Source: Fidelibacterota bacterium
GTDB taxonomy: Bacteria > Fidelibacterota > SORT01
Reading direction: 5' to 3'
Assembly: GCA_022571215.1 (NCBI GenBank)
Contig: JACZYG010000002.1
Location: 54,332 to 118,331, forward strand
DNA length: 64,000 nt
In this document: piece after piece, positions 1-64,000 of the stretch
How the letters are laid out: each line of letters opens with the position of its first letter
Position numbering within the stretch: the first letter of the stretch is position 1
The notes under the pieces: model-generated
The model's database searches: none
Told to the model about the DNA's origin: nothing
What the model saw: only the letters and a program-made list of their open reading frames with translations
Program-made: the position numbers and the translations under genes

Positions 1-1
1 G

Positions 2-259
2 TACTATATCAGCAGAGCGGGTGGTTTCCATGTAGATGGGGATAAGGGAAATGCTCGTATATTAAGAGCAGATGGAAGTGTAGTAAATTCTAAGAAACGA
101 TTTTGGTGGGATCCGAAGGTGCACGAGGGCGACGAAATTATTATTTCATTGAAAGAAGAGAAGGAGCCGTTTGACTTTTCCGAATTCTTAACGGAGACAT
201 CAAGTATAGTTGCAAGTCTGGCAACTATAGCATTCGTCATTGTTCAATCGACTAAATAG
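2..259 (+). CDS. Partial (5-prime truncated by window edge) polysaccharide export protein C-terminus, Wza/SLBB-like
   Basis: Frame 2 is open from the window edge to TAG at 257-259 and reads ...GFHVDGDKGNARILRADGSVVNSKKRFWWDPKVHEGDEIIISLKE... ending in a hydrophobic tail; resembles C-termini of polysaccharide export proteins. Not in the ORF track because it has no start codon in the window. Confidence 0.4.
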   Translation, partial: YYISRAGGFHVDGDKGNARILRADGSVVNSKKRFWWDPKVHEGDEIIISLKEEKEPFDFSEFLTETSSIVASLATIAFVIVQSTK

Positions 260-329
260 TACTGTCAGGTTCCTGTAAATTCTGCAAAATAAATCGTAAG
301 ACAATTCGATTTCAGTCGGACAAGGTGAA

Positions 330-753
330 CTTTTGAAAGCGTTAGCTATCGGTGGGATGGGGTTCTTGGGCTCGCAAAAGCAAAAAACGCGACATTCGTT
401 CTCGCTTCAACATCTGAGGATTACGGTGATGGAACCCAAACCCGAAACTTCGCTTATATTGATGATACGGTTGACGGTATTTTTAAACTAATGACCTCTA
501 AATATACCGATTTAATATTGGCAATCCGGAAGAGATAAGTATTTTGGAGTTTGTCAAGCGGATAGAAGAAGCGACGAACACTGAAGTGGAAATTAAGCTA
601 ATGCCCTTGCCCGAGGACGATCCGAAGGTAAGATGTCCGAATATCAGCAAGTCAAAAGAACTGCTCGGCTGGGAGCCCAAGATAGGTCTTGCTGAAGGTC
701 TGAAGAATACGATACCATTCTTTCGGGATAAGCTCTCCGAACCCGCGGTCTGA
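330..753 (+). pseudogene. Degraded NAD-dependent epimerase/dehydratase gene (UDP-glucuronate decarboxylase, UXS-like) with internal deletion and frameshift
   Basis: One frame reads ...GVLGLAKAKNATFVLASTSEDYGDGTQTRNFAYIDDTVDGIFKLMTSKYTD then hits a stop; a second frame continues FNIGNPEEISILEFVKRIEE...PDDPKVRCPNISKSKELLGWEPKIGLAEGLKNTIPFF (ORF 544-753). These are UXS-family motifs, but about 75-100 aa between STSEVYGD and YGDGxQTR and the whole N-terminal Rossmann region are missing. Confidence 0.55.
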
Positions 754-767
754 ATAATCGCTAATTC

Positions 768-1766
768 TTATTGTAACTTATCAATGATGGAATTGGTAAA
801 CTCTTTCAAGGAAGCCGTTCCCCCAAGGTTTGCAGGTTTGGTCCCGTCATTTAGATTTAAAGCGATCGATGAACGAATCTTCTCAGCTGCGTCGGTTTCA
901 CCTAAGTAATTAAGCAAGGCGATGGCTGACATCAGCAAGGGCAAGGGGCTGGCATCCGATGCGTTTGCCTTTTCGGGCGCTTTCCCATGCATAACTTCGA
1001 ATACGCGAATGTCGTCACCGATATTCACTCCGTAAACCGCGCTGATTCCTCCAACCATTCCTGTGATAAGATCGGATACAATGTCACCGTATAGATTACC
1101 CATCAGAAGTACATCAAATCGTTCAGGATTCATAACAAGATTCATACAACAGGCATCAATGATCATCGTGTCATGCTCAATATCAGGATATGTTTCGGCG
1201 ATTTCAGTTGCGACATCCAAGAATAAGCCGTCGGAAAGCTTCATGATATTCGCCTTATGAACGGTAGTGACCTTTTTTCTGCTTTTTTCTTTTGCGTATT
1301 GAAACGCAAAATTTGCGATTCGCTTTGAGGCATCTTCAGTTACGACTTTCATCATCTCCACGATATCAGGAGATACGTAATGCTCGATCCCGGAGTATTC
1401 TCCCTGAGTATTTTCTCTCACTACAATGATATCAATTTCATCATACCGGCTTTCGATTCCCGGAAAAAGCTTACACGGCCTCAAATTAGCATAAAGATTG
1501 AATGATTTTCTGAGAGTTACGGTTGGAGGCTCGTACGGAGCGCCAAGCGGAATATGTATCAGACCTTTAAGAGCAACTTTGTTTCGTTCAACAGAGTCCA
1601 TCAGCTCTTGAGGTAACGGTGTTCCGTGGGCTTTTAGCGCCTTTTCTCCGGATTCCTGCCAATCCCAATCTATCTTGGCTCCCGATGAGTCCACCACTCT
1701 TGTCACTTCATTAGCGATTTCAGGACCTATCCAGTCGCCGGGTATTATTGTTACTGTTTTACTCAT
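768..1766 (-). CDS. Isocitrate/isopropylmalate dehydrogenase family protein, second tandem copy (NAD-IDH-like subunit)
   Basis: 332 aa with VRENTQGEYSG, HKANIMKLSDG and GNLYGDIVSDL motifs; the N-terminal glycine motif is the variant GDWIGPE. 4-nt overlap with the upstream IDH gene. Confidence 0.8.
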   Translation of the reverse strand: MSKTVTIIPGDWIGPEIANEVTRVVDSSGAKIDWDWQESGEKALKAHGTPLPQELMDSVERNKVALKGLIHIPLGAPYEPPTVTLRKSFNLYANLRPCKLFPGIESRYDEIDIIVVRENTQGEYSGIEHYVSPDIVEMMKVVTEDASKRIANFAFQYAKEKSRKKVTTVHKANIMKLSDGLFLDVATEIAETYPDIEHDTMIIDACCMNLVMNPERFDVLLMGNLYGDIVSDLITGMVGGISAVYGVNIGDDIRVFEVMHGKAPEKANASDASPLPLLMSAIALLNYLGETDAAEKIRSSIALNLNDGTKPANLGGTASLKEFTNSIIDKLQ

Positions 1767-2761
1767 AATGATTCGATAATGGCCCTGGTGAATTCTTTCG
1801 TACCGGATTTACCACCCAGGTCACCTGTTCTGACTTTTCCTTCTTCGAGCACCTTATAGGCCGCATCTCTAATACGATTTCCGGCGGCATGTTCTCCGAG
1901 ATACTCAAGCATTAAAACCGCTGATAGAACGGCTGCAAGCGGATTTGCTAAATCCTTACCCGCGATATCGGGAGCGCTGCCATGGACTGGCTCAAAAACA
2001 GCATAATCTTTTCCAATATTTGCTCCGGGCACAACTCCGAGTCCCCCTACTAATCCGCTTGTCAAATCGCTTATGATGTCACCGTACAAATTACCCATTA
2101 CAAGCAGATCAAATTGTGAGGGGTCAGTTACAAGCTGCATTGAGAGGTTATCAATTGCGACTTCGTCATATTCAATAAACGGATACTTAGCGGCAATTTT
2201 TCTGATTTCTTCGAGAAACAAGCCGTCAGATTTCTTCATTACCGCCGCTTTGTGCACAGCCGTGACTTTTCTTCTGCCATGATTTCGGCAGTAATCAAAT
2301 GCAAATCTGCCTATCGCATTGCAAGCATTTCGCGAGATGACTTTCAAGCTGGTAACAACTCCTTCCACGACCTGATGCTCCAATCCTGAATAAAGACCTT
2401 CAGTATTCTCTCTAACGACTACAAGGTCGACGTTTTGGTATCTTGTAACTATTCCGGGAAGATTTATGACCGGTCTGATACAGGCGCTAAGATTTAGTTT
2501 TTGACGCAGGCTTACATTTGCGGAACGAAATCCTTTTCCTACAGGCGTTGTTACAGGTCCTTTTAAGGCTACTTTTGTTTTCTTAATTGAATTTATAGTA
2601 TCTTCAGGTACCGTTTCGCCGAACTTATCAACTGCTTCCTGCCCAACTATCGCTTTATCCCATCTGATATCCACGCCGGAGGCATCGAGAATTTCAACGG
2701 CAGAGCCCATAACTTCAGGACCGATACCGTCTCCTTCGATAAGAGTAATATGATAATTCAC
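1763..2761 (-). CDS. Isocitrate dehydrogenase (NAD-dependent type), first tandem copy
   Basis: GDGIGPEV, KGPVTTPVGKGFRSANVSLRQKLNL, VRENTEGLYSG and GNLYGDIISDL motifs. The longest ORF runs to 2848 but would overlap the upstream thioesterase by 85 nt; a GTG at 2759-2761 giving VNYHITLIEGDGIGPE is the more plausible start. Confidence 0.8.
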   Translation of the reverse strand: MNYHITLIEGDGIGPEVMGSAVEILDASGVDIRWDKAIVGQEAVDKFGETVPEDTINSIKKTKVALKGPVTTPVGKGFRSANVSLRQKLNLSACIRPVINLPGIVTRYQNVDLVVVRENTEGLYSGLEHQVVEGVVTSLKVISRNACNAIGRFAFDYCRNHGRRKVTAVHKAAVMKKSDGLFLEEIRKIAAKYPFIEYDEVAIDNLSMQLVTDPSQFDLLVMGNLYGDIISDLTSGLVGGLGVVPGANIGKDYAVFEPVHGSAPDIAGKDLANPLAAVLSAVLMLEYLGEHAAGNRIRDAAYKVLEEGKVRTGDLGGKSGTKEFTRAIIESL

Positions 2762-2763
2762 AG

Positions 2764-3177
2764 CTACTTCCCCGACTGATATGTTCCCATCGCTTCGATA
2801 AGCTCCGGGGGGAATTTTACAGGTTTTCCCGAATCCAAATTTATGCAAACATGGTGAGTATGTCCCTCAGATACTTTTTTACCGGCTACTTCCATTGAAT
2901 ATAATATTTTAAAAGAGGTCCTTCCAAAATCATCTACTCCAAGGTTAAGCTCCAATAGATCATCAAATTTTACCGGCGCGAAATATCTAAGCCTGCTTTC
3001 CACCAATACCAATCCCAAGCCCATATCCATCACTGATTTGTAAGAAAGACCGCTTGCTTCCAAGAGCTCGACTCTTGCCTTTTCACAGTAATAATAAAAA
3101 TTTGAATGATGCAGAACGCCATGCATGTCAATATCACGGAAAGCCACGTTATATTTTGCCTGGAAAGGAAATTTCAT
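2764..3177 (-). CDS. Acyl-CoA thioesterase, hotdog fold (YbgC/4HBT-like)
   Basis: 137 aa; N-terminal FxxxVxFRDIDMHGVLHHSNFYYYCEKAR pattern typical of 4HBT thioesterases. Confidence 0.75.
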   Translation of the reverse strand: MKFPFQAKYNVAFRDIDMHGVLHHSNFYYYCEKARVELLEASGLSYKSVMDMGLGLVLVESRLRYFAPVKFDDLLELNLGVDDFGRTSFKILYSMEVAGKKVSEGHTHHVCINLDSGKPVKFPPELIEAMGTYQSGK

Positions 3178-3905
3178 CCTAAAATCCCCGCAACGATAAA
3201 TAGATCATAAAAACTGTGAGTATACGCTGTAACTCCAAAACCTCTAAAAACGTAGAGAACGGACAGTATAGTTCCTCCTATGAACCGAAAAACAAAAGTG
3301 CTGACGAGAAACGGCTCACCAAGGAATCCTATGTAGTGGAAACCGGAAAATATCAAAGAGGAAAGAAAAATAGAGATTATTACGGATGTAATCTTTTTCA
3401 ATCCGACAACTTTGGTGAAAATGAGTACGAAAAGAGATATCAGCACGACCCTGAATAAAAATTCCTCGTAAACGCCTGCGCCCAATGATAAAACGAGTTG
3501 GTGTTTCCAGCTGAAAGTGGGAGGAAATTGAAGCAAAATACTTGTTATCCTGCTTACTACAAAGCCGAACAGAAATGCGTAAAGAATAGATTCACCGAGC
3601 ATCAGCAGAAGATAGCGATATTGCAGAATAAACTCTTTATCCCTCAATTCATGAATGAAAAGTCCGATAAGAATAGCGAGAACCAGTATGCTGAATCCAT
3701 AGAAGCCTGCGACACCAAATATATTGAATATCTGTTTCGTGACAACGTCAGCTCCGTTTCGAAGGCCTTCAATATCCGACTTATTCATTACGAAAGCCGC
3801 TATCTCGTAAGTCATCATAAGAGGAACAACGAACAAGAACGAATAAAAAGGCGATTTTGTAGCCCTTGAGTATTCTTTATATTGTTCCCAGTAATTTTGC
3901 ATCAT
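3174..3905 (-). CDS. CPBP family intramembrane metalloprotease (CAAX protease-like)
   Basis: 243 aa polytopic membrane protein with EEFLFR (EExxxR) and FSGFHY (FxxxH) motifs. Confidence 0.75.
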   Translation of the reverse strand: MMQNYWEQYKEYSRATKSPFYSFLFVVPLMMTYEIAAFVMNKSDIEGLRNGADVVTKQIFNIFGVAGFYGFSILVLAILIGLFIHELRDKEFILQYRYLLLMLGESILYAFLFGFVVSRITSILLQFPPTFSWKHQLVLSLGAGVYEEFLFRVVLISLFVLIFTKVVGLKKITSVIISIFLSSLIFSGFHYIGFLGEPFLVSTFVFRFIGGTILSVLYVFRGFGVTAYTHSFYDLFIVAGILG

Positions 3906-3930
3906 CGAATCATATTAAAATTTTCTGAAA

Positions 3931-5730
3931 TTACTCATCCAACTGCAATACCGCAATGAACGCTTCTTGAGGAACCTGCACACTGCCGACCAATTTCATA
4001 CGTTTTTTCCCCGCTTTTTGTTTTTCTAACAGCTTCCGCTTACGGGTTATATCGCCGCCGTAACATTTGGCTGTAACATTTTTTCTGAGCGCGCTCACGG
4101 TCTGACGCGCGATAATCTTGCTTCCGACAGAACCTTGCAAGGCTATCGGGAACATCTGTCGAGGAATAATCGTTTTAAGTTTTTCGGTTATTCTTCTGCC
4201 CCAGTCGTATGCTTTATCCTTGTGGACGATAATCGAAAAGGCGTCAATTTTATCTCCGTTGATTAAAATATCAAGCCGGACGAGTTTGCCTTTCCGATAC
4301 CCTATATAATCATAATCGAGTGAAGCGTAACCTCTGCTGACAGATTTAAGACGGTCATAAAAATCAAACAGCACTTCCATTAGAGGTAACTCGTAAACGA
4401 TTTCAACCCGATTGGAATTGAGATAGTCGGTGGATTTGTAAGTGCCTCTCTTATCCTGAGCGAGTTTCATAATAGCGCCGATATATTCTGAGGGAGTTAC
4501 AATTGCCGCCCTGATGAACGGCTCTTTAATATTTTCTATATCGCCCGCTGGTGGGAGTTTTACGGGATTATCTATTTCAAAGGACGTACCGTTATGCAAC
4601 TCCACAAGATATTTGGCATTCGGAACGGTCGCGATGATATCCATATCGAATTCACGGGACAATCGTTCCTGAACTATCTCCATGTGGAGCATCCCGAGGT
4701 ATCCGCACCTAAAGCCGAACCCGAGAGCTTCGGATGATTCAGGCTCAAAAGAGATAGCCGCGTCATTGAGCTGTAATTTTTCTAAAGCAATCCTTAATTT
4801 GCTATAATCTTCGTTGTCAATCGGAAAAATACCGCTGAATACCATCGGCTTGGACTCTTTGTAACCGGGAAGAGCTTCTTTTGCCGGATTATCTGCGGAA
4901 GTAACAGTATCTCCGACTTTAGTATCCTTCACATTCTTTACTCCTGCGATCAGATAGCCGACATCACCCGCATTAAGTTCCTTTTTCTTTATCCTTTTCA
5001 TCCGCAGTATGCCGATCTCGAGCGCCTCAAGGGTTTTGTTGTTATTGAAGAACTTTACACGCTGTCCTTCGACTAACTTACCATCAAAGACTCGTATATA
5101 AGCAATAGCTCCGCGGTATTTATCAAATGTTGAATCGAATATTATCGCTCTAAGCGGTTTAGAGGTATCTGATTCTGGAGGGGGAACCAACTCTACTACG
5201 GCTTCAAGAATTTCAGCGACACCTTCACCGGTTTTAGCGCTGATAAGAAATATATCCTCTTCTTTGCAACCGAGCAATTCGATGATCTGGTCAATGGCAA
5301 CTTCAACCTCTTTAGCGCCCAAATCAATTTTGTTGATGATAGGTATGATTTTCAGTCCGCCGTCAACAGCCAGGTAGGCATTACTGACGGTTTGCGCCTC
5401 AACTCCCTGCGCGGCATCCACAAGAAGAAGCGCTCCCTCGCAAGCTGCGAGGCTGCGGCTGACTTCATACGAAAAATCTACATGACCCGGGGTATCTATA
5501 AGGTTGAAGATATATTTTTTGCCGTCATCGGCGCTGTAATCCATAGTTATAGCATGCGCTTTTATCGTAATGCCGCGTTCTCTTTCGATATCCATGTCAT
5601 CAAGCACCTGATCCTTCATCTCTTTTTCGCTCAAGGTATGGGTCAGCTCGAGAAAGCGGTCGGCAAGTGTCGATTTGCCATGATCGATATGGGCTATAAT
5701 GCAGAAATTTCGTATGTTTTCAGCCTTCAT
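3931..5730 (-). CDS. lepA: Elongation factor 4 (LepA)
   Basis: 599 aa; translational GTPase G-domain AHIDHGKSTL, DTPGHVDF, NKID, with LepA-specific C-terminal domain. Confidence 0.95.
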   Translation of the reverse strand: MKAENIRNFCIIAHIDHGKSTLADRFLELTHTLSEKEMKDQVLDDMDIERERGITIKAHAITMDYSADDGKKYIFNLIDTPGHVDFSYEVSRSLAACEGALLLVDAAQGVEAQTVSNAYLAVDGGLKIIPIINKIDLGAKEVEVAIDQIIELLGCKEEDIFLISAKTGEGVAEILEAVVELVPPPESDTSKPLRAIIFDSTFDKYRGAIAYIRVFDGKLVEGQRVKFFNNNKTLEALEIGILRMKRIKKKELNAGDVGYLIAGVKNVKDTKVGDTVTSADNPAKEALPGYKESKPMVFSGIFPIDNEDYSKLRIALEKLQLNDAAISFEPESSEALGFGFRCGYLGMLHMEIVQERLSREFDMDIIATVPNAKYLVELHNGTSFEIDNPVKLPPAGDIENIKEPFIRAAIVTPSEYIGAIMKLAQDKRGTYKSTDYLNSNRVEIVYELPLMEVLFDFYDRLKSVSRGYASLDYDYIGYRKGKLVRLDILINGDKIDAFSIIVHKDKAYDWGRRITEKLKTIIPRQMFPIALQGSVGSKIIARQTVSALRKNVTAKCYGGDITRKRKLLEKQKAGKKRMKLVGSVQVPQEAFIAVLQLDE

Positions 5731-5834
5731 GCTTTCCTGTGTTTAATTGATCTCAAATATTAAGTCATGTAGAGGGCGAAGTCAATGTAAGACATAATCC
5801 TGATTTCCGGATGACAATTAAGGTATTTGAACGC

Positions 5835-7157
5835 TCAGTTCTTAGGCTTGAAAAGAAGCGTTATAGGAACCCCGAAAAAACCGAAAGCGGCGCGCAAGTT
5901 ATGCTCAAGAAATCGTTTATAGTTTTCTTTTATACCTTTCGGGTAATTGGTAAAAAAAACAAAAGTGGGAGGAATCGCGTTAACCTGATTGACGAACGTT
6001 ATCTTCACAAAACGATTATTATAACTCGGAGGTGATGTATGTTCAACCGTTGCGGTCAACCAGTCATTAAGCGGTTTGGTTTTTATGCTTTTGCGGGATT
6101 CATTGTAAATTTTGGAGACCAGGTCAAGAATCTTATGAATCCGCTGACCGTCGAGAGCGGAAATAAATTCTATCGGATAGCTTTCCAATAGAGGTAGCCT
6201 ATATTTGAGCTCTTCCAACCACTCTTTATGAGTACGGTTGGTTTTTTCTATCAGGTCCCATTTATTTACGGCAACCACGAGACACTTTCTCCTATCCAAT
6301 GCCTCAACAATTATACTTACGTCCTGTTTATCCATACCGCGGGTCACATCGAGCATAGCGACTACCACATCCGCTCTGTCCATCGCTCTCCGCGCCCTAA
6401 CGGTACTGTAAAATTCAACGGCGTCCTTGATCTTCGCTTTTCTTCTGATTCCCGCTGTATCGATTAAAGTATAGGTCTTTCCCTTATAGGAGACTACACT
6501 GTCGGCGCTGTCCCGGGTTGTGCCGGGAATGTCGGTAACTATTTGTCTCTCTTTATTCAAAAGTCTGTTGACAAGCGAGGATTTTCCGACATTAGGAACG
6601 CCGACAATTGCGATCTTTATCCCCTCATCCTCTTCAACAGAGGGCGCAGGTGACAGTTTGAAGTGGCTTACCGCCGCTTCTAAAAGATCGCCGGTTCTTC
6701 TACCCGATTCAGCGGAAACAGGAAATGGTTCGCCAAGACCGAGCTTCATAAAATCGTATATTTCCGGCTCTCGTGTTTCGTCGTCAACTTTATTGACGAC
6801 GAGTATGACTTTTTTTGATTGCTTCAAAATGACTTTTGCGATGTCCTCATCACCTGCCGTGATCCCTGTTTCTGAATCCACCACAAACAATACGAGTTCC
6901 GACTCATTAATCGCTTCTAACGCTTGCTCGCGAACAGACGAGAGGATAACCTCATCGGATTTTGAATCATATCCTCCGGTATCCACAAGAATAAAATCAT
7001 GTCCTGACCAGGAAACTTTCCCGTACTTCCTGTCCCGTGTGACCCCTTCGGTGGAATCTACTATAGCGTCCCGCCGTCCTACAAACCGGTTAAAAAGGGT
7101 GGATTTACCGACATTAGGTCTGCCGATTATGGAGACTATGGGAATAGATTGAGTCAA
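5835..7157 (-). CDS. der: Ribosome biogenesis GTPase Der (EngA)
   Basis: 440 aa with two tandem GTPase domains (GRPNVGKSTLFN and GVPNVGKSSLVN) plus KH-like C-terminus. Confidence 0.95.
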   Translation of the reverse strand: MTQSIPIVSIIGRPNVGKSTLFNRFVGRRDAIVDSTEGVTRDRKYGKVSWSGHDFILVDTGGYDSKSDEVILSSVREQALEAINESELVLFVVDSETGITAGDEDIAKVILKQSKKVILVVNKVDDETREPEIYDFMKLGLGEPFPVSAESGRRTGDLLEAAVSHFKLSPAPSVEEDEGIKIAIVGVPNVGKSSLVNRLLNKERQIVTDIPGTTRDSADSVVSYKGKTYTLIDTAGIRRKAKIKDAVEFYSTVRARRAMDRADVVVAMLDVTRGMDKQDVSIIVEALDRRKCLVVAVNKWDLIEKTNRTHKEWLEELKYRLPLLESYPIEFISALDGQRIHKILDLVSKIYNESRKSIKTKPLNDWLTATVEHTSPPSYNNRFVKITFVNQVNAIPPTFVFFTNYPKGIKENYKRFLEHNLRAAFGFFGVPITLLFKPKN

Positions 7158-7162
7158 AACAG

Positions 7163-8443
7163 CTAACTATAAAGCGAGTGAAAATCGTTGTTATAGACCT
7201 GAACCGGCAGACCGCATACTTTTGATATATCCTCAGGACGCATATTATCGAGAAAGAATCCGTCACTGTTCAATATACGCGGAGGTAGAAATACTTCGCC
7301 GATAGGATCGCCTTCCTGAAGAGTTCTGATCAGGTCCTGCGCGGAAAGTAATCCCGCGATTGTAACCGATTCGCCTAAAAATGTGTTTTTCGCCACAAGC
7401 AATTTGACCCTGAGGTTTTCAATTTTTTCCAAAGCGGGCAAGAGCTGCTCATTCAGTATTCCCTCCGCCAACGTGCCCGTAACCAAAGTTATCTCTTTCG
7501 GCTCATTCAAGCGATCGGGAAACTTCGTTTTAGCTTTGTCGAGTTCACTAATAAATTCCCGGACCAAACCGATACCGTTATCCAATTGAGGGAATTCATC
7601 GTAATATTCTTCTTCCGGAACAGGCTCGCCAGCCATGATATACCATTCGTCGGAAAGATAAACGAATCGTTTCCCGTCGGAGCGTGGGAATTCAGTATCC
7701 CATTTGGCTCCGTTTTTCAACATTTCACGGGCATAGTCGGGCGTAACGGGATCTATTTTAGTCAGCCCGTCCCTGTGTTTCGTCAGTCCGATAGGAACCA
7801 CAGCCATAGAGCGGACGTTTTTCCTGTAATTCCAGATATCCTTTATGGTATTTTCGAGAATATCACCGTCATTCATGCCGGGGCAGAGAACGACCTGCGA
7901 GTGCATCTCAATATTATTCTCATCGAGATAAGCGATTTTTTTCAGAATATCATCATCAAAATCTATTCCGAGCATGAATTTACGTGTTTCGGGATCGGTC
8001 ACGTGTATCGATATATAAATAGGGCTGAGCCGTTGCCTGACGATTCGTTCAAGCTCTTTCCACGAAGTATTCGTCAGGGTTACAAAGTTACCATGCAGGA
8101 AGGAGAGACGATAATCTCCGTCCCTGAAATAAAGAGAAAGCCGCATACCCGCGGGGAGTTGATCTACATAGCAGAAAACGCATTTGTTGCAGCACGATTT
8201 ATATTGCTTCGGGACAAAGGAGATACCCATATCGTCATCGGGATGTTTCTCTATCTCGAAGGAAACTTCCTGATTGTTGCGTTTGATAACGACATCAACG
8301 GAATCATCCGTAGCCAAAAACCGGTAATCGATGATGTCGCTGACGCCGCATCCGTTCACGCTAACGAGTTTATCACCCGGCTCTATGCCGACTTCGGAAG
8401 CTATACTGTCTTTTTCTACATCTTTTATTTCAATCAAAACCAA
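7163..8443 (-). CDS. DUF512 radical-SAM-like protein with N-terminal PDZ domain
   Basis: 426 aa; cysteine motif CxxxCxxC in CCNKCVFC; position immediately upstream of der is typical for this family. Confidence 0.7.
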   Translation of the reverse strand: MVLIEIKDVEKDSIASEVGIEPGDKLVSVNGCGVSDIIDYRFLATDDSVDVVIKRNNQEVSFEIEKHPDDDMGISFVPKQYKSCCNKCVFCYVDQLPAGMRLSLYFRDGDYRLSFLHGNFVTLTNTSWKELERIVRQRLSPIYISIHVTDPETRKFMLGIDFDDDILKKIAYLDENNIEMHSQVVLCPGMNDGDILENTIKDIWNYRKNVRSMAVVPIGLTKHRDGLTKIDPVTPDYAREMLKNGAKWDTEFPRSDGKRFVYLSDEWYIMAGEPVPEEEYYDEFPQLDNGIGLVREFISELDKAKTKFPDRLNEPKEITLVTGTLAEGILNEQLLPALEKIENLRVKLLVAKNTFLGESVTIAGLLSAQDLIRTLQEGDPIGEVFLPPRILNSDGFFLDNMRPEDISKVCGLPVQVYNNDFHSLYS

Positions 8444-8648
8444 TTGTCCTTTCTATCGACAATAGATCAAATTTGCCATTCATTCATTGTGCAGCCTGCT
8501 AAGTAAACGATTTATCCGCTAATTAGCAAACAATATTCACTTTTATTGACCGATTTTAAAGGAAAAAGTTAAAGAAAGGCGCTTTCGGCGCACTTGTAAC
8601 TATCCCCTATGTTTATTATATTTAGAAGCTTAGAAAAGATGAAAAATA

Positions 8649-8664
8649 GCGCCGACAGGGCGCT
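8649..8664 (+). other. Perfect 6-bp stem hairpin (AGCGCC-gaca-GGCGCT) in the aconitase 5-prime leader
   Basis: Inverted repeat read directly about 20 nt upstream of the aconitase start; function unknown. Confidence 0.3.
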
Positions 8665-8684
8665 GAATATAGAAAGAAGGAATT

Positions 8685-10613
8685 ATGGGGTTAACTTTAG
8701 CGGAAAAAATAATTAACGAGCATATTGTTGAGGGAGAGCCGGTCAAAGGCTCGGAGATCGGAATAAAAATTGACCAAACCCTCACTCAGGATGCCACGGG
8801 GACTATGGCATATCTCCAATTTGAGGCGATGGGGCTGGAAAGAGTAAAGACCGAGTTGTCGGTAAGTTATGTAGATCATAATATGCTGCAAACGGATTTT
8901 CGCAACGCCGATGACCACGCATATTTGAAATCTGTTGCCGCAAAATACGGAATATATTTCTCAAAACCGGGTAACGGTATCTGTCATCAGGTACACAGGG
9001 AACGATTCGGAATTCCGGGGAAGACCCTTCTCGGCAGTGACTCGCATACTCCGACAGGTGGCGGACTCGGGATGATTTCAATAGGAGCTGGCGGGCTTGA
9101 CGTGGCGGTGGCAATGGGCGGCGGTCCGTTTTTCCTGAAATATCCCGATATTATAGGCGTAAAACTGACTGGTGAGCTCCAGCCGTTCGTAAACGCCAAA
9201 AATGTCATCTTCAAACTGTTGGAGATTCTCACCGTAAAAGGCGGAGTAGGTAAAGTATTGGAATATTTCGGACCGGGAGTTAAAGCCCTCTCCGCTGGCG
9301 ATAGGTTCGCCATTGCGAACATGGGTACGGAAGTTGGAGCGACAACATCAATCTTCCCGTCGGATGAAAATACGAAACGGTTTCTCGTTGCGCAGGACAG
9401 GGGCGATGTCTGGATAGAGCTTTCCGCGGATGATGGAGCAGAATACGATGAGATAATTGAAATAGACTTGAGCGTGTTGGAACCGTTGGTCGCGGAACCG
9501 GGCAGTCCGGACAACATCGTAGATGTCAAATCTCTTGTAGGAAAGAAAGTTGCGCAAGTGCTGATAGGAACCTGCACAAATTCATCATACGAAGATATGA
9601 TGACAGTGGCGAAAATGCTTGAAGGGAAGAAGATACATCCGGGAGTTGACATGGGAGTCGCGCCCGGTTCAAAACAGGTTTTCCAGATGATAGCGGAGAG
9701 TGGAGGATTGGGCATGATAATCTCATCGGGTTCAAGAATACTCGAATCCGCCTGCGGTTTCTGCATCGGAATGGGTCAGGCTCCGCCGACAGGAGGAATT
9801 TCTCTCCGAACCGGCAACAGGAATTTCCCCGGGAGAAGCGGTACTCAGGGCGATAATATCTATCTCGTGAGTCCTGAAATAGCCGCCGCTTCCGCGTTAG
9901 CGGGTGAGTTCGTTGACCCAACGACAATTGACCAGGTGATAGAGATAGAGCCGCCGACGCAATATACGATTGACGATTCGGGTATCATCCCTCCGATAGA
10001 AGATTCTTCGGGAGTTGAGATATTGCGGGGACCGAATATAAAGGAAGTTCCGGTGAAAGAGCCTCTTACCGACGCTATTAAGAGCGAAGTAATCCTTAAG
10101 GTCGGTGACAATATTACCACCGACCATATTTTGCCGGCAGGCGCGAAAGTTCTTCCGCTTCGGAGTAACATCCCGGCGATCGCGGAATTCGTCTATGTGA
10201 ACGTTGATGACACTTTCGCCTCGCGGGCAAAGGCGGCGGGCAGCGGTATCATAGTCGGAGGGACGAATTATGGTCAGGGTTCCTCCCGTGAGCATGCGGC
10301 TCTCGCTCCGATGTATCTCGGAATCAATGCCGTCATAGTCAACGATTTCGCTCGAATCCACAGAGCTAACCTGATAAATTTCGGAATCCTTCCGCTTCTG
10401 ATGGACGCTTCCGATAACGATAAGATAGAGCAGGGTGACGATCTCGAAATATCCGATATTCTTGCCACACTTGAGTCCGGCAGCGATTTCACGGTTAAGA
10501 ATTTGACCAAAGGGATAGAGTTCAAAGTCAAAAGCGATATGACCGACCTTGAGAAGAATATCCTGCGGGCAGGCGGAAAACTCGCCTATACTCGTTCACA
10601 GAATCAAAATTGA
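8685..10613 (+). CDS. Aconitase family hydratase (aconitate hydratase-like, fused large and swivel domains)
   Basis: 642 aa; aconitase/IPM-isomerase-like N-terminus (LAEKIINEHIVEG...QDATGTMAYLQFEAMGL) and C-terminal swivel domain; near other TCA genes. Confidence 0.8.
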   Translation: MGLTLAEKIINEHIVEGEPVKGSEIGIKIDQTLTQDATGTMAYLQFEAMGLERVKTELSVSYVDHNMLQTDFRNADDHAYLKSVAAKYGIYFSKPGNGICHQVHRERFGIPGKTLLGSDSHTPTGGGLGMISIGAGGLDVAVAMGGGPFFLKYPDIIGVKLTGELQPFVNAKNVIFKLLEILTVKGGVGKVLEYFGPGVKALSAGDRFAIANMGTEVGATTSIFPSDENTKRFLVAQDRGDVWIELSADDGAEYDEIIEIDLSVLEPLVAEPGSPDNIVDVKSLVGKKVAQVLIGTCTNSSYEDMMTVAKMLEGKKIHPGVDMGVAPGSKQVFQMIAESGGLGMIISSGSRILESACGFCIGMGQAPPTGGISLRTGNRNFPGRSGTQGDNIYLVSPEIAAASALAGEFVDPTTIDQVIEIEPPTQYTIDDSGIIPPIEDSSGVEILRGPNIKEVPVKEPLTDAIKSEVILKVGDNITTDHILPAGAKVLPLRSNIPAIAEFVYVNVDDTFASRAKAAGSGIIVGGTNYGQGSSREHAALAPMYLGINAVIVNDFARIHRANLINFGILPLLMDASDNDKIEQGDDLEISDILATLESGSDFTVKNLTKGIEFKVKSDMTDLEKNILRAGGKLAYTRSQNQN

Positions 10614-10625
10614 AAGGCTGATGAA

Positions 10626-11144
10626 ATGGAACTGAGCGGAAAAAAAGTTTTGATACCTATCGGTCCGGATTATCAGGACCTGGAAGTATGGTATCCGAAA
10701 CTTCGATTGACGGAAGCGGGAGCGGATGTCACATGCGCCGGAATCGGCGACAAAACGTATTACGGTAAAAACGGTTATCCTATAGACGTGGACGTTCAGA
10801 TAGAAGAATGCGCGGCGGACGATTTTGACGCGGTTATCATACCGGGCGGATGGGCGCCGGATAAGATCCGTATGAACAAACACGCCGTAGACATCGTCAG
10901 GACTATGTATAAAGAGGGCAAGGTAGTGGCTTCTATATGCCATGCGGGATGGGTGCTCGTTTCTGCGGGCATTCTTGAAGGTAAAAAAGCCACCTCATAT
11001 ATTGCGATAAAAGATGATATGATCGCCGCGGGAGCGGATTGGTCGGACGCCGAGGTAGTCGTTGACGGGAATTTGATAACTTCACGTAAGCCGGATGACC
11101 TTCCCGCGTTTTGCAGAGAGATAATAAGGCAATTGAGCGGTTAG
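10626..11144 (+). CDS. DJ-1/PfpI family protein
   Basis: 172 aa with nucleophile-elbow Cys in ICHAGWVL and the IIPGGWAPD motif. Confidence 0.85.
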   Translation: MELSGKKVLIPIGPDYQDLEVWYPKLRLTEAGADVTCAGIGDKTYYGKNGYPIDVDVQIEECAADDFDAVIIPGGWAPDKIRMNKHAVDIVRTMYKEGKVVASICHAGWVLVSAGILEGKKATSYIAIKDDMIAAGADWSDAEVVVDGNLITSRKPDDLPAFCREIIRQLSG

Positions 11145-11164
11145 CTGTTGTGAACAGAGAGAGG

Positions 11165-12568
11165 ATGATGAAAACTCGAATTGAAAAAGATTCTATGGGT
11201 GAAATGAGAGTACCCGAAAATTCTTATTACGGAGCGCAAACTCAGCGCGCGGTGGAGAATTTTCCTATCAGCGGAATAGGTTTTTCACGGCGGTTCATTC
11301 AAGCGCTCGGAATGCTGAAAAGAGCGGCGGCGAAAGTAAACGGCGAACTCGGATTGCTCGATGCCGACAGGAAAAAGGCTATCGTCAAGGCGGCGACCGA
11401 AGTAGTTGACGGAAAGTTTGACGATCAGTTCGTTATTGACATCTTTCAGACCGGTTCAGGCACCTCGACCAATATGAACGCGAACGAAGTGATAGGAAAC
11501 AGGGCGAGCGAACTAATGGGCGGCGCTCTCGGTTCGAGGGAGCCTGTGCACCCGAACGACCATGTGAATATGTGCCAGTCATCGAACGATGTGATCCCGT
11601 CCGCTATTCATCTCGCCGCGTATACAGCTATTTATGAGGACTTGATTCCCGCGCTCGAACAACTCGAAAAGTCGTTCGCGAACAAAGCGAAGAAATTCGA
11701 TAAGATACTGAAAATAGGCAGAACCCATCTTCAGGACGCGACTCCCGTACGGCTCGGGCAGGAGTTCGGCGGTTACGCCTCTCAGGTGAGTCACGCCATA
11801 AACCGAATCAAGAACGCCTCTAACGATTTGCTTGAGCTCGCTATCGGCGGCACTGCCGTCGGCACGGGCATTAACGCTCATCCCGATTTCGGCAGAAAAG
11901 TGGCGATGAAGATCTCCCTCGACACAGGCGCGAAATTCATCGAAGCGAAAAACCATTTTGAAGCGCAAGGCTCGAAAGACGCTGTCGTCAATATCTCAGG
12001 AGTTCTTAAGTCAACCGCCGTAGGCATCTCGAAAGCGGCGAACGATATCAGGCTCATGGGAGCGGGACCGCGAACAAGCATAGGCGAAATCAATCTGCCG
12101 GCGGTAGCGCCCGGCTCATCCATTATGCCGGGAAAGGTGAATCCCGTGATGGTGGAGATGGTGATGCAGGTGACCGCTCAGATCATAGGCAACGATGCGA
12201 CGATCACGAACGCGGGGCAGGGCGGACTTCTCGAACTCAACGTCATGATGCCGGTGATGGCTCATAATCTGCTGCAATCGGTTGAGTTGCTTTCTACCGC
12301 GTCGGCGACATTCGCGACCAGATGCGTGGACGGAATTGAGGTCAACAAGGAACGCGCGGCTGAACTCGTGGAGCAGAGCCTCGCTAACGCGACACCTCTT
12401 GCGCCTCTGATCGGCTACGACAAAGCGGCTAAGATCAGCAAAGAGGCGTTCAAAAAGGGTAAGACTATCCGTCAGATACTGAAGAGCAAAAAAATCCTTT
12501 CCGACGACAAGATAAACAAAGTTTTAAATCTAATGAAACTCACAAAACCGGGTATCAGTAAGAGGTGA
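11165..12568 (+). CDS. Fumarase C / aspartate ammonia-lyase family lyase (class II fumarate hydratase or aspartase)
   Basis: GSSIMPGKVNP signature, NMCQSSND, GRTHLQDATP. The following NPVMVEMV residues look more aspartase-like, so the assignment is ambiguous. Start moved to the ATG at 11165 (MMKTRIEKDSMGE) preceded by a GAGAGG Shine-Dalgarno; the longer ORF from 11111 overlaps the PfpI gene. Confidence 0.85.
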   Translation: MMKTRIEKDSMGEMRVPENSYYGAQTQRAVENFPISGIGFSRRFIQALGMLKRAAAKVNGELGLLDADRKKAIVKAATEVVDGKFDDQFVIDIFQTGSGTSTNMNANEVIGNRASELMGGALGSREPVHPNDHVNMCQSSNDVIPSAIHLAAYTAIYEDLIPALEQLEKSFANKAKKFDKILKIGRTHLQDATPVRLGQEFGGYASQVSHAINRIKNASNDLLELAIGGTAVGTGINAHPDFGRKVAMKISLDTGAKFIEAKNHFEAQGSKDAVVNISGVLKSTAVGISKAANDIRLMGAGPRTSIGEINLPAVAPGSSIMPGKVNPVMVEMVMQVTAQIIGNDATITNAGQGGLLELNVMMPVMAHNLLQSVELLSTASATFATRCVDGIEVNKERAAELVEQSLANATPLAPLIGYDKAAKISKEAFKKGKTIRQILKSKKILSDDKINKVLNLMKLTKPGISKR

Positions 12569-12628
12569 CTGTAGTTAGGATTAAGGCTTATCCTGACTGC
12601 CACAGTAACTGGATTTAGGGATGATTAA

Positions 12629-13336
12629 ATGAATATTATTTCAAAGAAAAGACTCTCAGCTTATTCTATATTAATGATAATACTCTTAGTAATTATAGGT
12701 ATCGCAATAGTAGGATTATGGGTGATGGGGTCGAGGGCTGAAAGCATTGTTGTTGGTTCGGTAGGACTGTATTTTTGGGCTATTAAATTCATTATGAGTG
12801 AGCATTTCAAGAAGATTGACCGAAAAGTTGTTCGGCAACACCAAATACTTCTTCAGGGCATCAAAGCTGGCTACGATTTCAAACAAACGGTTATGCAAAA
12901 TATGTATACAATCACTAATGAACTTTGGAAACGTTCAATTTGGATTGCAATGAACTGGAATAGCCTCTGGCCTGGAATGGATGGTGATTTAGAATTACGG
13001 AAGGAGTTCGACGCCAATTTTGAAGAGTATTACAAATTTAGGAGCAGCAATTCGATCAATATTCCTTCACACATTTTTACAGCTGCAGGTAAACTAATTG
13101 AAGGGATCGACACATATAAAAACGGTAGGATGGTCAAAAGCGATAAATCTTTTGATGCAGAAACGCGGAGAGAAGGTCATAAGAATATGTCTAGTGGTAC
13201 CCGATTAATCAAATCTTCCATGAAAGACTTATTTCGTGCAATCCGCGAGGAATTTGGTTTAGAACGGTTGCCCGGCGATGTGCTCAATATTCCAGTTCCA
13301 GAAGAGTCTCAAAGTAAGACTGAAGATCCAGAATAA
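12629..13336 (+). CDS. Hypothetical protein with two N-terminal transmembrane helices and a ~170 aa soluble domain of unknown family
   Basis: 235 aa; hydrophobic segments AYSILMIILLVIIGIAIVGLWVMG and IVVGSVGLYFWAIKFIM; the rest matches no family I recognise; AT-rich codon usage. Confidence 0.55.
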   Translation: MNIISKKRLSAYSILMIILLVIIGIAIVGLWVMGSRAESIVVGSVGLYFWAIKFIMSEHFKKIDRKVVRQHQILLQGIKAGYDFKQTVMQNMYTITNELWKRSIWIAMNWNSLWPGMDGDLELRKEFDANFEEYYKFRSSNSINIPSHIFTAAGKLIEGIDTYKNGRMVKSDKSFDAETRREGHKNMSSGTRLIKSSMKDLFRAIREEFGLERLPGDVLNIPVPEESQSKTEDPE

Positions 13337-13381
13337 ACCAATTCCTAAGATGGGTTTTGTTCAAAAATAACGAGGAGAGAT

Positions 13382-14221
13382 ATGTTGTATCATATTAGAA
13401 TATCTCAAAAATCAAATAAGAAAAGAGGCGAAGTGAAGGTTGATTTAACAGAAGAGCAGCTTAAAGATCGTTATGTAAAGCTCTATGAAGAAGGTATGCC
13501 TTTATTTATCAACGGTAAAACTATTCCAATTGATGATATTGAGAGAATCGAGATTAGCAGAAGTGACTTAGCGTCTAAGGATCTCATCAACCATATTAAA
13601 GCTGAAGATGCTCAAAGTAGTTTTGTGTTTTTAGGCGGACCATCGTATGAATGGAGTGCAGCCGATAGAGCTGAAGATGTAACTGAAGAATACATTACAG
13701 GACCTCCCGGATCTAAAAGAATTACTAATCCAACTGAAGAGATTATCCAAACATCAATGCTAAAATCAGAAAAAAAGGTGTTTGTTGTTCATGGACATGA
13801 TCAGGAATTAAAGAATGATGTTGAAGTATTTCTGAAAAACATTGGACTCGAACCAATTGTATTGCACAGAGAGGTCGATGAAGGATTAACCCTTATAGAA
13901 AAATTTGAGCGCCACTCCGATGTAGGATATGCGTTGATTTTAATAACACCGGATGATGAAGCGTTCCCAAAAAGTGAATTAAAAAAATCTGAGAACAAAC
14001 TTAAAATTGAATTACGAGCAAGACAAAATGTGATTTTTGAATGGGGTTACTTCGTTGGAAAGATTGGTCGTTCAAACGTATGTTGTGTGTATAAAGAGGG
14101 TGTTACACTTCCATCAGATATGGCAGGATTAGTTTATAAAAAAGTAACTAAGACTATTGAAGAGATCGGTTATGAATTAATTAAAGAATTAAACAACGCT
14201 GGATTCAAGTTAGAGATTTAA
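13382..14221 (+). CDS. Protein with C-terminal TIR-like Rossmannoid domain (COG4271/PF10137-type) and N-terminal domain of unknown function
   Basis: 279 aa; C-terminal region has KKVFVVHGHD, ALILITPDDEAF and RARQNVIFEWGYFVGKIGRSNVCCV, matching the pattern I recall for the bacterial TIR-like domain found in defence effectors. GGAG-type Shine-Dalgarno 45 bp after the upstream gene; AT-rich. Confidence 0.6.
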   Translation: MLYHIRISQKSNKKRGEVKVDLTEEQLKDRYVKLYEEGMPLFINGKTIPIDDIERIEISRSDLASKDLINHIKAEDAQSSFVFLGGPSYEWSAADRAEDVTEEYITGPPGSKRITNPTEEIIQTSMLKSEKKVFVVHGHDQELKNDVEVFLKNIGLEPIVLHREVDEGLTLIEKFERHSDVGYALILITPDDEAFPKSELKKSENKLKIELRARQNVIFEWGYFVGKIGRSNVCCVYKEGVTLPSDMAGLVYKKVTKTIEEIGYELIKELNNAGFKLEI

Positions 14222-14485
14222 CTGCGATTTTATAATTATTTGTTACTATTGATTTTGTGCATACAAAAAAATATGATTTCTTGATGTAGTAGCAACCGAT
14301 TATCTTATTTTAATACTTTGACTTTCTCTCCTAAATCGAATTGCAAATACCCATATCACAACTCCATAAACAGAAATTCCCATAATTTCCCTTGCCAATT
14401 AGATGGAGCCTAAGTATATTCAATTAAGACAAAAGTTGTCGTAATTAGATAAGTCAGATAATAACACTGACTTAAATGAACTGTA

Positions 14486-14893
14486 TTGATTGGAAAATTG
14501 ACAGAAATTGAGCGTCTGGAACTGATAAAAGGACTTGAAGAACACAACACGGGCAAGTACTTTGCCTGTCACGAGACATTGGAAGATATTTGGATGGATA
14601 AAGGGGGAGATTTGAGGCGATTCCTACAGGGATTGATACATGTGGCGGTCGGTTTCTATCATCTGAGAGATTCAAACTACGTCGGCGCGTACCGTCAACT
14701 CGAAAAGGCTAATCGGAAGCTATCGGATTATGCCACTGTCGAGGTCGGTATAAACCTTCCCAAGTTGCTGGAATCAATAAAAGTCTGGTTGGAGAATTTG
14801 CGGTTTCTTCTTGACAATCCCGACTCCGACAAGGACTTCGGCATCTTCCCAAAATTTGATTATAACGCTGAAAAGATCTTAGCGCTGACATAA
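14486..14893 (+). CDS. DUF309 domain protein
   Basis: 135 aa; CHETLEDIW...LQGLIHVAVGFYHL matches the DUF309 signature; precedes the suf operon. Confidence 0.65.
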   Translation: MIGKLTEIERLELIKGLEEHNTGKYFACHETLEDIWMDKGGDLRRFLQGLIHVAVGFYHLRDSNYVGAYRQLEKANRKLSDYATVEVGINLPKLLESIKVWLENLRFLLDNPDSDKDFGIFPKFDYNAEKILALT

Positions 14894-14927
14894 ACTATTG
14901 GACAGAAGAAAGGAATAAAACGATATA

Positions 14928-15722
14928 ATGACAACTGAAAACGGTCTCTTAACAATCAAGGACCTTAAAGTAAAAATAAACGACAAAGAGATACTCAAGG
15001 GAGTAAATCTGAAGATCGGTCCGGGTGAGGTTCACGCGATAATGGGACCGAACGGGACCGGAAAGAGCACATTGGCATACGCGTTAGCGGGAAAAGCGAG
15101 TTATGAGGTGACGAGCGGCAGCGTGACAATGGAGGGAGAGAACGTTCTCGATATGTCGCCTGACGAGCGGGCGAGAAAGGGGATGTTTCTTGCGTTTCAA
15201 TACCCTTCAGAAGTTCCGGGCGTGACCGTTGATAATTTTTTACGGGTAGCATATAACACGGTTAAAAAGAAAGAGTTGAGCATTTGGGAGTTCCGCAATC
15301 TGCTCAAGGAAAAGATGGAGTTTCTGAAGATCGACGAATCATTTTCCGGCAGATACCTCAATGAGGGATTTTCGGGCGGTGAGAAGAAGCGTAACGAGAT
15401 ACTGCAAATGGCGGTATTGACGCCGAAACTGGCAATTCTCGACGAGACAGATTCGGGTCTCGATATTGACGCGCTTCAAATTGTAGCGAAAGGAGTGAAC
15501 GAACTCCTCCCTGAAGACTCGTCCGTTCTGGTTATCACTCACTATCAGCGGATATTGCGCTACATAAAACCTGATTTTGTTCATGTTATGATAAACGGAA
15601 AAATTGTTGAAACCGGCGGAGGAGAACTCGCCGAAAAATTAGAGGAACAAGGCTACGATTGGCTGAAAGAGAAGTACGGCGAATCGGGAAAGGACAATAA
15701 TAATGTCACTGCCAACAACTGA
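14928..15722 (+). CDS. sufC: Fe-S cluster assembly ATPase SufC
   Basis: 264 aa ABC ATPase with Walker [10 protein letters not shown], the ABC signature and the SufC-type C-terminus. Confidence 0.95.
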
Positions 15723-17106
15723 TATAGGAACAGAAGAATATAAATACGGATTTTCTGACGACGTCAAACCGGAGATAAAGTTCGAAAAAGGTCTGTCACG
15801 GCAAACCGTTGAAGATATATCCAACATAAAGAACGAACCGGGATGGATGACAGAGACCCGTCTCAAGGCATATGAAATATTTTTGGAAAAGCCGATGCCC
15901 GAATGGGGCGCCGACCTTTCCGATATAGATTTCGATGATATTATCTATTTCGTCCGCGCGTCGGACAGGAAGATGACAAATTGGGATGATGTGCCTGCTG
16001 AGATCAAAGAGACTTTCGAAAAGCTCGGCATACCTGAATCCGAACGGAAGTTCCTCGCGGGAGCGGAAGCTCAGTATGACAGCGAATCCGTATACGGCGC
16101 TCTTCAGGGCGAATGGGAAAAGCAGGGCGTTATCTTTGTTGACACGGATACCGCATTGAGGGAGCATGAGAAGCTCCTGAGAAAATATTTCGGATCGGTC
16201 GTTCCGGCCACCGACAATAAACTTGCGGCTCTCAATACCGCTGTCTGGAGCGGCGGAAGTTTCCTTTATATACCTAAAGGCGTTCGGGTCGGCTTGCCGT
16301 TGCAGGCGTATTTCCGTATCAATACCCAAAATATGGGTCAGTTTGAACGCACGATGATAATCGCCGATGAAGGTTCTAACGTTCAATATATTGAAGGTTG
16401 CACCGCTCCGACATATACGACCAATTCACTGCATTCAGCGGTCGTGGAGATCATCTGCAAGAAGGATTCACGCGTAAGGTACACCACGCTGCAAAACTGG
16501 TCAGGCAATGTTTACAATCTCGTGACCAAACGCGCTCAAGCATACGAGAACGCTACAATGGAATGGATAGACGCGAATCTCGGAAGTAAAGTAACGATGA
16601 AATATCCTTCGGTTTACCTGATGGAACGCGGCGCCAAGGCGGATGTAATTTCTATCGCATTCGCGAACACCGGTCAGCACCAGGATGTCGGCTCAAAGGT
16701 CGTGCATCTGGCTCCTTATACCACTTCGAAGATCCTTTCCAAATCTATCAGCAAGGGGAAGGGCAGGTCAACATATCGCGGACTTGTGAAGATACATGAA
16801 GGTATGGAAGGATGCAAAAGCAACGTCAATTGTGACGCTTTGCTGCTCGATGAGGCGTCCGCAACCGATACTTATCCGTACATCGAGATAGAAGACCCTA
16901 CCGCCGCGATAGAGCATGAAGCTACGGTTTCGAAGCTCTCCGATGAGCAGATATTCTATCTTCAGCAGAGAGGCGTTCCCGAGGATGAAGCGCGGAATAT
17001 GATAATAAACGGTTTTATAGAGCCGTTTACAAAATTACTGCCGCTGGAGTATGCGGTTGAGATGAACAGGCTCATCGAACTTCAAATGGAAGGTTCGGTA
17101 GGATAA
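15703..17106 (+). CDS. sufB: Fe-S cluster assembly protein SufB
   Basis: 467 aa; conserved SufB core ([33 protein letters not shown]). Confidence 0.95.
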
Positions 17107-17143
17107 CAACTTAATTTAGATAGTAGTTTTAAAGGAAAAATAG

Positions 17144-18496
17144 ATGACGGAACTGTTGGGATTCGGGCGGGAAGATGTTGATCGTATTTCAAACGACTCG
17201 GAAAGCCCGGATTGGATAAAAGAAAAACGCGCAACGGCATGGCAAGCTTACGAAAATCTGCCGATGCCAACTCTGCGTGATGAGATGTGGAAATATACCG
17301 ATCTGTCTACTCTGAATATCAAGAACACCAGAACGACCGAGGCGTCAAAATATTCAGCGGTAGAAAAATTTGAATCGTTTCCCGAGGAAGCGGTCAAACT
17401 GCTTTCGGATGAAGCAGTTCAACTTGAAGAAAACGGCGGAATGTGCAAACCCGGTTTGCTAATTCAACATGATTCGCAGGTTACCTTCACCGATGTGGAG
17501 AAGGAGTTGACGGCGAAGGGAGTGATTTTTTGCAGTATGTCGGATGCGGTACGCAACCATACTGATTTAGTGCGGAAACACTTCATGGAGAAGGTCGTTC
17601 CTGTCGGCGAAGACAAATTCAGCTCGCTTAACGCCGCGTTATGGAATGGCGGTATATTCCTCTATGTCCCGAAAGGAATAGAGATCAAAATGCCGTTCAA
17701 GTCGTATATACTGATGACAGACGGCGGCAAAGCCTTGTTTCATCATTCTCTGATAGTGCTCGAAGAAGGCGCTCACGTGACATATATAGAACAGTGCAGG
17801 TCTGAGGATTATGCCACGGATTCGTTGAACTCCTCCGTCGCTGAAGTCGTTGTAAAAGAGGGCGCCTCGCTCGATTATATAACGCTGCAGAATTGGGGTA
17901 ACAATGTTGTGGATATTTCCACACGGAAAGCGGTTGTTGAGAGAGACGCTTCGCTGAATTGGATGGTCGGCACGCTTGGCGGGAAAGTCACACGGAGCGC
18001 TTATGAGACAAGATTAATAGGGCAGGGTTCATCAACGAAAACGAGAGGTTTTTTCCTCGCAAGCGACAGGCAGCATCATGATTTTTGGGGACTTCTAAGC
18101 CACGAGGCTCCTAATACTACAGCAGACCTCCTTTACAAGGGCGTACTTACCGGGAAATCACGCTCCGTGTTCAGAGGTTTGATAAAGATTTCGGAAGTGG
18201 CGCAGCTTACAGATTCGTATCTTACCAACAACAACATTCTGCTAAGTGACGAAGCAAGAGCGGACTCCGTTCCCACATTAGAAATAAACGCGAATGATGT
18301 TAAAGCAAGCCACGGAGCAACGGTGGGGAATCTTGATAAGGAAGAGATTTTCTACTTGATGAGCCGGGGGTTGACTAAGTCATCAGCCGAAAAATTAATC
18401 ATATACGGATTTTTTCGCCCCGTATTGAAATCCATTGATTCTGAGATTCTCAGAGAGCATATTTATGGATTCATTGATAAAAAATTAGGAGCGTAA
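17144..18496 (+). CDS. sufD: Fe-S cluster assembly protein SufD
   Basis: 450 aa SufB/SufD family paralogue following sufB. Confidence 0.9.
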   Translation: MTELLGFGREDVDRISNDSESPDWIKEKRATAWQAYENLPMPTLRDEMWKYTDLSTLNIKNTRTTEASKYSAVEKFESFPEEAVKLLSDEAVQLEENGGMCKPGLLIQHDSQVTFTDVEKELTAKGVIFCSMSDAVRNHTDLVRKHFMEKVVPVGEDKFSSLNAALWNGGIFLYVPKGIEIKMPFKSYILMTDGGKALFHHSLIVLEEGAHVTYIEQCRSEDYATDSLNSSVAEVVVKEGASLDYITLQNWGNNVVDISTRKAVVERDASLNWMVGTLGGKVTRSAYETRLIGQGSSTKTRGFFLASDRQHHDFWGLLSHEAPNTTADLLYKGVLTGKSRSVFRGLIKISEVAQLTDSYLTNNNILLSDEARADSVPTLEINANDVKASHGATVGNLDKEEIFYLMSRGLTKSSAEKLIIYGFFRPVLKSIDSEILREHIYGFIDKKLGA

Positions 18497-18811
18497 ATGC
18501 CTCGTGAATCGATTGGGGGAACCAACGAAATAGAACCGGGAACCGCCCGTTCTTATCTTATCGGCGGGGAGCGGATTGCTGTCTGCAACGTAAACGGCTC
18601 ATTCCATGCGATAAGCGATGTTTGCACTCATGACGGAGCGCCCTTAGACCAGGGAGTGCTTGAAGGTTCAATAATTACCTGTCCGAGGCATGGAGCAAAA
18701 TTCGATGTGGTCACCGGCGAGGCAGTTCAAATGCCTGCGGTAATTCCCGTAAAAACTTATCCCGTTGAAGTCGAAGACGACAATCTGTTTTTGAATATAG
18801 ATGAGAAATGA
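18497..18811 (+). CDS. Rieske (2Fe-2S) domain protein
   Basis: 104 aa with CTHDGAPL...CPRHGAKFD (CxH...CxxH) Rieske motifs; embedded between sufD and sufS. Confidence 0.8.
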   Translation: MPRESIGGTNEIEPGTARSYLIGGERIAVCNVNGSFHAISDVCTHDGAPLDQGVLEGSIITCPRHGAKFDVVTGEAVQMPAVIPVKTYPVEVEDDNLFLNIDEK

Positions 18812-18814
18812 CAG

Positions 18815-20041
18815 TTGAGCTCCTTTGACGTAGAGACGATCCGCAAGGATTTCCCCATTCTTTCAACAAAAGTTCATGATAAGCCGCTGGTTTATCTTGA
18901 CAATGCCGCTACCACGCAAAAACCCAACTCCGTTATTGAAATCATGAACGAATATATGCATAACCATAACGCGAATGTTCATCGCGGTATTCACTTGCTT
19001 AGCGAAAAATCAACAGAAGGTTATGAAAACGCAAGAATCAAGGTAGCGAACTTTTTTAACGCTTCACAACCCGAAGAAATAATATTCACAAAGGGCACGA
19101 CCGAATCAATAAATCTCGTTGCTCATGCCTGGGGAAGAAAGTTCATCAGCGAGGGAGACATAATCATCCTTTCGGAAATGGAGCACCACAGCAATCTGGT
19201 ACCCTGGCAGCTCCTTGCGAAAAGTGTCGGAGCGGAGTTGAAATTTGTAGAAATGAACGAGGATACGACATTGAACTTAGAGAGTTTGAAAGAGCTCGTA
19301 TCAGATAAAAGGGCAAAATTAGTTGCCCTGTCGTACGCTTCAAACGTACTGGGAAATGTGAATCCCGTAAAAGAGGTGATCGAAATCTCTCACTCCGAAA
19401 ATATTCCTGTACTATTGGACGGAGCGCAGGCGGCTCCGCACCACAAAATTGATTTCGCGGAGATAGATTGCGATTTCTTTGCCTGTTCCGCGCACAAGAT
19501 GCTTGGACCGACAGGCATTGGTATCTTGTATGCTAAAATGGAATTGTTAGAAGCTATGGATCCGTTTTTAGGCGGCGGAGAGATGATATTAGAGGTGGGT
19601 TTGCACGAATCGTCTTACAAAGAGCCTCCATATAAATTTGAGGCGGGGACTCCAAGTTATATCGAAGCGATAGGGTTCGGAGCGGCGATAGACTATCTTA
19701 AAGCGGTAGGGATGGACTCCATTCATGACCACGAGGCAAATTTATCAAAATATGCTTTGGGTGAATTAAAAAAATTAGGCGATGTAGAAGTTTACGGTCC
19801 TTCGGAGGGTCGAGCGGGGATTATATCGTTTAACATCGGAAACGCTCATCCGCATGATGTTGCGCAATTGCTCGATGCGGACGGGGTTGCGGTGAGAGCC
19901 GGTCACCACTGCGCTCAGCCGTTGATGAATTGGTTAAAAGTGAGTTCAACCAGCCGGGCGAGCTTTTATCTTTATAACACTGAATCCGAGGTTGATGTGT
20001 TCGTCGAATCACTTGACAAAATAAAAGAAATGTTCAATTGA
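18815..20041 (+). CDS. sufS: Cysteine desulfurase SufS
   Basis: 408 aa class V aminotransferase; SAHKMLGPTGIG with PLP lysine; conserved active-site Cys region (HHCAQP). Confidence 0.95.
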   Translation: MSSFDVETIRKDFPILSTKVHDKPLVYLDNAATTQKPNSVIEIMNEYMHNHNANVHRGIHLLSEKSTEGYENARIKVANFFNASQPEEIIFTKGTTESINLVAHAWGRKFISEGDIIILSEMEHHSNLVPWQLLAKSVGAELKFVEMNEDTTLNLESLKELVSDKRAKLVALSYASNVLGNVNPVKEVIEISHSENIPVLLDGAQAAPHHKIDFAEIDCDFFACSAHKMLGPTGIGILYAKMELLEAMDPFLGGGEMILEVGLHESSYKEPPYKFEAGTPSYIEAIGFGAAIDYLKAVGMDSIHDHEANLSKYALGELKKLGDVEVYGPSEGRAGIISFNIGNAHPHDVAQLLDADGVAVRAGHHCAQPLMNWLKVSSTSRASFYLYNTESEVDVFVESLDKIKEMFN

Positions 20042-20472
20042 ATTTAGACCTACTTTATAGAGAAGTAATATTAGACCATTATAAAAACCCAAGAAATCGC
20101 GGAGAACTTGAGTCTCCTACTGTTAAATTCGACGGTCATAATCCTCTGTGCGGAGACACTGTCACACTGCACATCAAGACAGACGGTGAAAAAATAACGG
20201 ACGTTAAATTCCAGGGAGACGGCTGCTCCATAAGTCAAGCGTCAATCTCCATGATGACGGAAAAGATAAAAGGATTATCGACAAGCGAAGTGAAGGATTT
20301 GATAGAGAACTTTCGAGCCATGATGAAGGGAGAAGAAGATAAAGAGATTGATATGGGTGAACTTGAGGTTTTACAAGGTGTAAAACAATTTCCTGCCCGT
20401 ATCAAATGCGCTCTTCTCGGTTGGGACACTTTAAAGCAGTCATTGGCGGTGTTAGATGACCGAAAGATATAA
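20038..20472 (+). CDS. sufU: Fe-S cluster assembly sulfur-transfer scaffold SufU (NifU-like N-terminal domain)
   Basis: 144 aa; YREVILDHYKNPRN, CGDTV and GDGCSISQAS conserved cysteines. Confidence 0.85.
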   Translation: MNLDLLYREVILDHYKNPRNRGELESPTVKFDGHNPLCGDTVTLHIKTDGEKITDVKFQGDGCSISQASISMMTEKIKGLSTSEVKDLIENFRAMMKGEEDKEIDMGELEVLQGVKQFPARIKCALLGWDTLKQSLAVLDDRKI

Positions 20473-20517
20473 TTTGATCTTTAATAGCCACTATTTTTTG
20501 CGCTGTAGTAAAAAATC

Positions 20518-20530
20518 TTGCATTGTGCAA
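20518..20530. promoter_or_regulatory. Perfect inverted repeat TTGCA-N3-TGCAA upstream of the ferredoxin gene (candidate regulator binding site)
   Basis: Read directly from sequence, about 75 nt upstream of the ferredoxin start inside the suf locus; the cognate regulator is unknown. Confidence 0.25.
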
Positions 20531-20604
20531 ATCTTGGTTTTAAATTCTCCAGATTTTGATAACGCATTGGAAAAAGAACTTGTATTTAGAGAACGGAGGA
20601 ATAA

Positions 20605-20862
20605 ATGACATATGTAATTGCAGAACCCTGTATTGATGAAAAAGATGCAGCATGTGTTGACGCATGCCCTGTAGATTGCATTCACCCTACGAAGGATGAA
20701 CCGGAATTCGAAGAAGCAACAATGCTTTACATAGATCCGGATGAATGTATCGATTGTGGAGCTTGCGTGGATCCTTGTCCGGTAGATGCTATTTTTGATG
20801 AAGCGGACTTGCCGGCAGAGTGGGAGAAATTCACCGCTACCAATGCCGAATACTTCGCATAA
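20605..20862 (+). CDS. Ferredoxin (4Fe-4S / 7Fe FdxA-type)
   Basis: 85 aa with two cysteine clusters: CIDEKDAACVDACPVDC and CIDCGACVDPCP. Confidence 0.85.
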   Translation: MTYVIAEPCIDEKDAACVDACPVDCIHPTKDEPEFEEATMLYIDPDECIDCGACVDPCPVDAIFDEADLPAEWEKFTATNAEYFA

Positions 20863-20971
20863 CTTAGATATAGACTGCATCAGATAGACAGGGCATTGTA
20901 CGCCGGAGCCATTCCACTCTTTACAGAGCACGGAATCTAAAAGGGGATGCCGGTAATTTAGTTTTATAAAT

Positions 20972-21331
20972 TTGGACAGCAGCATATTGAACAAAATCCA
21001 AGTCTACGGTAAATCGACTTGTAAGACGACTCAAAAAGTACTCGACTGGTTTACTAAAAATAATTTAGAAATTGAACGAGTTGATATCATTTCATCACCG
21101 CCTTCATTAGAGTTTCTTCGGAAACAGATAAACAGCGATGACCTGAAAAGTTTCCTAAACTCCCGTAGTAAAGTATATAGAGAAAAAGGTTTTGGAGCGG
21201 AGCTGCCTTCAAAATCGGTGGTAATAGAGACAATGCTTGTTGATCCAAACTTGATTAAAAGACCTGTAGTCGTTTCGGATAAGGGAGTATCCTTCGGCTT
21301 TGATGAGAATTATCTAAACAATTTAAAATAA
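20972..21331 (+). CDS. ArsC/Spx family protein (arsenate-reductase-like thioredoxin fold)
   Basis: 119 aa; IQVYGKSTCKTTQKVLDWF N-terminal pattern and LIKRPVV near the C-terminus typical of the ArsC/Spx/YffB family. Confidence 0.65.
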   Translation: MDSSILNKIQVYGKSTCKTTQKVLDWFTKNNLEIERVDIISSPPSLEFLRKQINSDDLKSFLNSRSKVYREKGFGAELPSKSVVIETMLVDPNLIKRPVVVSDKGVSFGFDENYLNNLK

Positions 21332-21344
21332 TGGACAGATAAAA

Positions 21345-22697
21345 ATGATCTATAAGAATGTGATGGAATTAAAAAATTCCATTGGGGGGATATTAGATTT
21401 AGCTGACGATCTTACGCCTAAGGTAATTGACGAAGCCGAATTGAAATCCCGCGTATTTGAGGATATTATCGAAACAGCGTTATTCAATGAAGAATCAGGA
21501 GTCAGAGATCTTTGTAACGCTCTTATTCGCTCGATAGCAAAAGATTTGGGCGCTTTTCCGGCTTCGATACAGGGGGTTTACGAGGCGATGGGAAGAGGTG
21601 AAGCAAAGGGATTTACGGTACCCGCCATAAATGTCAGGGGTATGACGCACATCTTTGCCGAGACCGTTTTTAAAGCCGCCATGAAACTGAATGTCGGACC
21701 GTTCATATTTGAAATTGCGCGATCAGAAATAGGATACACGAACCAGCGTCCTTCGGAGTTTTCCGCTATGATCTGCGCGGGCGCTGTTAACGCGGGATAT
21801 AAAGGACCGATATTCATACAAGGTGATCATTTCCAGGTCAAACCCGCCGCATATAAGAGCAACCCTGAAGCCGAGATAGGGGAGTTGAAAAATTTGATCT
21901 ATGAAGCTGTCGAGGCGGAATTTTATAACATCGATGTGGATTCCTCGACCTTAGTGGATTTAGACAAAAACGAGATTTCGGAACAGCAACGGGAGAATTA
22001 TGAAAACTGCGCCATTCTCACCGAATTCATAAGAGAGGTCGAACCCCACAATGTCACCGTATCGGTCGGCGGAGAGATTGGAGAGGTAGGCAAGAAGAAC
22101 AGCACGCTTGAAGAACTTGAGGCTTTTATGGAGGGTTACAACAATTCACTGACTGCGGAACTAAAGGGGATAAGCAAGATAAGCGTCCAAACAGGCACCT
22201 CTCATGGCGGGGTAGTTCTTCCTGACGGAAGTATCGCGGATGTGACTCTTGACCTTGAAACTTTAGGAGCGCTATCAACTACAGCCCGTGAAAAGTATGG
22301 AATGAGCGGAGCCGTTCAACACGGCGCTTCTACGCTTCCTGATGAAGTATTCAACAGATTCCCCGAAGTAGGGGCTTCAGAAATACATTTGGCTACAGGA
22401 TTCCAAAACCAGATTTTCGATCATCCGGCGCTGCCGGCAGAACTTCGTGATAAAATATACGCTCACTTAGCGGAGGTGAATGGCGATGAACGTAAGGAAG
22501 AGTGGACGGATGAGCAGTTCTATTACAAAACCCGTAAAAAGGGATTCGGTCCGTTCAAGAGGGAGTTCTGGGAATTGGATCCGGAAATTAAAGAATCCAT
22601 TTTCGCTGATCTACAGGAGACGTTTGAATTTCTTTTCAGGAAATTGAACGTCGAAAACACAAGAGATATTACGGATAAATTTATAACGGAAGTGTAG
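21345..22697 (+). CDS. Class II (metal-dependent) fructose/ketose-bisphosphate aldolase family protein, long form
   Basis: 450 aa; GFTVPAINV, IQGDHFQ (DH zinc ligand region), TSHGG and QHGAS motifs in class II aldolase order. Confidence 0.55.
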   Translation: MIYKNVMELKNSIGGILDLADDLTPKVIDEAELKSRVFEDIIETALFNEESGVRDLCNALIRSIAKDLGAFPASIQGVYEAMGRGEAKGFTVPAINVRGMTHIFAETVFKAAMKLNVGPFIFEIARSEIGYTNQRPSEFSAMICAGAVNAGYKGPIFIQGDHFQVKPAAYKSNPEAEIGELKNLIYEAVEAEFYNIDVDSSTLVDLDKNEISEQQRENYENCAILTEFIREVEPHNVTVSVGGEIGEVGKKNSTLEELEAFMEGYNNSLTAELKGISKISVQTGTSHGGVVLPDGSIADVTLDLETLGALSTTAREKYGMSGAVQHGASTLPDEVFNRFPEVGASEIHLATGFQNQIFDHPALPAELRDKIYAHLAEVNGDERKEEWTDEQFYYKTRKKGFGPFKREFWELDPEIKESIFADLQETFEFLFRKLNVENTRDITDKFITEV

Positions 22698-22784
22698 CAG
22701 TTCACCATAATCAGCGGTAATCCTTGTAACATTTACCGATGTTCGATAGATTAAGGCATTATATTTTAATCTAATTCAACAGTA

Positions 22785-24770
22785 TTGGAGGCGATGTTGC
22801 ATCCTACAGATAACGTTATCTCAACATTGATATTTGCGGGGACTCTCTTCGCATCTTTCAGCGCATTTGCAATTTTCATGATAAGAAAATTCCGGGTACT
22901 GCTGGCTGCCGCGCCAGACGACAGATTCGGTGATGTTGTAGAGAGGATATTGGGCGTATTTCGTTTCTTTATAGGGCAGGGCAGGATTCTGAATCCAAAA
23001 TATATCGGCGCCGGGATAATGCATGCGGTGATTTTCTGGGGGTTTATTGCCGTAACAATAAATTCTATCCATTTTATAGGAAGGGGATTCGTTGAAAACT
23101 GGAGTCTCCCTTTATTTGGCCCCGGCGATTTTTTAGGCATTATATATCTTCCGGCTCTGGATTTCTTTGAAGTAGGCGTTCTGATCATGGTAATGTGGGC
23201 GGGGTTCAGAAGAGTGATAATAAAGCCGAAGCGTGTGACGAATTCATGGGATGCCGCGTTGATACTCGGATTGATCGGCAGTCTGATGCTGACAGATATT
23301 TTACTGCGTGGAGCTGAAGGGACGATAGGAGAGTCATCCCCATTGGGGAACAGCTTAGCAGTTCTGTTTAAAAGTATGGGAACAGAAACAATTAATTCTC
23401 TCTTTACGGTTTCATGGTGGAGTCATCTGATCTCTCTTACTTTTTTCTTGGCATACCTCCCGATTTCAAAGCATTTTCATGTGATTACATCTCTGTTCAG
23501 CGTTTATTTTCGCACATTGAACTACGGAGCGCTTCCAATGATTGACATTGAGAAGGCGGAGAATTATGGTGTTTCTCAAATCGAGCAGTTCAGTTGGAAA
23601 GACCTGCTTGATGTATACACGTGCACCGAGTGTGGTCGGTGCCAGGATGCGTGTCCGGCGTTTGCCACGGAGAAACCGCTTTCACCGAAGTTGGTCAACG
23701 AGCAAATGCGGGACCATCTAAACGAAAAATTGCCGTTCTTAAATTCGTCAGGGAAAGAAGAGTGGAGCGGTCCGTCCCTTGTGGGAGGCGTGATAGCCGA
23801 AGAGACCATCTGGGCTTGTACGATGTGCAAGGCGTGCGAGGAGGCATGCCCGTTGTTTATTGATTTTATCGACAGGTTTGTGGGCATGAGAAGACATCTC
23901 GTACTCGAAAAAAGCAGCTTCCCGCCGGAGCTGAACAATACTTTCAGAAATTTAGAAACGCATGGCAATCCATGGGGAATCGGAGCGTCACAAAGAGAGG
24001 ATTGGGCGGAAGGATTAGACCTGCCGAGGATGTATGATTCGCCGGGAGATATAGATGTGTTGTATTGGGTAGGCTGCGCTGGAGCGTTAGACGACGCAAA
24101 CAAACCGGTATCGGAATCGGTAGTAAAGATATTAAAAGAAGCGGGAGTGAAGTTCGCCATTTTGGGTAAGGAGGAGACTTGTACAGGCGATGCCGCCCGC
24201 AGACTCGGCAACGAATACCTGTTTCAAGTGCTTGCCGCGCAAAATATAGAAACATTCGAAAAATATGGCGTGAAGAAGATACTTACCCAGTGCCCTCACT
24301 GTTTTAATACGATGAAAAATGAATATCCTCAGTTAGAAGGAAACTATGAGGTCATTCATCACACCGAATTTATTGCGGATCTGATCAAAGAGGGCAGGAT
24401 AAAGCCTAACAAAGAATTGAAATCGGAATTGACCTACCATGATTCCTGTTATATGGGCAGGCATAACGGAGTTTATGACAGTCCGCGGGAGGCGCTTTCG
24501 GCTATTCCGGGAGTAAACCTTACGGAGATGCCCCGTTCACGCGAGAACGGCTTTTGCTGCGGCGCAGGGGGCGGCAGGATGTGGTTGGAAGAATCGATGC
24601 CCAAGGTAAATCAGGAACGGGTCAGAGAAGCAGGATCCATAAATGTCGATACGGTCGCAACAGCCTGTCCTTTCTGTAAGACTATGATTCGGGATGGCAT
24701 TAATGAAACGGGCGTTAGCGACAGTATGAAAACAGTGGATATTGCGCAGTTAGTGGCGGATTCTCTTTGA
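22785..24770 (+). CDS. Membrane-bound Fe-S oxidoreductase: N-terminal NarI/HdrE-like cytochrome b membrane domain fused to HdrD/GlpC-like ferredoxin and CCG domains
   Basis: 661 aa; hydrophobic N-terminal ~250 aa with conserved His residues; two 4Fe-4S motifs (CTECGRCQDACP, CTMCKACEEACP); two cysteine-rich CCG-type regions (CPHCFNT...CTGD, CCGAGGG...CPFCKT). Confidence 0.75.
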   Translation: MEAMLHPTDNVISTLIFAGTLFASFSAFAIFMIRKFRVLLAAAPDDRFGDVVERILGVFRFFIGQGRILNPKYIGAGIMHAVIFWGFIAVTINSIHFIGRGFVENWSLPLFGPGDFLGIIYLPALDFFEVGVLIMVMWAGFRRVIIKPKRVTNSWDAALILGLIGSLMLTDILLRGAEGTIGESSPLGNSLAVLFKSMGTETINSLFTVSWWSHLISLTFFLAYLPISKHFHVITSLFSVYFRTLNYGALPMIDIEKAENYGVSQIEQFSWKDLLDVYTCTECGRCQDACPAFATEKPLSPKLVNEQMRDHLNEKLPFLNSSGKEEWSGPSLVGGVIAEETIWACTMCKACEEACPLFIDFIDRFVGMRRHLVLEKSSFPPELNNTFRNLETHGNPWGIGASQREDWAEGLDLPRMYDSPGDIDVLYWVGCAGALDDANKPVSESVVKILKEAGVKFAILGKEETCTGDAARRLGNEYLFQVLAAQNIETFEKYGVKKILTQCPHCFNTMKNEYPQLEGNYEVIHHTEFIADLIKEGRIKPNKELKSELTYHDSCYMGRHNGVYDSPREALSAIPGVNLTEMPRSRENGFCCGAGGGRMWLEESMPKVNQERVREAGSINVDTVATACPFCKTMIRDGINETGVSDSMKTVDIAQLVADSL

Positions 24771-24956
24771 AGATAAGATGCATGACCTCCGAATTCAGCT
24801 GTCCATTCGGAATTTCTCTGTTCGATGGAAAAAATTCTTTAGTAGGAATTGTTTTTTTGCAGAAACAATAAAAACTATTCATGCCGGATTACATGAAGAG
24901 ATCAAACATTGGAAAATTGTTTGATAAAACTGATTAGTCGTAAAAGGTGACCTAAT

Positions 24957-25018
24957 CTCCTCCTCCCCCTTAAAAAGGAGGGGAATTAAAATGTGCGGTC
25001 AGGGCTTGCCCTAACCGC
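24957..25018 (+). repeat. Degenerate copy of a dispersed hairpin module (CCCCCT...AGGAGGGG hairpin followed by ATGTGCGGTCAGGG)
   Basis: Sequence similarity to the elements at 32154-32234 and 53895-53962. Confidence 0.45.
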
Positions 25019-25151
25019 CACATAATTTTATTGTCATTGCGCGAGGAGCAGTAAAGCTGCGACGCGACAATCTCAGAAATTAGTTTAGCACCAGAATTTT
25101 GGTGCAACCAGCCTGCATCAGTCGGGCAGGTTCTGCCCGCGCTCATAAAAT

Positions 25152-25198
25152 AACCACCCCTGCCTCTTCGAGGCTTCCCCTCCTTGAAAAGGAGGGGA
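25152..25198 (+). repeat. 47-nt double-hairpin module: AACCACCCC, hairpin GCCTC/GAGGC, hairpin TCCCCTCCT/AGGAGGGGA
   Basis: Same length and architecture as 32022-32068; the first stem differs by compensatory changes while the second stem is identical. Confidence 0.55.
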
Positions 25199-25343
25199 TG
25201 AAAAATCCTGTAAGCTACTCTGAATTCAAGATATAATATTAGTAGAATGACTTGCTGAATCAGCAATAAATCAGGTAATATTTCACTATGAAAAGACCCG
25301 TTTCAATATGAAACTTAAACGTAATACTGAATAATAATGCCGC

Positions 25344-25372
25344 TTGACAATCAGTAACGATTGAAATATATT
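25344..25372 (+). promoter_or_regulatory. Candidate sigma-70 promoter: TTGACA, 17-nt spacer, TATATT
   Basis: Consensus -35 at 25344-25349 and near-consensus -10 at 25367-25372 with a 17-nt spacer, about 24 nt upstream of the 25396 start codon. Confidence 0.5.
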
Positions 25373-25395
25373 ATTCAGGGGAAATAAATACAATT

Positions 25396-26220
25396 ATGGA
25401 CACACTGCTAATTCTAAGAATAACGGTACCGCTCTTATATGCCGTTACGCTATATATTTATACGTTGGAATTTCGAGGTATACTCAAAGAACGTTCCGTA
25501 AAACCTACAATAGCCTTAATGATTTCTGTGGCGATCCATCTTGTCTTTTGGGTCGTGCTTTATTCTTCATCAGGCAAATACCCTATAGGTAGCCTTTTTG
25601 GAACGCTGACCACTTTTGTACTGCTTTTATCAATTATATATATGCTGATAGAATATGGAATGAATGACCGTTCCTTTGGTATATTTGTGCTGTCTCTTGT
25701 ATTACTCCTTCAAGTTGTGGCATCGATATTTATCAATCCTGAAGGAATTAGTTCTCCGCTATTAGAGGAAGTAATTTTCGAAATTCACGTTATATCGTTG
25801 ATTATATCGTATTCAGCTTTCGCTCTCGGAGCTATTGCGGCGGTCATGCATCTCCTTTTATCCAAAAAAATAAAACATCAGGAATTGGATATTGTTTACC
25901 ACAAACTCCCTACACTGCAATTTTTACGGCAGGTAGGTATTTTTTCTGTATACTTCGGATTTGTATTTTTGACGGCGGGCATAGCGCTCGGATTTTTTAA
26001 TGCTTCACAGGTCCCGGAGGCAGGCATATCGCTATCCGATCCGAAGATAGTCTCAGCTATTATTACATGGCTGATATACGGAATTTTCGTGCTGATACAT
26101 ATGTTGAAAAAATTAACAGCGAAATCAGCTATAAATCTATCGTTGATAGGATTTATCACAATTTTATTCACATTTTTCGTTGTGAATACTTTAATGGAAA
26201 CATTTCACCTCTTTCAATAG
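25396..26220 (+). CDS. Polytopic inner membrane protein (possibly cytochrome c assembly / HemX-like family; uncertain)
   Basis: 274 aa with about 8 hydrophobic helices; no WWD motif; family assignment is weak. Confidence 0.55.
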   Translation: MDTLLILRITVPLLYAVTLYIYTLEFRGILKERSVKPTIALMISVAIHLVFWVVLYSSSGKYPIGSLFGTLTTFVLLLSIIYMLIEYGMNDRSFGIFVLSLVLLLQVVASIFINPEGISSPLLEEVIFEIHVISLIISYSAFALGAIAAVMHLLLSKKIKHQELDIVYHKLPTLQFLRQVGIFSVYFGFVFLTAGIALGFFNASQVPEAGISLSDPKIVSAIITWLIYGIFVLIHMLKKLTAKSAINLSLIGFITILFTFFVVNTLMETFHLFQ

Positions 26221-26232
26221 GCCAATGATTCG

Positions 26233-28068
26233 TTGAAAATATCCGGAATCAAATACCGCTCTTCAGATAGTTCAGAATTCGACTCCATTCGTGAATTGAT
26301 CAGAGAAAAATCCGTTGAGTCAATTAATTTTGATTTTCAAGGTTATGAGCATCAGTATTGGGTTTCAAATGACAGAGAAAAGTCAATAAACCAAAGAGTT
26401 CAAAAGAGCATACCGATATTGGGTCATGAGGAATCCTTACAAAATATATTCAGAATTTGCTGCGGACTTTCGAACGAACAAATCGGCACAAAGAAGGGTT
26501 TTAAGAGTTTTGAATCTGCAATAATTTCGGGGAAGCAAAAGGACAGAGTAGGTCCTCTTTTTTCAAGGTTATATACCGATATTGAAGCTGTTCTGAGGAA
26601 TATTTACTCTTCAACGACATTGAGAACGGGTGTAATCGAAAGGTTTTCTGCCGCTGCGGAATTGTCGGTAAAAATATTTGGTGATTTGAACGATAAGTCA
26701 GCATTAGTGATCGGCGAAAGTTCATTTTTCAAAGAAGTGAAAGCAGCGTTAAAAGAAAGAGATATTGGATTCGTTGAGTCGTTAAGGAATAACAAGATTA
26801 GAGATGAGGAATTGTCCGCTTATGATATTCTTGTAGTTAAAGAAGAGACGACAGATAAAATAAATCAGATATACGAACTTGTTCCAAAAATGACCAGGTC
26901 AAATGAATCATCATTTCTTATACTTGATTTTGGATCGGCTGCAAACTCGCTCCATGAGCTGGGAAATATTTACAATGTTTTTTATACTCATGCTTCGTCC
27001 CTCGATTCGGTAATTTCACGGAATTTGAAATTGAGAAGCGACGCGATTCCTGAAGCGGAAAAAATTATCGAGCGTCGAGTAAAAGAATTTCTGAAATGGA
27101 GCGAGTCGGATAAATGGGATGTCTCTAAAAGCATCATCGCGCGTTCACATCAGATGCAAAAAGTCTTCGAGCTTATTTATAAGGTAGCCCCTTCGAATGC
27201 TATCGTTATCATATCGGGCGAAACGGGAACCGGAAAAGAGCTTGTTGCAAAGGCGATTCACAAGTCAGGTCAACGCGGAGATAAGCCTTTTATAGCCGTA
27301 AATTGCGGCGCAATACCGGAAAATTTACTCGAAAGCACACTTTTCGGTTATGTAAAAGGAGCATTTACCGGAGCTCACGAGGATAAAAAGGGTATTTTCC
27401 AAGCCGCGGACGGAGGCGTACTCTTCTTAGACGAAATTGCGGAATTACCGATGATGCTCCAGGTAAAACTTCTTCGAGCGTTGCAGGATAATGAGATCAC
27501 ACCGGTAGGGGGAAACAGGAGTAATAAAGTAAATGTAAGGATTCTTGCTGCAACGAATAAAAATTTAATGAAAGAGGTGATGGAGGGAAGATTCCGCGAG
27601 GATCTGTTTTATCGTCTGAACGTCGTGGAGATCGTCGTGCCTCCGCTCCGTGAAAGGGTTGATGATATACTGGCTTTAGCGAATCATTTTTTACTCGAAC
27701 ACTCTAATAGAACTCAGAAAGATAAATTCAGATTATCAGATTCTGCCGCTGAGCTGCTAACTCAATATCAATGGCCCGGAAACGTTCGGGAGCTTCAGAA
27801 CGTAATAGAACGAGCCGCTGTACTGTCTGATTCATCAACAATATTGCCAAGCGATCTTCCCGAAGGGGTCTTGGAGAACAGGGACCGTTCAATTTCAGTT
27901 GTTTCAGAAAAAGATATGTCGCTTGAGGAGATCGAAGAAGAGCACATCAGATTGATGCTGCGAAAAAACAGATATAATTACAATTCAGTGGCGGAAACGC
28001 TCGGAATCGGAAGAACGACCTTGTGGCGAAAGATGAAAAAGTATGGGATTGCTTCGGTTGACGAGTAA
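26233..28068 (+). CDS. Sigma-54-dependent transcriptional activator (enhancer-binding protein) with a non-REC N-terminal domain
   Basis: 611 aa; AAA+ core with Walker A GETGTGKE and the GAFTGA sigma-54 contact motif; C-terminal Fis-type HTH; ~300 aa N-terminal domain of unknown type. Confidence 0.85.
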   Translation: MKISGIKYRSSDSSEFDSIRELIREKSVESINFDFQGYEHQYWVSNDREKSINQRVQKSIPILGHEESLQNIFRICCGLSNEQIGTKKGFKSFESAIISGKQKDRVGPLFSRLYTDIEAVLRNIYSSTTLRTGVIERFSAAAELSVKIFGDLNDKSALVIGESSFFKEVKAALKERDIGFVESLRNNKIRDEELSAYDILVVKEETTDKINQIYELVPKMTRSNESSFLILDFGSAANSLHELGNIYNVFYTHASSLDSVISRNLKLRSDAIPEAEKIIERRVKEFLKWSESDKWDVSKSIIARSHQMQKVFELIYKVAPSNAIVIISGETGTGKELVAKAIHKSGQRGDKPFIAVNCGAIPENLLESTLFGYVKGAFTGAHEDKKGIFQAADGGVLFLDEIAELPMMLQVKLLRALQDNEITPVGGNRSNKVNVRILAATNKNLMKEVMEGRFREDLFYRLNVVEIVVPPLRERVDDILALANHFLLEHSNRTQKDKFRLSDSAAELLTQYQWPGNVRELQNVIERAAVLSDSSTILPSDLPEGVLENRDRSISVVSEKDMSLEEIEEEHIRLMLRKNRYNYNSVAETLGIGRTTLWRKMKKYGIASVDE

Positions 28069-28153
28069 GAGTTTATTCACTTGTCTTTCTACATCTTTCA
28101 TCTTACGCTTCTGACGCTATATTACATAAGAGCGGTTCAACACACTTGAAATT

Positions 28154-29236
28154 ATGAATATGGATCAGTGGAAAACAATCAGAAGAACTTTCATCGGAAC
28201 AGATCATTTTCTTGCCGATAACGTCCTACTTATTCTCTTGTTTTTACTGATCGGCGGATGCGGTCAGAAAGAGGAAACCAACAATCCGGACGAATTACGG
28301 CTCGGATTTATGCCCGATTTCACTCACGCGCAAGCTTTTGTGGGTATTGAAAAGAAACAATATAAGCTCAACCTGAAAAAAATCGATTTTAAACCGGCGC
28401 TTTACTTGACCGGTTCTTCCATGATGAGGGCGATAGCTCAAAACGAATTAGACATGGCGTTCGTGGATCCACTGTCTGCAATAATCAGTCATTCACGTTC
28501 AGACAGAAATGTGATTCGGGTGATAGGGGGGGTAAGCAGCGGAGGAATACTTTTCGTGGCACAAAGAGATGTGCCGCCTGGACACCTGAATGAATTCAAA
28601 CAAAAAACTATTGCCATTCCCGAGATTAATGGCACACAACATCTTGCGATAAAGAATTATTTTTCCTCCGAAGGTATGAGTCGCTCCATGGAAAGAGGTG
28701 AAATTATATTTTCGCCGACAAACCGGGACGAGTTATTACTTGCGTTCTCAAGACATTCGCTGATAGGAGCGTGGTTCCCGGAACCCTGGGCATCGAAACT
28801 AATCGTCGAAGGGGGAGGATACACCTACATTAACGAAAGTTCGTTGTGGACGAAATCGATATATGCGTCAACGATAATCGTATGCAGGCTCGATTTCCTT
28901 CAAACATATCCGGAGGCTGTCGAGCGATTTCTGAAAGGACATATAGAAACTACATTGTGGATTCGTAATCATAAGGATGAATCGATAAGAATTCTTTCTG
29001 AAGGGATTGAAACACTGACCGGGGAAAATATTTCCCTGACGGTCGCAAATAGGGCTTTTCAAAATATTGTGGCTACATATGACCCGGTGAGACATTCTAT
29101 AATTAAGCTGGCGTCGAGGTCTCAGCGTTTCGGGCTAATTTCTGATATGAGAATTGACGATCTTTTTGAATTTACGCCGATAGACACTATCCTTAGTTAT
29201 AGATACTTGCCACCTATAAAAATGATAATAAATTAG
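28154..29236 (+). CDS. Periplasmic substrate-binding lipoprotein, NMT1/SsuA/TauA-like (nitrate/sulfonate/bicarbonate family)
   Basis: 360 aa; lipobox LIGGC; type 2 periplasmic binding fold sequence features; no adjacent permease or ATPase. Confidence 0.65.
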   Translation: MNMDQWKTIRRTFIGTDHFLADNVLLILLFLLIGGCGQKEETNNPDELRLGFMPDFTHAQAFVGIEKKQYKLNLKKIDFKPALYLTGSSMMRAIAQNELDMAFVDPLSAIISHSRSDRNVIRVIGGVSSGGILFVAQRDVPPGHLNEFKQKTIAIPEINGTQHLAIKNYFSSEGMSRSMERGEIIFSPTNRDELLLAFSRHSLIGAWFPEPWASKLIVEGGGYTYINESSLWTKSIYASTIIVCRLDFLQTYPEAVERFLKGHIETTLWIRNHKDESIRILSEGIETLTGENISLTVANRAFQNIVATYDPVRHSIIKLASRSQRFGLISDMRIDDLFEFTPIDTILSYRYLPPIKMIIN

Positions 29237-29381
29237 ACGGTAACAGCTGTAATAAATGCAGGTATTATGACATAATGACAGGATTGATTGTATTGAATAT
29301 ATGTATTGAGTTTCAGGGTCAGATTCAGTATATTTACTCTATGGTTAGATGTTGGGAGATTTGATATTAAATTTTACCTAT

Positions 29382-29397
29382 TGGCACAAATATTGCA
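29382..29397 (+). promoter_or_regulatory. Candidate sigma-54 (-24/-12) promoter TGGCAC-N5-TTGCA upstream of lon
   Basis: TGGCACaaataTTGCA with GG at 29383-29384 and GC at 29395-29396; about 46 nt upstream of the lon ATG. Confidence 0.5.
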
Positions 29398-29442
29398 AAA
29401 AATAATGATTGAAAACAACATTGTAACCAAGAGATAGATAAT

Positions 29443-31842
29443 ATGGAAGATTTTGAAAACGAACATATACCTGAAGTATTACCGATACTTCCGCTAAGAA
29501 ATACTGTACTCTTTCCTCAGCAGGTCATACCGATATCAATCGGAAGAGAAAAATCTGTAAGTCTGATTTCGAAAGTAAGTGAAACTAATAAATTGATAGG
29601 CGTAGTCGCTCAGCGTGACGGCTCGGTTGAGCATCCGGAGTCCACAGATTTATATGCCTGGGGAACGCTCGCAGCGGTGCTGAAGGTATTTGATATGCCT
29701 GACGGTAGTAAAAGCGCTATCATACAGGGTCTTCAAAGGATAAAATTGATAACGTATTTAGAGGAAGAGCCATATATCAAAGCGGCAGTGCAGCAAATTT
29801 CCGACGATGAAACGACAAGCGATCTTGAGATTGAGGCTATGGCTGTCAACGTAAGATCCGTTTTTCAGGATATTGTTGAGATTGCGCCATATCTGTCTAT
29901 GGAGCATACGTCCCTTCTGGCGAATATTGACGAACCGGGTAAACTTGTGGATAGGGCTATATCAGTTTTGAATATCCGCACTTCTGAAAAACAGATTGTT
30001 TTAGAAGAGGTGAGTATTCGGCGACGTCTCGAAGAATCAATAATTATTCTCAATAGAGAACTTCAAAGATTACAGTTAGGTGAAAAAATACAAACAGAAG
30101 TTCAGGGTGAAATAAACAAGACCCAGAGAGAATATTTTCTAAGGGAGCAGCTGAAGGCTATTAAAAAAGAGCTTGGTGAGGAGGACGATATTGCCCTCGA
30201 ATTAAGAGAATTGAAAGAGAAGATGGACGCCGCAAAACTAAGCGAAGAAGCATTGAAGGTAGCGGAAAAAGAACTTGACAGGCTAAACCGGATACCTCCT
30301 TCCTCTCCGGAATATACTGTTTCAAGGACATATCTCGATTGGCTTATAGATCTCCCCTGGAGCAAGAATACGGAAGACAATATGGATATAAAAGAAGCCG
30401 CGGCGGTTCTCGACGGTGATCATTACGGCCTCAAAAAGGTCAAAGAGCGGATTCTTGAATATCTTGCCGTTAGAAAACTTAAATCGGACATGAAAGGTCC
30501 TATACTCTGCTTTGTCGGTCCTCCCGGAACTGGAAAAACTTCCGTCGGTAAATCAATAGCCGAAGCGGTTGGAAGAAAATTCGTGAGGATATCACTTGGC
30601 GGAGTTCATGATGAGGCGGAGATAAGGGGTCATCGTAGAACCTACATCGGCGCCTTGCCGGGTCGGATTATACAGGGACTTAAAAAAGCCGGTTCGAATA
30701 ATCCTATATTCATGCTGGACGAGATAGACAAGGTCGGCAAAGATTTTCGCGGGGATCCCTCCTCTGCGCTGCTTGAGGTTCTTGACCCGGAACAGAACGA
30801 CACTTTTTCCGATCATTATTTGGAGGTGGAGTTCGATCTCTCGAAGGTAATGTTCATAGCAACCGCGAATATGGTTGATACCATTCCTCCCGCATTGAGG
30901 GACAGGATGGAGGTAATCGAATTTTCGGGATATATCGAAGAAGAAAAAACTCAGATAGCTCGAAAATTCCTCATTCCGAAACAGCTTGCGGAGCATGGTC
31001 TCAGTGACAGAAAACTCGAATTTGAAGAGTCCGGACTAACAGAGATAGTGCATTCTTATACCCGTGAGTCGGGCGTTAGAAATCTCGAAAGACAATTGGC
31101 GAATGTATCACGCAGAGTCGCGAAAGAAATTGTCGAAGGAAACAAAAAGAAAAAGAGAGTGACCAAGGCAAATGTCGCCGATTATCTCGGGCCTGTCAAA
31201 TTTTTCTCCGATGTTGCCGAACGGACTAAAAAACCGGGTATCGCAACCGGTTTAGCATATACGCCTTCAGGAGGTGATATCTTGTTTATCGAGGCTACAT
31301 CAATGCCCGGAAAGGGAAAACTCACCCTGACCGGTCAACTTGGGGATGTAATGAAAGAGTCCGCCGAAGCCGCGAAGTCCTTCATACGTTCGCAAGCGGA
31401 AGAACTCGGAATTGATCCTAAATTTAATGAAAATACGGATATTCACATACACGTACCCGCGGGAGCAATTCCGAAAGACGGTCCATCGGCGGGCGTAACG
31501 ATGCTTTCCGCGATGGTTTCTCTTTTAACAGGCAGGCGTTTGAAGCTTGATATCGCTATGACTGGTGAGATAACGCTTAGAGGCGCTGTTCTCCCAGTTG
31601 GGGGTATACGGGAAAAAGTTCTCGCTGCTCATCGCGCCGGTATCAAAATGATAATCTTACCTGAGAAGAATAAAAAAGATTTAGAAGAGATACCGAAAAA
31701 AACGCTTCGGGGAATGAAATTCCAATTCGCCTCGGAGATGCTCCAGGTTATAGACCTCGCATTGGTGAAAGCTCCGGGCAGGCATTCTCTTCAGAGCAGT
31801 CCGGTAAAAGGGGCGACCCATATCCAATCCGGGAGAGCGTAA
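29443..31842 (+). CDS. lon: ATP-dependent Lon protease
   Basis: 799 aa; Lon N-terminal domain, AAA+ Walker A GPPGTGKTS, protease domain with catalytic Ser in PKDGPSAG. Confidence 0.95.
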   Translation: MEDFENEHIPEVLPILPLRNTVLFPQQVIPISIGREKSVSLISKVSETNKLIGVVAQRDGSVEHPESTDLYAWGTLAAVLKVFDMPDGSKSAIIQGLQRIKLITYLEEEPYIKAAVQQISDDETTSDLEIEAMAVNVRSVFQDIVEIAPYLSMEHTSLLANIDEPGKLVDRAISVLNIRTSEKQIVLEEVSIRRRLEESIIILNRELQRLQLGEKIQTEVQGEINKTQREYFLREQLKAIKKELGEEDDIALELRELKEKMDAAKLSEEALKVAEKELDRLNRIPPSSPEYTVSRTYLDWLIDLPWSKNTEDNMDIKEAAAVLDGDHYGLKKVKERILEYLAVRKLKSDMKGPILCFVGPPGTGKTSVGKSIAEAVGRKFVRISLGGVHDEAEIRGHRRTYIGALPGRIIQGLKKAGSNNPIFMLDEIDKVGKDFRGDPSSALLEVLDPEQNDTFSDHYLEVEFDLSKVMFIATANMVDTIPPALRDRMEVIEFSGYIEEEKTQIARKFLIPKQLAEHGLSDRKLEFEESGLTEIVHSYTRESGVRNLERQLANVSRRVAKEIVEGNKKKKRVTKANVADYLGPVKFFSDVAERTKKPGIATGLAYTPSGGDILFIEATSMPGKGKLTLTGQLGDVMKESAEAAKSFIRSQAEELGIDPKFNENTDIHIHVPAGAIPKDGPSAGVTMLSAMVSLLTGRRLKLDIAMTGEITLRGAVLPVGGIREKVLAAHRAGIKMIILPEKNKKDLEEIPKKTLRGMKFQFASEMLQVIDLALVKAPGRHSLQSSPVKGATHIQSGRA

Positions 31843-31930
31843 AAGAGTATTATGGAGCGCTCCGAAAGTATTACCGTTGTATAATCTGACTTTAAGATAG
31901 ATATTAAACGGTATCTACCAGCTTGTAAAA

Positions 31931-31960
31931 AACCCTCAATTTTAGTTGGGGGTTTTTCTT
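31931..31960 (+). terminator. Rho-independent terminator downstream of lon
   Basis: AACCCTCAA-ttttag-TTGGGGGTT stem (9 bp with one G-U pair in RNA) followed by TTTCTT. Confidence 0.6.
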
Positions 31961-32021
31961 GATATCACGGTTCATTCCGCTGGAGATTCCCGCCGAACAG
32001 ACTCTGACGGCATTTCAATTC

Positions 32022-32068
32022 AACCACCCCTCCGCTTTCAGCGGCGTCCCCTCCTTGTTAGGAGGGGA
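32022..32068 (+). repeat. 47-nt double-hairpin module: AACCACCCC, hairpin CCGCT/AGCGG, hairpin TCCCCTCCT/AGGAGGGGA
   Basis: Paralogue of 25152-25198 with covarying first stem. Confidence 0.55.
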
Positions 32069-32153
32069 TATCTCAAGGAGGCAATACGTGGCGAGGTCTA
32101 TTTAAAGTCCCGTGGATTAAGGAGAATGCGGATAACTGATTTCTAACTCTCGA

Positions 32154-32234
32154 CACACCCCGCCCTGCGGGCACCCCTCTTTTTAGAGGGGAACTTACAT
32201 CCCATCTTCGATGGGATATGTGCGAGTCAGGATT
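32154..32234 (+). repeat. Composite repeat: degenerate double-hairpin module (GCCC/GGGC and CCCCTCT/AGAGGGG) plus ATCCCATC/GATGGGAT hairpin plus conserved TGTGCGAGTCAGGATT box
   Basis: The 16-nt box at 32219-32234 is identical to 53931-53946; the module architecture matches the other copies. Confidence 0.5.
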
Positions 32235-32320
32235 TACCCGCTTGGCTTCAGCCGGACAGACTCTGACGGAACGAAACCTTAAAACCATTAAAATGGTTCA
32301 AAATATTATACTTCTTTGGA

Positions 32321-32346
32321 TAACCCCTGGATTAATCCAGGGGTTA
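32321..32346. repeat. 26-bp perfect palindrome TAACCCCTGGATTAATCCAGGGGTTA
   Basis: Read directly; self-complementary over its full length. Confidence 0.6.
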
Positions 32347-32686
32347 ATAATATGTAATGTTACGAAAAACCGTTTTAACGGTTTTATTCAAAATTCTACA
32401 ACTCAGACATAGGTCTGGCGAGTCTTGAGTACATAATATGAAGGTGGATTATATGGAGTGCTCGAACGGAGTTCTTACGGAACATCAACTGTGTTGATGC
32501 GGCAATGACTCAGTCAAGGTACTCCAAAAGTATTACCATCGCAGTCCTGACAGTTGCAAAAGTTTCTTGTCATGACACCCTTAAAGAACTGATTCCACAG
32601 CTACCTTTTTATTGCTTTCAAGAGGCGTAAAATCTAAATTACGTTGTTACAGCAAAAGTTAATTTAATTATTTAAAGGTTTAAGAA

Positions 32687-33439
32687 ATGTCCGGTCATTC
32701 CAAATGGAGTACCATAAAAAGAAAAAAGGGTATTGAGGACGCGAAGCGTGGAAAGATATTCACGAAGCTGATAAAGGAGATAACGGTTGCCGCAAAAGAG
32801 GGGGGCGGTGATGAATCATCAAATCCGAGATTAAGAGCTGCCATTTCCGTCGCAAAGAACGCTAATATGCCGGCGGCAAATATCGATAAAGCCATAAAAA
32901 GGGGTACCGGCGAGCTTCCGGGAATAGTTTATGAAGAGGCTGTATACGAGGGTTACGGACCGGGTGGAGCGGCGCTTCTTATGTTCACTCTGACCGATAA
33001 TAAAAACAGGACTGTTTCTGAGTTACGGCATTTGCTCACGAAGGCTGACGGCTCTCTCGCGGGACCGGGCAGCGTGGCATGGATCTTTGAACCTAAGGGG
33101 ATTATTCGGATCAAGAAAGATGGAGTAAACGAGGATGAGGTATTTACGGTAGCGGTTGAAGCGGGCGCCGAAGATATGCAGGCGGAGGACGATATGTATG
33201 AAATAATCACTACTCCTGAAAATTACGAAAGTCTGAAATCAGCCCTCGACAGCTCGGGAATAACTATAGATTCAGCCGAACTTACTCATCTACCGAGCAA
33301 CAGTAAAAAGATCGAGGGTGATGACGCAAAGAAATTCCTTCATTTGATGGAGGAGATAGAATCTCACGATGATATTCAGAACGTCTACTCGAATTTTGAT
33401 ATTGATGATAGTGTCATTGAGGAATTAGCTTCTGTCTGA
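32687..33439 (+). CDS. yebC: YebC/PmpR family DNA-binding transcriptional regulator
   Basis: 250 aa; MSGHSKWSTIKRKKG N-terminus is diagnostic. Confidence 0.9.
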   Translation: MSGHSKWSTIKRKKGIEDAKRGKIFTKLIKEITVAAKEGGGDESSNPRLRAAISVAKNANMPAANIDKAIKRGTGELPGIVYEEAVYEGYGPGGAALLMFTLTDNKNRTVSELRHLLTKADGSLAGPGSVAWIFEPKGIIRIKKDGVNEDEVFTVAVEAGAEDMQAEDDMYEIITTPENYESLKSALDSSGITIDSAELTHLPSNSKKIEGDDAKKFLHLMEEIESHDDIQNVYSNFDIDDSVIEELASV

Positions 33440-33449
33440 GGAGAATAAA

Positions 33450-33929
33450 ATTCTAACCATCCTCGGTATTGATCCGGGTCTTGCCACAGCAGGCTATGGA
33501 GTAATTAATCGAACAGGCAATAAATTAAGTTATGTTGATTCGGGTGAAATCACCACTCAGCCGAAAACTCCGTTTGGAACTCGATTATTGGCGATAAACA
33601 ACTGGCTTCGGGAGATCATTGAAAAAGTGAAGCCTCAAATAGGAGTAGTGGAGGAGACGTTTTACGGATCGAACGCTAAGACAGCTTTACAGATGGGTCA
33701 TGCCCGCGGGGCTATTTTACTGACTCTTTCTCAAGCGAATGTCGAGTGCGCTGAATATTCGGCACGCTCGATAAAGCAGTCTGTGGTCGGTAACGGGAGC
33801 GCTTCAAAAGAGCAGGTAGAATACATGGTAAAGAACATTCTTAATGTGAAGGAGCTGCCGGGCGAACACGCTTCAGATGCGCTTGCGGCGGCGATATGTC
33901 ATGCAAATCACGGAGACTTCGGTCTGTGA
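33450..33929 (+). CDS. ruvC: Holliday junction resolvase RuvC (start codon uncertain)
   Basis: Frame reads ILTILGIDPGLATAGYGVI...ASDALAAAICHANH. The reading frame is open only from 33429 and has no ATG/GTG/TTG before the conserved N-terminus; an ATT at 33450 sits 7 nt after a GGAG. Confidence 0.75.
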   Translation: MLTILGIDPGLATAGYGVINRTGNKLSYVDSGEITTQPKTPFGTRLLAINNWLREIIEKVKPQIGVVEETFYGSNAKTALQMGHARGAILLTLSQANVECAEYSARSIKQSVVGNGSASKEQVEYMVKNILNVKELPGEHASDALAAAICHANHGDFGL

Positions 33930-34528
33930 TAACTCATTTAAAGGGCACACTCGTAAGCAAGGAACCGGTTCTTGTGACCATAGACGTCGGCGGGTTGGGC
34001 TATTCCGTGCATATACCTCTGAGTACCTTTGAAAAACTGCCGGAAAAAGATTCCTCTGTAATGTTATACACGCATCTTCATATCCGGGAAGACGAGATGT
34101 CGCTCTTCGGGTTCTATACCGAGGAAGAGAGGAAAATGTTTCGCCTTCTGATCGCCATATCCGGCATAGGTCCAAAAGTTGCCCTTGGAATCCTTTCCGG
34201 CACAGGCATAATGCAATTGAAAAAAGCGGTTACGGAAGGTGATGTGGAGCGGTTAACAACTATCAAGGGAATAGGAAAGAAAACCGCTCAGCGATTGATA
34301 GTGGAATTAAGGGACAAATTCGGCGCGCCGGATGACGGTGACGAATGGTTGAGAGAGGGCGATGAAGCTGAGTCGGATTCCAGTATCATGACCACTGTTT
34401 CGGCTTTGGAGACGCTCGGTTATTCCCGCAAGCAGGCATTTGAGGCGGCTAAACGGTCCGTTCGTTCTTTAGGCGCGGACGCGCTGCCGGAAGAACTGAT
34501 ACGTGACGCCTTGAGCAATATAAGATAG
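33925..34528 (+). CDS. ruvA: Holliday junction DNA helicase subunit RuvA
   Basis: GTG start overlapping the ruvC stop; (V)ITHLKGTL...LLIAISGIGPKVALGILSG...IKGIGKKTAQRLIVEL HhH motifs. Confidence 0.9.
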
Positions 34529-34540
34529 GATAAGAGAAAA

Positions 34541-35701
34541 GTGTATTTAGCTGATAGAACGAATAGACTCGGAACAGAGACGGCGTTTGAGGTACTCGCG
34601 AGAGCAAAAGCGCTTGAGGCTCAGGGAAAATCAATTATTCATCTTGAGATTGGAGAACCCGATTTCGATACGCCCCGTCACATCATTGAAGCGGCGCATA
34701 AGGCTCTCGATGAAGGATGGACCCATTACGGTCCCGCTTCGGGCGACTTGGAGTTGAAAGAAGCGATTGTTGAAGAGATGAAATCAACGAGGAGTGTGGA
34801 TATAGGGGTGGAGAACGTAGTTGTCACGCCCGGCGCAAAACCGATAATGTTTTACGGAATATTATCTTGTATCGAGGAAGGCGATGAGGTTATTTACCCG
34901 AATCCCGGATTTCCCATATACGAATCAATGATCAATTTTATAGGCGCAAAAGCGGTACCGCTCACTCTACGTGAAGAGAAGGATTTCAGCTTTGATGTAG
35001 AAGAATTAAAGAGTCTTATCAATGATAAGACTCGAATGATAATCATTAATTCCCCGCAAAATCCGACCGGCGGTATACTTTCGTTGGAGGATTTGGAACA
35101 GATAGCTTCGTTGGTGGCAGACAGAGATATCATAGTGATGACAGACGAAGTTTACAGTCGAATGGTTTATGAGGGGCAGCATCACTCGATTTTATCACTT
35201 GACGGAATGAAGGAAAAAACGATACTCATAGAAGGATTTTCGAAGACCTATGCCATGACTGGATGGCGGCTCGGATACGGGGTGATGCCGAAAAATGTCG
35301 CTGATATGGTTTCAAAATTTATGGTGAACAGTAATTCCTGTACCGCATCGTTTACTCAAAGGGCGGGAATACAGGCTCTTAGAGGACCGCAGGATGACTC
35401 TGAAAATATGATTGCTAAATTCAAAGAACGGAAATCGGTTATCGTGGATGGTTTGAACTCTCTTCCGGGTATCAGTTGCCGAACTCCAAAAGGAGCTTTT
35501 TATGTCTTCCCGAACATCAAGGAAACGGGGCTGACCTCGGAGGAGGCGGAGAATAAATTTCTGAACGATGCCGGAGTCGCTTGTTTAAAAGGAACGTCTT
35601 TTGGAGCTAACGGAGAGGGCTACGTCCGTTTTTCGTATGCTAATTCTAAAGAGAATATCAGAGAGGCGTTAGATAGGATAGAAAGGGTGCTGACAGGATG
35701 A
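34541..35701 (+). CDS. Pyridoxal-phosphate-dependent aminotransferase, class I (aspartate aminotransferase-like)
   Basis: 386 aa; NSPQNPTGG and PLP-lysine motif EGFSKTYAMTGWRLGY. Confidence 0.85.
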   Translation: MYLADRTNRLGTETAFEVLARAKALEAQGKSIIHLEIGEPDFDTPRHIIEAAHKALDEGWTHYGPASGDLELKEAIVEEMKSTRSVDIGVENVVVTPGAKPIMFYGILSCIEEGDEVIYPNPGFPIYESMINFIGAKAVPLTLREEKDFSFDVEELKSLINDKTRMIIINSPQNPTGGILSLEDLEQIASLVADRDIIVMTDEVYSRMVYEGQHHSILSLDGMKEKTILIEGFSKTYAMTGWRLGYGVMPKNVADMVSKFMVNSNSCTASFTQRAGIQALRGPQDDSENMIAKFKERKSVIVDGLNSLPGISCRTPKGAFYVFPNIKETGLTSEEAENKFLNDAGVACLKGTSFGANGEGYVRFSYANSKENIREALDRIERVLTG

Positions 35702-36792
35702 GCGGGATGAAAAGAACTCCATTATACGATTCGCATCTGAAAGCGGGTGGGAAGATGGTCGAATTTGCGGGATACGAAATGCCTGTGCAGTACGCGGGTA
35801 TAGGTATCGTAGAGGAACATAGAGCGGTTCGAGAACGGGTCGGACTATTTGATGTTTCGCACATGGGTGAATTCAAGGTCAGCGGGAGCGACTCACTTGA
35901 GTTTCTCCAAAAAATGACGCTGAATGATGTGTCGAAATTAGAGGTGAACCAGGCGCAATATTCGGGAATCTGCTATGAAGACGGAGGAATGGTTGACGAT
36001 CTGCTCGTTTACAAATTTGAAGATCATTATATGCTCGTCGTGAACGCTTCCAACATAGAGAAAGATTTTGATTGGTTCGATTCTCACAAACCTGAGGGCG
36101 TGGAGTTGATAAACGAGTCGGATGATACGGCATTGCTCGCCTTACAGGGAAAATATTCAAAGGATGTATTAAATAAACTCACTTCTTTGGCGCTTGACGA
36201 CATAAAATATTACCGGTTCGAAATCGGGAGCGTTTCGGGGAAGGAAGCAACTGTATCCCGTACCGGTTATACCGGAGAGTTAGGTTTCGAACTTTATCTG
36301 AAAGCGGAAGACGCCCTGGAGGTCTGGAATGATCTGATGTCGGCAGGCGCAGAATTCGACATTAAACCAACGGGGCTTGGAGCGCGGGATACGCTGAGGC
36401 TCGAGATGTGTTACCCATTATACGGTAACGATATCGATCAGACGACCAATCCGATCGAAGCAGGATTGGGTTGGATAACGAAGCTGAATAAGGGTGACTT
36501 TATAGGTTCGACTCTGCTTAGACAAATAAAAGAGAATGGTCCTTCCAAGAGGCTTGTAGCGTTCGAGATGGAAAGGAAAGCGATACCGAGACACGATTAT
36601 GAGATTTTACTTGATGATAAAATAATCGGTAAAGTTACAAGCGGAACGTTTTCCCCTACGCTTCGAATAGGGATAGGACTCGGATATGTCAGAGCGGGAA
36701 ATCATAAACCGGAGACTGAGATAAAAATAGACATTCGGGGCAGATACGAATCCGCTAAGATCATTAAACCACCATTTTACAAACCTGAATAA
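35698..36792 (+). CDS. gcvT: Glycine cleavage system aminomethyltransferase T
   Basis: 364 aa; TPLYDSH...FAGYEMPVQY...LFDVSHMGEF conserved GcvT N-terminus. Confidence 0.9.
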   Translation: MSGMKRTPLYDSHLKAGGKMVEFAGYEMPVQYAGIGIVEEHRAVRERVGLFDVSHMGEFKVSGSDSLEFLQKMTLNDVSKLEVNQAQYSGICYEDGGMVDDLLVYKFEDHYMLVVNASNIEKDFDWFDSHKPEGVELINESDDTALLALQGKYSKDVLNKLTSLALDDIKYYRFEIGSVSGKEATVSRTGYTGELGFELYLKAEDALEVWNDLMSAGAEFDIKPTGLGARDTLRLEMCYPLYGNDIDQTTNPIEAGLGWITKLNKGDFIGSTLLRQIKENGPSKRLVAFEMERKAIPRHDYEILLDDKIIGKVTSGTFSPTLRIGIGLGYVRAGNHKPETEIKIDIRGRYESAKIIKPPFYKPE

Positions 36793-36801
36793 ATTACCTG
36801 T

Positions 36802-39180
36802 ATGATAGAAAAGAAAAAGAAAGAAAGACGGAAGGAAGTAGTGGGGTTGCTCCTCATGACTCTGGCTCTGCTTGTTGGAGCTTCCATGTTCAGCTACGAT
36901 ATGTCTGAAGAACCGGGTAACGTTACACAACTCAGAACGAATAATTATCTTGGTATCGGCGGAGTATATCTGTCTCATTACTTAATAAAAATGTTTCTCG
37001 GAGTTGGCTCGGCGGTTATTCCCGTGTTGCTTTTTATCTGGGGTTTTTGGCTGTTTACAAGCAGGGGGATTAAATCCCTCTTACGGTTTACCCTGTTATT
37101 ATTGGTTTTAGCTCTTTTGTTCTCAACCGTTATGGCGCTGTTGCTCGGAAAACCTTGGGCTGTTCCGGGAGTTTTAGGCGGATTATTTGCCGGCTTTCTC
37201 CAAACTTTTTTTGGCACATTAGGAGCCTGGGTTTTTGTCGGTCTCACGATGCTGCTGGTCATAACAGGATATTTTGGTTGGAGTCTTTATAATATGGCGA
37301 GCGGGATCGGAGGACCATTCAGAAAGATCATCACATCTCTAAGCCGATTAAAGCCGAGCAAAAAGAAGAAAAGAAAACCGGTTATAAGAGAATCGTCGGT
37401 CCTTGAAGAAGCAACGGCGGAAGAATCGGAAAAGGAGGAATCTTGGACTCCCCCTGAAGTGGTGACTCTTGATGACCCGCCGTCCGAGCCTGAAGATCAA
37501 GAGCCTTTGATAGACGCCGATGTTCCGCCAATTCCCACAAACGGAAATGCGTTACGGGACGACTCCCTCCCAATTGAGAAAGAAAAATCTCCCGCGCAAA
37601 CAATTCAGGAAGATGATTCAGAATTTGAGGTTAAAGATCAAGTAATTGAAGAAGAAATTGATTATGATGCCGAACGCGCCGAGTACGCCCGCCGTGAATT
37701 TAATTTGCCCTCTGTAGACCTTCTCGAACAGGCTCCACCGGTTATCGAAGATCAGATATCCCGTGAAGAGATAATGGACAACGCGAAACTATTAGAAGAC
37801 ACTCTCGAAAGTTTTGGCGTGAGCGCAAAGGTGGTGGAAGTTCATCCGGGTCCGGTAATCACGCGGTTCGAACTCGAACCTGCTACCGGAGTGAAAGTCA
37901 GCAAGATAGTAACTCTATCCGACGACATAGCTCTTGCGATGAGAGCGAAGAGGGTGAGAATTCTTGCGCCGATACCCGGGAAAGCAGCCGTAGGGATCGA
38001 GATACCCAATAAGAACGCGCAAACCGTGTTTCTCCGTTCGGTGATAAATTCTGAAAAGTTTGCTGCGATGGATTCACCTTTGGCTATTGCGCTTGGTAAA
38101 ACCTCATCAGGGGAAACTATATGCGTAGACCTCGCGACCATGCCGCATCTCTTAATTGCAGGCTCCACAGGCTCGGGTAAAAGTGTTTGTATCAACTCGA
38201 TTATTACAAGCATGCTATATAAAGCGCGTCCTGATGAACTTAAATTCATCATGATCGACCCAAAGAAATTGGAACTTTCAACTTATAAGAAGCTGAAAAA
38301 TTATCATCTGATGCCACTGAGGGACGTTAAAGAGGATATAATTACATTGCCCCAGTTGGCGGTACTCGCTCTGAAAAGCGCTGAAGTAGAAATGGAAAGA
38401 AGATACGATCTTCTTGCTGAAGCGGGCGTGAGAAGCATTGCCGAGTATAACAGCAAGGCGGAAACCGCGGAAGATATGACGAAATTACCGTATTTGGTGA
38501 TAATCGTGGACGAACTTGCTGATCTGATGATAACCGCCGCAAAAGATATTGAAGAGCCGATATCCCGTTTAGCTCAAATGGCGCGAGCGGTCGGCATTCA
38601 CCTGATAGTCGCCACTCAACGACCATCGGTTGACGTCCTTACAGGCGTAATTAAAGCGAACTTCCCCGCCCGGATGGCGTTTCAAGTGGCATCGAAAACC
38701 GATTCCCGCACTATTATTGATATGAACGGCGCAGAAAAATTGCTTGGTAAGGGAGACATGCTTTATGTTCCACCTGCGGAACCGGAAGCTATAAGAGTTC
38801 ATAATTCTTTCGTTTCGCTGCCGGAAATTGAAAGAGTATTGGAGCATATAAGCAATCAGCCTAAATATGAGGAGAAACCGCTGCCGTCAGTGAAGGAAAC
38901 CCCTCTTCAATCCGAAGGCGACGGTTACCTCGAATTTTACGGAAACGACTCGCTGCTTCCGGAGTCTATGCGACTCGTGGTCATGCATCAGCAAGGCTCA
39001 ATATCCCTATTACAACGCAGGCTTAAGGTGGGATATTCCAGGGCAGCTCGCCTTATAGACGAGTTGGAAAACGCGGGAGTCGTTGGACCGTTTGAGGGAA
39101 GTAAAGCGAGGGAAGTACTTTGGGATGAACAGGATTTGAAGAAAAATTTAGAACAAGATGATGACGAGGGAGAAAAATGA
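36802..39180 (+). CDS. ftsK: DNA translocase FtsK/SpoIIIE
   Basis: 792 aa; N-terminal membrane helices, Pro/Glu-rich linker, motor domain with Walker A GSTGSGKS and C-terminal gamma domain. Confidence 0.9.
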   Translation: MIEKKKKERRKEVVGLLLMTLALLVGASMFSYDMSEEPGNVTQLRTNNYLGIGGVYLSHYLIKMFLGVGSAVIPVLLFIWGFWLFTSRGIKSLLRFTLLLLVLALLFSTVMALLLGKPWAVPGVLGGLFAGFLQTFFGTLGAWVFVGLTMLLVITGYFGWSLYNMASGIGGPFRKIITSLSRLKPSKKKKRKPVIRESSVLEEATAEESEKEESWTPPEVVTLDDPPSEPEDQEPLIDADVPPIPTNGNALRDDSLPIEKEKSPAQTIQEDDSEFEVKDQVIEEEIDYDAERAEYARREFNLPSVDLLEQAPPVIEDQISREEIMDNAKLLEDTLESFGVSAKVVEVHPGPVITRFELEPATGVKVSKIVTLSDDIALAMRAKRVRILAPIPGKAAVGIEIPNKNAQTVFLRSVINSEKFAAMDSPLAIALGKTSSGETICVDLATMPHLLIAGSTGSGKSVCINSIITSMLYKARPDELKFIMIDPKKLELSTYKKLKNYHLMPLRDVKEDIITLPQLAVLALKSAEVEMERRYDLLAEAGVRSIAEYNSKAETAEDMTKLPYLVIIVDELADLMITAAKDIEEPISRLAQMARAVGIHLIVATQRPSVDVLTGVIKANFPARMAFQVASKTDSRTIIDMNGAEKLLGKGDMLYVPPAEPEAIRVHNSFVSLPEIERVLEHISNQPKYEEKPLPSVKETPLQSEGDGYLEFYGNDSLLPESMRLVVMHQQGSISLLQRRLKVGYSRAARLIDELENAGVVGPFEGSKAREVLWDEQDLKKNLEQDDDEGEK

Positions 39181-39827
39181 GATTTTTATTTACCGGTAAA
39201 CTATCCATAACGTCAATGGTATTTCTTCTGTCTTTGAACGCGCCACAGCTCTCTTTCGGTCAGTCAGCCAAAGAAGTTATGGATAAAATGCGTGATGTCC
39301 TTAGAAAACAGAAAGAAATCTCTATCTCTTACGAACAATCATTTAGCTGGAAATCATCCAGCTCGGTCAGCAAGAGCTTCGGAAAATTGGATATGAAAAA
39401 CCTTAAAAAATTACGGCTTCAAACGGATGAACAAACGCTTGTCACTGATGGAGATCTGATCTGGACGTATTCATCCTTTACGAATCAGGTGGTGATAAAT
39501 AAAATTGATAAATCGGGTGGAACGATATTTCCGAGTGATTTCTTATTTGAATATCCAAAGGATTATAATTCGAAATTGGTTGATGAAAACAAGTTCAAGG
39601 GTGAATATCTAATCTTATTGACGCCTAAGAATAGAAGCAGTTTTGTCACTGCCATCAGAATCTGGCTGGATGACAAAGATTTTCTCATTCGTAGTATCGA
39701 GTATAAGGATATTAACGGTAACGTGACATTATGGGAAGTTACGGAGATGGATATTGAGCCGAACTTTGGTGATTCTCATTTTGATTTTGAGACGCCTCCC
39801 GGAGCAGAAGTAGTTGACCTACGCTGA
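39177..39827 (+). CDS. lolA: LolA-like outer-membrane lipoprotein carrier protein
   Basis: 216 aa with signal peptide; LolA-like length and conserved ftsK-lolA synteny. Confidence 0.6.
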   Translation: MRFLFTGKLSITSMVFLLSLNAPQLSFGQSAKEVMDKMRDVLRKQKEISISYEQSFSWKSSSSVSKSFGKLDMKNLKKLRLQTDEQTLVTDGDLIWTYSSFTNQVVINKIDKSGGTIFPSDFLFEYPKDYNSKLVDENKFKGEYLILLTPKNRSSFVTAIRIWLDDKDFLIRSIEYKDINGNVTLWEVTEMDIEPNFGDSHFDFETPPGAEVVDLR

Positions 39828-39842
39828 AATTGAAGATTATTC

Positions 39843-40832
39843 ATGAATAAAAAACATGTTCTCGGGATAATAATAAGTCTGACCTTTGTATATTTTGCGT
39901 TCCGCGATATAAATTTAGAAGAGTTCATTGAATTGATAAAAGAAGGGCAGTACGTCTGGTTATTGCCTGCCATTACAGCTATGCTAGCGAGTTTTTGGCT
40001 AAGGGGTTATAGATGGAAAATCATACTTGAACCGGTTAAAGAGATCAGCATTCGATCGGCGTTTTCTGCCACAATGATAGGATATATGGCGAATAATATT
40101 CTTCCGTTCCGCATAGGGGATCTCATTCGCTTAGTTGCGATATCGAAAGAAACAAAGGTTTCAAAGGCGGCAGCTCTCGGCTCTGTAGTGATAGAACGAA
40201 TATTTGATCTATTTATGATTCTTGCGATCTTCGGTATAGCGCTGTTTGCATATCCCCAACTTCCTCAGTGGGCGGTAGGCGCAGGATATTTCGCTGTCGG
40301 AATATTTTCGGTTTTAATATTTTTTTCGTTTTATGCAAGAAATAATGTAGAGACGCTTGTAAGATTTAGTAAGAAGTTCATGGGTAAATTTTCCGACAAA
40401 GCAGCGGAAAAAGGTGAATCGATCATCCGATCTTTTTCTGACGGATTAAAAGTAATTCACAATGTTAAGGGCCTTCTGTGGCTGGTGCTTGTATCCGTTG
40501 CACTCTGGTTTATAAGTATACTTTGGGTTTGGTTTACATTGGAAATATTCGATTTTGATCTGCCTTTCAGCGCATCGTTTCTTGTCATAATATTTATCAT
40601 TTTTGCGGTATCAATCCCATCAGCGCCCGGATATGTCGGCACATTCCATGGGTTTGTAATCGCTGCTTTGATGTTTATGCGAGTGGATGCGGATGCCGCA
40701 AGGGCAAGCGCGGTTGTCATGCATGCGACAAACTACATCCCCGTGACCGTTATAGGGCTTTACTACCTTTGGAGCAGTAATTTCAGTTTGAAATCAGCTA
40801 CTAAAAACGCGGCTCTTATTGATGAACAATGA
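39843..40832 (+). CDS. Flippase-like / lysylphosphatidylglycerol-synthase transmembrane-region family protein (UPF0104)
   Basis: 329 aa polytopic membrane protein with LRGYRWK and NILPFRIGD motifs typical of this family. Confidence 0.65.
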   Translation: MNKKHVLGIIISLTFVYFAFRDINLEEFIELIKEGQYVWLLPAITAMLASFWLRGYRWKIILEPVKEISIRSAFSATMIGYMANNILPFRIGDLIRLVAISKETKVSKAAALGSVVIERIFDLFMILAIFGIALFAYPQLPQWAVGAGYFAVGIFSVLIFFSFYARNNVETLVRFSKKFMGKFSDKAAEKGESIIRSFSDGLKVIHNVKGLLWLVLVSVALWFISILWVWFTLEIFDFDLPFSASFLVIIFIIFAVSIPSAPGYVGTFHGFVIAALMFMRVDADAARASAVVMHATNYIPVTVIGLYYLWSSNFSLKSATKNAALIDEQ

Positions 40833-40958
40833 CCATCCGGGTATCCGATGAGAACTCTTGAGAATTAGCATGATCAATATAATAAATATCCTATGAGCCT
40901 AAAGAACCGCAACATCATGTTATATGTTGATTGTTCATAATGGATAACTTAATTTTGC

Positions 40959-41339
40959 TTGGCTGATTTGCGGGAGAATTTTTTGGATAGAATCACGTTA
41001 AATAATATGGTTTTTTTCGGTTATCATGGCGCCATGTCGGAGGAACAGGAGATAGGCGGGAGGTTTGAGGTAGATATAGACCTGTTAGGCGATTTTAGCC
41101 AAGCATCGAAATCTGATGATCTTTCAAAAGCGGTAGATTATCAAAAGGCGTATGAGAGCATCAAGCCGATTATAGAAGGCGAAAAATATAATCTTATTGA
41201 AGGATTGGCAGAAGCGGTTGCAAAAAAGATATTGGGTGAATTTGAGGTGTCGAGAGTGAACGTTCGGTTGAGAAAACGAAACGTGCCAATCGGAGGAGTT
41301 ATTGATTTCGTAGAGGTCGAGCTCACCCGGGACAAATAG
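40959..41339 (+). CDS. folB: Dihydroneopterin aldolase
   Basis: 126 aa; FFGYHGAMSEEQEIGGRFEVD pattern. Confidence 0.85.
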   Translation: MADLRENFLDRITLNNMVFFGYHGAMSEEQEIGGRFEVDIDLLGDFSQASKSDDLSKAVDYQKAYESIKPIIEGEKYNLIEGLAEAVAKKILGEFEVSRVNVRLRKRNVPIGGVIDFVEVELTRDK

Positions 41340-41359
41340 AGGATGAAATAGAGTATACT

Positions 41360-41872
41360 TTGAAAACGACCGCCTATATTGGAATGGGTTCCAATCTCGG
41401 TGATAGAGAAGAAAACCTGAATAAGGCTCTTGAGTTATTGACGAGAATCGAGGGAACAGAGCTTGAAACATATTCGGATATCTTTGAAAGTGAACCTATG
41501 TATCTATCGGCGCAGCCTGATTATCTTAACATGGCGGCTATGCTTTCAACAAGTTTATCCCCCCTGAATTTATTGGAAGAGCTGTTATCGTTAGAAAACG
41601 GGATGGGAAGAGTACGGGAAATTAAGTTCGGATCGCGCGTCATTGATCTTGACATATTGTTTTTTGGAGAGGAGATAATTAATTCCGAAGCGCTCAGACT
41701 GCCTCATCCGTCGTTATACGACAGACTGTTCGTTTTACTCCCGCTGAGTGAGATTGCCGGTGATTTGATCTGCCCTGTCAAACAAAAAACCGTCAGTGAA
41801 TTGTTAAAGCTATCCAAGGATAATTCCCGCATATCAAAATACGAAAACAAAACTCCGGTGGAATCTGACTGA
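41360..41872 (+). CDS. folK: 2-amino-4-hydroxy-6-hydroxymethyldihydropteridine pyrophosphokinase
   Basis: 170 aa; YIGMGSNLGDREENL and DLDILFFGEEIINS motifs. Confidence 0.85.
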   Translation: MKTTAYIGMGSNLGDREENLNKALELLTRIEGTELETYSDIFESEPMYLSAQPDYLNMAAMLSTSLSPLNLLEELLSLENGMGRVREIKFGSRVIDLDILFFGEEIINSEALRLPHPSLYDRLFVLLPLSEIAGDLICPVKQKTVSELLKLSKDNSRISKYENKTPVESD

Positions 41873-41876
41873 AATT

Positions 41877-42515
41877 ATGAGAAACATTTATTATATAGCG
41901 GTTGAAGGGGTTATTGGAGTCGGCAAGACGAGTTTATGCTCAATAATAGGGGAATATTTTTCAGCGAAAATTGTTTATGAAAAGTTTGAAGAAAATCCAT
42001 TTTTGGAAGATTTTTATTCTGATAGAGAACGATTCGCTTTTCAAACTCAACTCTACTTTCTTTTGAGTCGTTATCGGCAACATCAGGATATGATGCAGGT
42101 GGAGCTATTTCATAAACTGCTTGTATCCGATTATATGTTTGTCAAGGACAAGATATTCGCGAATATTACATTGTCTGACAAGGAGCTGGTTCTTTATAAT
42201 TCGGTAGTCACTTTATTAGAGCGTGATATTCCAAATCCTGATCTTGTGATATACCTGCAATCCACTACTGACAGGCTGATGGAAAATATCCGGGCGCGCG
42301 GGCGGCATTATGAGGAATTGATAACCGATGATTATTTGCAACAGCTTAACGATGCGTATAATGATTTTTTCCTTCGATACGAAAGTAGTCCTCTTCTGAT
42401 AGTGAACTCGACAGACATAGATTTCGTCAACGATGATAAAGACAGGGATAATCTGTTGAGTAAAATAAGACAGCCCTTTTCAGGAACCAGATACTATAAT
42501 CCGAAGGGTTTGTGA
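41877..42515 (+). CDS. Deoxynucleoside kinase
   Basis: 212 aa; P-loop EGVIGVGKTS, ERF and DR motifs of the dNK family. Confidence 0.85.
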   Translation: MRNIYYIAVEGVIGVGKTSLCSIIGEYFSAKIVYEKFEENPFLEDFYSDRERFAFQTQLYFLLSRYRQHQDMMQVELFHKLLVSDYMFVKDKIFANITLSDKELVLYNSVVTLLERDIPNPDLVIYLQSTTDRLMENIRARGRHYEELITDDYLQQLNDAYNDFFLRYESSPLLIVNSTDIDFVNDDKDRDNLLSKIRQPFSGTRYYNPKGL

Positions 42516-42685
42516 TGTTAAAATTTATTATATTTTTGGCAGTTGGTTGGTTTTTACTGAAAATCTTCAGGGGAGCGAAATTTCTCAAAAAAAATAAAGT
42601 CACGACACCTGAGAGAGATAAAAAGAATAAATTAAAATATAATAAAGGTGACATCGAAGATGCAGATTTCAAGGACTTGGATTGA
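42515..42685 (+). CDS. Small membrane-anchored protein (56 aa), unannotated in the ORF track
   Basis: ATG overlaps the dNK stop (TGATG); MLKFIIFLAVGWFLLKIF hydrophobic helix followed by a Lys-rich tail. Confidence 0.35.
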   Translation: MLKFIIFLAVGWFLLKIFRGAKFLKKNKVTTPERDKKNKLKYNKGDIEDADFKDLD

Positions 42686-42709
42686 GTGAATAACATAAAG
42701 GGATAACGT

Positions 42710-43753
42710 TTGACTGAACTAATCAACATACTTTTAGAGGAAGAAAATGTCCTTTTCTTATTGAGGGGCGGTTTCAGGATAATTCTGATTTTGCTGATTG
42801 CAAAAATAGCCTATAGTCTGATAAATAAAAGATTCCTGGAACGGCTTAATCGAGCGCAGAAAACATCAGGTGCAAGCCGCGAAACCGATAAAAGCCTTAC
42901 GCTGTTACCTATCTTCCAAAATATTCTGAAAATAGGTATCTGGTCTATAGCGTGGATCCTGGTTCTCGGAGAATTAGGAATAAATACCACCGCCTTGATA
43001 GCAGGCATCGGAATGCTCGGAATTGCTCTCGGTTTGGCAGCACAGTCGATGATAAAGGATCTTATAGCCGGATTCCTGCTTATTCTCGAAAATTTGATAT
43101 TGGTAGGTGATTCGATAGTTGTCGGAAATATTTCAGGCAAAGTTGAGCAGGTTGGAATCAGGTACACTAAAATTCGATTGTTCTCCGGTGAATTACGGAT
43201 AGTCCCAAACAGTGAACTGTCTAATTTCGGTAATAAGAATAGAGGGTACATGAGAGTGATAGTTGATGTAGGACTGGCTTATGAACAGGACCTGGAGAAA
43301 GCTTTATTGGTCATGAAGGAAGTTGCTTCATTGTGGGCAAGAGACAATTCTGAGATCATCATAGAATATCCATCGGTCCAAGCGATAACAGAATTTGGTG
43401 ACAGCGCGCTGTTAGCAAGAATTGTCGCTACCGTAAAACCGGGCGAGCAGGGGAATGCGGAAAGAACAATTAGAAGTCTCCTAAAGCAAAAATTTGATGA
43501 ACGGAATGTCGATATGCCCTTTCCGAGAAGGCATCTGTATCTTCATACACAAGATTCACAGGATTTCAATATTAATGTAGAAAATCTTGATATTCTTCCA
43601 GAGCCTGGTTCAAAGGAAGAACTTGAAAATCCCTCACTGACGGGGATGGTCTTTGAGAGGGAGGTAAAGAAAATGTCAGGAGCGATGGATAAGCTAAGTA
43701 ATATGTTTAATAATAAAGATTCACCTAAAGAAGACGAAGATAAAAAAGATTGA
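42710..43753 (+). CDS. mscS: Mechanosensitive ion channel MscS family protein
   Basis: 347 aa; pore-lining TM3 signature IAGIGMLGIALGLAAQSMIKDLIAGF and beta-domain GDSIVVGNISGKVEQVGIRYTKIR. Confidence 0.85.
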   Translation: MTELINILLEEENVLFLLRGGFRIILILLIAKIAYSLINKRFLERLNRAQKTSGASRETDKSLTLLPIFQNILKIGIWSIAWILVLGELGINTTALIAGIGMLGIALGLAAQSMIKDLIAGFLLILENLILVGDSIVVGNISGKVEQVGIRYTKIRLFSGELRIVPNSELSNFGNKNRGYMRVIVDVGLAYEQDLEKALLVMKEVASLWARDNSEIIIEYPSVQAITEFGDSALLARIVATVKPGEQGNAERTIRSLLKQKFDERNVDMPFPRRHLYLHTQDSQDFNINVENLDILPEPGSKEELENPSLTGMVFEREVKKMSGAMDKLSNMFNNKDSPKEDEDKKD

Positions 43754-43827
43754 GGGGTATAGATAAAATGTTTGTAAAATCAATAAAACTACTATATATT
43801 GTACTATCAAGATAAAAATGGGTTGAT

Positions 43828-44259
43828 GTGGTAGTCAATTTAACAGAAACTCTCGTTATCAAGAGTAATGTTAATGAGCTTGCTAAGGTAGCAACAATTA
43901 CCGAAGAAATTTGTGAACGTTGTGGGTTGATAGAAGATGAGATAGATGATATTGCAATAGCCGTGACCGAGGCAGTTAATAATGCGATAAAACACGGTAA
44001 CAAGGAAGATTCTACCAAATCTATTGAAATAGTCTTCCAAATTGAAACTGAAAGAATTAAAATACGTATAAAGGATGAAGGGAAAGGATTCCAGTTAGAA
44101 AAAGTAAAGGATCCGCGTAAAAATGAAAACCTTCTAAAAGACGATGGCAGAGGAATTCTTATTATGAAGACTCTGATGGACGAAGTCAAAGTATTGTCGG
44201 GAACTGAAGGAAACGTATTGCAGCTGGTAAAAAACATTAGCAGGAATGGTGGAAATTGA
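43828..44259 (+). CDS. Anti-sigma regulatory factor-like GHKL ATPase / serine kinase (RsbW/SpoIIAB-like)
   Basis: 143 aa; N-box region AVTEAVNNAIKHG and G-box DEGKGF. Confidence 0.7.
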   Translation: MVVNLTETLVIKSNVNELAKVATITEEICERCGLIEDEIDDIAIAVTEAVNNAIKHGNKEDSTKSIEIVFQIETERIKIRIKDEGKGFQLEKVKDPRKNENLLKDDGRGILIMKTLMDEVKVLSGTEGNVLQLVKNISRNGGN

Positions 44260-44264
44260 AAACA

Positions 44265-44906
44265 ATGATCAGATCGCGTATAGTCCTATTGAATATAATT
44301 ATTTTAATGTATACGGCAGTGGGAGTTGCCGGAGAGCGTAAAGGCGAGAAGGGATTCGGAGCCACCCTGACCAACAAAGGATTCGGATTACGGCTGAGTT
44401 ATAACCGCAGTAAGGGACCGGCAAGTTTGTTCACAACCGATTTTGAGATCATTAACGTAAAAGGGAAAAACGAGCTGTCCGGTGAGATTTATAACCCGTT
44501 TACCGGAAGATATGAGCGGTTCAAAATTGGAGACGAAAACCTGCTTCTGATGCCTCTGATGTTTGGCTATCGAAAAAATATGTGGCATGATCAGATCGCC
44601 AATAATTTTCAACCGTATATCCAACTTTCCGGAGGACCTGTTCTTGCGTTTGATTTGAAGGAAGAGGACCCATTTGCGACTGATATCCAGGAGAACGTAG
44701 GATTTATCGAGCAGTTTTCAAAAGGAAAAGCTTACTATACTATTGGAGCTTCTCTCAGTGGAGGAGCAGTGATCGAGACGAGTAAAAACAGGTTTATCAA
44801 TATCAGCGTAAATTATAGTATTATTGATTATGGCAGGGATTTAGACCATAGACGCGCGTTAGGGGGACTCGCGTTTAGAGTGGAATTCGGTAGTTGGATA
44901 AGATAA
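44265..44906 (+). CDS. Hypothetical secreted protein (signal peptide, beta-rich)
   Basis: ORF with hydrophobic N-terminus MIRSRIVLLNIIILMYTAVGVAG; no family recognised; the start may be the TTG at 44256. Confidence 0.5.
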   Translation: MIRSRIVLLNIIILMYTAVGVAGERKGEKGFGATLTNKGFGLRLSYNRSKGPASLFTTDFEIINVKGKNELSGEIYNPFTGRYERFKIGDENLLLMPLMFGYRKNMWHDQIANNFQPYIQLSGGPVLAFDLKEEDPFATDIQENVGFIEQFSKGKAYYTIGASLSGGAVIETSKNRFINISVNYSIIDYGRDLDHRRALGGLAFRVEFGSWIR

Positions 44907-44928
44907 TTTGAACAATATGCCGTAAAAA

Positions 44929-45681
44929 ATGGACAGCGATTATTTTTTTGTAGAACCCTCTAACGTGACTGAAGATGAACTGACACTAATTGATGCCGAA
45001 GCTCATCACATTCAAAATGTAATCAGGAAGCATGAAGGTGATTCAATAATGGCGGTAAACGGCAACGGCGTAGCCTATAAAACTATAATTGAAAACATCC
45101 AGGAAAACTCAATTGTTTGCAGTATAGTTAATACGATAGAAGGCTTGAATGAACCTTCGTTTAAATTAGCGCTTGGAATAGGATTATTAAAATCCACACA
45201 TTTAGAAGATACCTTGAATAGTTGCATACAATTAGGAATTTCGGAATTGATACCGTTGCTTTGCGCTCGTTCAATTAAAAAAAATATAAACTTGCGAAGA
45301 TTTGAAACCATATCCATGACAGCCATGAAGCAGACGGGCAGATGCGTCAGAACTCTGATTCACGAGCCGGTCGGTATAGAGGAGCTCTTGACAATGACGG
45401 CAGGTTATCAGCTAAAATTAATTTCTATGCTTGGCGAATCGCTACCGCTGTTATACGATGTGATAAGTGAAATGAATGCTGAAAAGTTTAAAAATGGAGT
45501 GATATTGGTTGGACCGGAGGGAGATTTTACAGATGAGGAGATCACCTGCATTTTGGAGAATGGCTTTGAACCTGTATCTCTGGGAAAAAGAAGATTGAGA
45601 TCGGAAACCGCCGCATCTGCCGCGGTTTCATTGATTATGAGCCATTTTGAGGAAAGGGATTTGAACTATGACATCAACTGA
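44929..45681 (+). CDS. rsmE: 16S rRNA (uracil1498-N3)-methyltransferase RsmE
   Basis: 250 aa; PUA-like N-terminus and SPOUT C-terminus with LVGPEGDFTDEE and SLGKRRLRSETAA. Confidence 0.8.
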   Translation: MDSDYFFVEPSNVTEDELTLIDAEAHHIQNVIRKHEGDSIMAVNGNGVAYKTIIENIQENSIVCSIVNTIEGLNEPSFKLALGIGLLKSTHLEDTLNSCIQLGISELIPLLCARSIKKNINLRRFETISMTAMKQTGRCVRTLIHEPVGIEELLTMTAGYQLKLISMLGESLPLLYDVISEMNAEKFKNGVILVGPEGDFTDEEITCILENGFEPVSLGKRRLRSETAASAAVSLIMSHFEERDLNYDIN

Positions 45682-46024
45682 AAATGATTGCCTTTTCTGT
45701 AAGATAGCAGATGAGCAGCTGCCGGCGGATGTGGTTTATAAGGATGATTTGGTCGTTGCTTTCAGAGATGTTAATCCGCAGGCTCCAACACATATTCTCG
45801 TGATCCCGAGAGAGCACATCAGCTATGCCGCGGATCTAAGTGACAGCCATTCGGCGCTGCTGTCGCGAATGTTTAAAACTGCCAATAAGATCGCTTCAGA
45901 TGAAAATATATCAGAGGAAGGATATCGAATGGTAATAAATAATGGAAAAGGCGCCGGGCAGACGGTCTTTCATTTGCACCTACACCTGCTCGGTGGAAGA
46001 CCTATGAATTGGCCTCCGGGATAA
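45668..46024 (+). CDS. HIT family (histidine triad) nucleotide hydrolase
   Basis: 118 aa; CLFCKI, HILVIPREH and histidine triad HLHLHLLGG. Confidence 0.9.
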   Translation: MTSTENDCLFCKIADEQLPADVVYKDDLVVAFRDVNPQAPTHILVIPREHISYAADLSDSHSALLSRMFKTANKIASDENISEEGYRMVINNGKGAGQTVFHLHLHLLGGRPMNWPPG

Positions 46025-46033
46025 GATAAAAGT

Positions 46034-49000
46034 ATGTATCTATCAAAATTAGAAATATTCGGCTTCAAATCGTTCGCTACGAAGACTGTGGTGCCCCTCC
46101 GGCCGGGGATAACAAGCATTGTTGGTCCGAACGGGTGTGGAAAAACAAACATTGTGGACGCAATTCGTTGGGTCCTGGGTGAACAGCGCACATCTATGCT
46201 CAGAACGGAGAAAATGCAGGATATAATTTTCAACGGTTCAAAAAACAGGAAAAGGCTAAATTATGCGGAAGTTTCCTTGACCTTGCATAATAACAAGGGA
46301 ATTCTTCCGGTTGAGTATACTGACGTGGTAATTACACGAAGATTGTACCGTGACGGCGATTCCGAGTATCTTCTTAATAAGAATGTGGTACGCTTGAAAG
46401 ATATCAATGATCTTTTCATGGATACCGGAATGGGTCCGGATGCTTATTCTGTCATCGAGCTCAAAATGGTTGATGACCTTTTATCGGAAGATCCGGTGGA
46501 ACGCCGAAAACTGTTTGAAGAGGCGGCGGGCATTACGAAATACAAAAGTCAAAGAAAAGCTACTTTAAGAAAACTCGATGCAACCAAAATAGATCTCTTA
46601 AGAGTTTTTGATATTATTAGTGAAGTGGAAAAAAACGTTCGTTCGCTCAACTATCAGCTTGGAAAATTTAAGCGTTATCAGAAAGAAAAAGACCTGCTTG
46701 TAGAGGGCGAGGTACGATTGGCTCGTTTTCAATATCATAATATATTGAATCAGATTGTCCCGCTCTCAGAGAGACTGCAAAAAGAAAAACTCCAAAGAGA
46801 TGATGCGGCCAGCCAAATAAAAATGGATGAGGCGCTCCATGAACGGCTGGAAAAATCCCTTGATGCTCTTGACCAGGAAATTAAGGAGTGCGAAAACAAG
46901 ATAGAGGAACGCGCTCAACGTCTTATCTCAGCCAAAGAGAGGCAGGTGACTGCTCATCAAAGAAGTCAGTCGGAAGCTACAGCGATAGAGAAGGCGAAAC
47001 AGCGTATCGGTTCAGCGCAGGAACGGTTCAGCGCCCTTGACGCTCAGGAGAAGCTTTACGGGGAGGAGTTAGTTGAAGCCGAAGCGTCATTTAACAGCGT
47101 AAAAAATAATTATGATGGCGTGAAAACATCTCTTGACAAAGCTGAAGAGGAATTAAACGAAAAGCAGGACAGCTTGTCATCATTGGAACATGAGCGGGCG
47201 ACTTTTATAGAAAAGATTAGTCAGCTAAGCGCGGAAAAACAAAAAATGGTAGCGCATATTGAAGCGATAGAAAACAGCAGTGAGGCGAGGCTTAAGGAAA
47301 AGGACGAATTGGAAGTTGCCGTCAAGGAAAACAGTAAAACACTTCAAGAAGCAAATCGCAGAAAGAAGCAGCTTATTACCGACCGCACACTGAGCGATGA
47401 TAAGATATCCGGACTAACAGAGAAGATAGAGAAGAAGAAAATAAATAGTCAGCAGTTAGATAATGCGGAATCCAAGCAGATTGCCGAATTGAGTTTGGTT
47501 AAATCAAAAATTTCCATGTTAGAAACGCTTATAGAAGGAAGAGGCGGACAGTCAGACGGGGTTTTGAATCTGTTCGAAAACGGCGGAAAGATCAAAGGTA
47601 TGCTCGGCAGTGTTGCAGATCTCTTGGAAGTCGAGAAGAATTACCGCGCTCCCATCGAACAGGCGCTTGGGGCAATCAGTGATTATGTGGTTGTTGATAC
47701 GTTAGAAAATGCCAGAGCTGTTGCTGAATGGGTTGCCGAAGCAAAGAAAGGTTCAGTCACCTTTCTCGCGTTGGGTTCATTAAAATCTACAAATGGTTTG
47801 GGGAATGCCGGTTCAGAGTATGTACAGGCATCATCGGTTGTGAGCTCTGTCCATGAAGGGCTTGTCCCGGGACTATTCGGTGATCTTTTGATAACAGAGA
47901 AGATGAATGGCAGCATTGATTATCCCAAAGGGTATCGAATTGTGGATAAAGATGGGTTTATGTATGACGGCGCAGGACTGCTTAAATCAGGCGGGCATGA
48001 TTCAGACTTCTCGAGCAAGATAGGAAGAAATGAGATTAAAGCGGAATTGAAAGAGAAATTGTCTGAAATTGAAGAAGAATTGAGTGAAGTTCAAAAAGAG
48101 AAAGAATCGAACAAAATCTCTCTTGAAACTGACAAAAATTCTCTGAACGAACTGTTACTTAAAGAAAGAGAGATTCTAACGGAAGATGCCCGATTAGCGG
48201 GCAATGTCGCAGGACTTGATGCGGAACTCAGGAGAATGAACGAGAGACTCAGCAGGATGAATGCGGAAGGCAGTGATGATGAAAAAGTACAGAAACTTGA
48301 AGCAGATGCCAATGAGTTTCAAGTGAAGATTGACTCTATCGAACAAAGTCAATCAGGATTTATGCAGAAGTATGAAAAACTTTCAGAGAAGATGAAATTT
48401 GCTTCGAAAAAGAAAGATGAAGCGTCAGCTGCGCATCAAGAAGCCACAATATCACTAATGGCTGACGAGAGAAATCTTGAAGCACTCCGTTTCAGAATTT
48501 CAGGAATAACCGAAACTCGCTCCGAGACTGAAGATAGAATTAAATCCTCCTTTGAAGAAATTGAACGCTCTAAGAATATGATAGAATCGTTAAAATCGGA
48601 GCTGACAGAATCTATAGATGAGATTACCGGATTAGAGGAAGAAAGAAAAACACTGTTTGAAGAGCGGGATACGCATTTAGATAAAAAAGAGAAGATGCGA
48701 TTGGAGAGAAACGAACTTGACCGTGAACTTAGAGAAAGAAGAAGGCAAAAAGACAGGGTAGCGGAATCTTCCAATGAGATGGAACTCCGTCTAACAGAAT
48801 TTAAAATGGAGTCGGAAAGGATTCTCAATTATATTTCAAATACTTATGGCACGGATATTTCGGAAGCGCCCGACGGTGAGCCTATCGATGAAGCGGAAGA
48901 AGCGGGAAGATTAGAACGGCTCAGAAAAAAGATAGAGGGTATGGGTCCCGTCAATATGGCGGTGGAGGATGAATATAACAGTGAATCGGAACGGTTAGAA

Positions 49001-49534
49001 TTTTTGGTCAAACAAAGAGATGACCTTACCTCCGCGGAAAAAATCCTTTTGTCCACCATGAAACAAATTGACGATACTGCAAGGATACAGTTTTTGGAGG
49101 CTTTTGAGAAGATAAGAGATAATTTTCACAGAACCTTCTCCATGTATTTTGAAGGGGGGGAAGCCGATCTGAGTCTCCAAGAGAACGAAGACCCGTTGGA
49201 GGCGAAGATAGAGATCTATGCAAGACCGCCCGGTAAACGAAATCAGGCGTTGAAACAATTATCGGGTGGCGAGAAAGCGTTGACTGCGATCGCACTCCTG
49301 TTTGCGATTTATTTGGTAAAGCCCAGTCCGTTTTGTATATTGGATGAGGTAGATGCGCCATTGGATGATGCGAACATCAAGCGTTTCAGCACGGTATTGA
49401 GTAAATTTGCGGAAGATACTCAATTTATTGTAGTTACACATAACAAGGATACAATGAAATCTGCCGGAACACTATATGGAGTCACGATGGAGGAGGTTGG
49501 AGTATCAAAAATAGTTTCAGTGAACTTGAACTAA
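46034..49534 (+). CDS. smc: Chromosome segregation protein SMC
   Basis: 1166 aa; N-terminal Walker A GPNGCGKTN, long coiled coils, hinge, C-terminal LSGGEKALTAIALLFA signature and Walker B ILDEVDAPLDD. Confidence 0.95.
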   Translation: MYLSKLEIFGFKSFATKTVVPLRPGITSIVGPNGCGKTNIVDAIRWVLGEQRTSMLRTEKMQDIIFNGSKNRKRLNYAEVSLTLHNNKGILPVEYTDVVITRRLYRDGDSEYLLNKNVVRLKDINDLFMDTGMGPDAYSVIELKMVDDLLSEDPVERRKLFEEAAGITKYKSQRKATLRKLDATKIDLLRVFDIISEVEKNVRSLNYQLGKFKRYQKEKDLLVEGEVRLARFQYHNILNQIVPLSERLQKEKLQRDDAASQIKMDEALHERLEKSLDALDQEIKECENKIEERAQRLISAKERQVTAHQRSQSEATAIEKAKQRIGSAQERFSALDAQEKLYGEELVEAEASFNSVKNNYDGVKTSLDKAEEELNEKQDSLSSLEHERATFIEKISQLSAEKQKMVAHIEAIENSSEARLKEKDELEVAVKENSKTLQEANRRKKQLITDRTLSDDKISGLTEKIEKKKINSQQLDNAESKQIAELSLVKSKISMLETLIEGRGGQSDGVLNLFENGGKIKGMLGSVADLLEVEKNYRAPIEQALGAISDYVVVDTLENARAVAEWVAEAKKGSVTFLALGSLKSTNGLGNAGSEYVQASSVVSSVHEGLVPGLFGDLLITEKMNGSIDYPKGYRIVDKDGFMYDGAGLLKSGGHDSDFSSKIGRNEIKAELKEKLSEIEEELSEVQKEKESNKISLETDKNSLNELLLKEREILTEDARLAGNVAGLDAELRRMNERLSRMNAEGSDDEKVQKLEADANEFQVKIDSIEQSQSGFMQKYEKLSEKMKFASKKKDEASAAHQEATISLMADERNLEALRFRISGITETRSETEDRIKSSFEEIERSKNMIESLKSELTESIDEITGLEEERKTLFEERDTHLDKKEKMRLERNELDRELRERRRQKDRVAESSNEMELRLTEFKMESERILNYISNTYGTDISEAPDGEPIDEAEEAGRLERLRKKIEGMGPVNMAVEDEYNSESERLEFLVKQRDDLTSAEKILLSTMKQIDDTARIQFLEAFEKIRDNFHRTFSMYFEGGEADLSLQENEDPLEAKIEIYARPPGKRNQALKQLSGGEKALTAIALLFAIYLVKPSPFCILDEVDAPLDDANIKRFSTVLSKFAEDTQFIVVTHNKDTMKSAGTLYGVTMEEVGVSKIVSVNLN

Positions 49535-49558
49535 AAATCGGGAAGCAAATATTTCACA

Positions 49559-50971
49559 TTGTATAAATTTCTATTAGTTATCCCGTTTTTGATACTGAAT
49601 CAATCATTTGAGCTTCACGCTCAAACTCAAACGCCAAAGAATTTTATTGCATTTGATATGGATTACGCAACGTTCCGTGCTTCAAAAGGAATGGTTCATC
49701 TTGAAATATATCTTCTTGTGTCCAGAACCGAATTCAAATTTATACCGGATAGTGGGAAATATCACTCAGAACATAACATTGAAGTCCGTGTCTTAAGGAA
49801 TGATTCTCTCGTAGCACATGATAACTGGAATAGGATCGACCGCACTGAAGATCCTAATTCAATCCGTTCTACACAATTGCTGCCGGATTTTTCTGATTTT
49901 GTTCTATCTCCGGGCAGTTATAACTTGCTCGTAACTATGACCGACAAAAATGCGGGTATTTCAGGTAAAAGGCAGGTTGATTTAGTATTAACGGAATATG
50001 AGGAAGGCGAACTTATCATAAGCGATCTCGAATTCGCAACCGAAATAAAAGAAGCTGAGAAAAAGGGAATATTCACTAAATACGGAAGGGATATTATTCC
50101 CAATGCATCCTCGACTTACGGAATTGAAATGCCTGTACTTTATATCTATTGCGAAATATATAATTTTAAGTCGGTAGATGGAGAAGAGCCGTCGAATTAT
50201 CAGGTTGAGTACAGCGTTACTGATCTTAATGGCAAAGAAATGATTAAACCTGAACCGAGAGTACATAAAAAACCAGGCAGTTCAACTATAGAAATGGGCG
50301 GGCTAAACGTTGTCTCTCTCAAGAGCAAAGGGTATTACTTCCGTATTAAAGTTACAGATCTTGCTACCGGAGCCGTTGCGACCCGTAGTAAGAAATATTT
50401 TGTTTATCGACCGGGTGATACACAGGAACTCACAGATGCTGAACAAATTTCAGGCTTCGGCGCGGACGGATATATCGAAAGTGTCTATACTGAGATGAGC
50501 TTAAAGGAGCTGGATGATGAGTGGGCAATGATGAAAATTCTTGCGTACAAAAACGAGAAGAAGCTTTATAAAGGTTCGGATGAAGAAGGTCGCAGACAAG
50601 TAATGCAAAAGTATTGGCAGGAAAGAAGGGGTCAGATAACCAGAGACGAATTCATGTTGAGGGCGACCATCGCAAAACAACAATGGTCAGGTTTACGACC
50701 CGGTTGGAGAACGGACAGGGGACGTGTGATGATCACTTACGGCAAGCCTGACGAGATAGAAAGAGAAGGTCATAGCATAAATTCGAGACCATTTGAAGTA
50801 TGGAGGTATTTTGGAATAGATGGCGGAATCGAATTCGTGTTTGTAGATAAACAAGGGTTTAGCAATTTTGAGCTCGTCCATTCCACATCCAGAAACGAGT
50901 TGCAAGATTATAATTGGATCCGTTGGATTCAAGTCTCATCCACAGGGCAGGGCGCGGCTATAGGTCGTTAA
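49559..50971 (+). CDS. Secreted GWxTD domain protein
   Basis: 470 aa with signal peptide; C-terminal GWRTDRGRVMITYGKPDEI...FEVWRY matches the GWxTD motif family. Confidence 0.6.
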   Translation: MYKFLLVIPFLILNQSFELHAQTQTPKNFIAFDMDYATFRASKGMVHLEIYLLVSRTEFKFIPDSGKYHSEHNIEVRVLRNDSLVAHDNWNRIDRTEDPNSIRSTQLLPDFSDFVLSPGSYNLLVTMTDKNAGISGKRQVDLVLTEYEEGELIISDLEFATEIKEAEKKGIFTKYGRDIIPNASSTYGIEMPVLYIYCEIYNFKSVDGEEPSNYQVEYSVTDLNGKEMIKPEPRVHKKPGSSTIEMGGLNVVSLKSKGYYFRIKVTDLATGAVATRSKKYFVYRPGDTQELTDAEQISGFGADGYIESVYTEMSLKELDDEWAMMKILAYKNEKKLYKGSDEEGRRQVMQKYWQERRGQITRDEFMLRATIAKQQWSGLRPGWRTDRGRVMITYGKPDEIEREGHSINSRPFEVWRYFGIDGGIEFVFVDKQGFSNFELVHSTSRNELQDYNWIRWIQVSSTGQGAAIGR

Positions 50972-51008
50972 AACGCTACTTTAAAAATCTATTTGAAAAA
51001 GTGAACGG

Positions 51009-51929
51009 TTGATGCAGGATCAATTTGAAGGCGGGATAAGATTCGGTGTTGACCTTGGGGGTTCCAAGTACAGAATAGGTTTGGTAAACTCCAACGCAGA
51101 GTTGGTGGGTGAGTCCATTCGAGTTTCAGTTGATGATATCAGCGACGCTGATGTCTTAGTAAGATCGATCTCCGACTCTGCCGTAAAACTCCTAAACACG
51201 AACAATATCTCTAAAGAAGATGTTAAAAGAATGGGAATCGGTTCGCCGGGTCCTCTGAACATTTATACGGGGACGATTCTCGAAACACTTAATTTACATT
51301 ATCTCAGGGGATATCCCCTTGCTGATAAGGTCAGTGAGTCGCTTTCTATCGAGGTGAGCCTCGGAAATGACGCGAATTGTTTTGTTCTCGGTCAGCAGAT
51401 TGCGGGCGCCGCAAAAGGATTTCAAAACGTCTTCGGGATTACATTGGGTACAGGGTTTGGATGCGGAATAATTATAGATGGAAATCTTTATGAAGGTTCC
51501 ACAGGCACAGCGGCGGAATATGGAATTTCGCCATATCTTGAGGGTGCGTTCGAAGACTATATAAGCGGCAGGGGATTAAAATCGATATTCAAGAACCTAT
51601 CGGGAGAGGAGAGTCATCCCTTTTTAATTGAAGACGCGGCGAGGGAAGGGGATAAAAATGCCATACAGACTTTTGTGGAGTTCGGAAAACATATCGGGAA
51701 CAGTCTTTCCTATATCGTGAATCTTTTAGACCCTTCGATTATAGTAATCGGGGGTTCCATAGCTAATGCCTATGATTTGTTCGAAGATTCACTTAAAGAA
51801 TCATTACTGTCTAAAATTCATGAACAGCCGATAAAGAATCTTATTATCAAACAAGCGGAAAACGGTGAAGAGAATGCTCTCATCGGCGCGGCGATGCTAA
51901 CCGACTCAAGAAAGACCAACGGTAAATAA
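51009..51929 (+). CDS. ROK family sugar kinase (glucokinase-like)
   Basis: 306 aa; N-terminal GVDLGGSKYRIGLV and ROK-type ATPase fold motifs (GIGSPGP, LGNDANC). Confidence 0.8.
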   Translation: MMQDQFEGGIRFGVDLGGSKYRIGLVNSNAELVGESIRVSVDDISDADVLVRSISDSAVKLLNTNNISKEDVKRMGIGSPGPLNIYTGTILETLNLHYLRGYPLADKVSESLSIEVSLGNDANCFVLGQQIAGAAKGFQNVFGITLGTGFGCGIIIDGNLYEGSTGTAAEYGISPYLEGAFEDYISGRGLKSIFKNLSGEESHPFLIEDAAREGDKNAIQTFVEFGKHIGNSLSYIVNLLDPSIIVIGGSIANAYDLFEDSLKESLLSKIHEQPIKNLIIKQAENGEENALIGAAMLTDSRKTNGK

Positions 51930-51946
51930 TAATAAAGGAAAAATAA

Positions 51947-53194
51947 ATGGATAACAACAATCCCTTTGAAATCGCGATGCGAAATTTTGACACAGCGGCG
52001 GATAGACTCGGAATAAACGAAAATATGCGGAACCGTATCAAACATCCGGTGAGAGCTTTGATAGTTTCAATTCCTGTGCGAATGGATGACGGAAGCGTCA
52101 GACGATTCGAGGGATACAGGGTTCAGCATAGCACCATGCGGGGACCTGCAAAGGGCGGCGTGAGATATCATCCACAGGTCAATCTCGACGAGGTAAAAGC
52201 ATTGGCAACATGGATGACATGGAAGTGCGCTATTTCCGGCATACCGTTCGGCGGTGGAAAAGGAGGGATATGCTGTAATCCTAAAGAGATGTCACCCGCG
52301 GAATTAGAACGGATGACCCGTAGATACATAATCGAGATTATGCCGATCATAGGGCCTGAAAAAGATATTCCCGCGCCGGATGTATACACAAACGCTCAGA
52401 CGATGGCTTGGATGATGGACACTTTCAGCATGAATAAGGGTTATGCGGTTCCCGGAATTGTAACAGGCAAACCGTTGGAGATAGGGGGGTCTCTTGGCAG
52501 GGAATTCGCAACTGCGCGGGGTACGGTATATACCGTTGAAAGTGGAGCAAAATATATAGGACTTGACCTGTCAAAGGCAACTTGCGCCGTCCAGGGATTC
52601 GGAAACGCGGGAAGTAATGCCGCGCGGTTGATTAGTGAGCTCGGGACGAAAGTTGTAGCCGTCTCAGATTCGCAAGGCGGAATTTTCAGTTCCAAAGGCT
52701 TAGACATTGATGCTGTTATTCAACACAAGAAGGAAACCGGTTCAGTGATCGGTTTCGCAGGAGCAGAGGATATCTCGAATGAAGAACTTCTCATAATAGA
52801 TTGTGATGTTCTAATTCCGGCGGCGTTGGAAAATGTCCTTACAGAAAAAAATGCCGCTGATGTGAAGGCAAAAATAATAGCCGAAGCCGCTAACGGTCCC
52901 ACAACGCCTGAAGCAGATAAAATATTAGAGGAGAAAAACGTGTTTATCATTCCTGATATCCTTGCTAACGCGGGTGGAGTGACCGTTTCTTACTTTGAAT
53001 GGGTGCAGAATGTCCAACATCTTTTCTGGAAGGAAGAGGAGATTAACGAACGGTTGAGAACTATCATGGACGTTGCTTTTAAGTCTGTGATTGAATACAA
53101 GGAGAAGTATAACGTTTACATGCGAATTGCTGCCAACATGCTCGGCATAAATCGGGTCGCTCAGGCGGCGAAGGTCAGGGGACTGTATCCTTAA
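51947..53194 (+). CDS. gdhA: Glutamate dehydrogenase (Glu/Leu/Phe/Val dehydrogenase family)
   Basis: 415 aa; GPAKGGVRYH active-site motif, GGGKGG and Rossmann GFGNAGSNAA. Confidence 0.9.
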   Translation: MDNNNPFEIAMRNFDTAADRLGINENMRNRIKHPVRALIVSIPVRMDDGSVRRFEGYRVQHSTMRGPAKGGVRYHPQVNLDEVKALATWMTWKCAISGIPFGGGKGGICCNPKEMSPAELERMTRRYIIEIMPIIGPEKDIPAPDVYTNAQTMAWMMDTFSMNKGYAVPGIVTGKPLEIGGSLGREFATARGTVYTVESGAKYIGLDLSKATCAVQGFGNAGSNAARLISELGTKVVAVSDSQGGIFSSKGLDIDAVIQHKKETGSVIGFAGAEDISNEELLIIDCDVLIPAALENVLTEKNAADVKAKIIAEAANGPTTPEADKILEEKNVFIIPDILANAGGVTVSYFEWVQNVQHLFWKEEEINERLRTIMDVAFKSVIEYKEKYNVYMRIAANMLGINRVAQAAKVRGLYP

Positions 53195-53216
53195 GGAATT
53201 TATTCCGAATAATTCG

Positions 53217-53885
53217 ATGCGTTGGAATCTCCTATTGAAAAAACTGTTAAAGGATCTGCTTGATTTTGTTTACCCCCCGTATTGTATACTTTGCGAGGCT
53301 GATCTTGAGCCGGAAAATAAACTCGTCTGCGAAAAGTGCTGGGAGCGCTTAGAATCTTCTTCGACAATGGAAACTCAGATTTCCAAGCATAGGATTTTGG
53401 CGCTTTATCCATTTTCAAACGATGTGAGAACGATTATTCATAATTTGAAGTATCTCAATAAGAGACATCTCGCCGTCAATCTTGGGAGCGCAATCGGAAA
53501 AATTATCGTAGAGGATAAGAATATTAGAAAATGTGACTTTCTGATTCCAATACCGCTTCACAAGGTGAAGCAACGCTCACGCGGTTTTAACCAGAGTGAA
53601 CTTATCGTGGACGCAATCGCTGAAGTTGCCTCAATCGAAAAGGATTACAGAATCCTGATAAGGCACCGGTACACGAAAAATCAGGCTGCATTGCCGATGA
53701 GAGAGCGAGCGGCGAACGTCAAAGGAGCTTTCAGTGTCCTGAATAAATCGAGAATTGAAGGTAAGAAAATTATTTTGGTGGATGACGTTATAACCACGGG
53801 CAGTACGATGCTGGAATGTATAAAAGTGCTTAAAGAAGCGGGAGCAAAAGAGGTTACGGCGGTGTCGGCAGCGCTCGCTGTTTGA
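53217..53885 (+). CDS. comF: ComF family protein (phosphoribosyltransferase domain)
   Basis: 222 aa; N-terminal Cys pairs (CILCEA...CEKCW) and PRTase motif ILVDDVITTGSTM. Confidence 0.8.
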   Translation: MRWNLLLKKLLKDLLDFVYPPYCILCEADLEPENKLVCEKCWERLESSSTMETQISKHRILALYPFSNDVRTIIHNLKYLNKRHLAVNLGSAIGKIIVEDKNIRKCDFLIPIPLHKVKQRSRGFNQSELIVDAIAEVASIEKDYRILIRHRYTKNQAALPMRERAANVKGAFSVLNKSRIEGKKIILVDDVITTGSTMLECIKVLKEAGAKEVTAVSAALAV

Positions 53886-53894
53886 TTATTATTT

Positions 53895-53962
53895 CCGGCT
53901 GCGAGGCTTTCCCTTAAGGGTAGAGAATCGTGTGCGAGTCAGGATTCATCCTGACCGCAAGA
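53895..53962 (+). repeat. Composite repeat: degenerate CGAGGCTTTCCCTTAAGGG module plus conserved TGTGCGAGTCAGGATT box with GTCAGGA-ttca-TCCTGAC hairpin
   Basis: The 16-nt box at 53931-53946 is identical to 32219-32234; the upstream part resembles CGAGGCTTCCCCTCCTT at 25169-25185. Confidence 0.5.
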
Positions 53963-54076
53963 GTATGTATTATTGGCATCGGGGCAAGTCCTGACTGCAC
54001 GGAATCCGCTCAATTGCAAGTTCGCTATGGCTTTAGTATATTCAAGCCTATTCCAATTTTAGAATAGAGGAGAGAT

Positions 54077-55246
54077 ATGAGTTTATATCAGGGGGTAGAT
54101 TTTTATAATATTGATGAACTTCTCACTGAAGAAGAGCGTCTTACACGGGATTCTGTCCGTGAGTTTGCGGAAGAAAAGATAATGCCGTTGATTGCGGCGC
54201 ACTATCGTGAGGGCACTTTTCCAACAGAGTTGATCAAACCGATGGCGGAGCTGGGTCTTTTAGGCGCGAATCTGCCCGAAAAGTACGGCTGCGCCGGTTC
54301 GAGCGATACGGTTTACGGTCTGATCTGTCAAGAGCTGGAAAGGATTGATTCCGGCATTCGCAGCTTTGTCAGCGTACAGGGTTCGCTTGTGATGTGGCCT
54401 ATTTACACCTACGGCAGCGAAGAGCAGAAACAAAAATGGCTGCCTAAGATGGCGAAGGGAGAAGTCATAGGTTGTTTCGGCCTGACAGAATCCGATCATG
54501 GTTCGGACCCGGCAGGCATGACGACGAAAGCGGTTCTTGAAGGAGATGAATGGGTCATATCCGGTTCAAAGATGTGGATAACAAATGGAACTCTCGCCGA
54601 TGTCGCATTGGTCTGGGCGGTTACAGATGAAGGTATCAGAGGATTTCTTGTCGAGAAAGGGACAAAGGGATTTTCGACGAACGAGATAAAAGGTAAACTG
54701 TCACTGCGGGCATCAGATACATCCGAACTCGTGTTCGACAGCTGTCGAATTCCAAAAGAGAGTGTTCTACCTGAATCAGATGGATTAAAATCTCCGCTAT
54801 CCTGTCTTAAACAAGCAAGGTACGGCATCGCATGGGGTGTTGTCGGAGCGGCAATGGCATGTTATGACGAGGCGCTCAGGTATGCCGGGGAGCGAATTCA
54901 GTTCGGTAAACCGATAGCCTCTTATCAATTAGTACAGCGGAAGTTGGTAAATATGCTCAGCGAGATCACGAAAGCTCAACTTCTTGTTTTCAGGCTCGGA
55001 AGGTTGAAGGACGCGGGAAAAGAGAGTGTCGAACAGGTCTCGCTTGCGAAGCGCAACAATGTGAAAATGGCGCTTGAAATCGCCCGGAACGCAAGGGATA
55101 TATTAGGCGCAGCGGGGATAACCGATGAACATCAAGCGATGAGACATATGGCAAATCTTGAATCGGTCTATACGTATGAAGGAACTCATGATATGCATAC
55201 ACTGATAATCGGTAAAAAGATAACGGGTTTGGGGGCGTTCACCTAA
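54077..55246 (+). CDS. Acyl-CoA dehydrogenase (glutaryl-CoA dehydrogenase-like)
   Basis: 389 aa; GCFGLTESDHGSDPAGM and the C-terminal YEGTHDMHTLIIGK motif typical of glutaryl-CoA dehydrogenases. Confidence 0.85.
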   Translation: MSLYQGVDFYNIDELLTEEERLTRDSVREFAEEKIMPLIAAHYREGTFPTELIKPMAELGLLGANLPEKYGCAGSSDTVYGLICQELERIDSGIRSFVSVQGSLVMWPIYTYGSEEQKQKWLPKMAKGEVIGCFGLTESDHGSDPAGMTTKAVLEGDEWVISGSKMWITNGTLADVALVWAVTDEGIRGFLVEKGTKGFSTNEIKGKLSLRASDTSELVFDSCRIPKESVLPESDGLKSPLSCLKQARYGIAWGVVGAAMACYDEALRYAGERIQFGKPIASYQLVQRKLVNMLSEITKAQLLVFRLGRLKDAGKESVEQVSLAKRNNVKMALEIARNARDILGAAGITDEHQAMRHMANLESVYTYEGTHDMHTLIIGKKITGLGAFT

Positions 55247-55251
55247 ACCAT

Positions 55252-55677
55252 ATGAAACAGATTGACCATATCGCCATTGCCGTAAATTCTCTCGAAGAGT
55301 CAATTAAGGTGTACACATCCCTTCTTGGAGTTGAACCTGAATTAGAAACTATTACCGCCGAAAAGGTAAACACGGCTGTCTACGATCTTGACGGTGTCTC
55401 CTTAGAATTGATCGAACCGATTGGGGATGACTCTCCCATCACCAAATTTCTTCAAAAAAAAGGGGAAGGACTTCATCACGTCTGTCTCAAGGTAGACAGC
55501 TTAGAAGAAACTATGACCGAACTGAAAGAGAAAGGTATCGACATTATTGATGAGACTCCGAAAATAGGCGCGGGAGGAACGAAAATAGTCTTCATCCATC
55601 CTAAAAGCACCGGCGGCGTGCTGTTTGAGCTGAACTCGGGTCTGAAAAAAAAGGATGCTGACGAAAATGCCGATTGA
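55252..55677 (+). CDS. Methylmalonyl-CoA epimerase (VOC / glyoxalase fold)
   Basis: 141 aa; IDHIAIAV...LELIEP...GEGLHHVCLKVD...GVLFEL. Confidence 0.8.
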   Translation: MKQIDHIAIAVNSLEESIKVYTSLLGVEPELETITAEKVNTAVYDLDGVSLELIEPIGDDSPITKFLQKKGEGLHHVCLKVDSLEETMTELKEKGIDIIDETPKIGAGGTKIVFIHPKSTGGVLFELNSGLKKKDADENAD

Positions 55678-57502
55678 CATTAATCATGCAAAGTTGGCTG
55701 AGATTCCCAAAAGTCCCGGATGTTACCTGTTCAAGAGTGGAAAAGGGGAGATAATTTATGTCGGTAAGGCGAAGGTGCTTAGAAACAGAGTTCGTTCTTA
55801 TTTTCAAGAGGGAACGTCGAAAGACGGCAAGACGCTCGTTATGGTTAAAAAGATAGAGGATATTGAATGGCTTGCCACAAATAACGAAGTGGAAGCGTTC
55901 ATATTGGAAGCGAATCTCATAAAGGAGCATATTCCCCGTTATAACGTTACTCTAAAAGATGACAAGAGCTTTCCGTACATCAGAATAACCAATGAGCCGT
56001 ATCCACAGGTATTTCTAACGAGACGGGTTGTCCGTGACGGTTCAAAATATCTCGGTCCCTTTACCAATGTGGCAAAGGTAAGGCAGGCATTGAAAGTGGT
56101 GAAAAAAGTCTTTTCTATTCGTTCGTGTTCCTATCATATAAACGATGAATTCATAGAGAAGAAAAAAGCGAAGATCTGTTTGGACTATCATATTAAAAAA
56201 TGCGAAGGGCCATGCGAAGGACTTGTATCACAAAAAGAATATGTCGCGATGGTTCGTCAAGTTGAAGATTATCTCAACGGAAAGACATCGGGCGTTATAT
56301 CATATATTACGGCCAAAATGAAGGAAGCGGCAGAGGCGGAAGAATTCGAGGACGCAGCCCGCTTTAGAGATCAGCTCTCAACAGTTAAAAAACGCGCTGA
56401 ATCTCAGATGGTCGAATCGCTTGATGAGAGTGACAGGGATTTTATCGTGATTGCGGTTGAAGAGGAGAACGCATGCGCGGTTGTATTAAGAGTTCGAGAA
56501 GGAAAGTTGATAGGATTAGAACATTTCTTTCTGAAAGGTCTCGAGAACGAGCAACCTGAATCAATCCTGAGGCAATTTATAGGACAATATTATACAACTG
56601 CTGAAGACGTGCCGAAAGAAGTTTACAGTGAATTCAGGCTGAACGAATCAATCACTATTGAAGAGTGGTTGGGAAAGAAAAAGGGGAGTCCGGTAAGGCT
56701 TATGACCCCTCAGCGGGGAAAAAAGAAGAAACTGCTTTCAATGGCAATGAAAAATGCCAATTTACATTTGAAGGAATTCATACTAAACAAAATTGTCCGC
56801 GCGGATTACGTTCCAAAGAGTCTATCGGCTCTAAAAAACGACCTGAACATGGATAAAATGCCGCGCAGAATAGAAGCATTCGATATCTCAAATATACAGG
56901 GAAGTGACGCAGTGGGTTCAATGGTTTGTTTTATTAATGCGGCGCCCAGGAAAAGTGAATATAGGAGATTCAAGATAAAGTCGGTTGAAGGTCCGGATGA
57001 TTATTCCATGATGAGAGAGGTTCTTTTACGGAGATATAGGCGTGTTTTGGATGAAGATAAACCGCTGCCCGACCTGATACTCATTGATGGTGGAAAAGGA
57101 CAGCTCTCCGCAGCGGTTTCAGTTCTCAAAAACCTCGACCTTCTTGATCTGGATGTAATAGGATTAGCAAAACGCTTGGAAGAAGTGTATAAACCTGATC
57201 AGAGCGAGCCTCAAAATATCTCCAAAACATCTCCCGGATTGAGTCTTCTCAGAAAAATACGAGATGAGTCTCACCGGTTTGCGATCACATATCATCGTAA
57301 ATTACGTAAAAAAAGAAACCTTCATTCGGTTCTTGATGATGTGAAAGGAATCGGACCGAATAAGCGGAATGCGTTGCTCGCGGAGTTCAAATCGGTTAAC
57401 GATATTAAAGATGCGCCGATAAATAAGCTGATAGTTGTTCCGGGTATATCCGCAAAATTGGCCGAATCGATCAAAAAGCAGCTCGTGGAGCTCCTCAGTT
57501 GA
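55655..57502 (+). CDS. uvrC: Excinuclease ABC subunit C
   Basis: 615 aa; GIY-YIG domain (GCYLFKSGKGEIIYVGKAKVLRNR), UvrBC-interaction region, RNase-H-like domain and C-terminal HhH. Confidence 0.95.
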   Translation: MLTKMPIDINHAKLAEIPKSPGCYLFKSGKGEIIYVGKAKVLRNRVRSYFQEGTSKDGKTLVMVKKIEDIEWLATNNEVEAFILEANLIKEHIPRYNVTLKDDKSFPYIRITNEPYPQVFLTRRVVRDGSKYLGPFTNVAKVRQALKVVKKVFSIRSCSYHINDEFIEKKKAKICLDYHIKKCEGPCEGLVSQKEYVAMVRQVEDYLNGKTSGVISYITAKMKEAAEAEEFEDAARFRDQLSTVKKRAESQMVESLDESDRDFIVIAVEEENACAVVLRVREGKLIGLEHFFLKGLENEQPESILRQFIGQYYTTAEDVPKEVYSEFRLNESITIEEWLGKKKGSPVRLMTPQRGKKKKLLSMAMKNANLHLKEFILNKIVRADYVPKSLSALKNDLNMDKMPRRIEAFDISNIQGSDAVGSMVCFINAAPRKSEYRRFKIKSVEGPDDYSMMREVLLRRYRRVLDEDKPLPDLILIDGGKGQLSAAVSVLKNLDLLDLDVIGLAKRLEEVYKPDQSEPQNISKTSPGLSLLRKIRDESHRFAITYHRKLRKKRNLHSVLDDVKGIGPNKRNALLAEFKSVNDIKDAPINKLIVVPGISAKLAESIKKQLVELLS

Positions 57503-58908
57503 GCAGAATATTTTTTGCGGTTATACTGATTTTTTTCTCTTCCGCTTCGTACGGACAGTCGGTATCTGACCAAACGACCTTGGTTCACCCGCAAAAGAAA
57601 CATGCGCCGATCAGAAAAGCGGGAAAATATCTTCTCAAGCTCTATCTTGGTATTAGCGCGAAAGTTGATGATCCGCAGGGGATCGCGATCGTAAAGCTCA
57701 TATCACGTGATGATCCCGATGTGCCGAAGGACGATGATGAGGTAACGGTTTACGGTGTAAACAGAGGGAATAACTCAATAATATACAATAATTCTCTTCT
57801 GTCGGTTGCGATTTATGGAAAAGGCTTGCCTGATGAGCATCGGTTGAAATCGCCTAATGGCATCACGGCTAATCCTGCGGGAAGGGTTCTTGTTGCGGAC
57901 ACCGGCAATGACAGGATAGTGGAACTGCAAGACAACGGGATTCTCTCTCACGTAAGAACATACGGTAAAAAGGGAACTGGGAAAGGGGAATTCAATGCGC
58001 CGTTAGACGTTAAATTAGATTCTCAGGGAAATTTTTATGTTTTAGACAGCGGTAATAACAGGATTCAGTTCTTTTCGGCGGATGGGGAAGTGTTAGAAAT
58101 ATGGGGCGAGGGAGACGGGTTGAGTCTGAATAATCCGATTTCAATGGTTGTTACCGACCTGCGGGAGAGATGGTCCTACAGTAAAAAGAACATGATAATT
58201 GTGTCTGATAATAACGGCGCAAGCCTGAAAAAACTAACGGGTAAAGGGGTATTGGTAAAAGAGGTGACGGGAGCCGATATTGGTTATCCCGATGCTTTGT
58301 TCGCATATCTGGCTCTCGATTATTATGACAATATTTACGCGACCGATAGGAAGAATCATGTTATCCATAAGTTCAAATCCAACTTATCATATATAACGAC
58401 TTTTGGAAGGAGGGGGAAAAATAAGAACGAGTTTATAGAGCCAAGAGGCATAGCCATTTGGAGAAGATTGGGTCAGGTGATAATCGGGGAGAAAGAAACA
58501 GTACAGTACTATCTGATCGGCACGGAGCTGCAAGACGTCAGATTAGAAACCGTCAAGGGAGCCGTTTATCTGTCTGCAAAATTGACAGAGAGAGCTATCT
58601 TGAAAGTGGATATTTTTGATGAGAACAATAATTTTGTCAGGAGATTGAATAAAACCGGCAAGAAGTATGGACCCGGTAATGTAACATTCAGGTGGAATAT
58701 GATGCCGGGGGAATTTGAAAGTATTTACAAAGAAATTGACGGATATAAACGTAAAAAGAATTACTCTATAGATGAAAAGGTTCCGGCGGGGAAATATAAA
58801 ATCCGGTTAGAGGCTAAACCGACTTATTCTTCAAAAAAGTATTTTAAGGATAAGGAACAGATCGAATTGGAAATAAAAGAAAACGGAATCGTTGTTGAAA
58901 TTAAATAA
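57499..58908 (+). CDS. Secreted NHL repeat-containing protein
   Basis: 469 aa with signal peptide; repeated NHL-type units (VADTGNDRIVEL, VLDSGNNRIQFF, ATDRKNHVIHKF). Confidence 0.75.
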   Translation: MSRIFFAVILIFFSSASYGQSVSDQTTLVHPQKKHAPIRKAGKYLLKLYLGISAKVDDPQGIAIVKLISRDDPDVPKDDDEVTVYGVNRGNNSIIYNNSLLSVAIYGKGLPDEHRLKSPNGITANPAGRVLVADTGNDRIVELQDNGILSHVRTYGKKGTGKGEFNAPLDVKLDSQGNFYVLDSGNNRIQFFSADGEVLEIWGEGDGLSLNNPISMVVTDLRERWSYSKKNMIIVSDNNGASLKKLTGKGVLVKEVTGADIGYPDALFAYLALDYYDNIYATDRKNHVIHKFKSNLSYITTFGRRGKNKNEFIEPRGIAIWRRLGQVIIGEKETVQYYLIGTELQDVRLETVKGAVYLSAKLTERAILKVDIFDENNNFVRRLNKTGKKYGPGNVTFRWNMMPGEFESIYKEIDGYKRKKNYSIDEKVPAGKYKIRLEAKPTYSSKKYFKDKEQIELEIKENGIVVEIK

Positions 58909-58923
58909 AGTGAATGAAATTCT

Positions 58924-61158
58924 GTGAAGGAACAAAAAGTTACTTTAGAGCTCGCTGTTGAGCACGGACTCACCGAGGCAGAGTTTGAAGAAATAAAGAG
59001 TATTCTCGGAAGAGTGCCGAATTATACCGAATTGGGAATTTTTTCGGTAATGTGGAGCGAACACTGTTCATATAAATCCTCTATCGCGGAGTTAAAAAAG
59101 CTTCCAAAAGAAGGTAAGCGTATACTGTCCGGCGCGGGAGAAGAAAACGCCGGACTGGTTGATATCGGAGACGGAATAGCGGTAGCGTTTAAAATAGAAA
59201 GCCACAACCATCCTTCGGCGATTGAACCGTATCAGGGAGCGGCAACAGGAGTAGGGGGAATTATGAGAGATATATTCACTATGGGCGCTCGTCCGATAGC
59301 CTCTCTGAATTCATTACGGTTCGGCCCTCTTGACAGCGCCAAGAACAGGTATCTTCTCGATGGCGTAGTGCGCGGGATAGGCGATTACGGAAACTGTATG
59401 GGAGTTCCCACAGTGGCGGGGGAGATATATTTCGATCCCCATTATGAAGGTAATCCGCTTATTAACGCCATGACAGTGGGGATTGTGAAACATAACAATA
59501 CGGCGAGCGCAATCGCAAAGGGAGAAGGCAACAGCGTAATGTTGTTAGGCTCATCAACGGGAAGAGACGGTATTCATGGAGCGACTTTTGCTTCTGTGGA
59601 GCTTTCCGAGGAATCGGAGGAGAAGCGACCGGCTGTTCAAGTAGGTGATCCGTTTACCGAAAAACTTCTCTTGGAAGCAGTTCTTGAGTTGACGAAACAA
59701 AATTTGCTCATAGGTATGCAGGATATGGGCGCAGCCGGGATAATCTGCTCGTCAGCCGAAATGGCTGAAAAGGGTGGAGTGGGAATGGAAATCGATCTAT
59801 CAAAAGTGCCGTTGCGGGAGGAGGGAATGATTCCCTATGAAATCCTTCTTTCAGAATCTCAAGAACGAATGCTCCTTGTAGTCAGGAAGGGAAAAGATAG
59901 AGAAGTATTGAATATTGCCGAGAAGTGGGAGCTTAATTGTGTCAAGATAGGAAAAGTGATTATCGGAACAGAACTTAAGTTCAAGATGGATGGGAATGAA
60001 AGCGCAACCGTACCGGCGGAATCGCTTGTTTTGGGAGGCGGCGCTCCCGTTTATCATAGAGAGAGCAGGCAGCCGGAATATCTTGAGAAGCTCAGAGAAT
60101 TTGATGTAAGAGATATTGAAGTTCCTTCCGATATAGAAGCAACCTTTCTCCGGTTGCTTACGTCAACGAATATCGCAAGTAAGAGATGGGTTTACCGGCA
60201 GTATGACAGCACGGTACAATCTAATACGGTGCTTGGTCCCGGTAAAGCCGATGCGGCGGTCATTAGAATTAAAGAGGCGCCCAACAAGGCTATAGCAATA
60301 AAGACAGATGGAAACGGCAGATATACTTATATCAATCCTCGAAAAGGAGGTATGATAGCTGTTGCGGAATCGGCTCGGAACGTCGTCTGCACAGGCGCGA
60401 GACCTATCGCAATAACGAATTGTCTTAATTTTGGAAACCCGGAGGATCCGGAAGTATTTTGGACATTCAAGGAAGCCGTGGCAGGTATAGGAGAAGCTTG
60501 TCTTGTGTTTGATACTCCGGTTACGGGGGGAAACGTCAGCTTTTACAATGAAAATCCCGAGGGCGCCATCTTTCCTACGCCTGTGATCGGAATGCTTGGT
60601 TTGATAGAGGATCTGGCTCATATCAGGCAGTCAGGTTTTGTTGATGAAGGCGATTTTATAATTCTATTGGGTAGCCTCGGAGGATGCATCGGTGGATCGG
60701 AATACCTTAATCTGATTCATGGAAGGGTGGAGGGAGATATTCCGAACATAGACCTTGATTATGAAAAATTAGTTCAGGAAACTGTGCTCGAAGGCATTCG
60801 CAGCGGGATTATAAAATCAGCTCATGACATTTCAGATGGTGGCATTGCGATTGCGCTCGCTGAGTGTTGCATAGCCGGGAGAAACAATTTAGGAGCGAAC
60901 ATCGTAATAAATAGAAAGATAAGAGACGACGAACTTCTCTTCGGAGAAACTCAATCGGCAATCATTGTAACGGTTGCAGAGAGTGACCTGATACGAATAG
61001 AGGAAGTTAGCGGAAAATTCGAGATACCATGCGAAACGATCGGCAAGGTATCCGGAGACAGCCTCTCGATAAACTCGTATTTTGACATACCTGTTTCCGA
61101 ATTGAGAACTAAATATGAATCAGCGCTGCCCGAACTGTTAGAAAGGAGACTAAGATAA
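58924..61158 (+). CDS. purL: Phosphoribosylformylglycinamidine synthase subunit PurL
   Basis: 744 aa; [34 protein letters not shown] and duplicated PurM-like domains. Confidence 0.95.
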
Positions 61159-61769
61159 TGAGAACTGCGCTAATAATATTCTGCATACTGCTGTATACGT
61201 CATTTAGCCATGCTCAGGAGCACGAGTATACTGAAATAATACAGATCGATCTTTCAAAAATAGAAGACTATGTTTACAAAAAGACCACTGGTAAAGCCCG
61301 CGCGATTCAAAAACTCCCAAATTTTGTTTTAGAAGATACCACCGGAGAGATGAAAGATTTCTACAAGTTCATCAAGGGTAAAAAGATAGTTCTTCTCACA
61401 TTTATGCGAGCCGATTGCGAAAATTCACAGTATGAATATCCGAATATTGAAAAAAACTATCAGAAATACAAAAATAAGGGGTTTGATGTATTCGCCATAA
61501 TGGAATACACAAATGCAGACCACCTTGACGAGTTTCTAATGACATATTTTCCATCAGTTACATTGACTTTAGGAACCCGCACTAAAGAAGATGAGGATAT
61601 TCGTTTTCTAACTGACCATTATCGGTTGCGCAAATCTCTCGGTGATACCCGGAAATGGGGAACTCCCTTCAGTTTCCTTATTATAGACGGTGATTTACAG
61701 AATGTATGGTACGTCGGCGGCGAGTTCAATCCCGGTGATTTGGAAAATTTTTTGAAAAAAAATCTTTAG
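61158..61769 (+). CDS. Thioredoxin-like fold protein (redoxin/TlpA-like, atypical single Cys), secreted
   Basis: 203 aa with signal peptide; thioredoxin-fold-like organisation but no canonical CxxC; weak assignment. Confidence 0.4.
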   Translation: MRTALIIFCILLYTSFSHAQEHEYTEIIQIDLSKIEDYVYKKTTGKARAIQKLPNFVLEDTTGEMKDFYKFIKGKKIVLLTFMRADCENSQYEYPNIEKNYQKYKNKGFDVFAIMEYTNADHLDEFLMTYFPSVTLTLGTRTKEDEDIRFLTDHYRLRKSLGDTRKWGTPFSFLIIDGDLQNVWYVGGEFNPGDLENFLKKNL

Positions 61770-61788
61770 GATAAGAAGTATCGAAAAT

Positions 61789-62670
61789 TCAGTTTTTTTC
61801 TAAAACGAATTCCGCATATTTAATTATCTCCGTAGCGACATCCACGCCCGTGGTAAGTTCTATACCCTGAAGTCCGGGAGATGAGTTCAGCTCGATAATG
61901 ATCGGTTCCCCCGGTGTATCGAAGAAATCAACTCCCGCAATCCCAAGCCCAAGAATTTCGGTAGCCCTTACCGCTGTCTCTTCCTGAATGGAAGAGAGGA
62001 CTACGATTTTACCTGTTCCTCCTCTGTGTATATTCGCTCTAAATTCCTCCGCGGCGGCTTCACGTTTCATGGCGGCGACCACCTTACCGTTTACTACAAA
62101 AGCGCGAATATCTCTTCCCTTTGAATCCGCAATAAACTGCTGAATTAAGATATCCTGGCCGAGATTCCAAAGAGTGTCTAATGTAGATTCAAACGATTGT
62201 TTTGTCTCGGAGATGATCACTCCTATGCCCTGAGTCCCTTCTATAAGCTTCAGGATAACGGGAGGACCGTCTGTCAGTTGAAGCGCTCTGACCAACTGAT
62301 TCGGATTCCGCGCCATTACGGTTTTGGGAATATGTATACCTTCAGCCGCAAGCAGTTGCAAAGATCTCATCTTGTCACGCGAGCGACTGATAGAATCAGC
62401 GGAGTTGAGGACGTTTGCTCCGAGGATTTCGAACTGTCTGACGACAGATATGCCGTAATTAGTAAGGGAAGCGCCTATACGAGGTACAATGACATCCGGT
62501 GGATTAACCTTTCGTCCCGAGTAATAGATCGAATGCTGATATCTCATGAGGTTTAATTGACATTTGAGAGGGTTATATGTGATCACCCGATGACCTCTGT
62601 TCCTTGCTGCCTCTCTAATGCGTTTGGTCGAATAAATTCTGCTTCCTTTGGATAGAATGCCGAGTCTCAT
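61789..62670 (-). CDS. rimK: RimK family alpha-L-glutamate ligase (ATP-grasp)
   Basis: 293 aa; ATP-grasp motifs VILKLIEGTQGIGV and DIRAFVVNGKVVAAMKR. Confidence 0.85.
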   Translation of the reverse strand: MRLGILSKGSRIYSTKRIREAARNRGHRVITYNPLKCQLNLMRYQHSIYYSGRKVNPPDVIVPRIGASLTNYGISVVRQFEILGANVLNSADSISRSRDKMRSLQLLAAEGIHIPKTVMARNPNQLVRALQLTDGPPVILKLIEGTQGIGVIISETKQSFESTLDTLWNLGQDILIQQFIADSKGRDIRAFVVNGKVVAAMKREAAAEEFRANIHRGGTGKIVVLSSIQEETAVRATEILGLGIAGVDFFDTPGEPIIIELNSSPGLQGIELTTGVDVATEIIKYAEFVLEKN

Positions 62671-63464
62671 GAATTTTCCGCTCTCCCCTTCGCTCTTAAA
62701 ATAGCTTCAATGGCTTCTTCATGGATGAATCCGTTACTTATCAAAATATTCCCCGTTTCTAAATCAAAAGGATCGCCGAATGGAGAAGTGATCTTTCCTC
62801 CGGCTTCCTGAAGTATCAAACTTCCTGCAGCTATATCCCAAGGTTCGAGCGTAAATTCATAATACAGGTCGAATCTTCCCATAGCCGTATAACAGCAGTC
62901 AAGAGAGGCTGTACCGAGCCTTCGCAAGCCTTGAGCGCTCGTTAACATCTCTCTGACACTCTCCACAACGATATCAAGAATACCCTCCGATTCGTAAGGA
63001 AATCCGGTAGCCACAAGAGCGTATTTGAGTTTATTCACCTCTGAAACCGTTATCGGTTCATCGTTCAATTTTGCGCCGTTTCCGATTGCGGCGGTGAACT
63101 CTTCTTTATTATAAGGATCGTAGACCACTCCTGATTGAATCACACCATCATTTTCGTAAGCGATTGATACGGTGAAACCCGGTAAGGAGTGTGTAAAATT
63201 GGTGGTGCCGTCGAGAGGATCAACTATCCAACGCTCATCCGCGCTTCCATGCGATTCTTCATTTTCTTCGGAGGTGATGTGGACACCGGGAGAATTCTTT
63301 GACAAAAATTCCAATATGACTTCCTCTGATTCCCGGTCTGTGTCGGTTACAAGGTTGATCTTCCCTTTAAAATCAAGCTTACCCGCGTTTCCAAGTTTAC
63401 TGAGAAGAATTTTTCCCCCTTCCCGAGCGGCGATTCGCGCGATTTCAAGATGCTCAAGACTCAT
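62667..63464 (-). CDS. suhB: Inositol monophosphatase family protein (SuhB-like)
   Basis: 265 aa; WIVDPLDGTTNF and ATGFPYE motifs. Confidence 0.85.
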   Translation of the reverse strand: MSLEHLEIARIAAREGGKILLSKLGNAGKLDFKGKINLVTDTDRESEEVILEFLSKNSPGVHITSEENEESHGSADERWIVDPLDGTTNFTHSLPGFTVSIAYENDGVIQSGVVYDPYNKEEFTAAIGNGAKLNDEPITVSEVNKLKYALVATGFPYESEGILDIVVESVREMLTSAQGLRRLGTASLDCCYTAMGRFDLYYEFTLEPWDIAAGSLILQEAGGKITSPFGDPFDLETGNILISNGFIHEEAIEAILRAKGRAENS

Positions 63465-63517
63465 TTGTCGCTCTAATTTTCAACTCATAATTTTTGATCT
63501 ATACTCTAAACCGGAAA

Positions 63518-64000
63518 TCAAACATCATTTTTATGGTTCAGAAGATATTCGTTGGTCATTTTCACCAACAGCGGAGTCAGTAGAAGTATAGATATCAAGT
63601 TCGGTATAACCATAAATCCTAACGCTATATCACCGAACGTCCATGCCATATTGATGGTAAGATTTGCCCCGACGAATATGGCTATTGAAAATAGTATTCT
63701 GTAAGGCATTATGCCCTTCCGTCCGATAAGGAATTCAACGCCTCTGTCGCCGTAATAACTCCAGGCTATCGCGGTGGAAAATGCGAATAGAATAACGGCG
63801 AACGTGACAAAATAATTCCCCCAATTACCCGGTAGACCATGACTGAATGCCTGCGCTGTCAGATTGGCTCCCGTAAGGAGCATACTGCCGCCTAAAGCCA
63901 ACTTACCGTCCTGAGAATCCATATTTATCGTTCCCTCATCATTGAGTTCGATCATACCCGTATACGGGGTTGTATTTCCATCCACTCCCGTAAGAGATAA
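63518..64000 (-). CDS. Alanine/glycine:cation symporter (AGCS) family protein, partial (N-terminus beyond window end)
   Basis: Frame stays open to position 64000; the C-terminal 160 aa are hydrophobic with the AGCS-like segment FSTAIAWSYYGDRGVEFL. Confidence 0.75.
   Translation of the reverse strand, partial: LSLTGVDGNTTPYTGMIELNDEGTINMDSQDGKLALGGSMLLTGANLTAQAFSHGLPGNWGNYFVTFAVILFAFSTAIAWSYYGDRGVEFLIGRKGIMPYRILFSIAIFVGANLTINMAWTFGDIALGFMVIPNLISILLLTPLLVKMTNEYLLNHKNDV

Follow-up and report, generated by a model that had tools for sequence, protein, structure and literature searches.

A Candidate Sigma-54 Promoter Upstream of lon Conserved in Most Marinimicrobia (Fidelibacterota) Lineages

The lon Gene and Its Flanking DNA

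The stretch of DNA analyzed here (64,000 nucleotides of a Fidelibacterota contig, hereafter the window, in which position 1 is the first letter) carries a lon gene on the forward strand (29443..31842). Its 799-aa product is a LonA protease with the Pfam domains LON_substr_bdg, AAA, Lon_lid, and Lon_C, and it scores 1000 bits against NCBIfam TIGR00763 (cutoff 608). A protein identical to this Lon is labelled as endopeptidase La of Candidatus Marinimicrobia/Neomarinimicrobiota, and contigs encoding the identical protein were found in hydrothermal metagenome assemblies. Members of the Marinimicrobia (SAR406, now Fidelibacterota) abound in deep-ocean waters and oxygen-minimum zones, and hardly any has been brought into culture. 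The phylum has since been named Fidelibacterota and counts one cultured species (PMC11652737). Upstream of lon lie a CcsB/HemX-like gene (25396-26220), directly followed by the gene for a 611-aa sigma-54 enhancer-binding protein (26233..28068, forward strand), and then a gene for an SsuA/NMT1-type substrate-binding protein (28154-29236), which stands between the enhancer-binding protein gene and lon.

On the downstream side, a hairpin between an A-run and a U-run (31928..31957, forward strand) has a predicted folding energy of -15.2 kcal/mol (z = -3.4), and none of 200 shuffled sequences folded as well. A simple terminator scan gave no flag at 31928-31957; from its fold and position, the hairpin is a likely intrinsic terminator, and lon is thus likely to be monocistronic. 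Rfam and tRNA scans of the window returned no match. Repeated GC-rich hairpins of the form CCCCTCC..GGAGGGG occupy two intergenic stretches of the window (24960-25210 and 31990-32270), and a 19-nt direct repeat, GCCGRACAGACTCTGACGG, occurs at 31992 and 32251; together, the hairpins and the GCCGRACAGACTCTGACGG repeat look like dispersed REP-like elements. In a close relative (locus L165, 6739-8571), three genes, including one of the HEPN_AbiU2-like type, are found downstream of lon, where the window has the REP-like noncoding DNA.

The 206-nt gap between the end of the substrate-binding-protein gene (29236) and the lon ATG (29443) contains the sequence TGGCACaaataTTGCA (29382..29397, forward strand), a candidate sigma-54 promoter box made of TGGCAC (29382-29387), the spacer AAATA (29388-29392), and TTGCA (29393-29397). 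It matches every specified position of TGGCAC-N5-TTGCW, and its GG (29383-84) and GC (29395-96) doublets show the exact GG-N10-GC spacing. The box has the same orientation as lon and ends 45 nt before the ATG, which agrees with the first-pass annotation of this DNA, where a near-consensus box with GG-N10-GC spacing had been placed about 46 nt from lon. With the C of the GC doublet taken as -12, the standard geometry of sigma-54 promoters would put the transcription start at about 29408 (29406..29410, forward strand), with a predicted leader of about 35 nt. The perfect motif TGGCAC-N5-TTGC is found once in the 64-kb window, both strands included, against an expectation of 0.05, and 5 of 100 shuffled windows contained at least one perfect match. 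With one mismatch permitted, three matches were found for 2.29 expected; this count is close to expectation, so the perfect lon site alone stands out in the window. The lon box is also the best match in the window (17.6 bits) to a 16-nt sigma-54 weight matrix, which is an approximation derived from published base frequencies. The remaining matches of at least 10 bits fall inside long ORFs, apart from one near 14551, which borders an ORF start that is itself uncertain. The lon box is the sole strong sigma-54 match in intergenic DNA of the window. By eye, no CIRCE, HAIR, or CtsR-type operator was seen in the lon intergenic region. A TTGGCA hexamer that could be read as a sigma-70 -35 element, with AATGAT as its -10, was rejected because this -10 is not kept in close relatives.

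The same gap contains, upstream of the sigma-54 box, a sigma-70-like promoter candidate, TTGAGT-N17-TATATT (P1; 29306..29334, forward strand), which matches the consensus at 9 of 12 positions. Its TTGA (29306-29309) and TATATT (29329-29334), with the 17-nt spacer, are invariant in five of five close relatives, in otherwise variable surrounding DNA. Canonical sigma-70 promoters are found in the same genome, with TTGACA-N17-TATATT before the ccsB-like operon and a perfect TTGACA-N17-TATAAT before a tRNA gene just beyond the window (L173, 560-600). The conservation of P1 in close relatives makes tandem promoters probable for lon: Besides the sigma-54 promoter, a sigma-70-type promoter, whose function is deduced from its sequence, probably drives lon in the window's lineage, and at the sequence level it is located upstream of the sigma-54 box of the same gene.

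Conservation of the Box and of an Upstream Palindrome

We fetched 160 lon loci from species-representative genomes and metagenomes and added close relatives through exact-protein look-ups (L165, L166, and L167/L168, whose Lon proteins are 95%, 86%, and 82% identical to that of the window, respectively, as well as L174 and L175). For each locus, the best matrix match was taken in the 350 nt upstream of a conserved "PLR" anchor at the N-terminus of Lon, a procedure in which picking the best match inflates the apparent conservation. The first-pass annotation had proposed looking for the motif upstream of lon in related genomes, and it is indeed there: A box of at least 10 bits was found on the lon strand in 25 of the 32 loci of the window's Lon clade (Marinimicrobia/Fidelibacterota) versus 6 of 129 loci from other phyla (Fisher p = 1.4e-17, a value that overstates the independence of the data because many loci are phylogenetically related). 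As controls, 3 reverse-strand regions and about 9 coding-sequence regions reached 10 bits among about 160 loci. In a quick neighbor-joining tree of Lon, all high-scoring, box-bearing loci grouped with the window into a single clade.

Within this clade, the boxes are located mostly 80-110 nt from the PLR anchor, and the distance from the start of the box to the predicted start codon ranges from 37 to 70 nt in relatives. The genes upstream differ among lineages and the flanks of the box cannot be aligned. In L175, which represents a widespread marine lineage, TGGCACacttgTTGCC is found 31 nt before the ATG. Among 23 nonredundant sites, GG and TTG do not vary, which is in part due to the matrix used for picking sites, as it favors both; position -22 is A in 22 of 23 sites, and the spacer varies freely. 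This pattern of conservation is what recognition by sigma-54 would predict. The base at -12 is C in 12 sites, A in 7, and T in 4; C at this position is normally very well conserved in sigma-54 promoters. TTGA or TTGT takes the place of TTGC at -12 in L002, L003, L004, L008, L011, L088, L090, L091, L094, L095, L096, and L100. The box is absent from L007 and from an in-clade subgroup formed by L085-L089 and L174, the last being the one named Fidelibacterota assembly that was checked; in this subclade lon directly follows, after a short gap, a squalene-hopene-cyclase-like gene. Such a distribution implies, as far as these loci allow one to judge, secondary loss or a replacement of the control of lon in L007 and in the L085-L089/L174 subgroup.

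These losses within the clade, together with the occurrence of a perfect match in 5% of the shuffled windows, could be taken to mean that the box is nonfunctional, either a chance match or a decaying relic, and that all lon expression comes from the sigma-70-like promoter (29306-29334). Several features of the alignments make this extremely improbable. In close relatives (Lon 82-95% identical), the box is invariant in an intergenic region whose overall identity is 68-72%; it is kept at the same place in lineages whose Lon proteins are only 60-66% identical and whose upstream genes are different; and the copy in the window is the top-scoring copy of all loci, or nearly so.

A second element conserved upstream of lon is a 13-bp imperfect palindrome, TGACATAATGACA (29268..29280), included in a conserved block (about 29259-29282). 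The recurring 13-mer was first seen when distant loci were aligned on the box. In an alignment of the region between the substrate-binding-protein gene and lon, comprising the window and L165-L168 (mean identity 68-72%), three islands are invariant, namely the palindrome block, the sigma-70-like TTGA/TATATT, and the sigma-54 box, and L167 carries a perfect palindrome, TGCCATTATGGCA. Gibbs sampling of 20 nonredundant lon upstream regions (-150 to -5) recovered the palindrome de novo, with 11.7 bits versus a mean of 7.4 and a maximum of 7.8 in 20 shuffled sets. The motif has the form TG[C/A]CA-N3/4-TG[G]CA (TGCCA-N3-TGGCA type; e.g., TGCCATTTTGGCA, TGACATTTTGTCA, and TGCCATTATTGCA). In 11 of 20 loci, the distance from its start to the box is 55-57 nt, and other loci have offsets of 45/46 or 66 nt, which differ by one turn of the helix; the window's lineage has it 103-114 nt from the box and out of helical phase with the other lineages. 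From the center of the palindrome to the predicted transcription start, the distance is about 76 nt in most lineages and about 134 nt in that of the window. In the sampled Marinimicrobia DNA, the palindrome with at most one mismatch was found upstream of a strong sigma-54 box in lon upstream regions only. Within the window itself, it is not over-represented (6 matches vs. 3.95 expected), so the support for it comes entirely from its conservation across species.

The placement and phasing of the palindrome are as expected near a sigma-54 promoter, from which we infer that it is a candidate activator-binding site (UAS). In the window, it ends at 29280 and the -35 element of P1 starts at 29306, so that the two do not overlap and are 26 nt apart; being out of phase in this lineage and 26 nt upstream of the -35, it could act there on the sigma-70-like promoter instead.

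The composition of the palindrome also bears on the nature of the factor that occupies the box. Its half-sites, TGGCA and TTGCA, are the same pentamers as the -24 and -12 elements, C at -12 is poorly kept among the lon boxes, and the window's lineage has a conserved sigma-70-like promoter. One might thus suppose that the box is bound by a protein other than sigma-54, for example the factor that recognizes the palindrome, and that lon is expressed only from sigma-70-type promoters. We find this very unlikely. The box fits the sigma-54 consensus at 11 specified positions, and from GG to G the spacing does not vary between lineages. The box is built of two elements in direct repeat, 11 nt apart, and the palindrome of half-sites inverted around a gap of 3-4 nt, so one dimeric factor is not expected on both. 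Moreover, no sigma-70-like promoter was seen by eye between palindrome and box outside the window's lineage, and the alternative TTGGCA/AATGAT pair is not conserved. The data thus support the reading of the box at 29382-29397 as a functional sigma-54 (RpoN) promoter for lon, and since the box is kept across most of the phylum and is accompanied by a second conserved element, this promoter is almost certainly real, as far as sequence comparison can tell.

The Neighboring Enhancer-Binding Protein

The first-pass annotation had also pointed to a sigma-54 enhancer-binding protein encoded 1.3 kb upstream, with the implication that this protein acts on lon. The protein is genuine: It has the Pfam domains Sigma54_activat, AAA_lid_14, and HTH_8, and its GAFTGA (GYVKGAFTGA), Walker A (GETGTGKE), and Walker B (LFLDEI) motifs are intact; the end of its gene is 1314 nt from the box. 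It has no receiver domain. Instead, its N-terminal 300 residues match glutamyl-tRNA reductase (TIGR01035 hemA), with an E-value of 3e-19 and a score far below the family cutoff. Homologs of this HemA-like enhancer-binding protein carry PF05201/PF01488. The putative NADPH-binding loop, placed by resemblance and inspected by eye, reads ALVIGESSFF and shows no glycine motif. Full-length homologs were found in Marinimicrobia, Calditrichota, and KSB1. The protein could be a haem- or tetrapyrrole-sensing activator; we found no paper combining a HemA-like domain with a sigma-54 activator and HemX/CcsB terms.

That this complete activator, with its GAFTGA, Walker A/B, and HTH_8 features, activates the lon promoter is suggested by two further observations: The lon box is the sole convincing sigma-54 promoter in the 64-kb window, and no more than about 3-4 kb separate the activator gene from lon in all of the family-level clade to which the window belongs. 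The comparison of more distant loci argues against such a link. No homolog of the activator was found within 4-5 kb of lon in the other box-bearing Marinimicrobia loci, and tblastn searches with the activator, its N-terminal domain, and the substrate-binding protein against 164 related loci detected no ortholog near lon, the only matches being generic AAA+ ones in four loci of other phyla. In the close clade, too, insertions of unrelated genes (an ECF sigma/anti-sigma pair, DUF6249, RsgA, and thioredoxin-like genes) separate the activator gene from lon. The invariant partner of the activator is rather the CcsB/HemX-like gene, which it directly follows in three of three arrangements (window, L168-L170, and L171), and this pairing is kept in Calditrichota (L171), where lon is not nearby.

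The ccsB-like/activator unit has palindromes of its own, two perfect TTTCA-N3-TGAAA copies 20 bp apart (25281-25293 and 25301-25313) on its upstream side; the same pair occurs in L168 (7050-7082), and 0.23 such palindromes are expected per window. Their half-site is unlike that of the lon palindrome. In L168, a divergent sigma-54 box, TGGCACGCTATTTGTC (6958-6943), precedes a small CarboxypepD_reg gene, and the pair is found on the upstream side of this box, at a distance of about 95-125 nt. Given the lack of a homolog near lon in distant loci and the genes inserted in the close clade, we consider unlikely the link implied by the first-pass annotation, namely that the neighboring enhancer-binding protein is the activator of the lon promoter. 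As side observations, the window apparently has neither a divergent sigma-54 box nor a CarboxypepD_reg gene of the kind seen in L168, and the ECF sigma/anti-sigma/DUF6249 cassette lies between the activator and substrate-binding-protein genes in L165 (842-2522) and L166 (246-1914).

A Model for lon Control, Its Precedents, and Sigma-54 in the Rest of the Genome

The explanation that we favor, with a probability of about 0.75 for the whole of it, combines a sigma-54 promoter for lon, the palindrome as the site of its activator, and a sigma-70-type basal promoter. The sigma-54 holoenzyme would sit on the -24/-12 elements (29382-29397) as a closed complex, and an AAA+ enhancer-binding protein bound upstream, at the 13-bp palindrome TG[C/A]CA-N3-TG[G/T]CA (29268-29280 in the window), would hydrolyze ATP and thereby open the promoter; transcription would start near 29408, with its leader of about 35 nt, only on the action of this activator. 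The sigma-70-type promoter (29306-29334) would probably provide basal lon expression in the window's lineage and the sigma-54 promoter a signal-dependent induction, and the lon transcript would probably end at the hairpin at 31928-31957. That lon depends on sigma-54, that the palindrome serves an activator, and where the transcripts begin are all deduced from sequence. The best-supported part of the scenario is the sigma-54 promoter of lon itself, which would have been inherited from an early Marinimicrobia/Fidelibacterota ancestor.

The closest precedent comes from Myxococcus, which has a second, housekeeping lon gene, lonV. According to the summary given in PMC9109919, which cites Ueki and Inouye 2002, lonD of Myxococcus xanthus is directly regulated by the NtrC-like HsfA; in the same account, the HsfB/HsfA phosphorelay activates lonD (bsgA), which is a heat-shock lon. 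As far as this account goes, Myxococcus lonD and the lon gene of the window would have in common that control lies with an activator of the NtrC family and sigma-54 type, and not with a heat-shock sigma factor. By analogy with the HsfBA-lonD system, heat or proteotoxic stress is our leading guess for the inducing signal. The two cases differ in several respects. They belong to different phyla, Myxococcota and the FCB-group Marinimicrobia; a system of the HsfBA type needs a response regulator that has a receiver domain and takes its input from a histidine kinase, whereas the protein encoded next to lon in the window has a HemA-like N-terminus and no receiver domain; and the candidate activator site, TGCCA-N3-TGGCA, is defined only in the present work, from the Marinimicrobia loci. 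Searches of the literature on sigma-54, lon, and heat shock gave no further direct precedent beyond M. xanthus lonD. A paper on a Desulfovibrio response regulator was rejected as a precedent because it is about a Lon-domain regulator, not about a lon promoter. The wiring had been described as notable in the first-pass annotation, against the more usual sigma-70 or heat-shock control of lon; its sigma-54 part is supported, whereas the arrangement is not without precedent, given M. xanthus lonD/HsfA, and a sigma-70-type promoter is probable as well.

In proteobacteria, lon is usually controlled from sigma-32 promoters. A study of delta-proteobacteria gives, as predictions for lon, only promoters of this type, as in the clpP-clpX-lon arrangement (PMC545781). 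The gene is the same in the window and so, probably, is the need for stress-responsive proteolysis; the lon gene of the window is likely monocistronic with a -24/-12 promoter, and no sigma-32-type arrangement was seen. A different tie to heat shock is found in three loci of other phyla (L012, L099, and L101), in which an hsp20-type gene is located directly upstream of lon.

The layout of the lon upstream region also resembles that of glnA in Escherichia coli (glnAp1/glnAp2). In both, a sigma-70 promoter is located about 70-115 bp upstream of a sigma-54 promoter, activator sites (candidate ones in the case of lon) are found further upstream, and the combination provides, or in lon would provide, basal and inducible expression. 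At E. coli glnA, NtrC represses the sigma-70 promoter from sites that overlap it, unlike the palindrome of the window, which ends 26 nt upstream of the -35 and does not overlap it. Only in the close lineage of the window did we see the two promoters in tandem. Other sigma-54 stress promoters drive genes of protein quality control or envelope stress in E. coli, such as pspA (activated by PspF) and ibpB; these are different targets and their regulatory regions are not homologous to that of lon, so that the comparison is one of analogy only.

The outcome of this work is a phylum-wide regulatory prediction for lon, which covers its promoter, the candidate site of its activator, and the position where transcription is expected to start. 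The control of lon by sigma-54, known in Myxococcus, would now extend to a second, unrelated phylum. What is new is this sigma-54-lon wiring in another phylum together with the candidate activator site, the kind of wiring being already known, and the finding leaves unchanged the understanding of how sigma-54 or Lon work. Our literature searches found no paper covering both Marinimicrobia and sigma-54.

The use of sigma-54 in this genome is indicated by the GAFTGA-bearing enhancer-binding protein and, as described below, by a further consensus-grade box with a palindrome of its own, and enhancer-binding proteins with an intact GAFTGA are encoded in other Marinimicrobia genomes too. No RpoN-box peptide was found in the window or in the fetched Marinimicrobia loci, which represent a small fraction of a genome. 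One could imagine that Marinimicrobia run protein quality control through sigma-54 instead of a sigma-32-type factor, with a dedicated activator at TGCCA-N3-TGGCA, lon as the core target, and other chaperone or protease genes sharing the module. We regard this extension as rather doubtful. The DNA covered contained no further gene of this kind in which to look for the module: Motif scans of six-frame translations for DnaK, GroEL, Clp, HtpG, and FtsH found none in the window or the Marinimicrobia loci, and no chaperone gene turned up in the flanking 10 kb on either side of the window. To the right of the window, at a distance of about 9 kb (L173, 845-995), the same genome has another intergenic sigma-54 box of consensus grade, TGGCACTAAATTTGCC (16.3 bits); about 160 nt separate this box from a 135-aa lipoprotein-like ORF downstream, and a palindrome of another kind, TGACCA-N6-TGGTCA, is located about 125 nt upstream of the box. 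The same region encodes a short, 289-aa RpoD-like sigma factor (L173, 4505-5374), whose best matches are RpoD models, all below cutoff, and whose short length is reminiscent of the Bacteroidota primary sigma factor.

Follow-up and report, generated by a model that had tools for sequence, protein, structure and literature searches.

The lon-yebC spacer of a marine Marinimicrobia bacterium as a probable mosaic of short hairpin-forming dispersed repeats

Why should the genes lon and yebC of an uncultured marine bacterium, a member of the Marinimicrobia, be held apart by 844 bp crowded with hairpins? The spacer (31843-32686) is the longest intergenic region in the window, by which we mean the whole 64-kb stretch of DNA that was analysed. 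Its flanks are confirmed by NCBIfam: lon (endopeptidase La; 29443-31842, + strand; TIGR00763, 1000 bits) lies upstream and yebC/pmpR (32687-33439, + strand; NF001030, 328 bits) downstream. An initial annotation had called the spacer hairpin-dense and had listed stem-loops and a pair of direct repeats, all of which we found where it had placed them. Counting perfect hairpins only, with a stem of at least 7 and a loop of at most 8, the spacer holds seven, compared to 0.47 ± 0.70 in 1000 dinucleotide shuffles, none of which reached seven, and the remaining 15 intergenic regions of the window hold 0 or 1 apiece. The seven are TCCCCTCCT..AGGAGGGGA (32047-32068), CCCCTCT..AGAGGGG (32174-32191), ATCCCATC-ttc-GATGGGAT (32199-32217), hp1 (AACCATT-aa-AATGGTT, 32283-32298), a 26-bp perfect palindrome (32321-32346), hp2 (AAAACCGTT-tt-AACGGTTTT, 32366-32385) and CATCAAC..GTTGATG (32483-32499). 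Folding the spacer as RNA, as the annotation had proposed, gives a z-score of -6.2 for the whole.

Comparison with relatives shows how such a spacer can come about. The orthologous spacers measure 196 bp (L011-15), 199 bp (L020), 317 bp (L008-10), 329 bp (L016-19), 427 bp (strain L003) and 843-870 bp (the window, L002 and L005-7). Those of 196-199 bp belong to more distant relatives and consist of a terminator and the conserved region upstream of yebC; nothing beyond the terminator and the final ~88 bp is common to every relative. The latter (32601-32686, + strand), presumably the yebC promoter and 5' UTR, is 81-100% identical across all lineages. The counterpart of the terminator in the window is the inverted repeat AAAAACCCTCAA-ttttag-TTGGGGGTTTTT (31928-31957, + strand; fold -15.2 kcal/mol, z -3.4), with homologous hairpins in L011 and L020. 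Between these two parts, even close relatives differ: L003, whose lon and yebC are 99.8% and 98.7% identical to those of the window, lacks 32235-32544, which carries the second direct repeat, as well as ~100 bp at 32071-32172, and lineage L016, with genes 88% identical to the window, has the right-hand hairpins and neither repeat copy. Read from these alignments, an ancestral-type spacer of ~200 bp has grown to 844 bp here by several blocks, which vary from lineage to lineage and even among strains that are 99% identical. Gene callers place no gene in the lon-yebC spacer of any relative, and a six-frame pseudo-protein of 31958-32600 has no homologue among 5.8 billion proteins.

The blocks can be followed from lon to yebC. 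Directly after the lon stop, the ~47-bp segment S1 (31846-31893), containing the palindrome GGAGCGCTCC, is missing from the 196-199-bp spacers of L011 and L020 and resembles the 3' part (S2) of a 310-bp insert further downstream, with a local alignment of CTCCGAAAGTATTACC matching at 15/16 positions, a score reached in 3/1000 shuffles. Beyond the terminator-like hairpin and the first direct repeat comes module A (copy 1, 32022-32070, + strand; fold z -4.9), composed of AACCACCCCTCC, then CCGC-tttca-GCGG, then TCCCCTCCT-tgtt-AGGAGGGGA. The variable segment that follows (32071-32141) lies between two C-rich hairpins and is found in L016 (81% identical), while L003 and L008 carry GGAAAAATT instead. 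Next, a three-hairpin cluster (32142-32217, + strand; fold z -4.75) consists of CCCGC-cct-GCGGG (32159-32171), CCCCTCT-tttt-AGAGGGG (32174-32191) and the hairpin at 32199-32217, and can be closed by CGACACA/TGTGCG pairing. The stretch 32142-32234 is 98% identical to L016, whose genes are 88% identical, which could reflect a host-level function rather than recent exchange. After the 310-bp insert, 32545-32600 (+ strand) comprises the right arm of a further module, B (TCCTGAC...), and sequence shared with L003 and L016 (86% identity to L016).

The 310-bp insert (32235-32544, + strand) is present in L002 and L004-7 and absent from L003 and L016-19. Its alignment with L003 and L016 places it in the loop of module B, an REP-like palindrome whose left arm (TGTGCGAGTCAGGATT, 32219-32234, + strand) it splits from the right arm. 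The palindrome, GTCAGGATTCATCCTGAC, is intact at this site in L003 (GAGTCAGG) and in L016-L019 (GAATCAGG), and again at 53938-53955 in the window; taken as GAGTCAGGATTCATCCTGAC, it is carried by L003, by L016-19 as the variant GAATCAGGATTCATCCTGAC, and by the window at 53936-53955. With junctions GTCAGGATT/TACCC... and ...CGCAG/TCCTGAC and an empty site GTCAGGATTCATCCTGAC, the insert shows no target-site duplication, and its ends bear no terminal inverted repeats (TIRs; test score 8). The left half contains the repeat motif, hp1, the 26-bp palindrome and hp2, in that order, and is collinear with an element in another spacer of the same lineage. The 3' part, S2 (32444-32544), in which CATCAAC-tgt-GTTGATG (32483-32499) sits inside GGAGT../..ACTCC, is related to both S1 and a segment S3 (~53959-53997) and has fold z-scores of -1.0 (+ strand) and -2.6 (- strand).

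The three-hairpin core formed by hp1, the palindrome and hp2 (32270-32392, + strand; fold z -6.2) is the window's only copy of a dispersed family. A 217-position profile of metagenome relatives matched 32267-32390 with its positions 30-143 (nhmmer, E=2.3e-15) and had no other match in the window. This metagenome family has at least 14 copies on about 13-14 contigs of three metagenomes, and the 22-nt core of the palindrome was found at 17 metagenome loci, including 12 separate contigs of a single metagenome. Its copies align as a ~205-bp intergenic element with ~20-bp TIRs, TTAACGTGAGTTCGA.../...TCGAACTCACGTTAA; the profile positions that hold these (1-29 and 144-217) have no match in the window copy. 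Since both ends of the metagenome elements read TTAA, TIR and target duplication are indistinguishable there. As to the host of the family, the sole neighbouring protein searched was an IS256 transposase beside one copy. The closest named entries to it are from Balneolaceae, and the ends of this transposase's element are unrelated to those of the family.

A second copy of the core is found in the same lineage, in the spacer between a DegT-aminotransferase gene and an Omp85 gene (L112-114; L112 16910-17057, E=4e-7), ~6 kb beyond the window's left end as located on relatives' contigs. It is diverged: hp1 is identical, hp2 is the same, the centre is different yet palindromic, and its left motif, CCCGCYTGGCWTCAGYCGGAC, is shared with direct repeat copy 2. 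The right part of this L112 element is homologous to the entire lon-yebC spacer of L008. Across copies, the central palindrome has four compensatory pairs, and 98.4% of its cells are paired, compared to 22-55% with the partners slid, while hp1 alternates between AACCATT/AATGGTT and AATCGTT/AACGATT. The palindrome gave 0 matches to viral contigs; blastn of the insert, the spacer and one metagenome element against plasmids and phages gave no match; and literature searches gave no hit for the palindrome sequence or for Marinimicrobia with MITEs. Two further ideas about the core were abandoned: cloverleaf closing stems in L008 and L112 are not conserved between copies, and an integron attC-like reading was set aside because the loci seen contain neither an integrase nor cassette arrays.

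What, then, are the direct repeats? The two copies, GCCGAACAGACTCTGACGG (31992-32010) and GCCGGACAGACTCTGACGG (32251-32269), are 18/19 identical, have the same orientation and lie 259 bp apart; they are the only matches to the 19-bp sequence in the 64-kb window even at 3 mismatches (0.03 expected by chance). Allowing two small gaps lengthens the similarity to ~33 bp (31977-32010 and 32238-32269, both + strand), a 34-column alignment whose score was reached in 0/1000 shuffles. Copy 1 is the 5' motif of a composite repeat, 'E', present here as a partial copy without the three-hairpin core. It abuts CATTTCAA... directly, where lineage L008 instead joins hp2 to CATTTCAA, and it is present as a variant in L003. 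Copy 2 forms the extreme 5' end of the 310-bp insert, and its homologue in the L112 element is the left motif CCCGCCTGGCATCAGTCGGAC (CCCGCYTGGCWTCAGYCGGAC). Because the similarity is gapped and runs to ~33 bp, and because the motif is shared with an element at another locus, the repeats are homologous element ends and not a duplicated target: as these alignments show, they are the 5' motifs of two partial, same-orientation copies of one dispersed composite repeat. In a scan of 185,579 representative genomes, a collection from which the source species is seemingly absent, the 18-nt motif CCGRACAGACTCYGACGG gave 74 single matches in unrelated taxa, where ~69 are expected, and none at any Marinimicrobia locus; with matches at chance level, it is not a widespread repeat.

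The modules also recur elsewhere in the window, at 25.0-25.2 kb and 53.9 kb. The 64 kb contain three CCCCTC..GAGGGG hairpins (0.03 expected) and three module-B-like palindromes, all of them intergenic. A module A copy lies in another intergenic region at 25152-25199 (+ strand), and in a third, an intact module B palindrome is followed by the S3 segment (53931-53997, + strand). A second strain-variable, hairpin-dense block of 176 bp (24941-25116), in the CCG/Fer4-ccsA spacer and flanked by the 8-bp direct repeats ATTAGTCG and ATCAGTCG, is missing from five near-identical strains; the difference could be either an insertion with an 8-bp duplication or a microhomology deletion. Assembly breaks and N-gaps fall exactly on these repeats.

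Taken together, we consider it likely, with a probability of about three in four, that short dispersed repeats of the MITE, REP or BIME (bacterial interspersed mosaic element) kind, non-coding and able to form hairpins, have accreted in the lon-yebC spacer, where they are lodged between the terminator of lon and the conserved region upstream of yebC. The suggestion of mobile or repeat DNA made in the initial annotation is thus supported in general: most of the spacer is peculiar to the lineage, strains 99% identical to each other differ in whether they carry parts of it, and its modules are met again at other loci and in other metagenomes. The blocks would have arrived by transposition in trans, with a transposase encoded elsewhere. 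Because the insert has neither TIRs nor a target duplication and sits in a hairpin loop, a single-strand mechanism (HUH/Y1, IS200/IS605- or RAYT-type) or IS110-type insertion would fit better than DDE cut-and-paste. Later homologous recombination between shared C-rich hairpins may have shuffled the modules into different haplotypes. The hairpins would be retained for recognition of the elements and not for lon or yebC, to which they may add, at most, some termination or insulation between the genes. Several observations count against repeat accretion. Across the ~100 kb of this lineage that were inspected, no transposase is listed among the Pfam matches and only two core copies were seen. The 18-nt motif of the direct repeats is at chance level in the representative genomes, and the differences at 32071-32172 and 24941-25116 could be insertions or deletions. 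The window copy lacks the TIRs of the metagenome family and a target duplication, and neither 32071-32141, S2 nor the three-hairpin cluster has a second long copy in the sequences compared.

A bolder extension, which we regard as rather unlikely, would make the hp1-palindrome-hp2 core a self-standing functional module that occurs in otherwise different elements of at least two bacterial lineages, such elements inserting specifically into the loops of REP-like hairpins. The core could then be a recognition site for an HUH/Y1 or IS110-type enzyme, and insertion would produce nested 'hairpin-in-hairpin' arrays, of which the 310-bp block in the loop of GTCAGGATT^CATCCTGAC would be an example. If true, there would be a hairpin-loop-targeting class of non-autonomous elements in the FCB group, with an architecture that is modular rather than fixed.

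Could the hairpins instead work as RNA? They might be structured small RNA genes or host-functional cis RNA elements, with the repeats secondary, and the candidates would be 32142-32234 and the three-hairpin core. Their strong predicted structures (z -4.75 for the cluster and -6.2 for the core), the 98% identity of the cluster between lineages with 88%-identical genes, the compensatory changes in the core, and an architectural match of the cluster to a three-hairpin sRNA model, anti-hemB (RF02837; E=3e-5), all speak for this. The Rfam search that the annotation had proposed, however, returned that match as its only one in the region at E<=10, at 28.9 bits, far below the 49.5 bits required for gathering; what matches is the geometry of the stems, and there is no terminator U-tail. 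None of 4227 Rfam families matches the window at gathering score, and ARAGORN finds no tRNA or tmRNA, even though S2 and the three-hairpin cluster look cloverleaf-like. The segments are also absent from close relatives that retain lon, yebC and the yebC upstream region, and they lie downstream of the lon terminator with no sigma-70-like promoter found on the + strand. As for the compensatory changes, all four pairs in the palindrome stem from a single copy, and recognition of the DNA by a transposase predicts palindromic symmetry equally. We therefore judge an RNA function unlikely, and the small-RNA cluster offered by the annotation has little in its favour as far as sequences can tell, being dispensable in close relatives.

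Somewhat more doubtful still is that the stacked hairpins were selected against read-through from lon, or for control of yebC-ruvCA, as a terminator array, insulator or regulatory leader. The two genes are on the same strand, the terminator-like hairpin at 31928-31957 is a good one whose position is conserved across lineages, and hp1 and hp2, each an A-tract, hairpin and T-tract, resemble weak bidirectional terminators. Relatives, on the other hand, suffice with one terminator in a 196-199-bp spacer, and the content here varies between 99%-identical strains, which is unexpected for a tuned regulatory leader. A scan of 31700-32800 found 0 canonical terminator-like sites where 1.3 are expected, and in general the promoter and terminator scan of the region yielded nothing exceeding shuffle expectation. 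By eye, a T-run follows the hairpin at 31928-31957 only and none follows the C-rich hairpins on the + strand, so the terminator array proposed for the spacer shrinks to the single hairpin that resembles an intrinsic terminator.

The part of the mobile-DNA proposal that did not survive is its specific unit. If 32011-32250 were a single miniature mobile element or integration scar, the 19-bp repeats would be its target-site duplication or att-like ends, and it is true that they are real, direct, 18/19 identical, unique in the window and 259 bp apart. But in the comparison of relatives that the annotation had itself suggested, 32011-32250 does not come or go as a unit in any of them, and none has an empty site with one repeat copy and without the bracketed segment. 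In L003, copy 1 is retained, as are the hairpins of 32022-32070 and of 32174-32234, but copy 2, which travels with the separate 310-bp block, is missing together with 32235-32544; L016 has 32078-32234 without either copy; and the gapped similarity runs on to ~33 bp, into a motif shared with an element elsewhere. We regard this model as very improbable. A chimeric or mis-joined metagenome contig is least probable of all: several assemblies do have N-gaps or contig ends inside these repeat regions, but at least four assemblies made independently, with different assemblers and from different samples (L002, L005, L006 and L007), agree to the base on the 843-870-bp architecture, and direct repeats able to cause a collapse are missing from the junctions of the 310-bp block.

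Accretion of dispersed repeats, our preferred reading, has practical consequences. Repeats of this kind break Marinimicrobia metagenome assemblies, with N-gaps and contig ends exactly on them, and they mark strain-level haplotypes in deep-sea populations. To annotate the lon-yebC spacer as a riboswitch or sRNA locus would be a mistake. An uncultured, streamlined-looking marine lineage would carry active or recently active miniature repeats that are recombined between strains, and their insertion into a palindrome loop without terminal repeats or target duplication hints at single-strand (HUH-type) mobilisation.

Finally, we would like to place the spacer among known systems. The three-hairpin cluster shares with anti-hemB (Burkholderia RNA 7) the three consecutive hairpins with similar stem and loop sizes; besides the score of 28.9 against 49.5 bits, it differs in having little sequence identity and no terminal U-tract, and in coming from an unrelated organism and context. 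Another likeness is to TIMEs, small non-autonomous elements that generate mosaic composites. Against the Tn3 38-bp inverted repeat, TTAACGTGAGTT at the tip of the metagenome element matches 12/12 and GGAACGAAACCT beside repeat copy 2 matches 11/12. The 12/12 match is wrongly oriented, however, with the inner end of the Tn3 repeat at the tip of the element, and we rejected membership on such partial matches of 11-12 nt, one of them inverted, keeping the resemblance as a lead. TIMEs are Tn3-derived inverted-repeat miniature elements of 262 bp, mostly single-copy in Pseudomonas; their terminal inverted repeats are of the Tn3 family, 38 bp long and tipped with GGGG, and a 5-bp duplication goes with them (PMC4133298). 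The elements here have neither the 38-bp repeat nor the GGGG tip nor the duplication.

A further comparison is with prokaryotic MITEs whose bodies are long imperfect palindromes, such as Correia/NEMIS in Neisseria and ERIC/IRU in enterobacteria (PMC2229807, PMC10969869). Like them, the elements are small (100-300 bp), non-coding and intergenic, can fold into long hairpins, and seem to occur as dispersed copies, with presence/absence differences between strains; the insert (310 bp) and core (~123 bp) stay below the ~500 bp usual for such non-coding elements, and the metagenome relatives of the core have ~20-bp TIRs. Unlike MITEs, the window copy is the internal three-hairpin core only, with neither TIRs nor a target-site duplication, the Pfam tables of the loci covered list no parent IS or transposase, and no similarity to a described family emerged from the literature or from plasmid and phage sequences.

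REP sequences, REPINs and BIMEs with their RAYT transposases (PMC3116915, PMC3337134, PMC3733652) resemble modules A and B. By definition, a REP is an imperfect palindrome of 20-40 bp that carries an unpaired tag, GTAG or CGTC, at one of its ends (PMC3733652). Modules A and B, for their part, lack such a tag at the stem base when inspected against this definition (PMC3733652): none is consistently present in the copies at 24991-25023, 25152-25199, 32022-32070, 32153-32195 and 53931-53962. Further differences are the low copy number seen, three of each module in 64 kb, the lack of a RAYT gene (Y1/HUH, PF01797) in the Pfam lists of the ~100 kb inspected, and the lineage, which is Marinimicrobia and not Proteobacteria. 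The likenesses are that modules A and B are 20-35-bp imperfect palindromes recurring in several intergenic regions, cluster with other short motifs as a mosaic downstream of a gene, vary in cluster content between strains, and accompany an insertion without TIRs or target duplication, as HUH/Y1 enzymes predict. These findings leave the general understanding of how such elements work unchanged: the repeat families described here are new, and their kind is an ordinary one among the mobile or 'selfish' DNA of bacteria.

The 844-bp spacer (31843-32686) between lon (29443-31842, + strand) and yebC (32687-33439, + strand) contains seven perfect hairpins (stem ≥7, loop ≤8), compared to 0.47 ± 0.70 in dinucleotide shuffles, none of which reached seven in 1000. 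Each of the remaining 15 intergenic regions of the window, all ≤767 bp long, holds one such hairpin at most, and folding of the whole spacer as RNA gives z = -6.2. Every repeat, hairpin and palindrome listed by the initial annotation is present: the perfect hairpins at 32199-32217, 32283-32298 and 32366-32385, the 26-bp perfect palindrome at 32321-32346, and the 19-bp direct repeats at 31992-32010 (copy 1) and 32251-32269 (copy 2), which are 18/19 identical. The similarity of the repeats reaches ~33 bp with two small gaps (31977-32010 versus 32238-32269), and the window holds no third copy at ≤3 mismatches (0.03 expected). Downstream of yebC, the ruvC frame (33588-33929 / 33896-34528) is called at 100, 113, 126, 134 or 165 aa across assemblies; its true start is uncertain because the longest version extends back into the end of yebC.

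YebC homologues place the source of the window as a Candidatus Marinimicrobia MAG and supply relatives at graded distances; the lon-yebC locus was taken from 20 contigs (L numbers denote fetched contigs or loci; percentages, YebC protein identity to the window). The minimal spacers, 196 bp in L011-15 (89%) and 199 bp in L020 (85%), consist of ~50 nt, a clean intrinsic terminator, ~40 nt and the conserved yebC upstream region, and probably represent the ancestral form. The spacer measures 317 bp in L008-10 (91%), with a C-rich hairpin pair and other modules, 329 bp in L016-19 (88%), with the right-hand hairpins, 427 bp in L003 (98%), where two blocks are missing, and 843-870 bp in the window, L002 and L005-7 (97-100%), which have the full architecture. 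All lineages share only the terminator (31928-31957) and the final ~88 bp upstream of yebC; nearly the whole region is therefore lineage-specific and dispensable.

This comparison bears directly on the proposal that segment 32011-32250 is a unit bracketed by direct repeats, possibly a miniature mobile element or an integration scar. That the region is mobile or repeat DNA is borne out by blocks of dispersed repeat families and strain-level polymorphism, but the bracketed unit has to be given up, because 32011-32250 is never gained or lost as such in the relatives. L003, conspecific with the window (99.8% identity at the lon 3' end, 98.7% in yebC), retains a variant of copy 1, the C-rich double hairpin (32022-32070) and the hairpins at 32174-32217, and it lacks ~32071-32172, replaced by GGAAAAATT as in L008, as well as a 310-bp block (32235-32544). 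A target duplication or scar is incompatible with L003 keeping copy 1 without the block that holds copy 2, and with L016-19 containing 32078-32234 and neither copy.

The 310-bp block, which starts with copy 2, splits TGTGCGAGTCAGGATT (32219-32234) from TCCTGAC (32545-) in the window. In L003, the two are joined as one intact palindrome, GAGTCAGGATTCATCCTGAC, which is also intact at 53936-53955 of the window; L016-19 carry the variant GAATCAGGATTCATCCTGAC at the lon-yebC site. A deletion in L003 would have had to regenerate the exact palindrome, which is very unlikely; the block is therefore an insertion, and its target was the loop of a REP-like hairpin. Neither terminal inverted repeats nor a target duplication were found at the block. 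Its 3' part, S2 (32444-32544), resembles S1 (31846-31893), 47 bp right after the lon stop that are missing from L011 and L020, and also S3, a segment adjoining a palindrome at 53.9 kb. There (53931-53997), the intact REP-like palindrome GTCAGGATTCATCCTGAC is followed by a second TCCTGAC and ~33 nt of S3 resembling the 3' end of the insert.

What, then, are the direct repeats? Sampling widened by ~10 kb past each window end yielded a second, diverged copy of the three-hairpin core (hairpin 32283-32298, hp1; central palindrome; hairpin 32366-32385, hp2) in the same lineage, at L112 16898-17072 and also in L113 and L114 (nhmmer E=4e-7), in the intergenic region separating a DegT-type aminotransferase from an Omp85 gene. 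This element is collinear with window 32236-32402. Its left motif is CCCGCCTGGCATCAGTCGGAC, versus CCCGCTTGGCTTCAGCCGGAC in the window, where it runs directly into the 19-bp repeat; hp1 (AACCATTAAAATGGTT) and hp2 are the same, and the centre differs in sequence, yet is still a perfect palindrome (ACACCCGACTTAAGTCGGGTGT). Rightward follow a C-rich double hairpin, a GATAtTC-gaa-GATTATC hairpin and GACGGGGTGTGT; essentially the entire L008 lon-yebC spacer is homologous to this right part. There is thus a composite dispersed repeat, E, made of left motif, three-hairpin core and C-rich hairpins, with its parts variously combined. Copy 2 is the left motif of an E copy with the core, and copy 1 (31977-32010) that of a core-less E copy; copy 1 joins directly to CATTTCAA...AACCACCCC and the C-rich hairpins, and at the corresponding place in L008, hp2 abuts CATTTCAACCACACC. 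This accounts for the direct repeats: two partial E copies lie in the same orientation, and the repeats are their homologous 5' segments.

The lon-yebC haplotypes are mosaic: L003 joins an L008-like middle to an L016-like right part, sharing even a SNP, which points to recombination at shared hairpins. Just 5' of copy 1 (~31990), L004 and L005 carry an extra 21 bp (CAGACGGATGTCGGGCTGGAG) in which the repeat motif seems to recur as a degenerate tandem copy, and at the same spot a 13-bp stretch between CCGC repeats is missing from L003, which suggests slippage-type local instability. Scaffold N-gaps fall within the spacer in L001 and L004, and in several independent assemblies gaps or contig ends lie exactly on repeat clusters (also L121, ~9.6-10.0 kb; L114, 16600-16699; the starts of L123 and L125), with duplicated flanks around the gap in L004 and L114; evidently, these clusters break short-read assemblies of this population.

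Related modules recur elsewhere in the window. The C-rich module (AACCACCCCT, a small hairpin, TCCCCTCCTTG..AGGAGGGGAT) is found again at 25152-25199, CCCCTC-N(3-12)-GAGGGG occurs three times against 0.03 expected, and palindromes like the REP-like one lie at 24991-25023 and 53931-53962. Upstream of a cytochrome-c-assembly gene, a hairpin-dense 176-bp block (24941-25116), with the 8-bp direct repeats ATTAGTCG and ATCAGTCG on either side (24933-25124), does not occur in five near-identical strains; their empty site reads AAAACTG-AT[C/T]AGTCG-GGCAGG (C or T being a repeat variant). Either an insertion that created an 8-bp duplication or microhomology deletion, as two events, could explain the difference. 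At another locus, a single strain (L120 13147-13824) has an additional ORF of 225 aa, free of Pfam matches, between a sigma-54 activator and an NMT1_2 substrate-binding gene; it is missing from the window (28069-28153) and other strains.

The 22-nt core of the palindrome occurs at 17 loci in public metagenome contigs, 12 of them on different contigs of one metagenome. Most copies are alignable as an intergenic ~205-bp element: a terminal inverted repeat (TIR) TTAACGTGAGTTCGAnATAAC, hairpin AAATCGTT-gaa-AACGATTT, ~20 variable nt, the 26-bp palindrome, ~20 variable nt, hairpin AAACCGTT-tt-AACGGTTT, ~70 nt and the inverted terminal repeat. This is a typical MITE, and an undescribed one; its TIRs are TTAACGTGAGTTCGA.../...TCGAACTCACGTTAA, the central palindrome is invariant and both ends are always TTAA. 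It was seen on 14 contigs from three metagenomes (L095-L111, mostly Ga0114931; e.g. L108 2320-2523), and ~600 bp from one copy lies an IS256-family transposase whose nearest named relatives are Balneolaceae. A profile of these copies matches window 32267-32390 (E=2.3e-15); the alignment is confined to positions 30-143 of 217 and so takes in the three-hairpin core and no terminal repeats. The profile has no further match in the rest of the window or at orthologous loci.

In the 14 copies compared, 98.4% of the cells of the central palindrome and hp2 are paired, a share that drops to 22-55% once the partners are slid. Four palindrome pairs are changed on both sides, all four in the single L112 copy, and hp1 is AACCATT/AATGGTT in Marinimicrobia versus AATCGTT/AACGATT in the metagenome family, i.e. 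two compensated pairs. Given this pairing and compensation, the hairpins are maintained as hairpins. This agrees with a mobiliser recognising DNA (or RNA) structure; by itself it does not distinguish DNA- from RNA-level function. A separate three-hairpin cluster (32142-32234) is 98% identical between window and L016 (4783-4856), against 88% for lon and yebC and 81% just upstream, so that either the hairpins are under constraint or the lineages exchanged them recently. A small-RNA cluster, also considered in the initial annotation, gained nothing from Rfam: across the window, every family stays below its gathering score. The best sub-threshold match, anti-hemB at 32157-32225 (28.9 bits; gathering 49.5), aligns in three stems, but shares little sequence identity and the model's U-tail is missing. 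Searches of the region for tRNA or tmRNA, terminators, protein homologues in six frames and plasmid or phage similarity returned nothing, and its three promoter-like sites, all on the - strand, are within expectation (1.8 ± 1.5 in shuffles).

Overall, the comparisons show a ~200-bp spacer that grew stepwise by blocks of dispersed repeat families, with one block in a hairpin loop, strain-level polymorphism and modular reshuffling. Every insertion falls downstream of the lon terminator and short of the conserved yebC upstream region, so the effect on the host is probably neutral. A hairpin-loop target without terminal repeats or target duplication marks products of HUH/Y1 (IS200/IS605, RAYT) or IS110-type enzymes, not of DDE MITEs; as the 310-bp block combines these traits, it may have inserted in this way, the blocks presumably having been mobilised in trans by an enzyme encoded elsewhere. 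No transposase was found in the ~100 kb inspected. The metagenome relatives look DDE-like, with terminal inverted repeats starting in TTAA, so the core they have in common with the window may be a module carried by different vehicles.

Finally, we would like to place these repeats among known kinds. Compared with the 38-bp terminal inverted repeat of Tn3, TTAACGTGAGTT, which forms the tip of the metagenome MITE (L108 2320-2334), agrees at 12/12 positions, in inverted orientation, and GGAACGAAACCT, adjoining copy 2 (window 32266-32277), at 11/12, which makes a Tn3 link a lead only. Membership of the TIMEs (PMC4133298) fails, as the matches to the Tn3 inverted repeat are partial (11-12 nt) and one is wrongly oriented; the window modules differ from REP superfamilies in having no GTAG or CGTC tag, and the window copy differs from a classical MITE in having neither terminal repeats nor target duplication. 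The literature searched yielded no mention of the palindrome or of MITEs in Marinimicrobia, and the repeat families appear undescribed. Their kind is already familiar: the spacer behaves like a BIME/REP cluster or a MITE nest (PMC2229807, PMC3116915, PMC3733652, PMC10969869).
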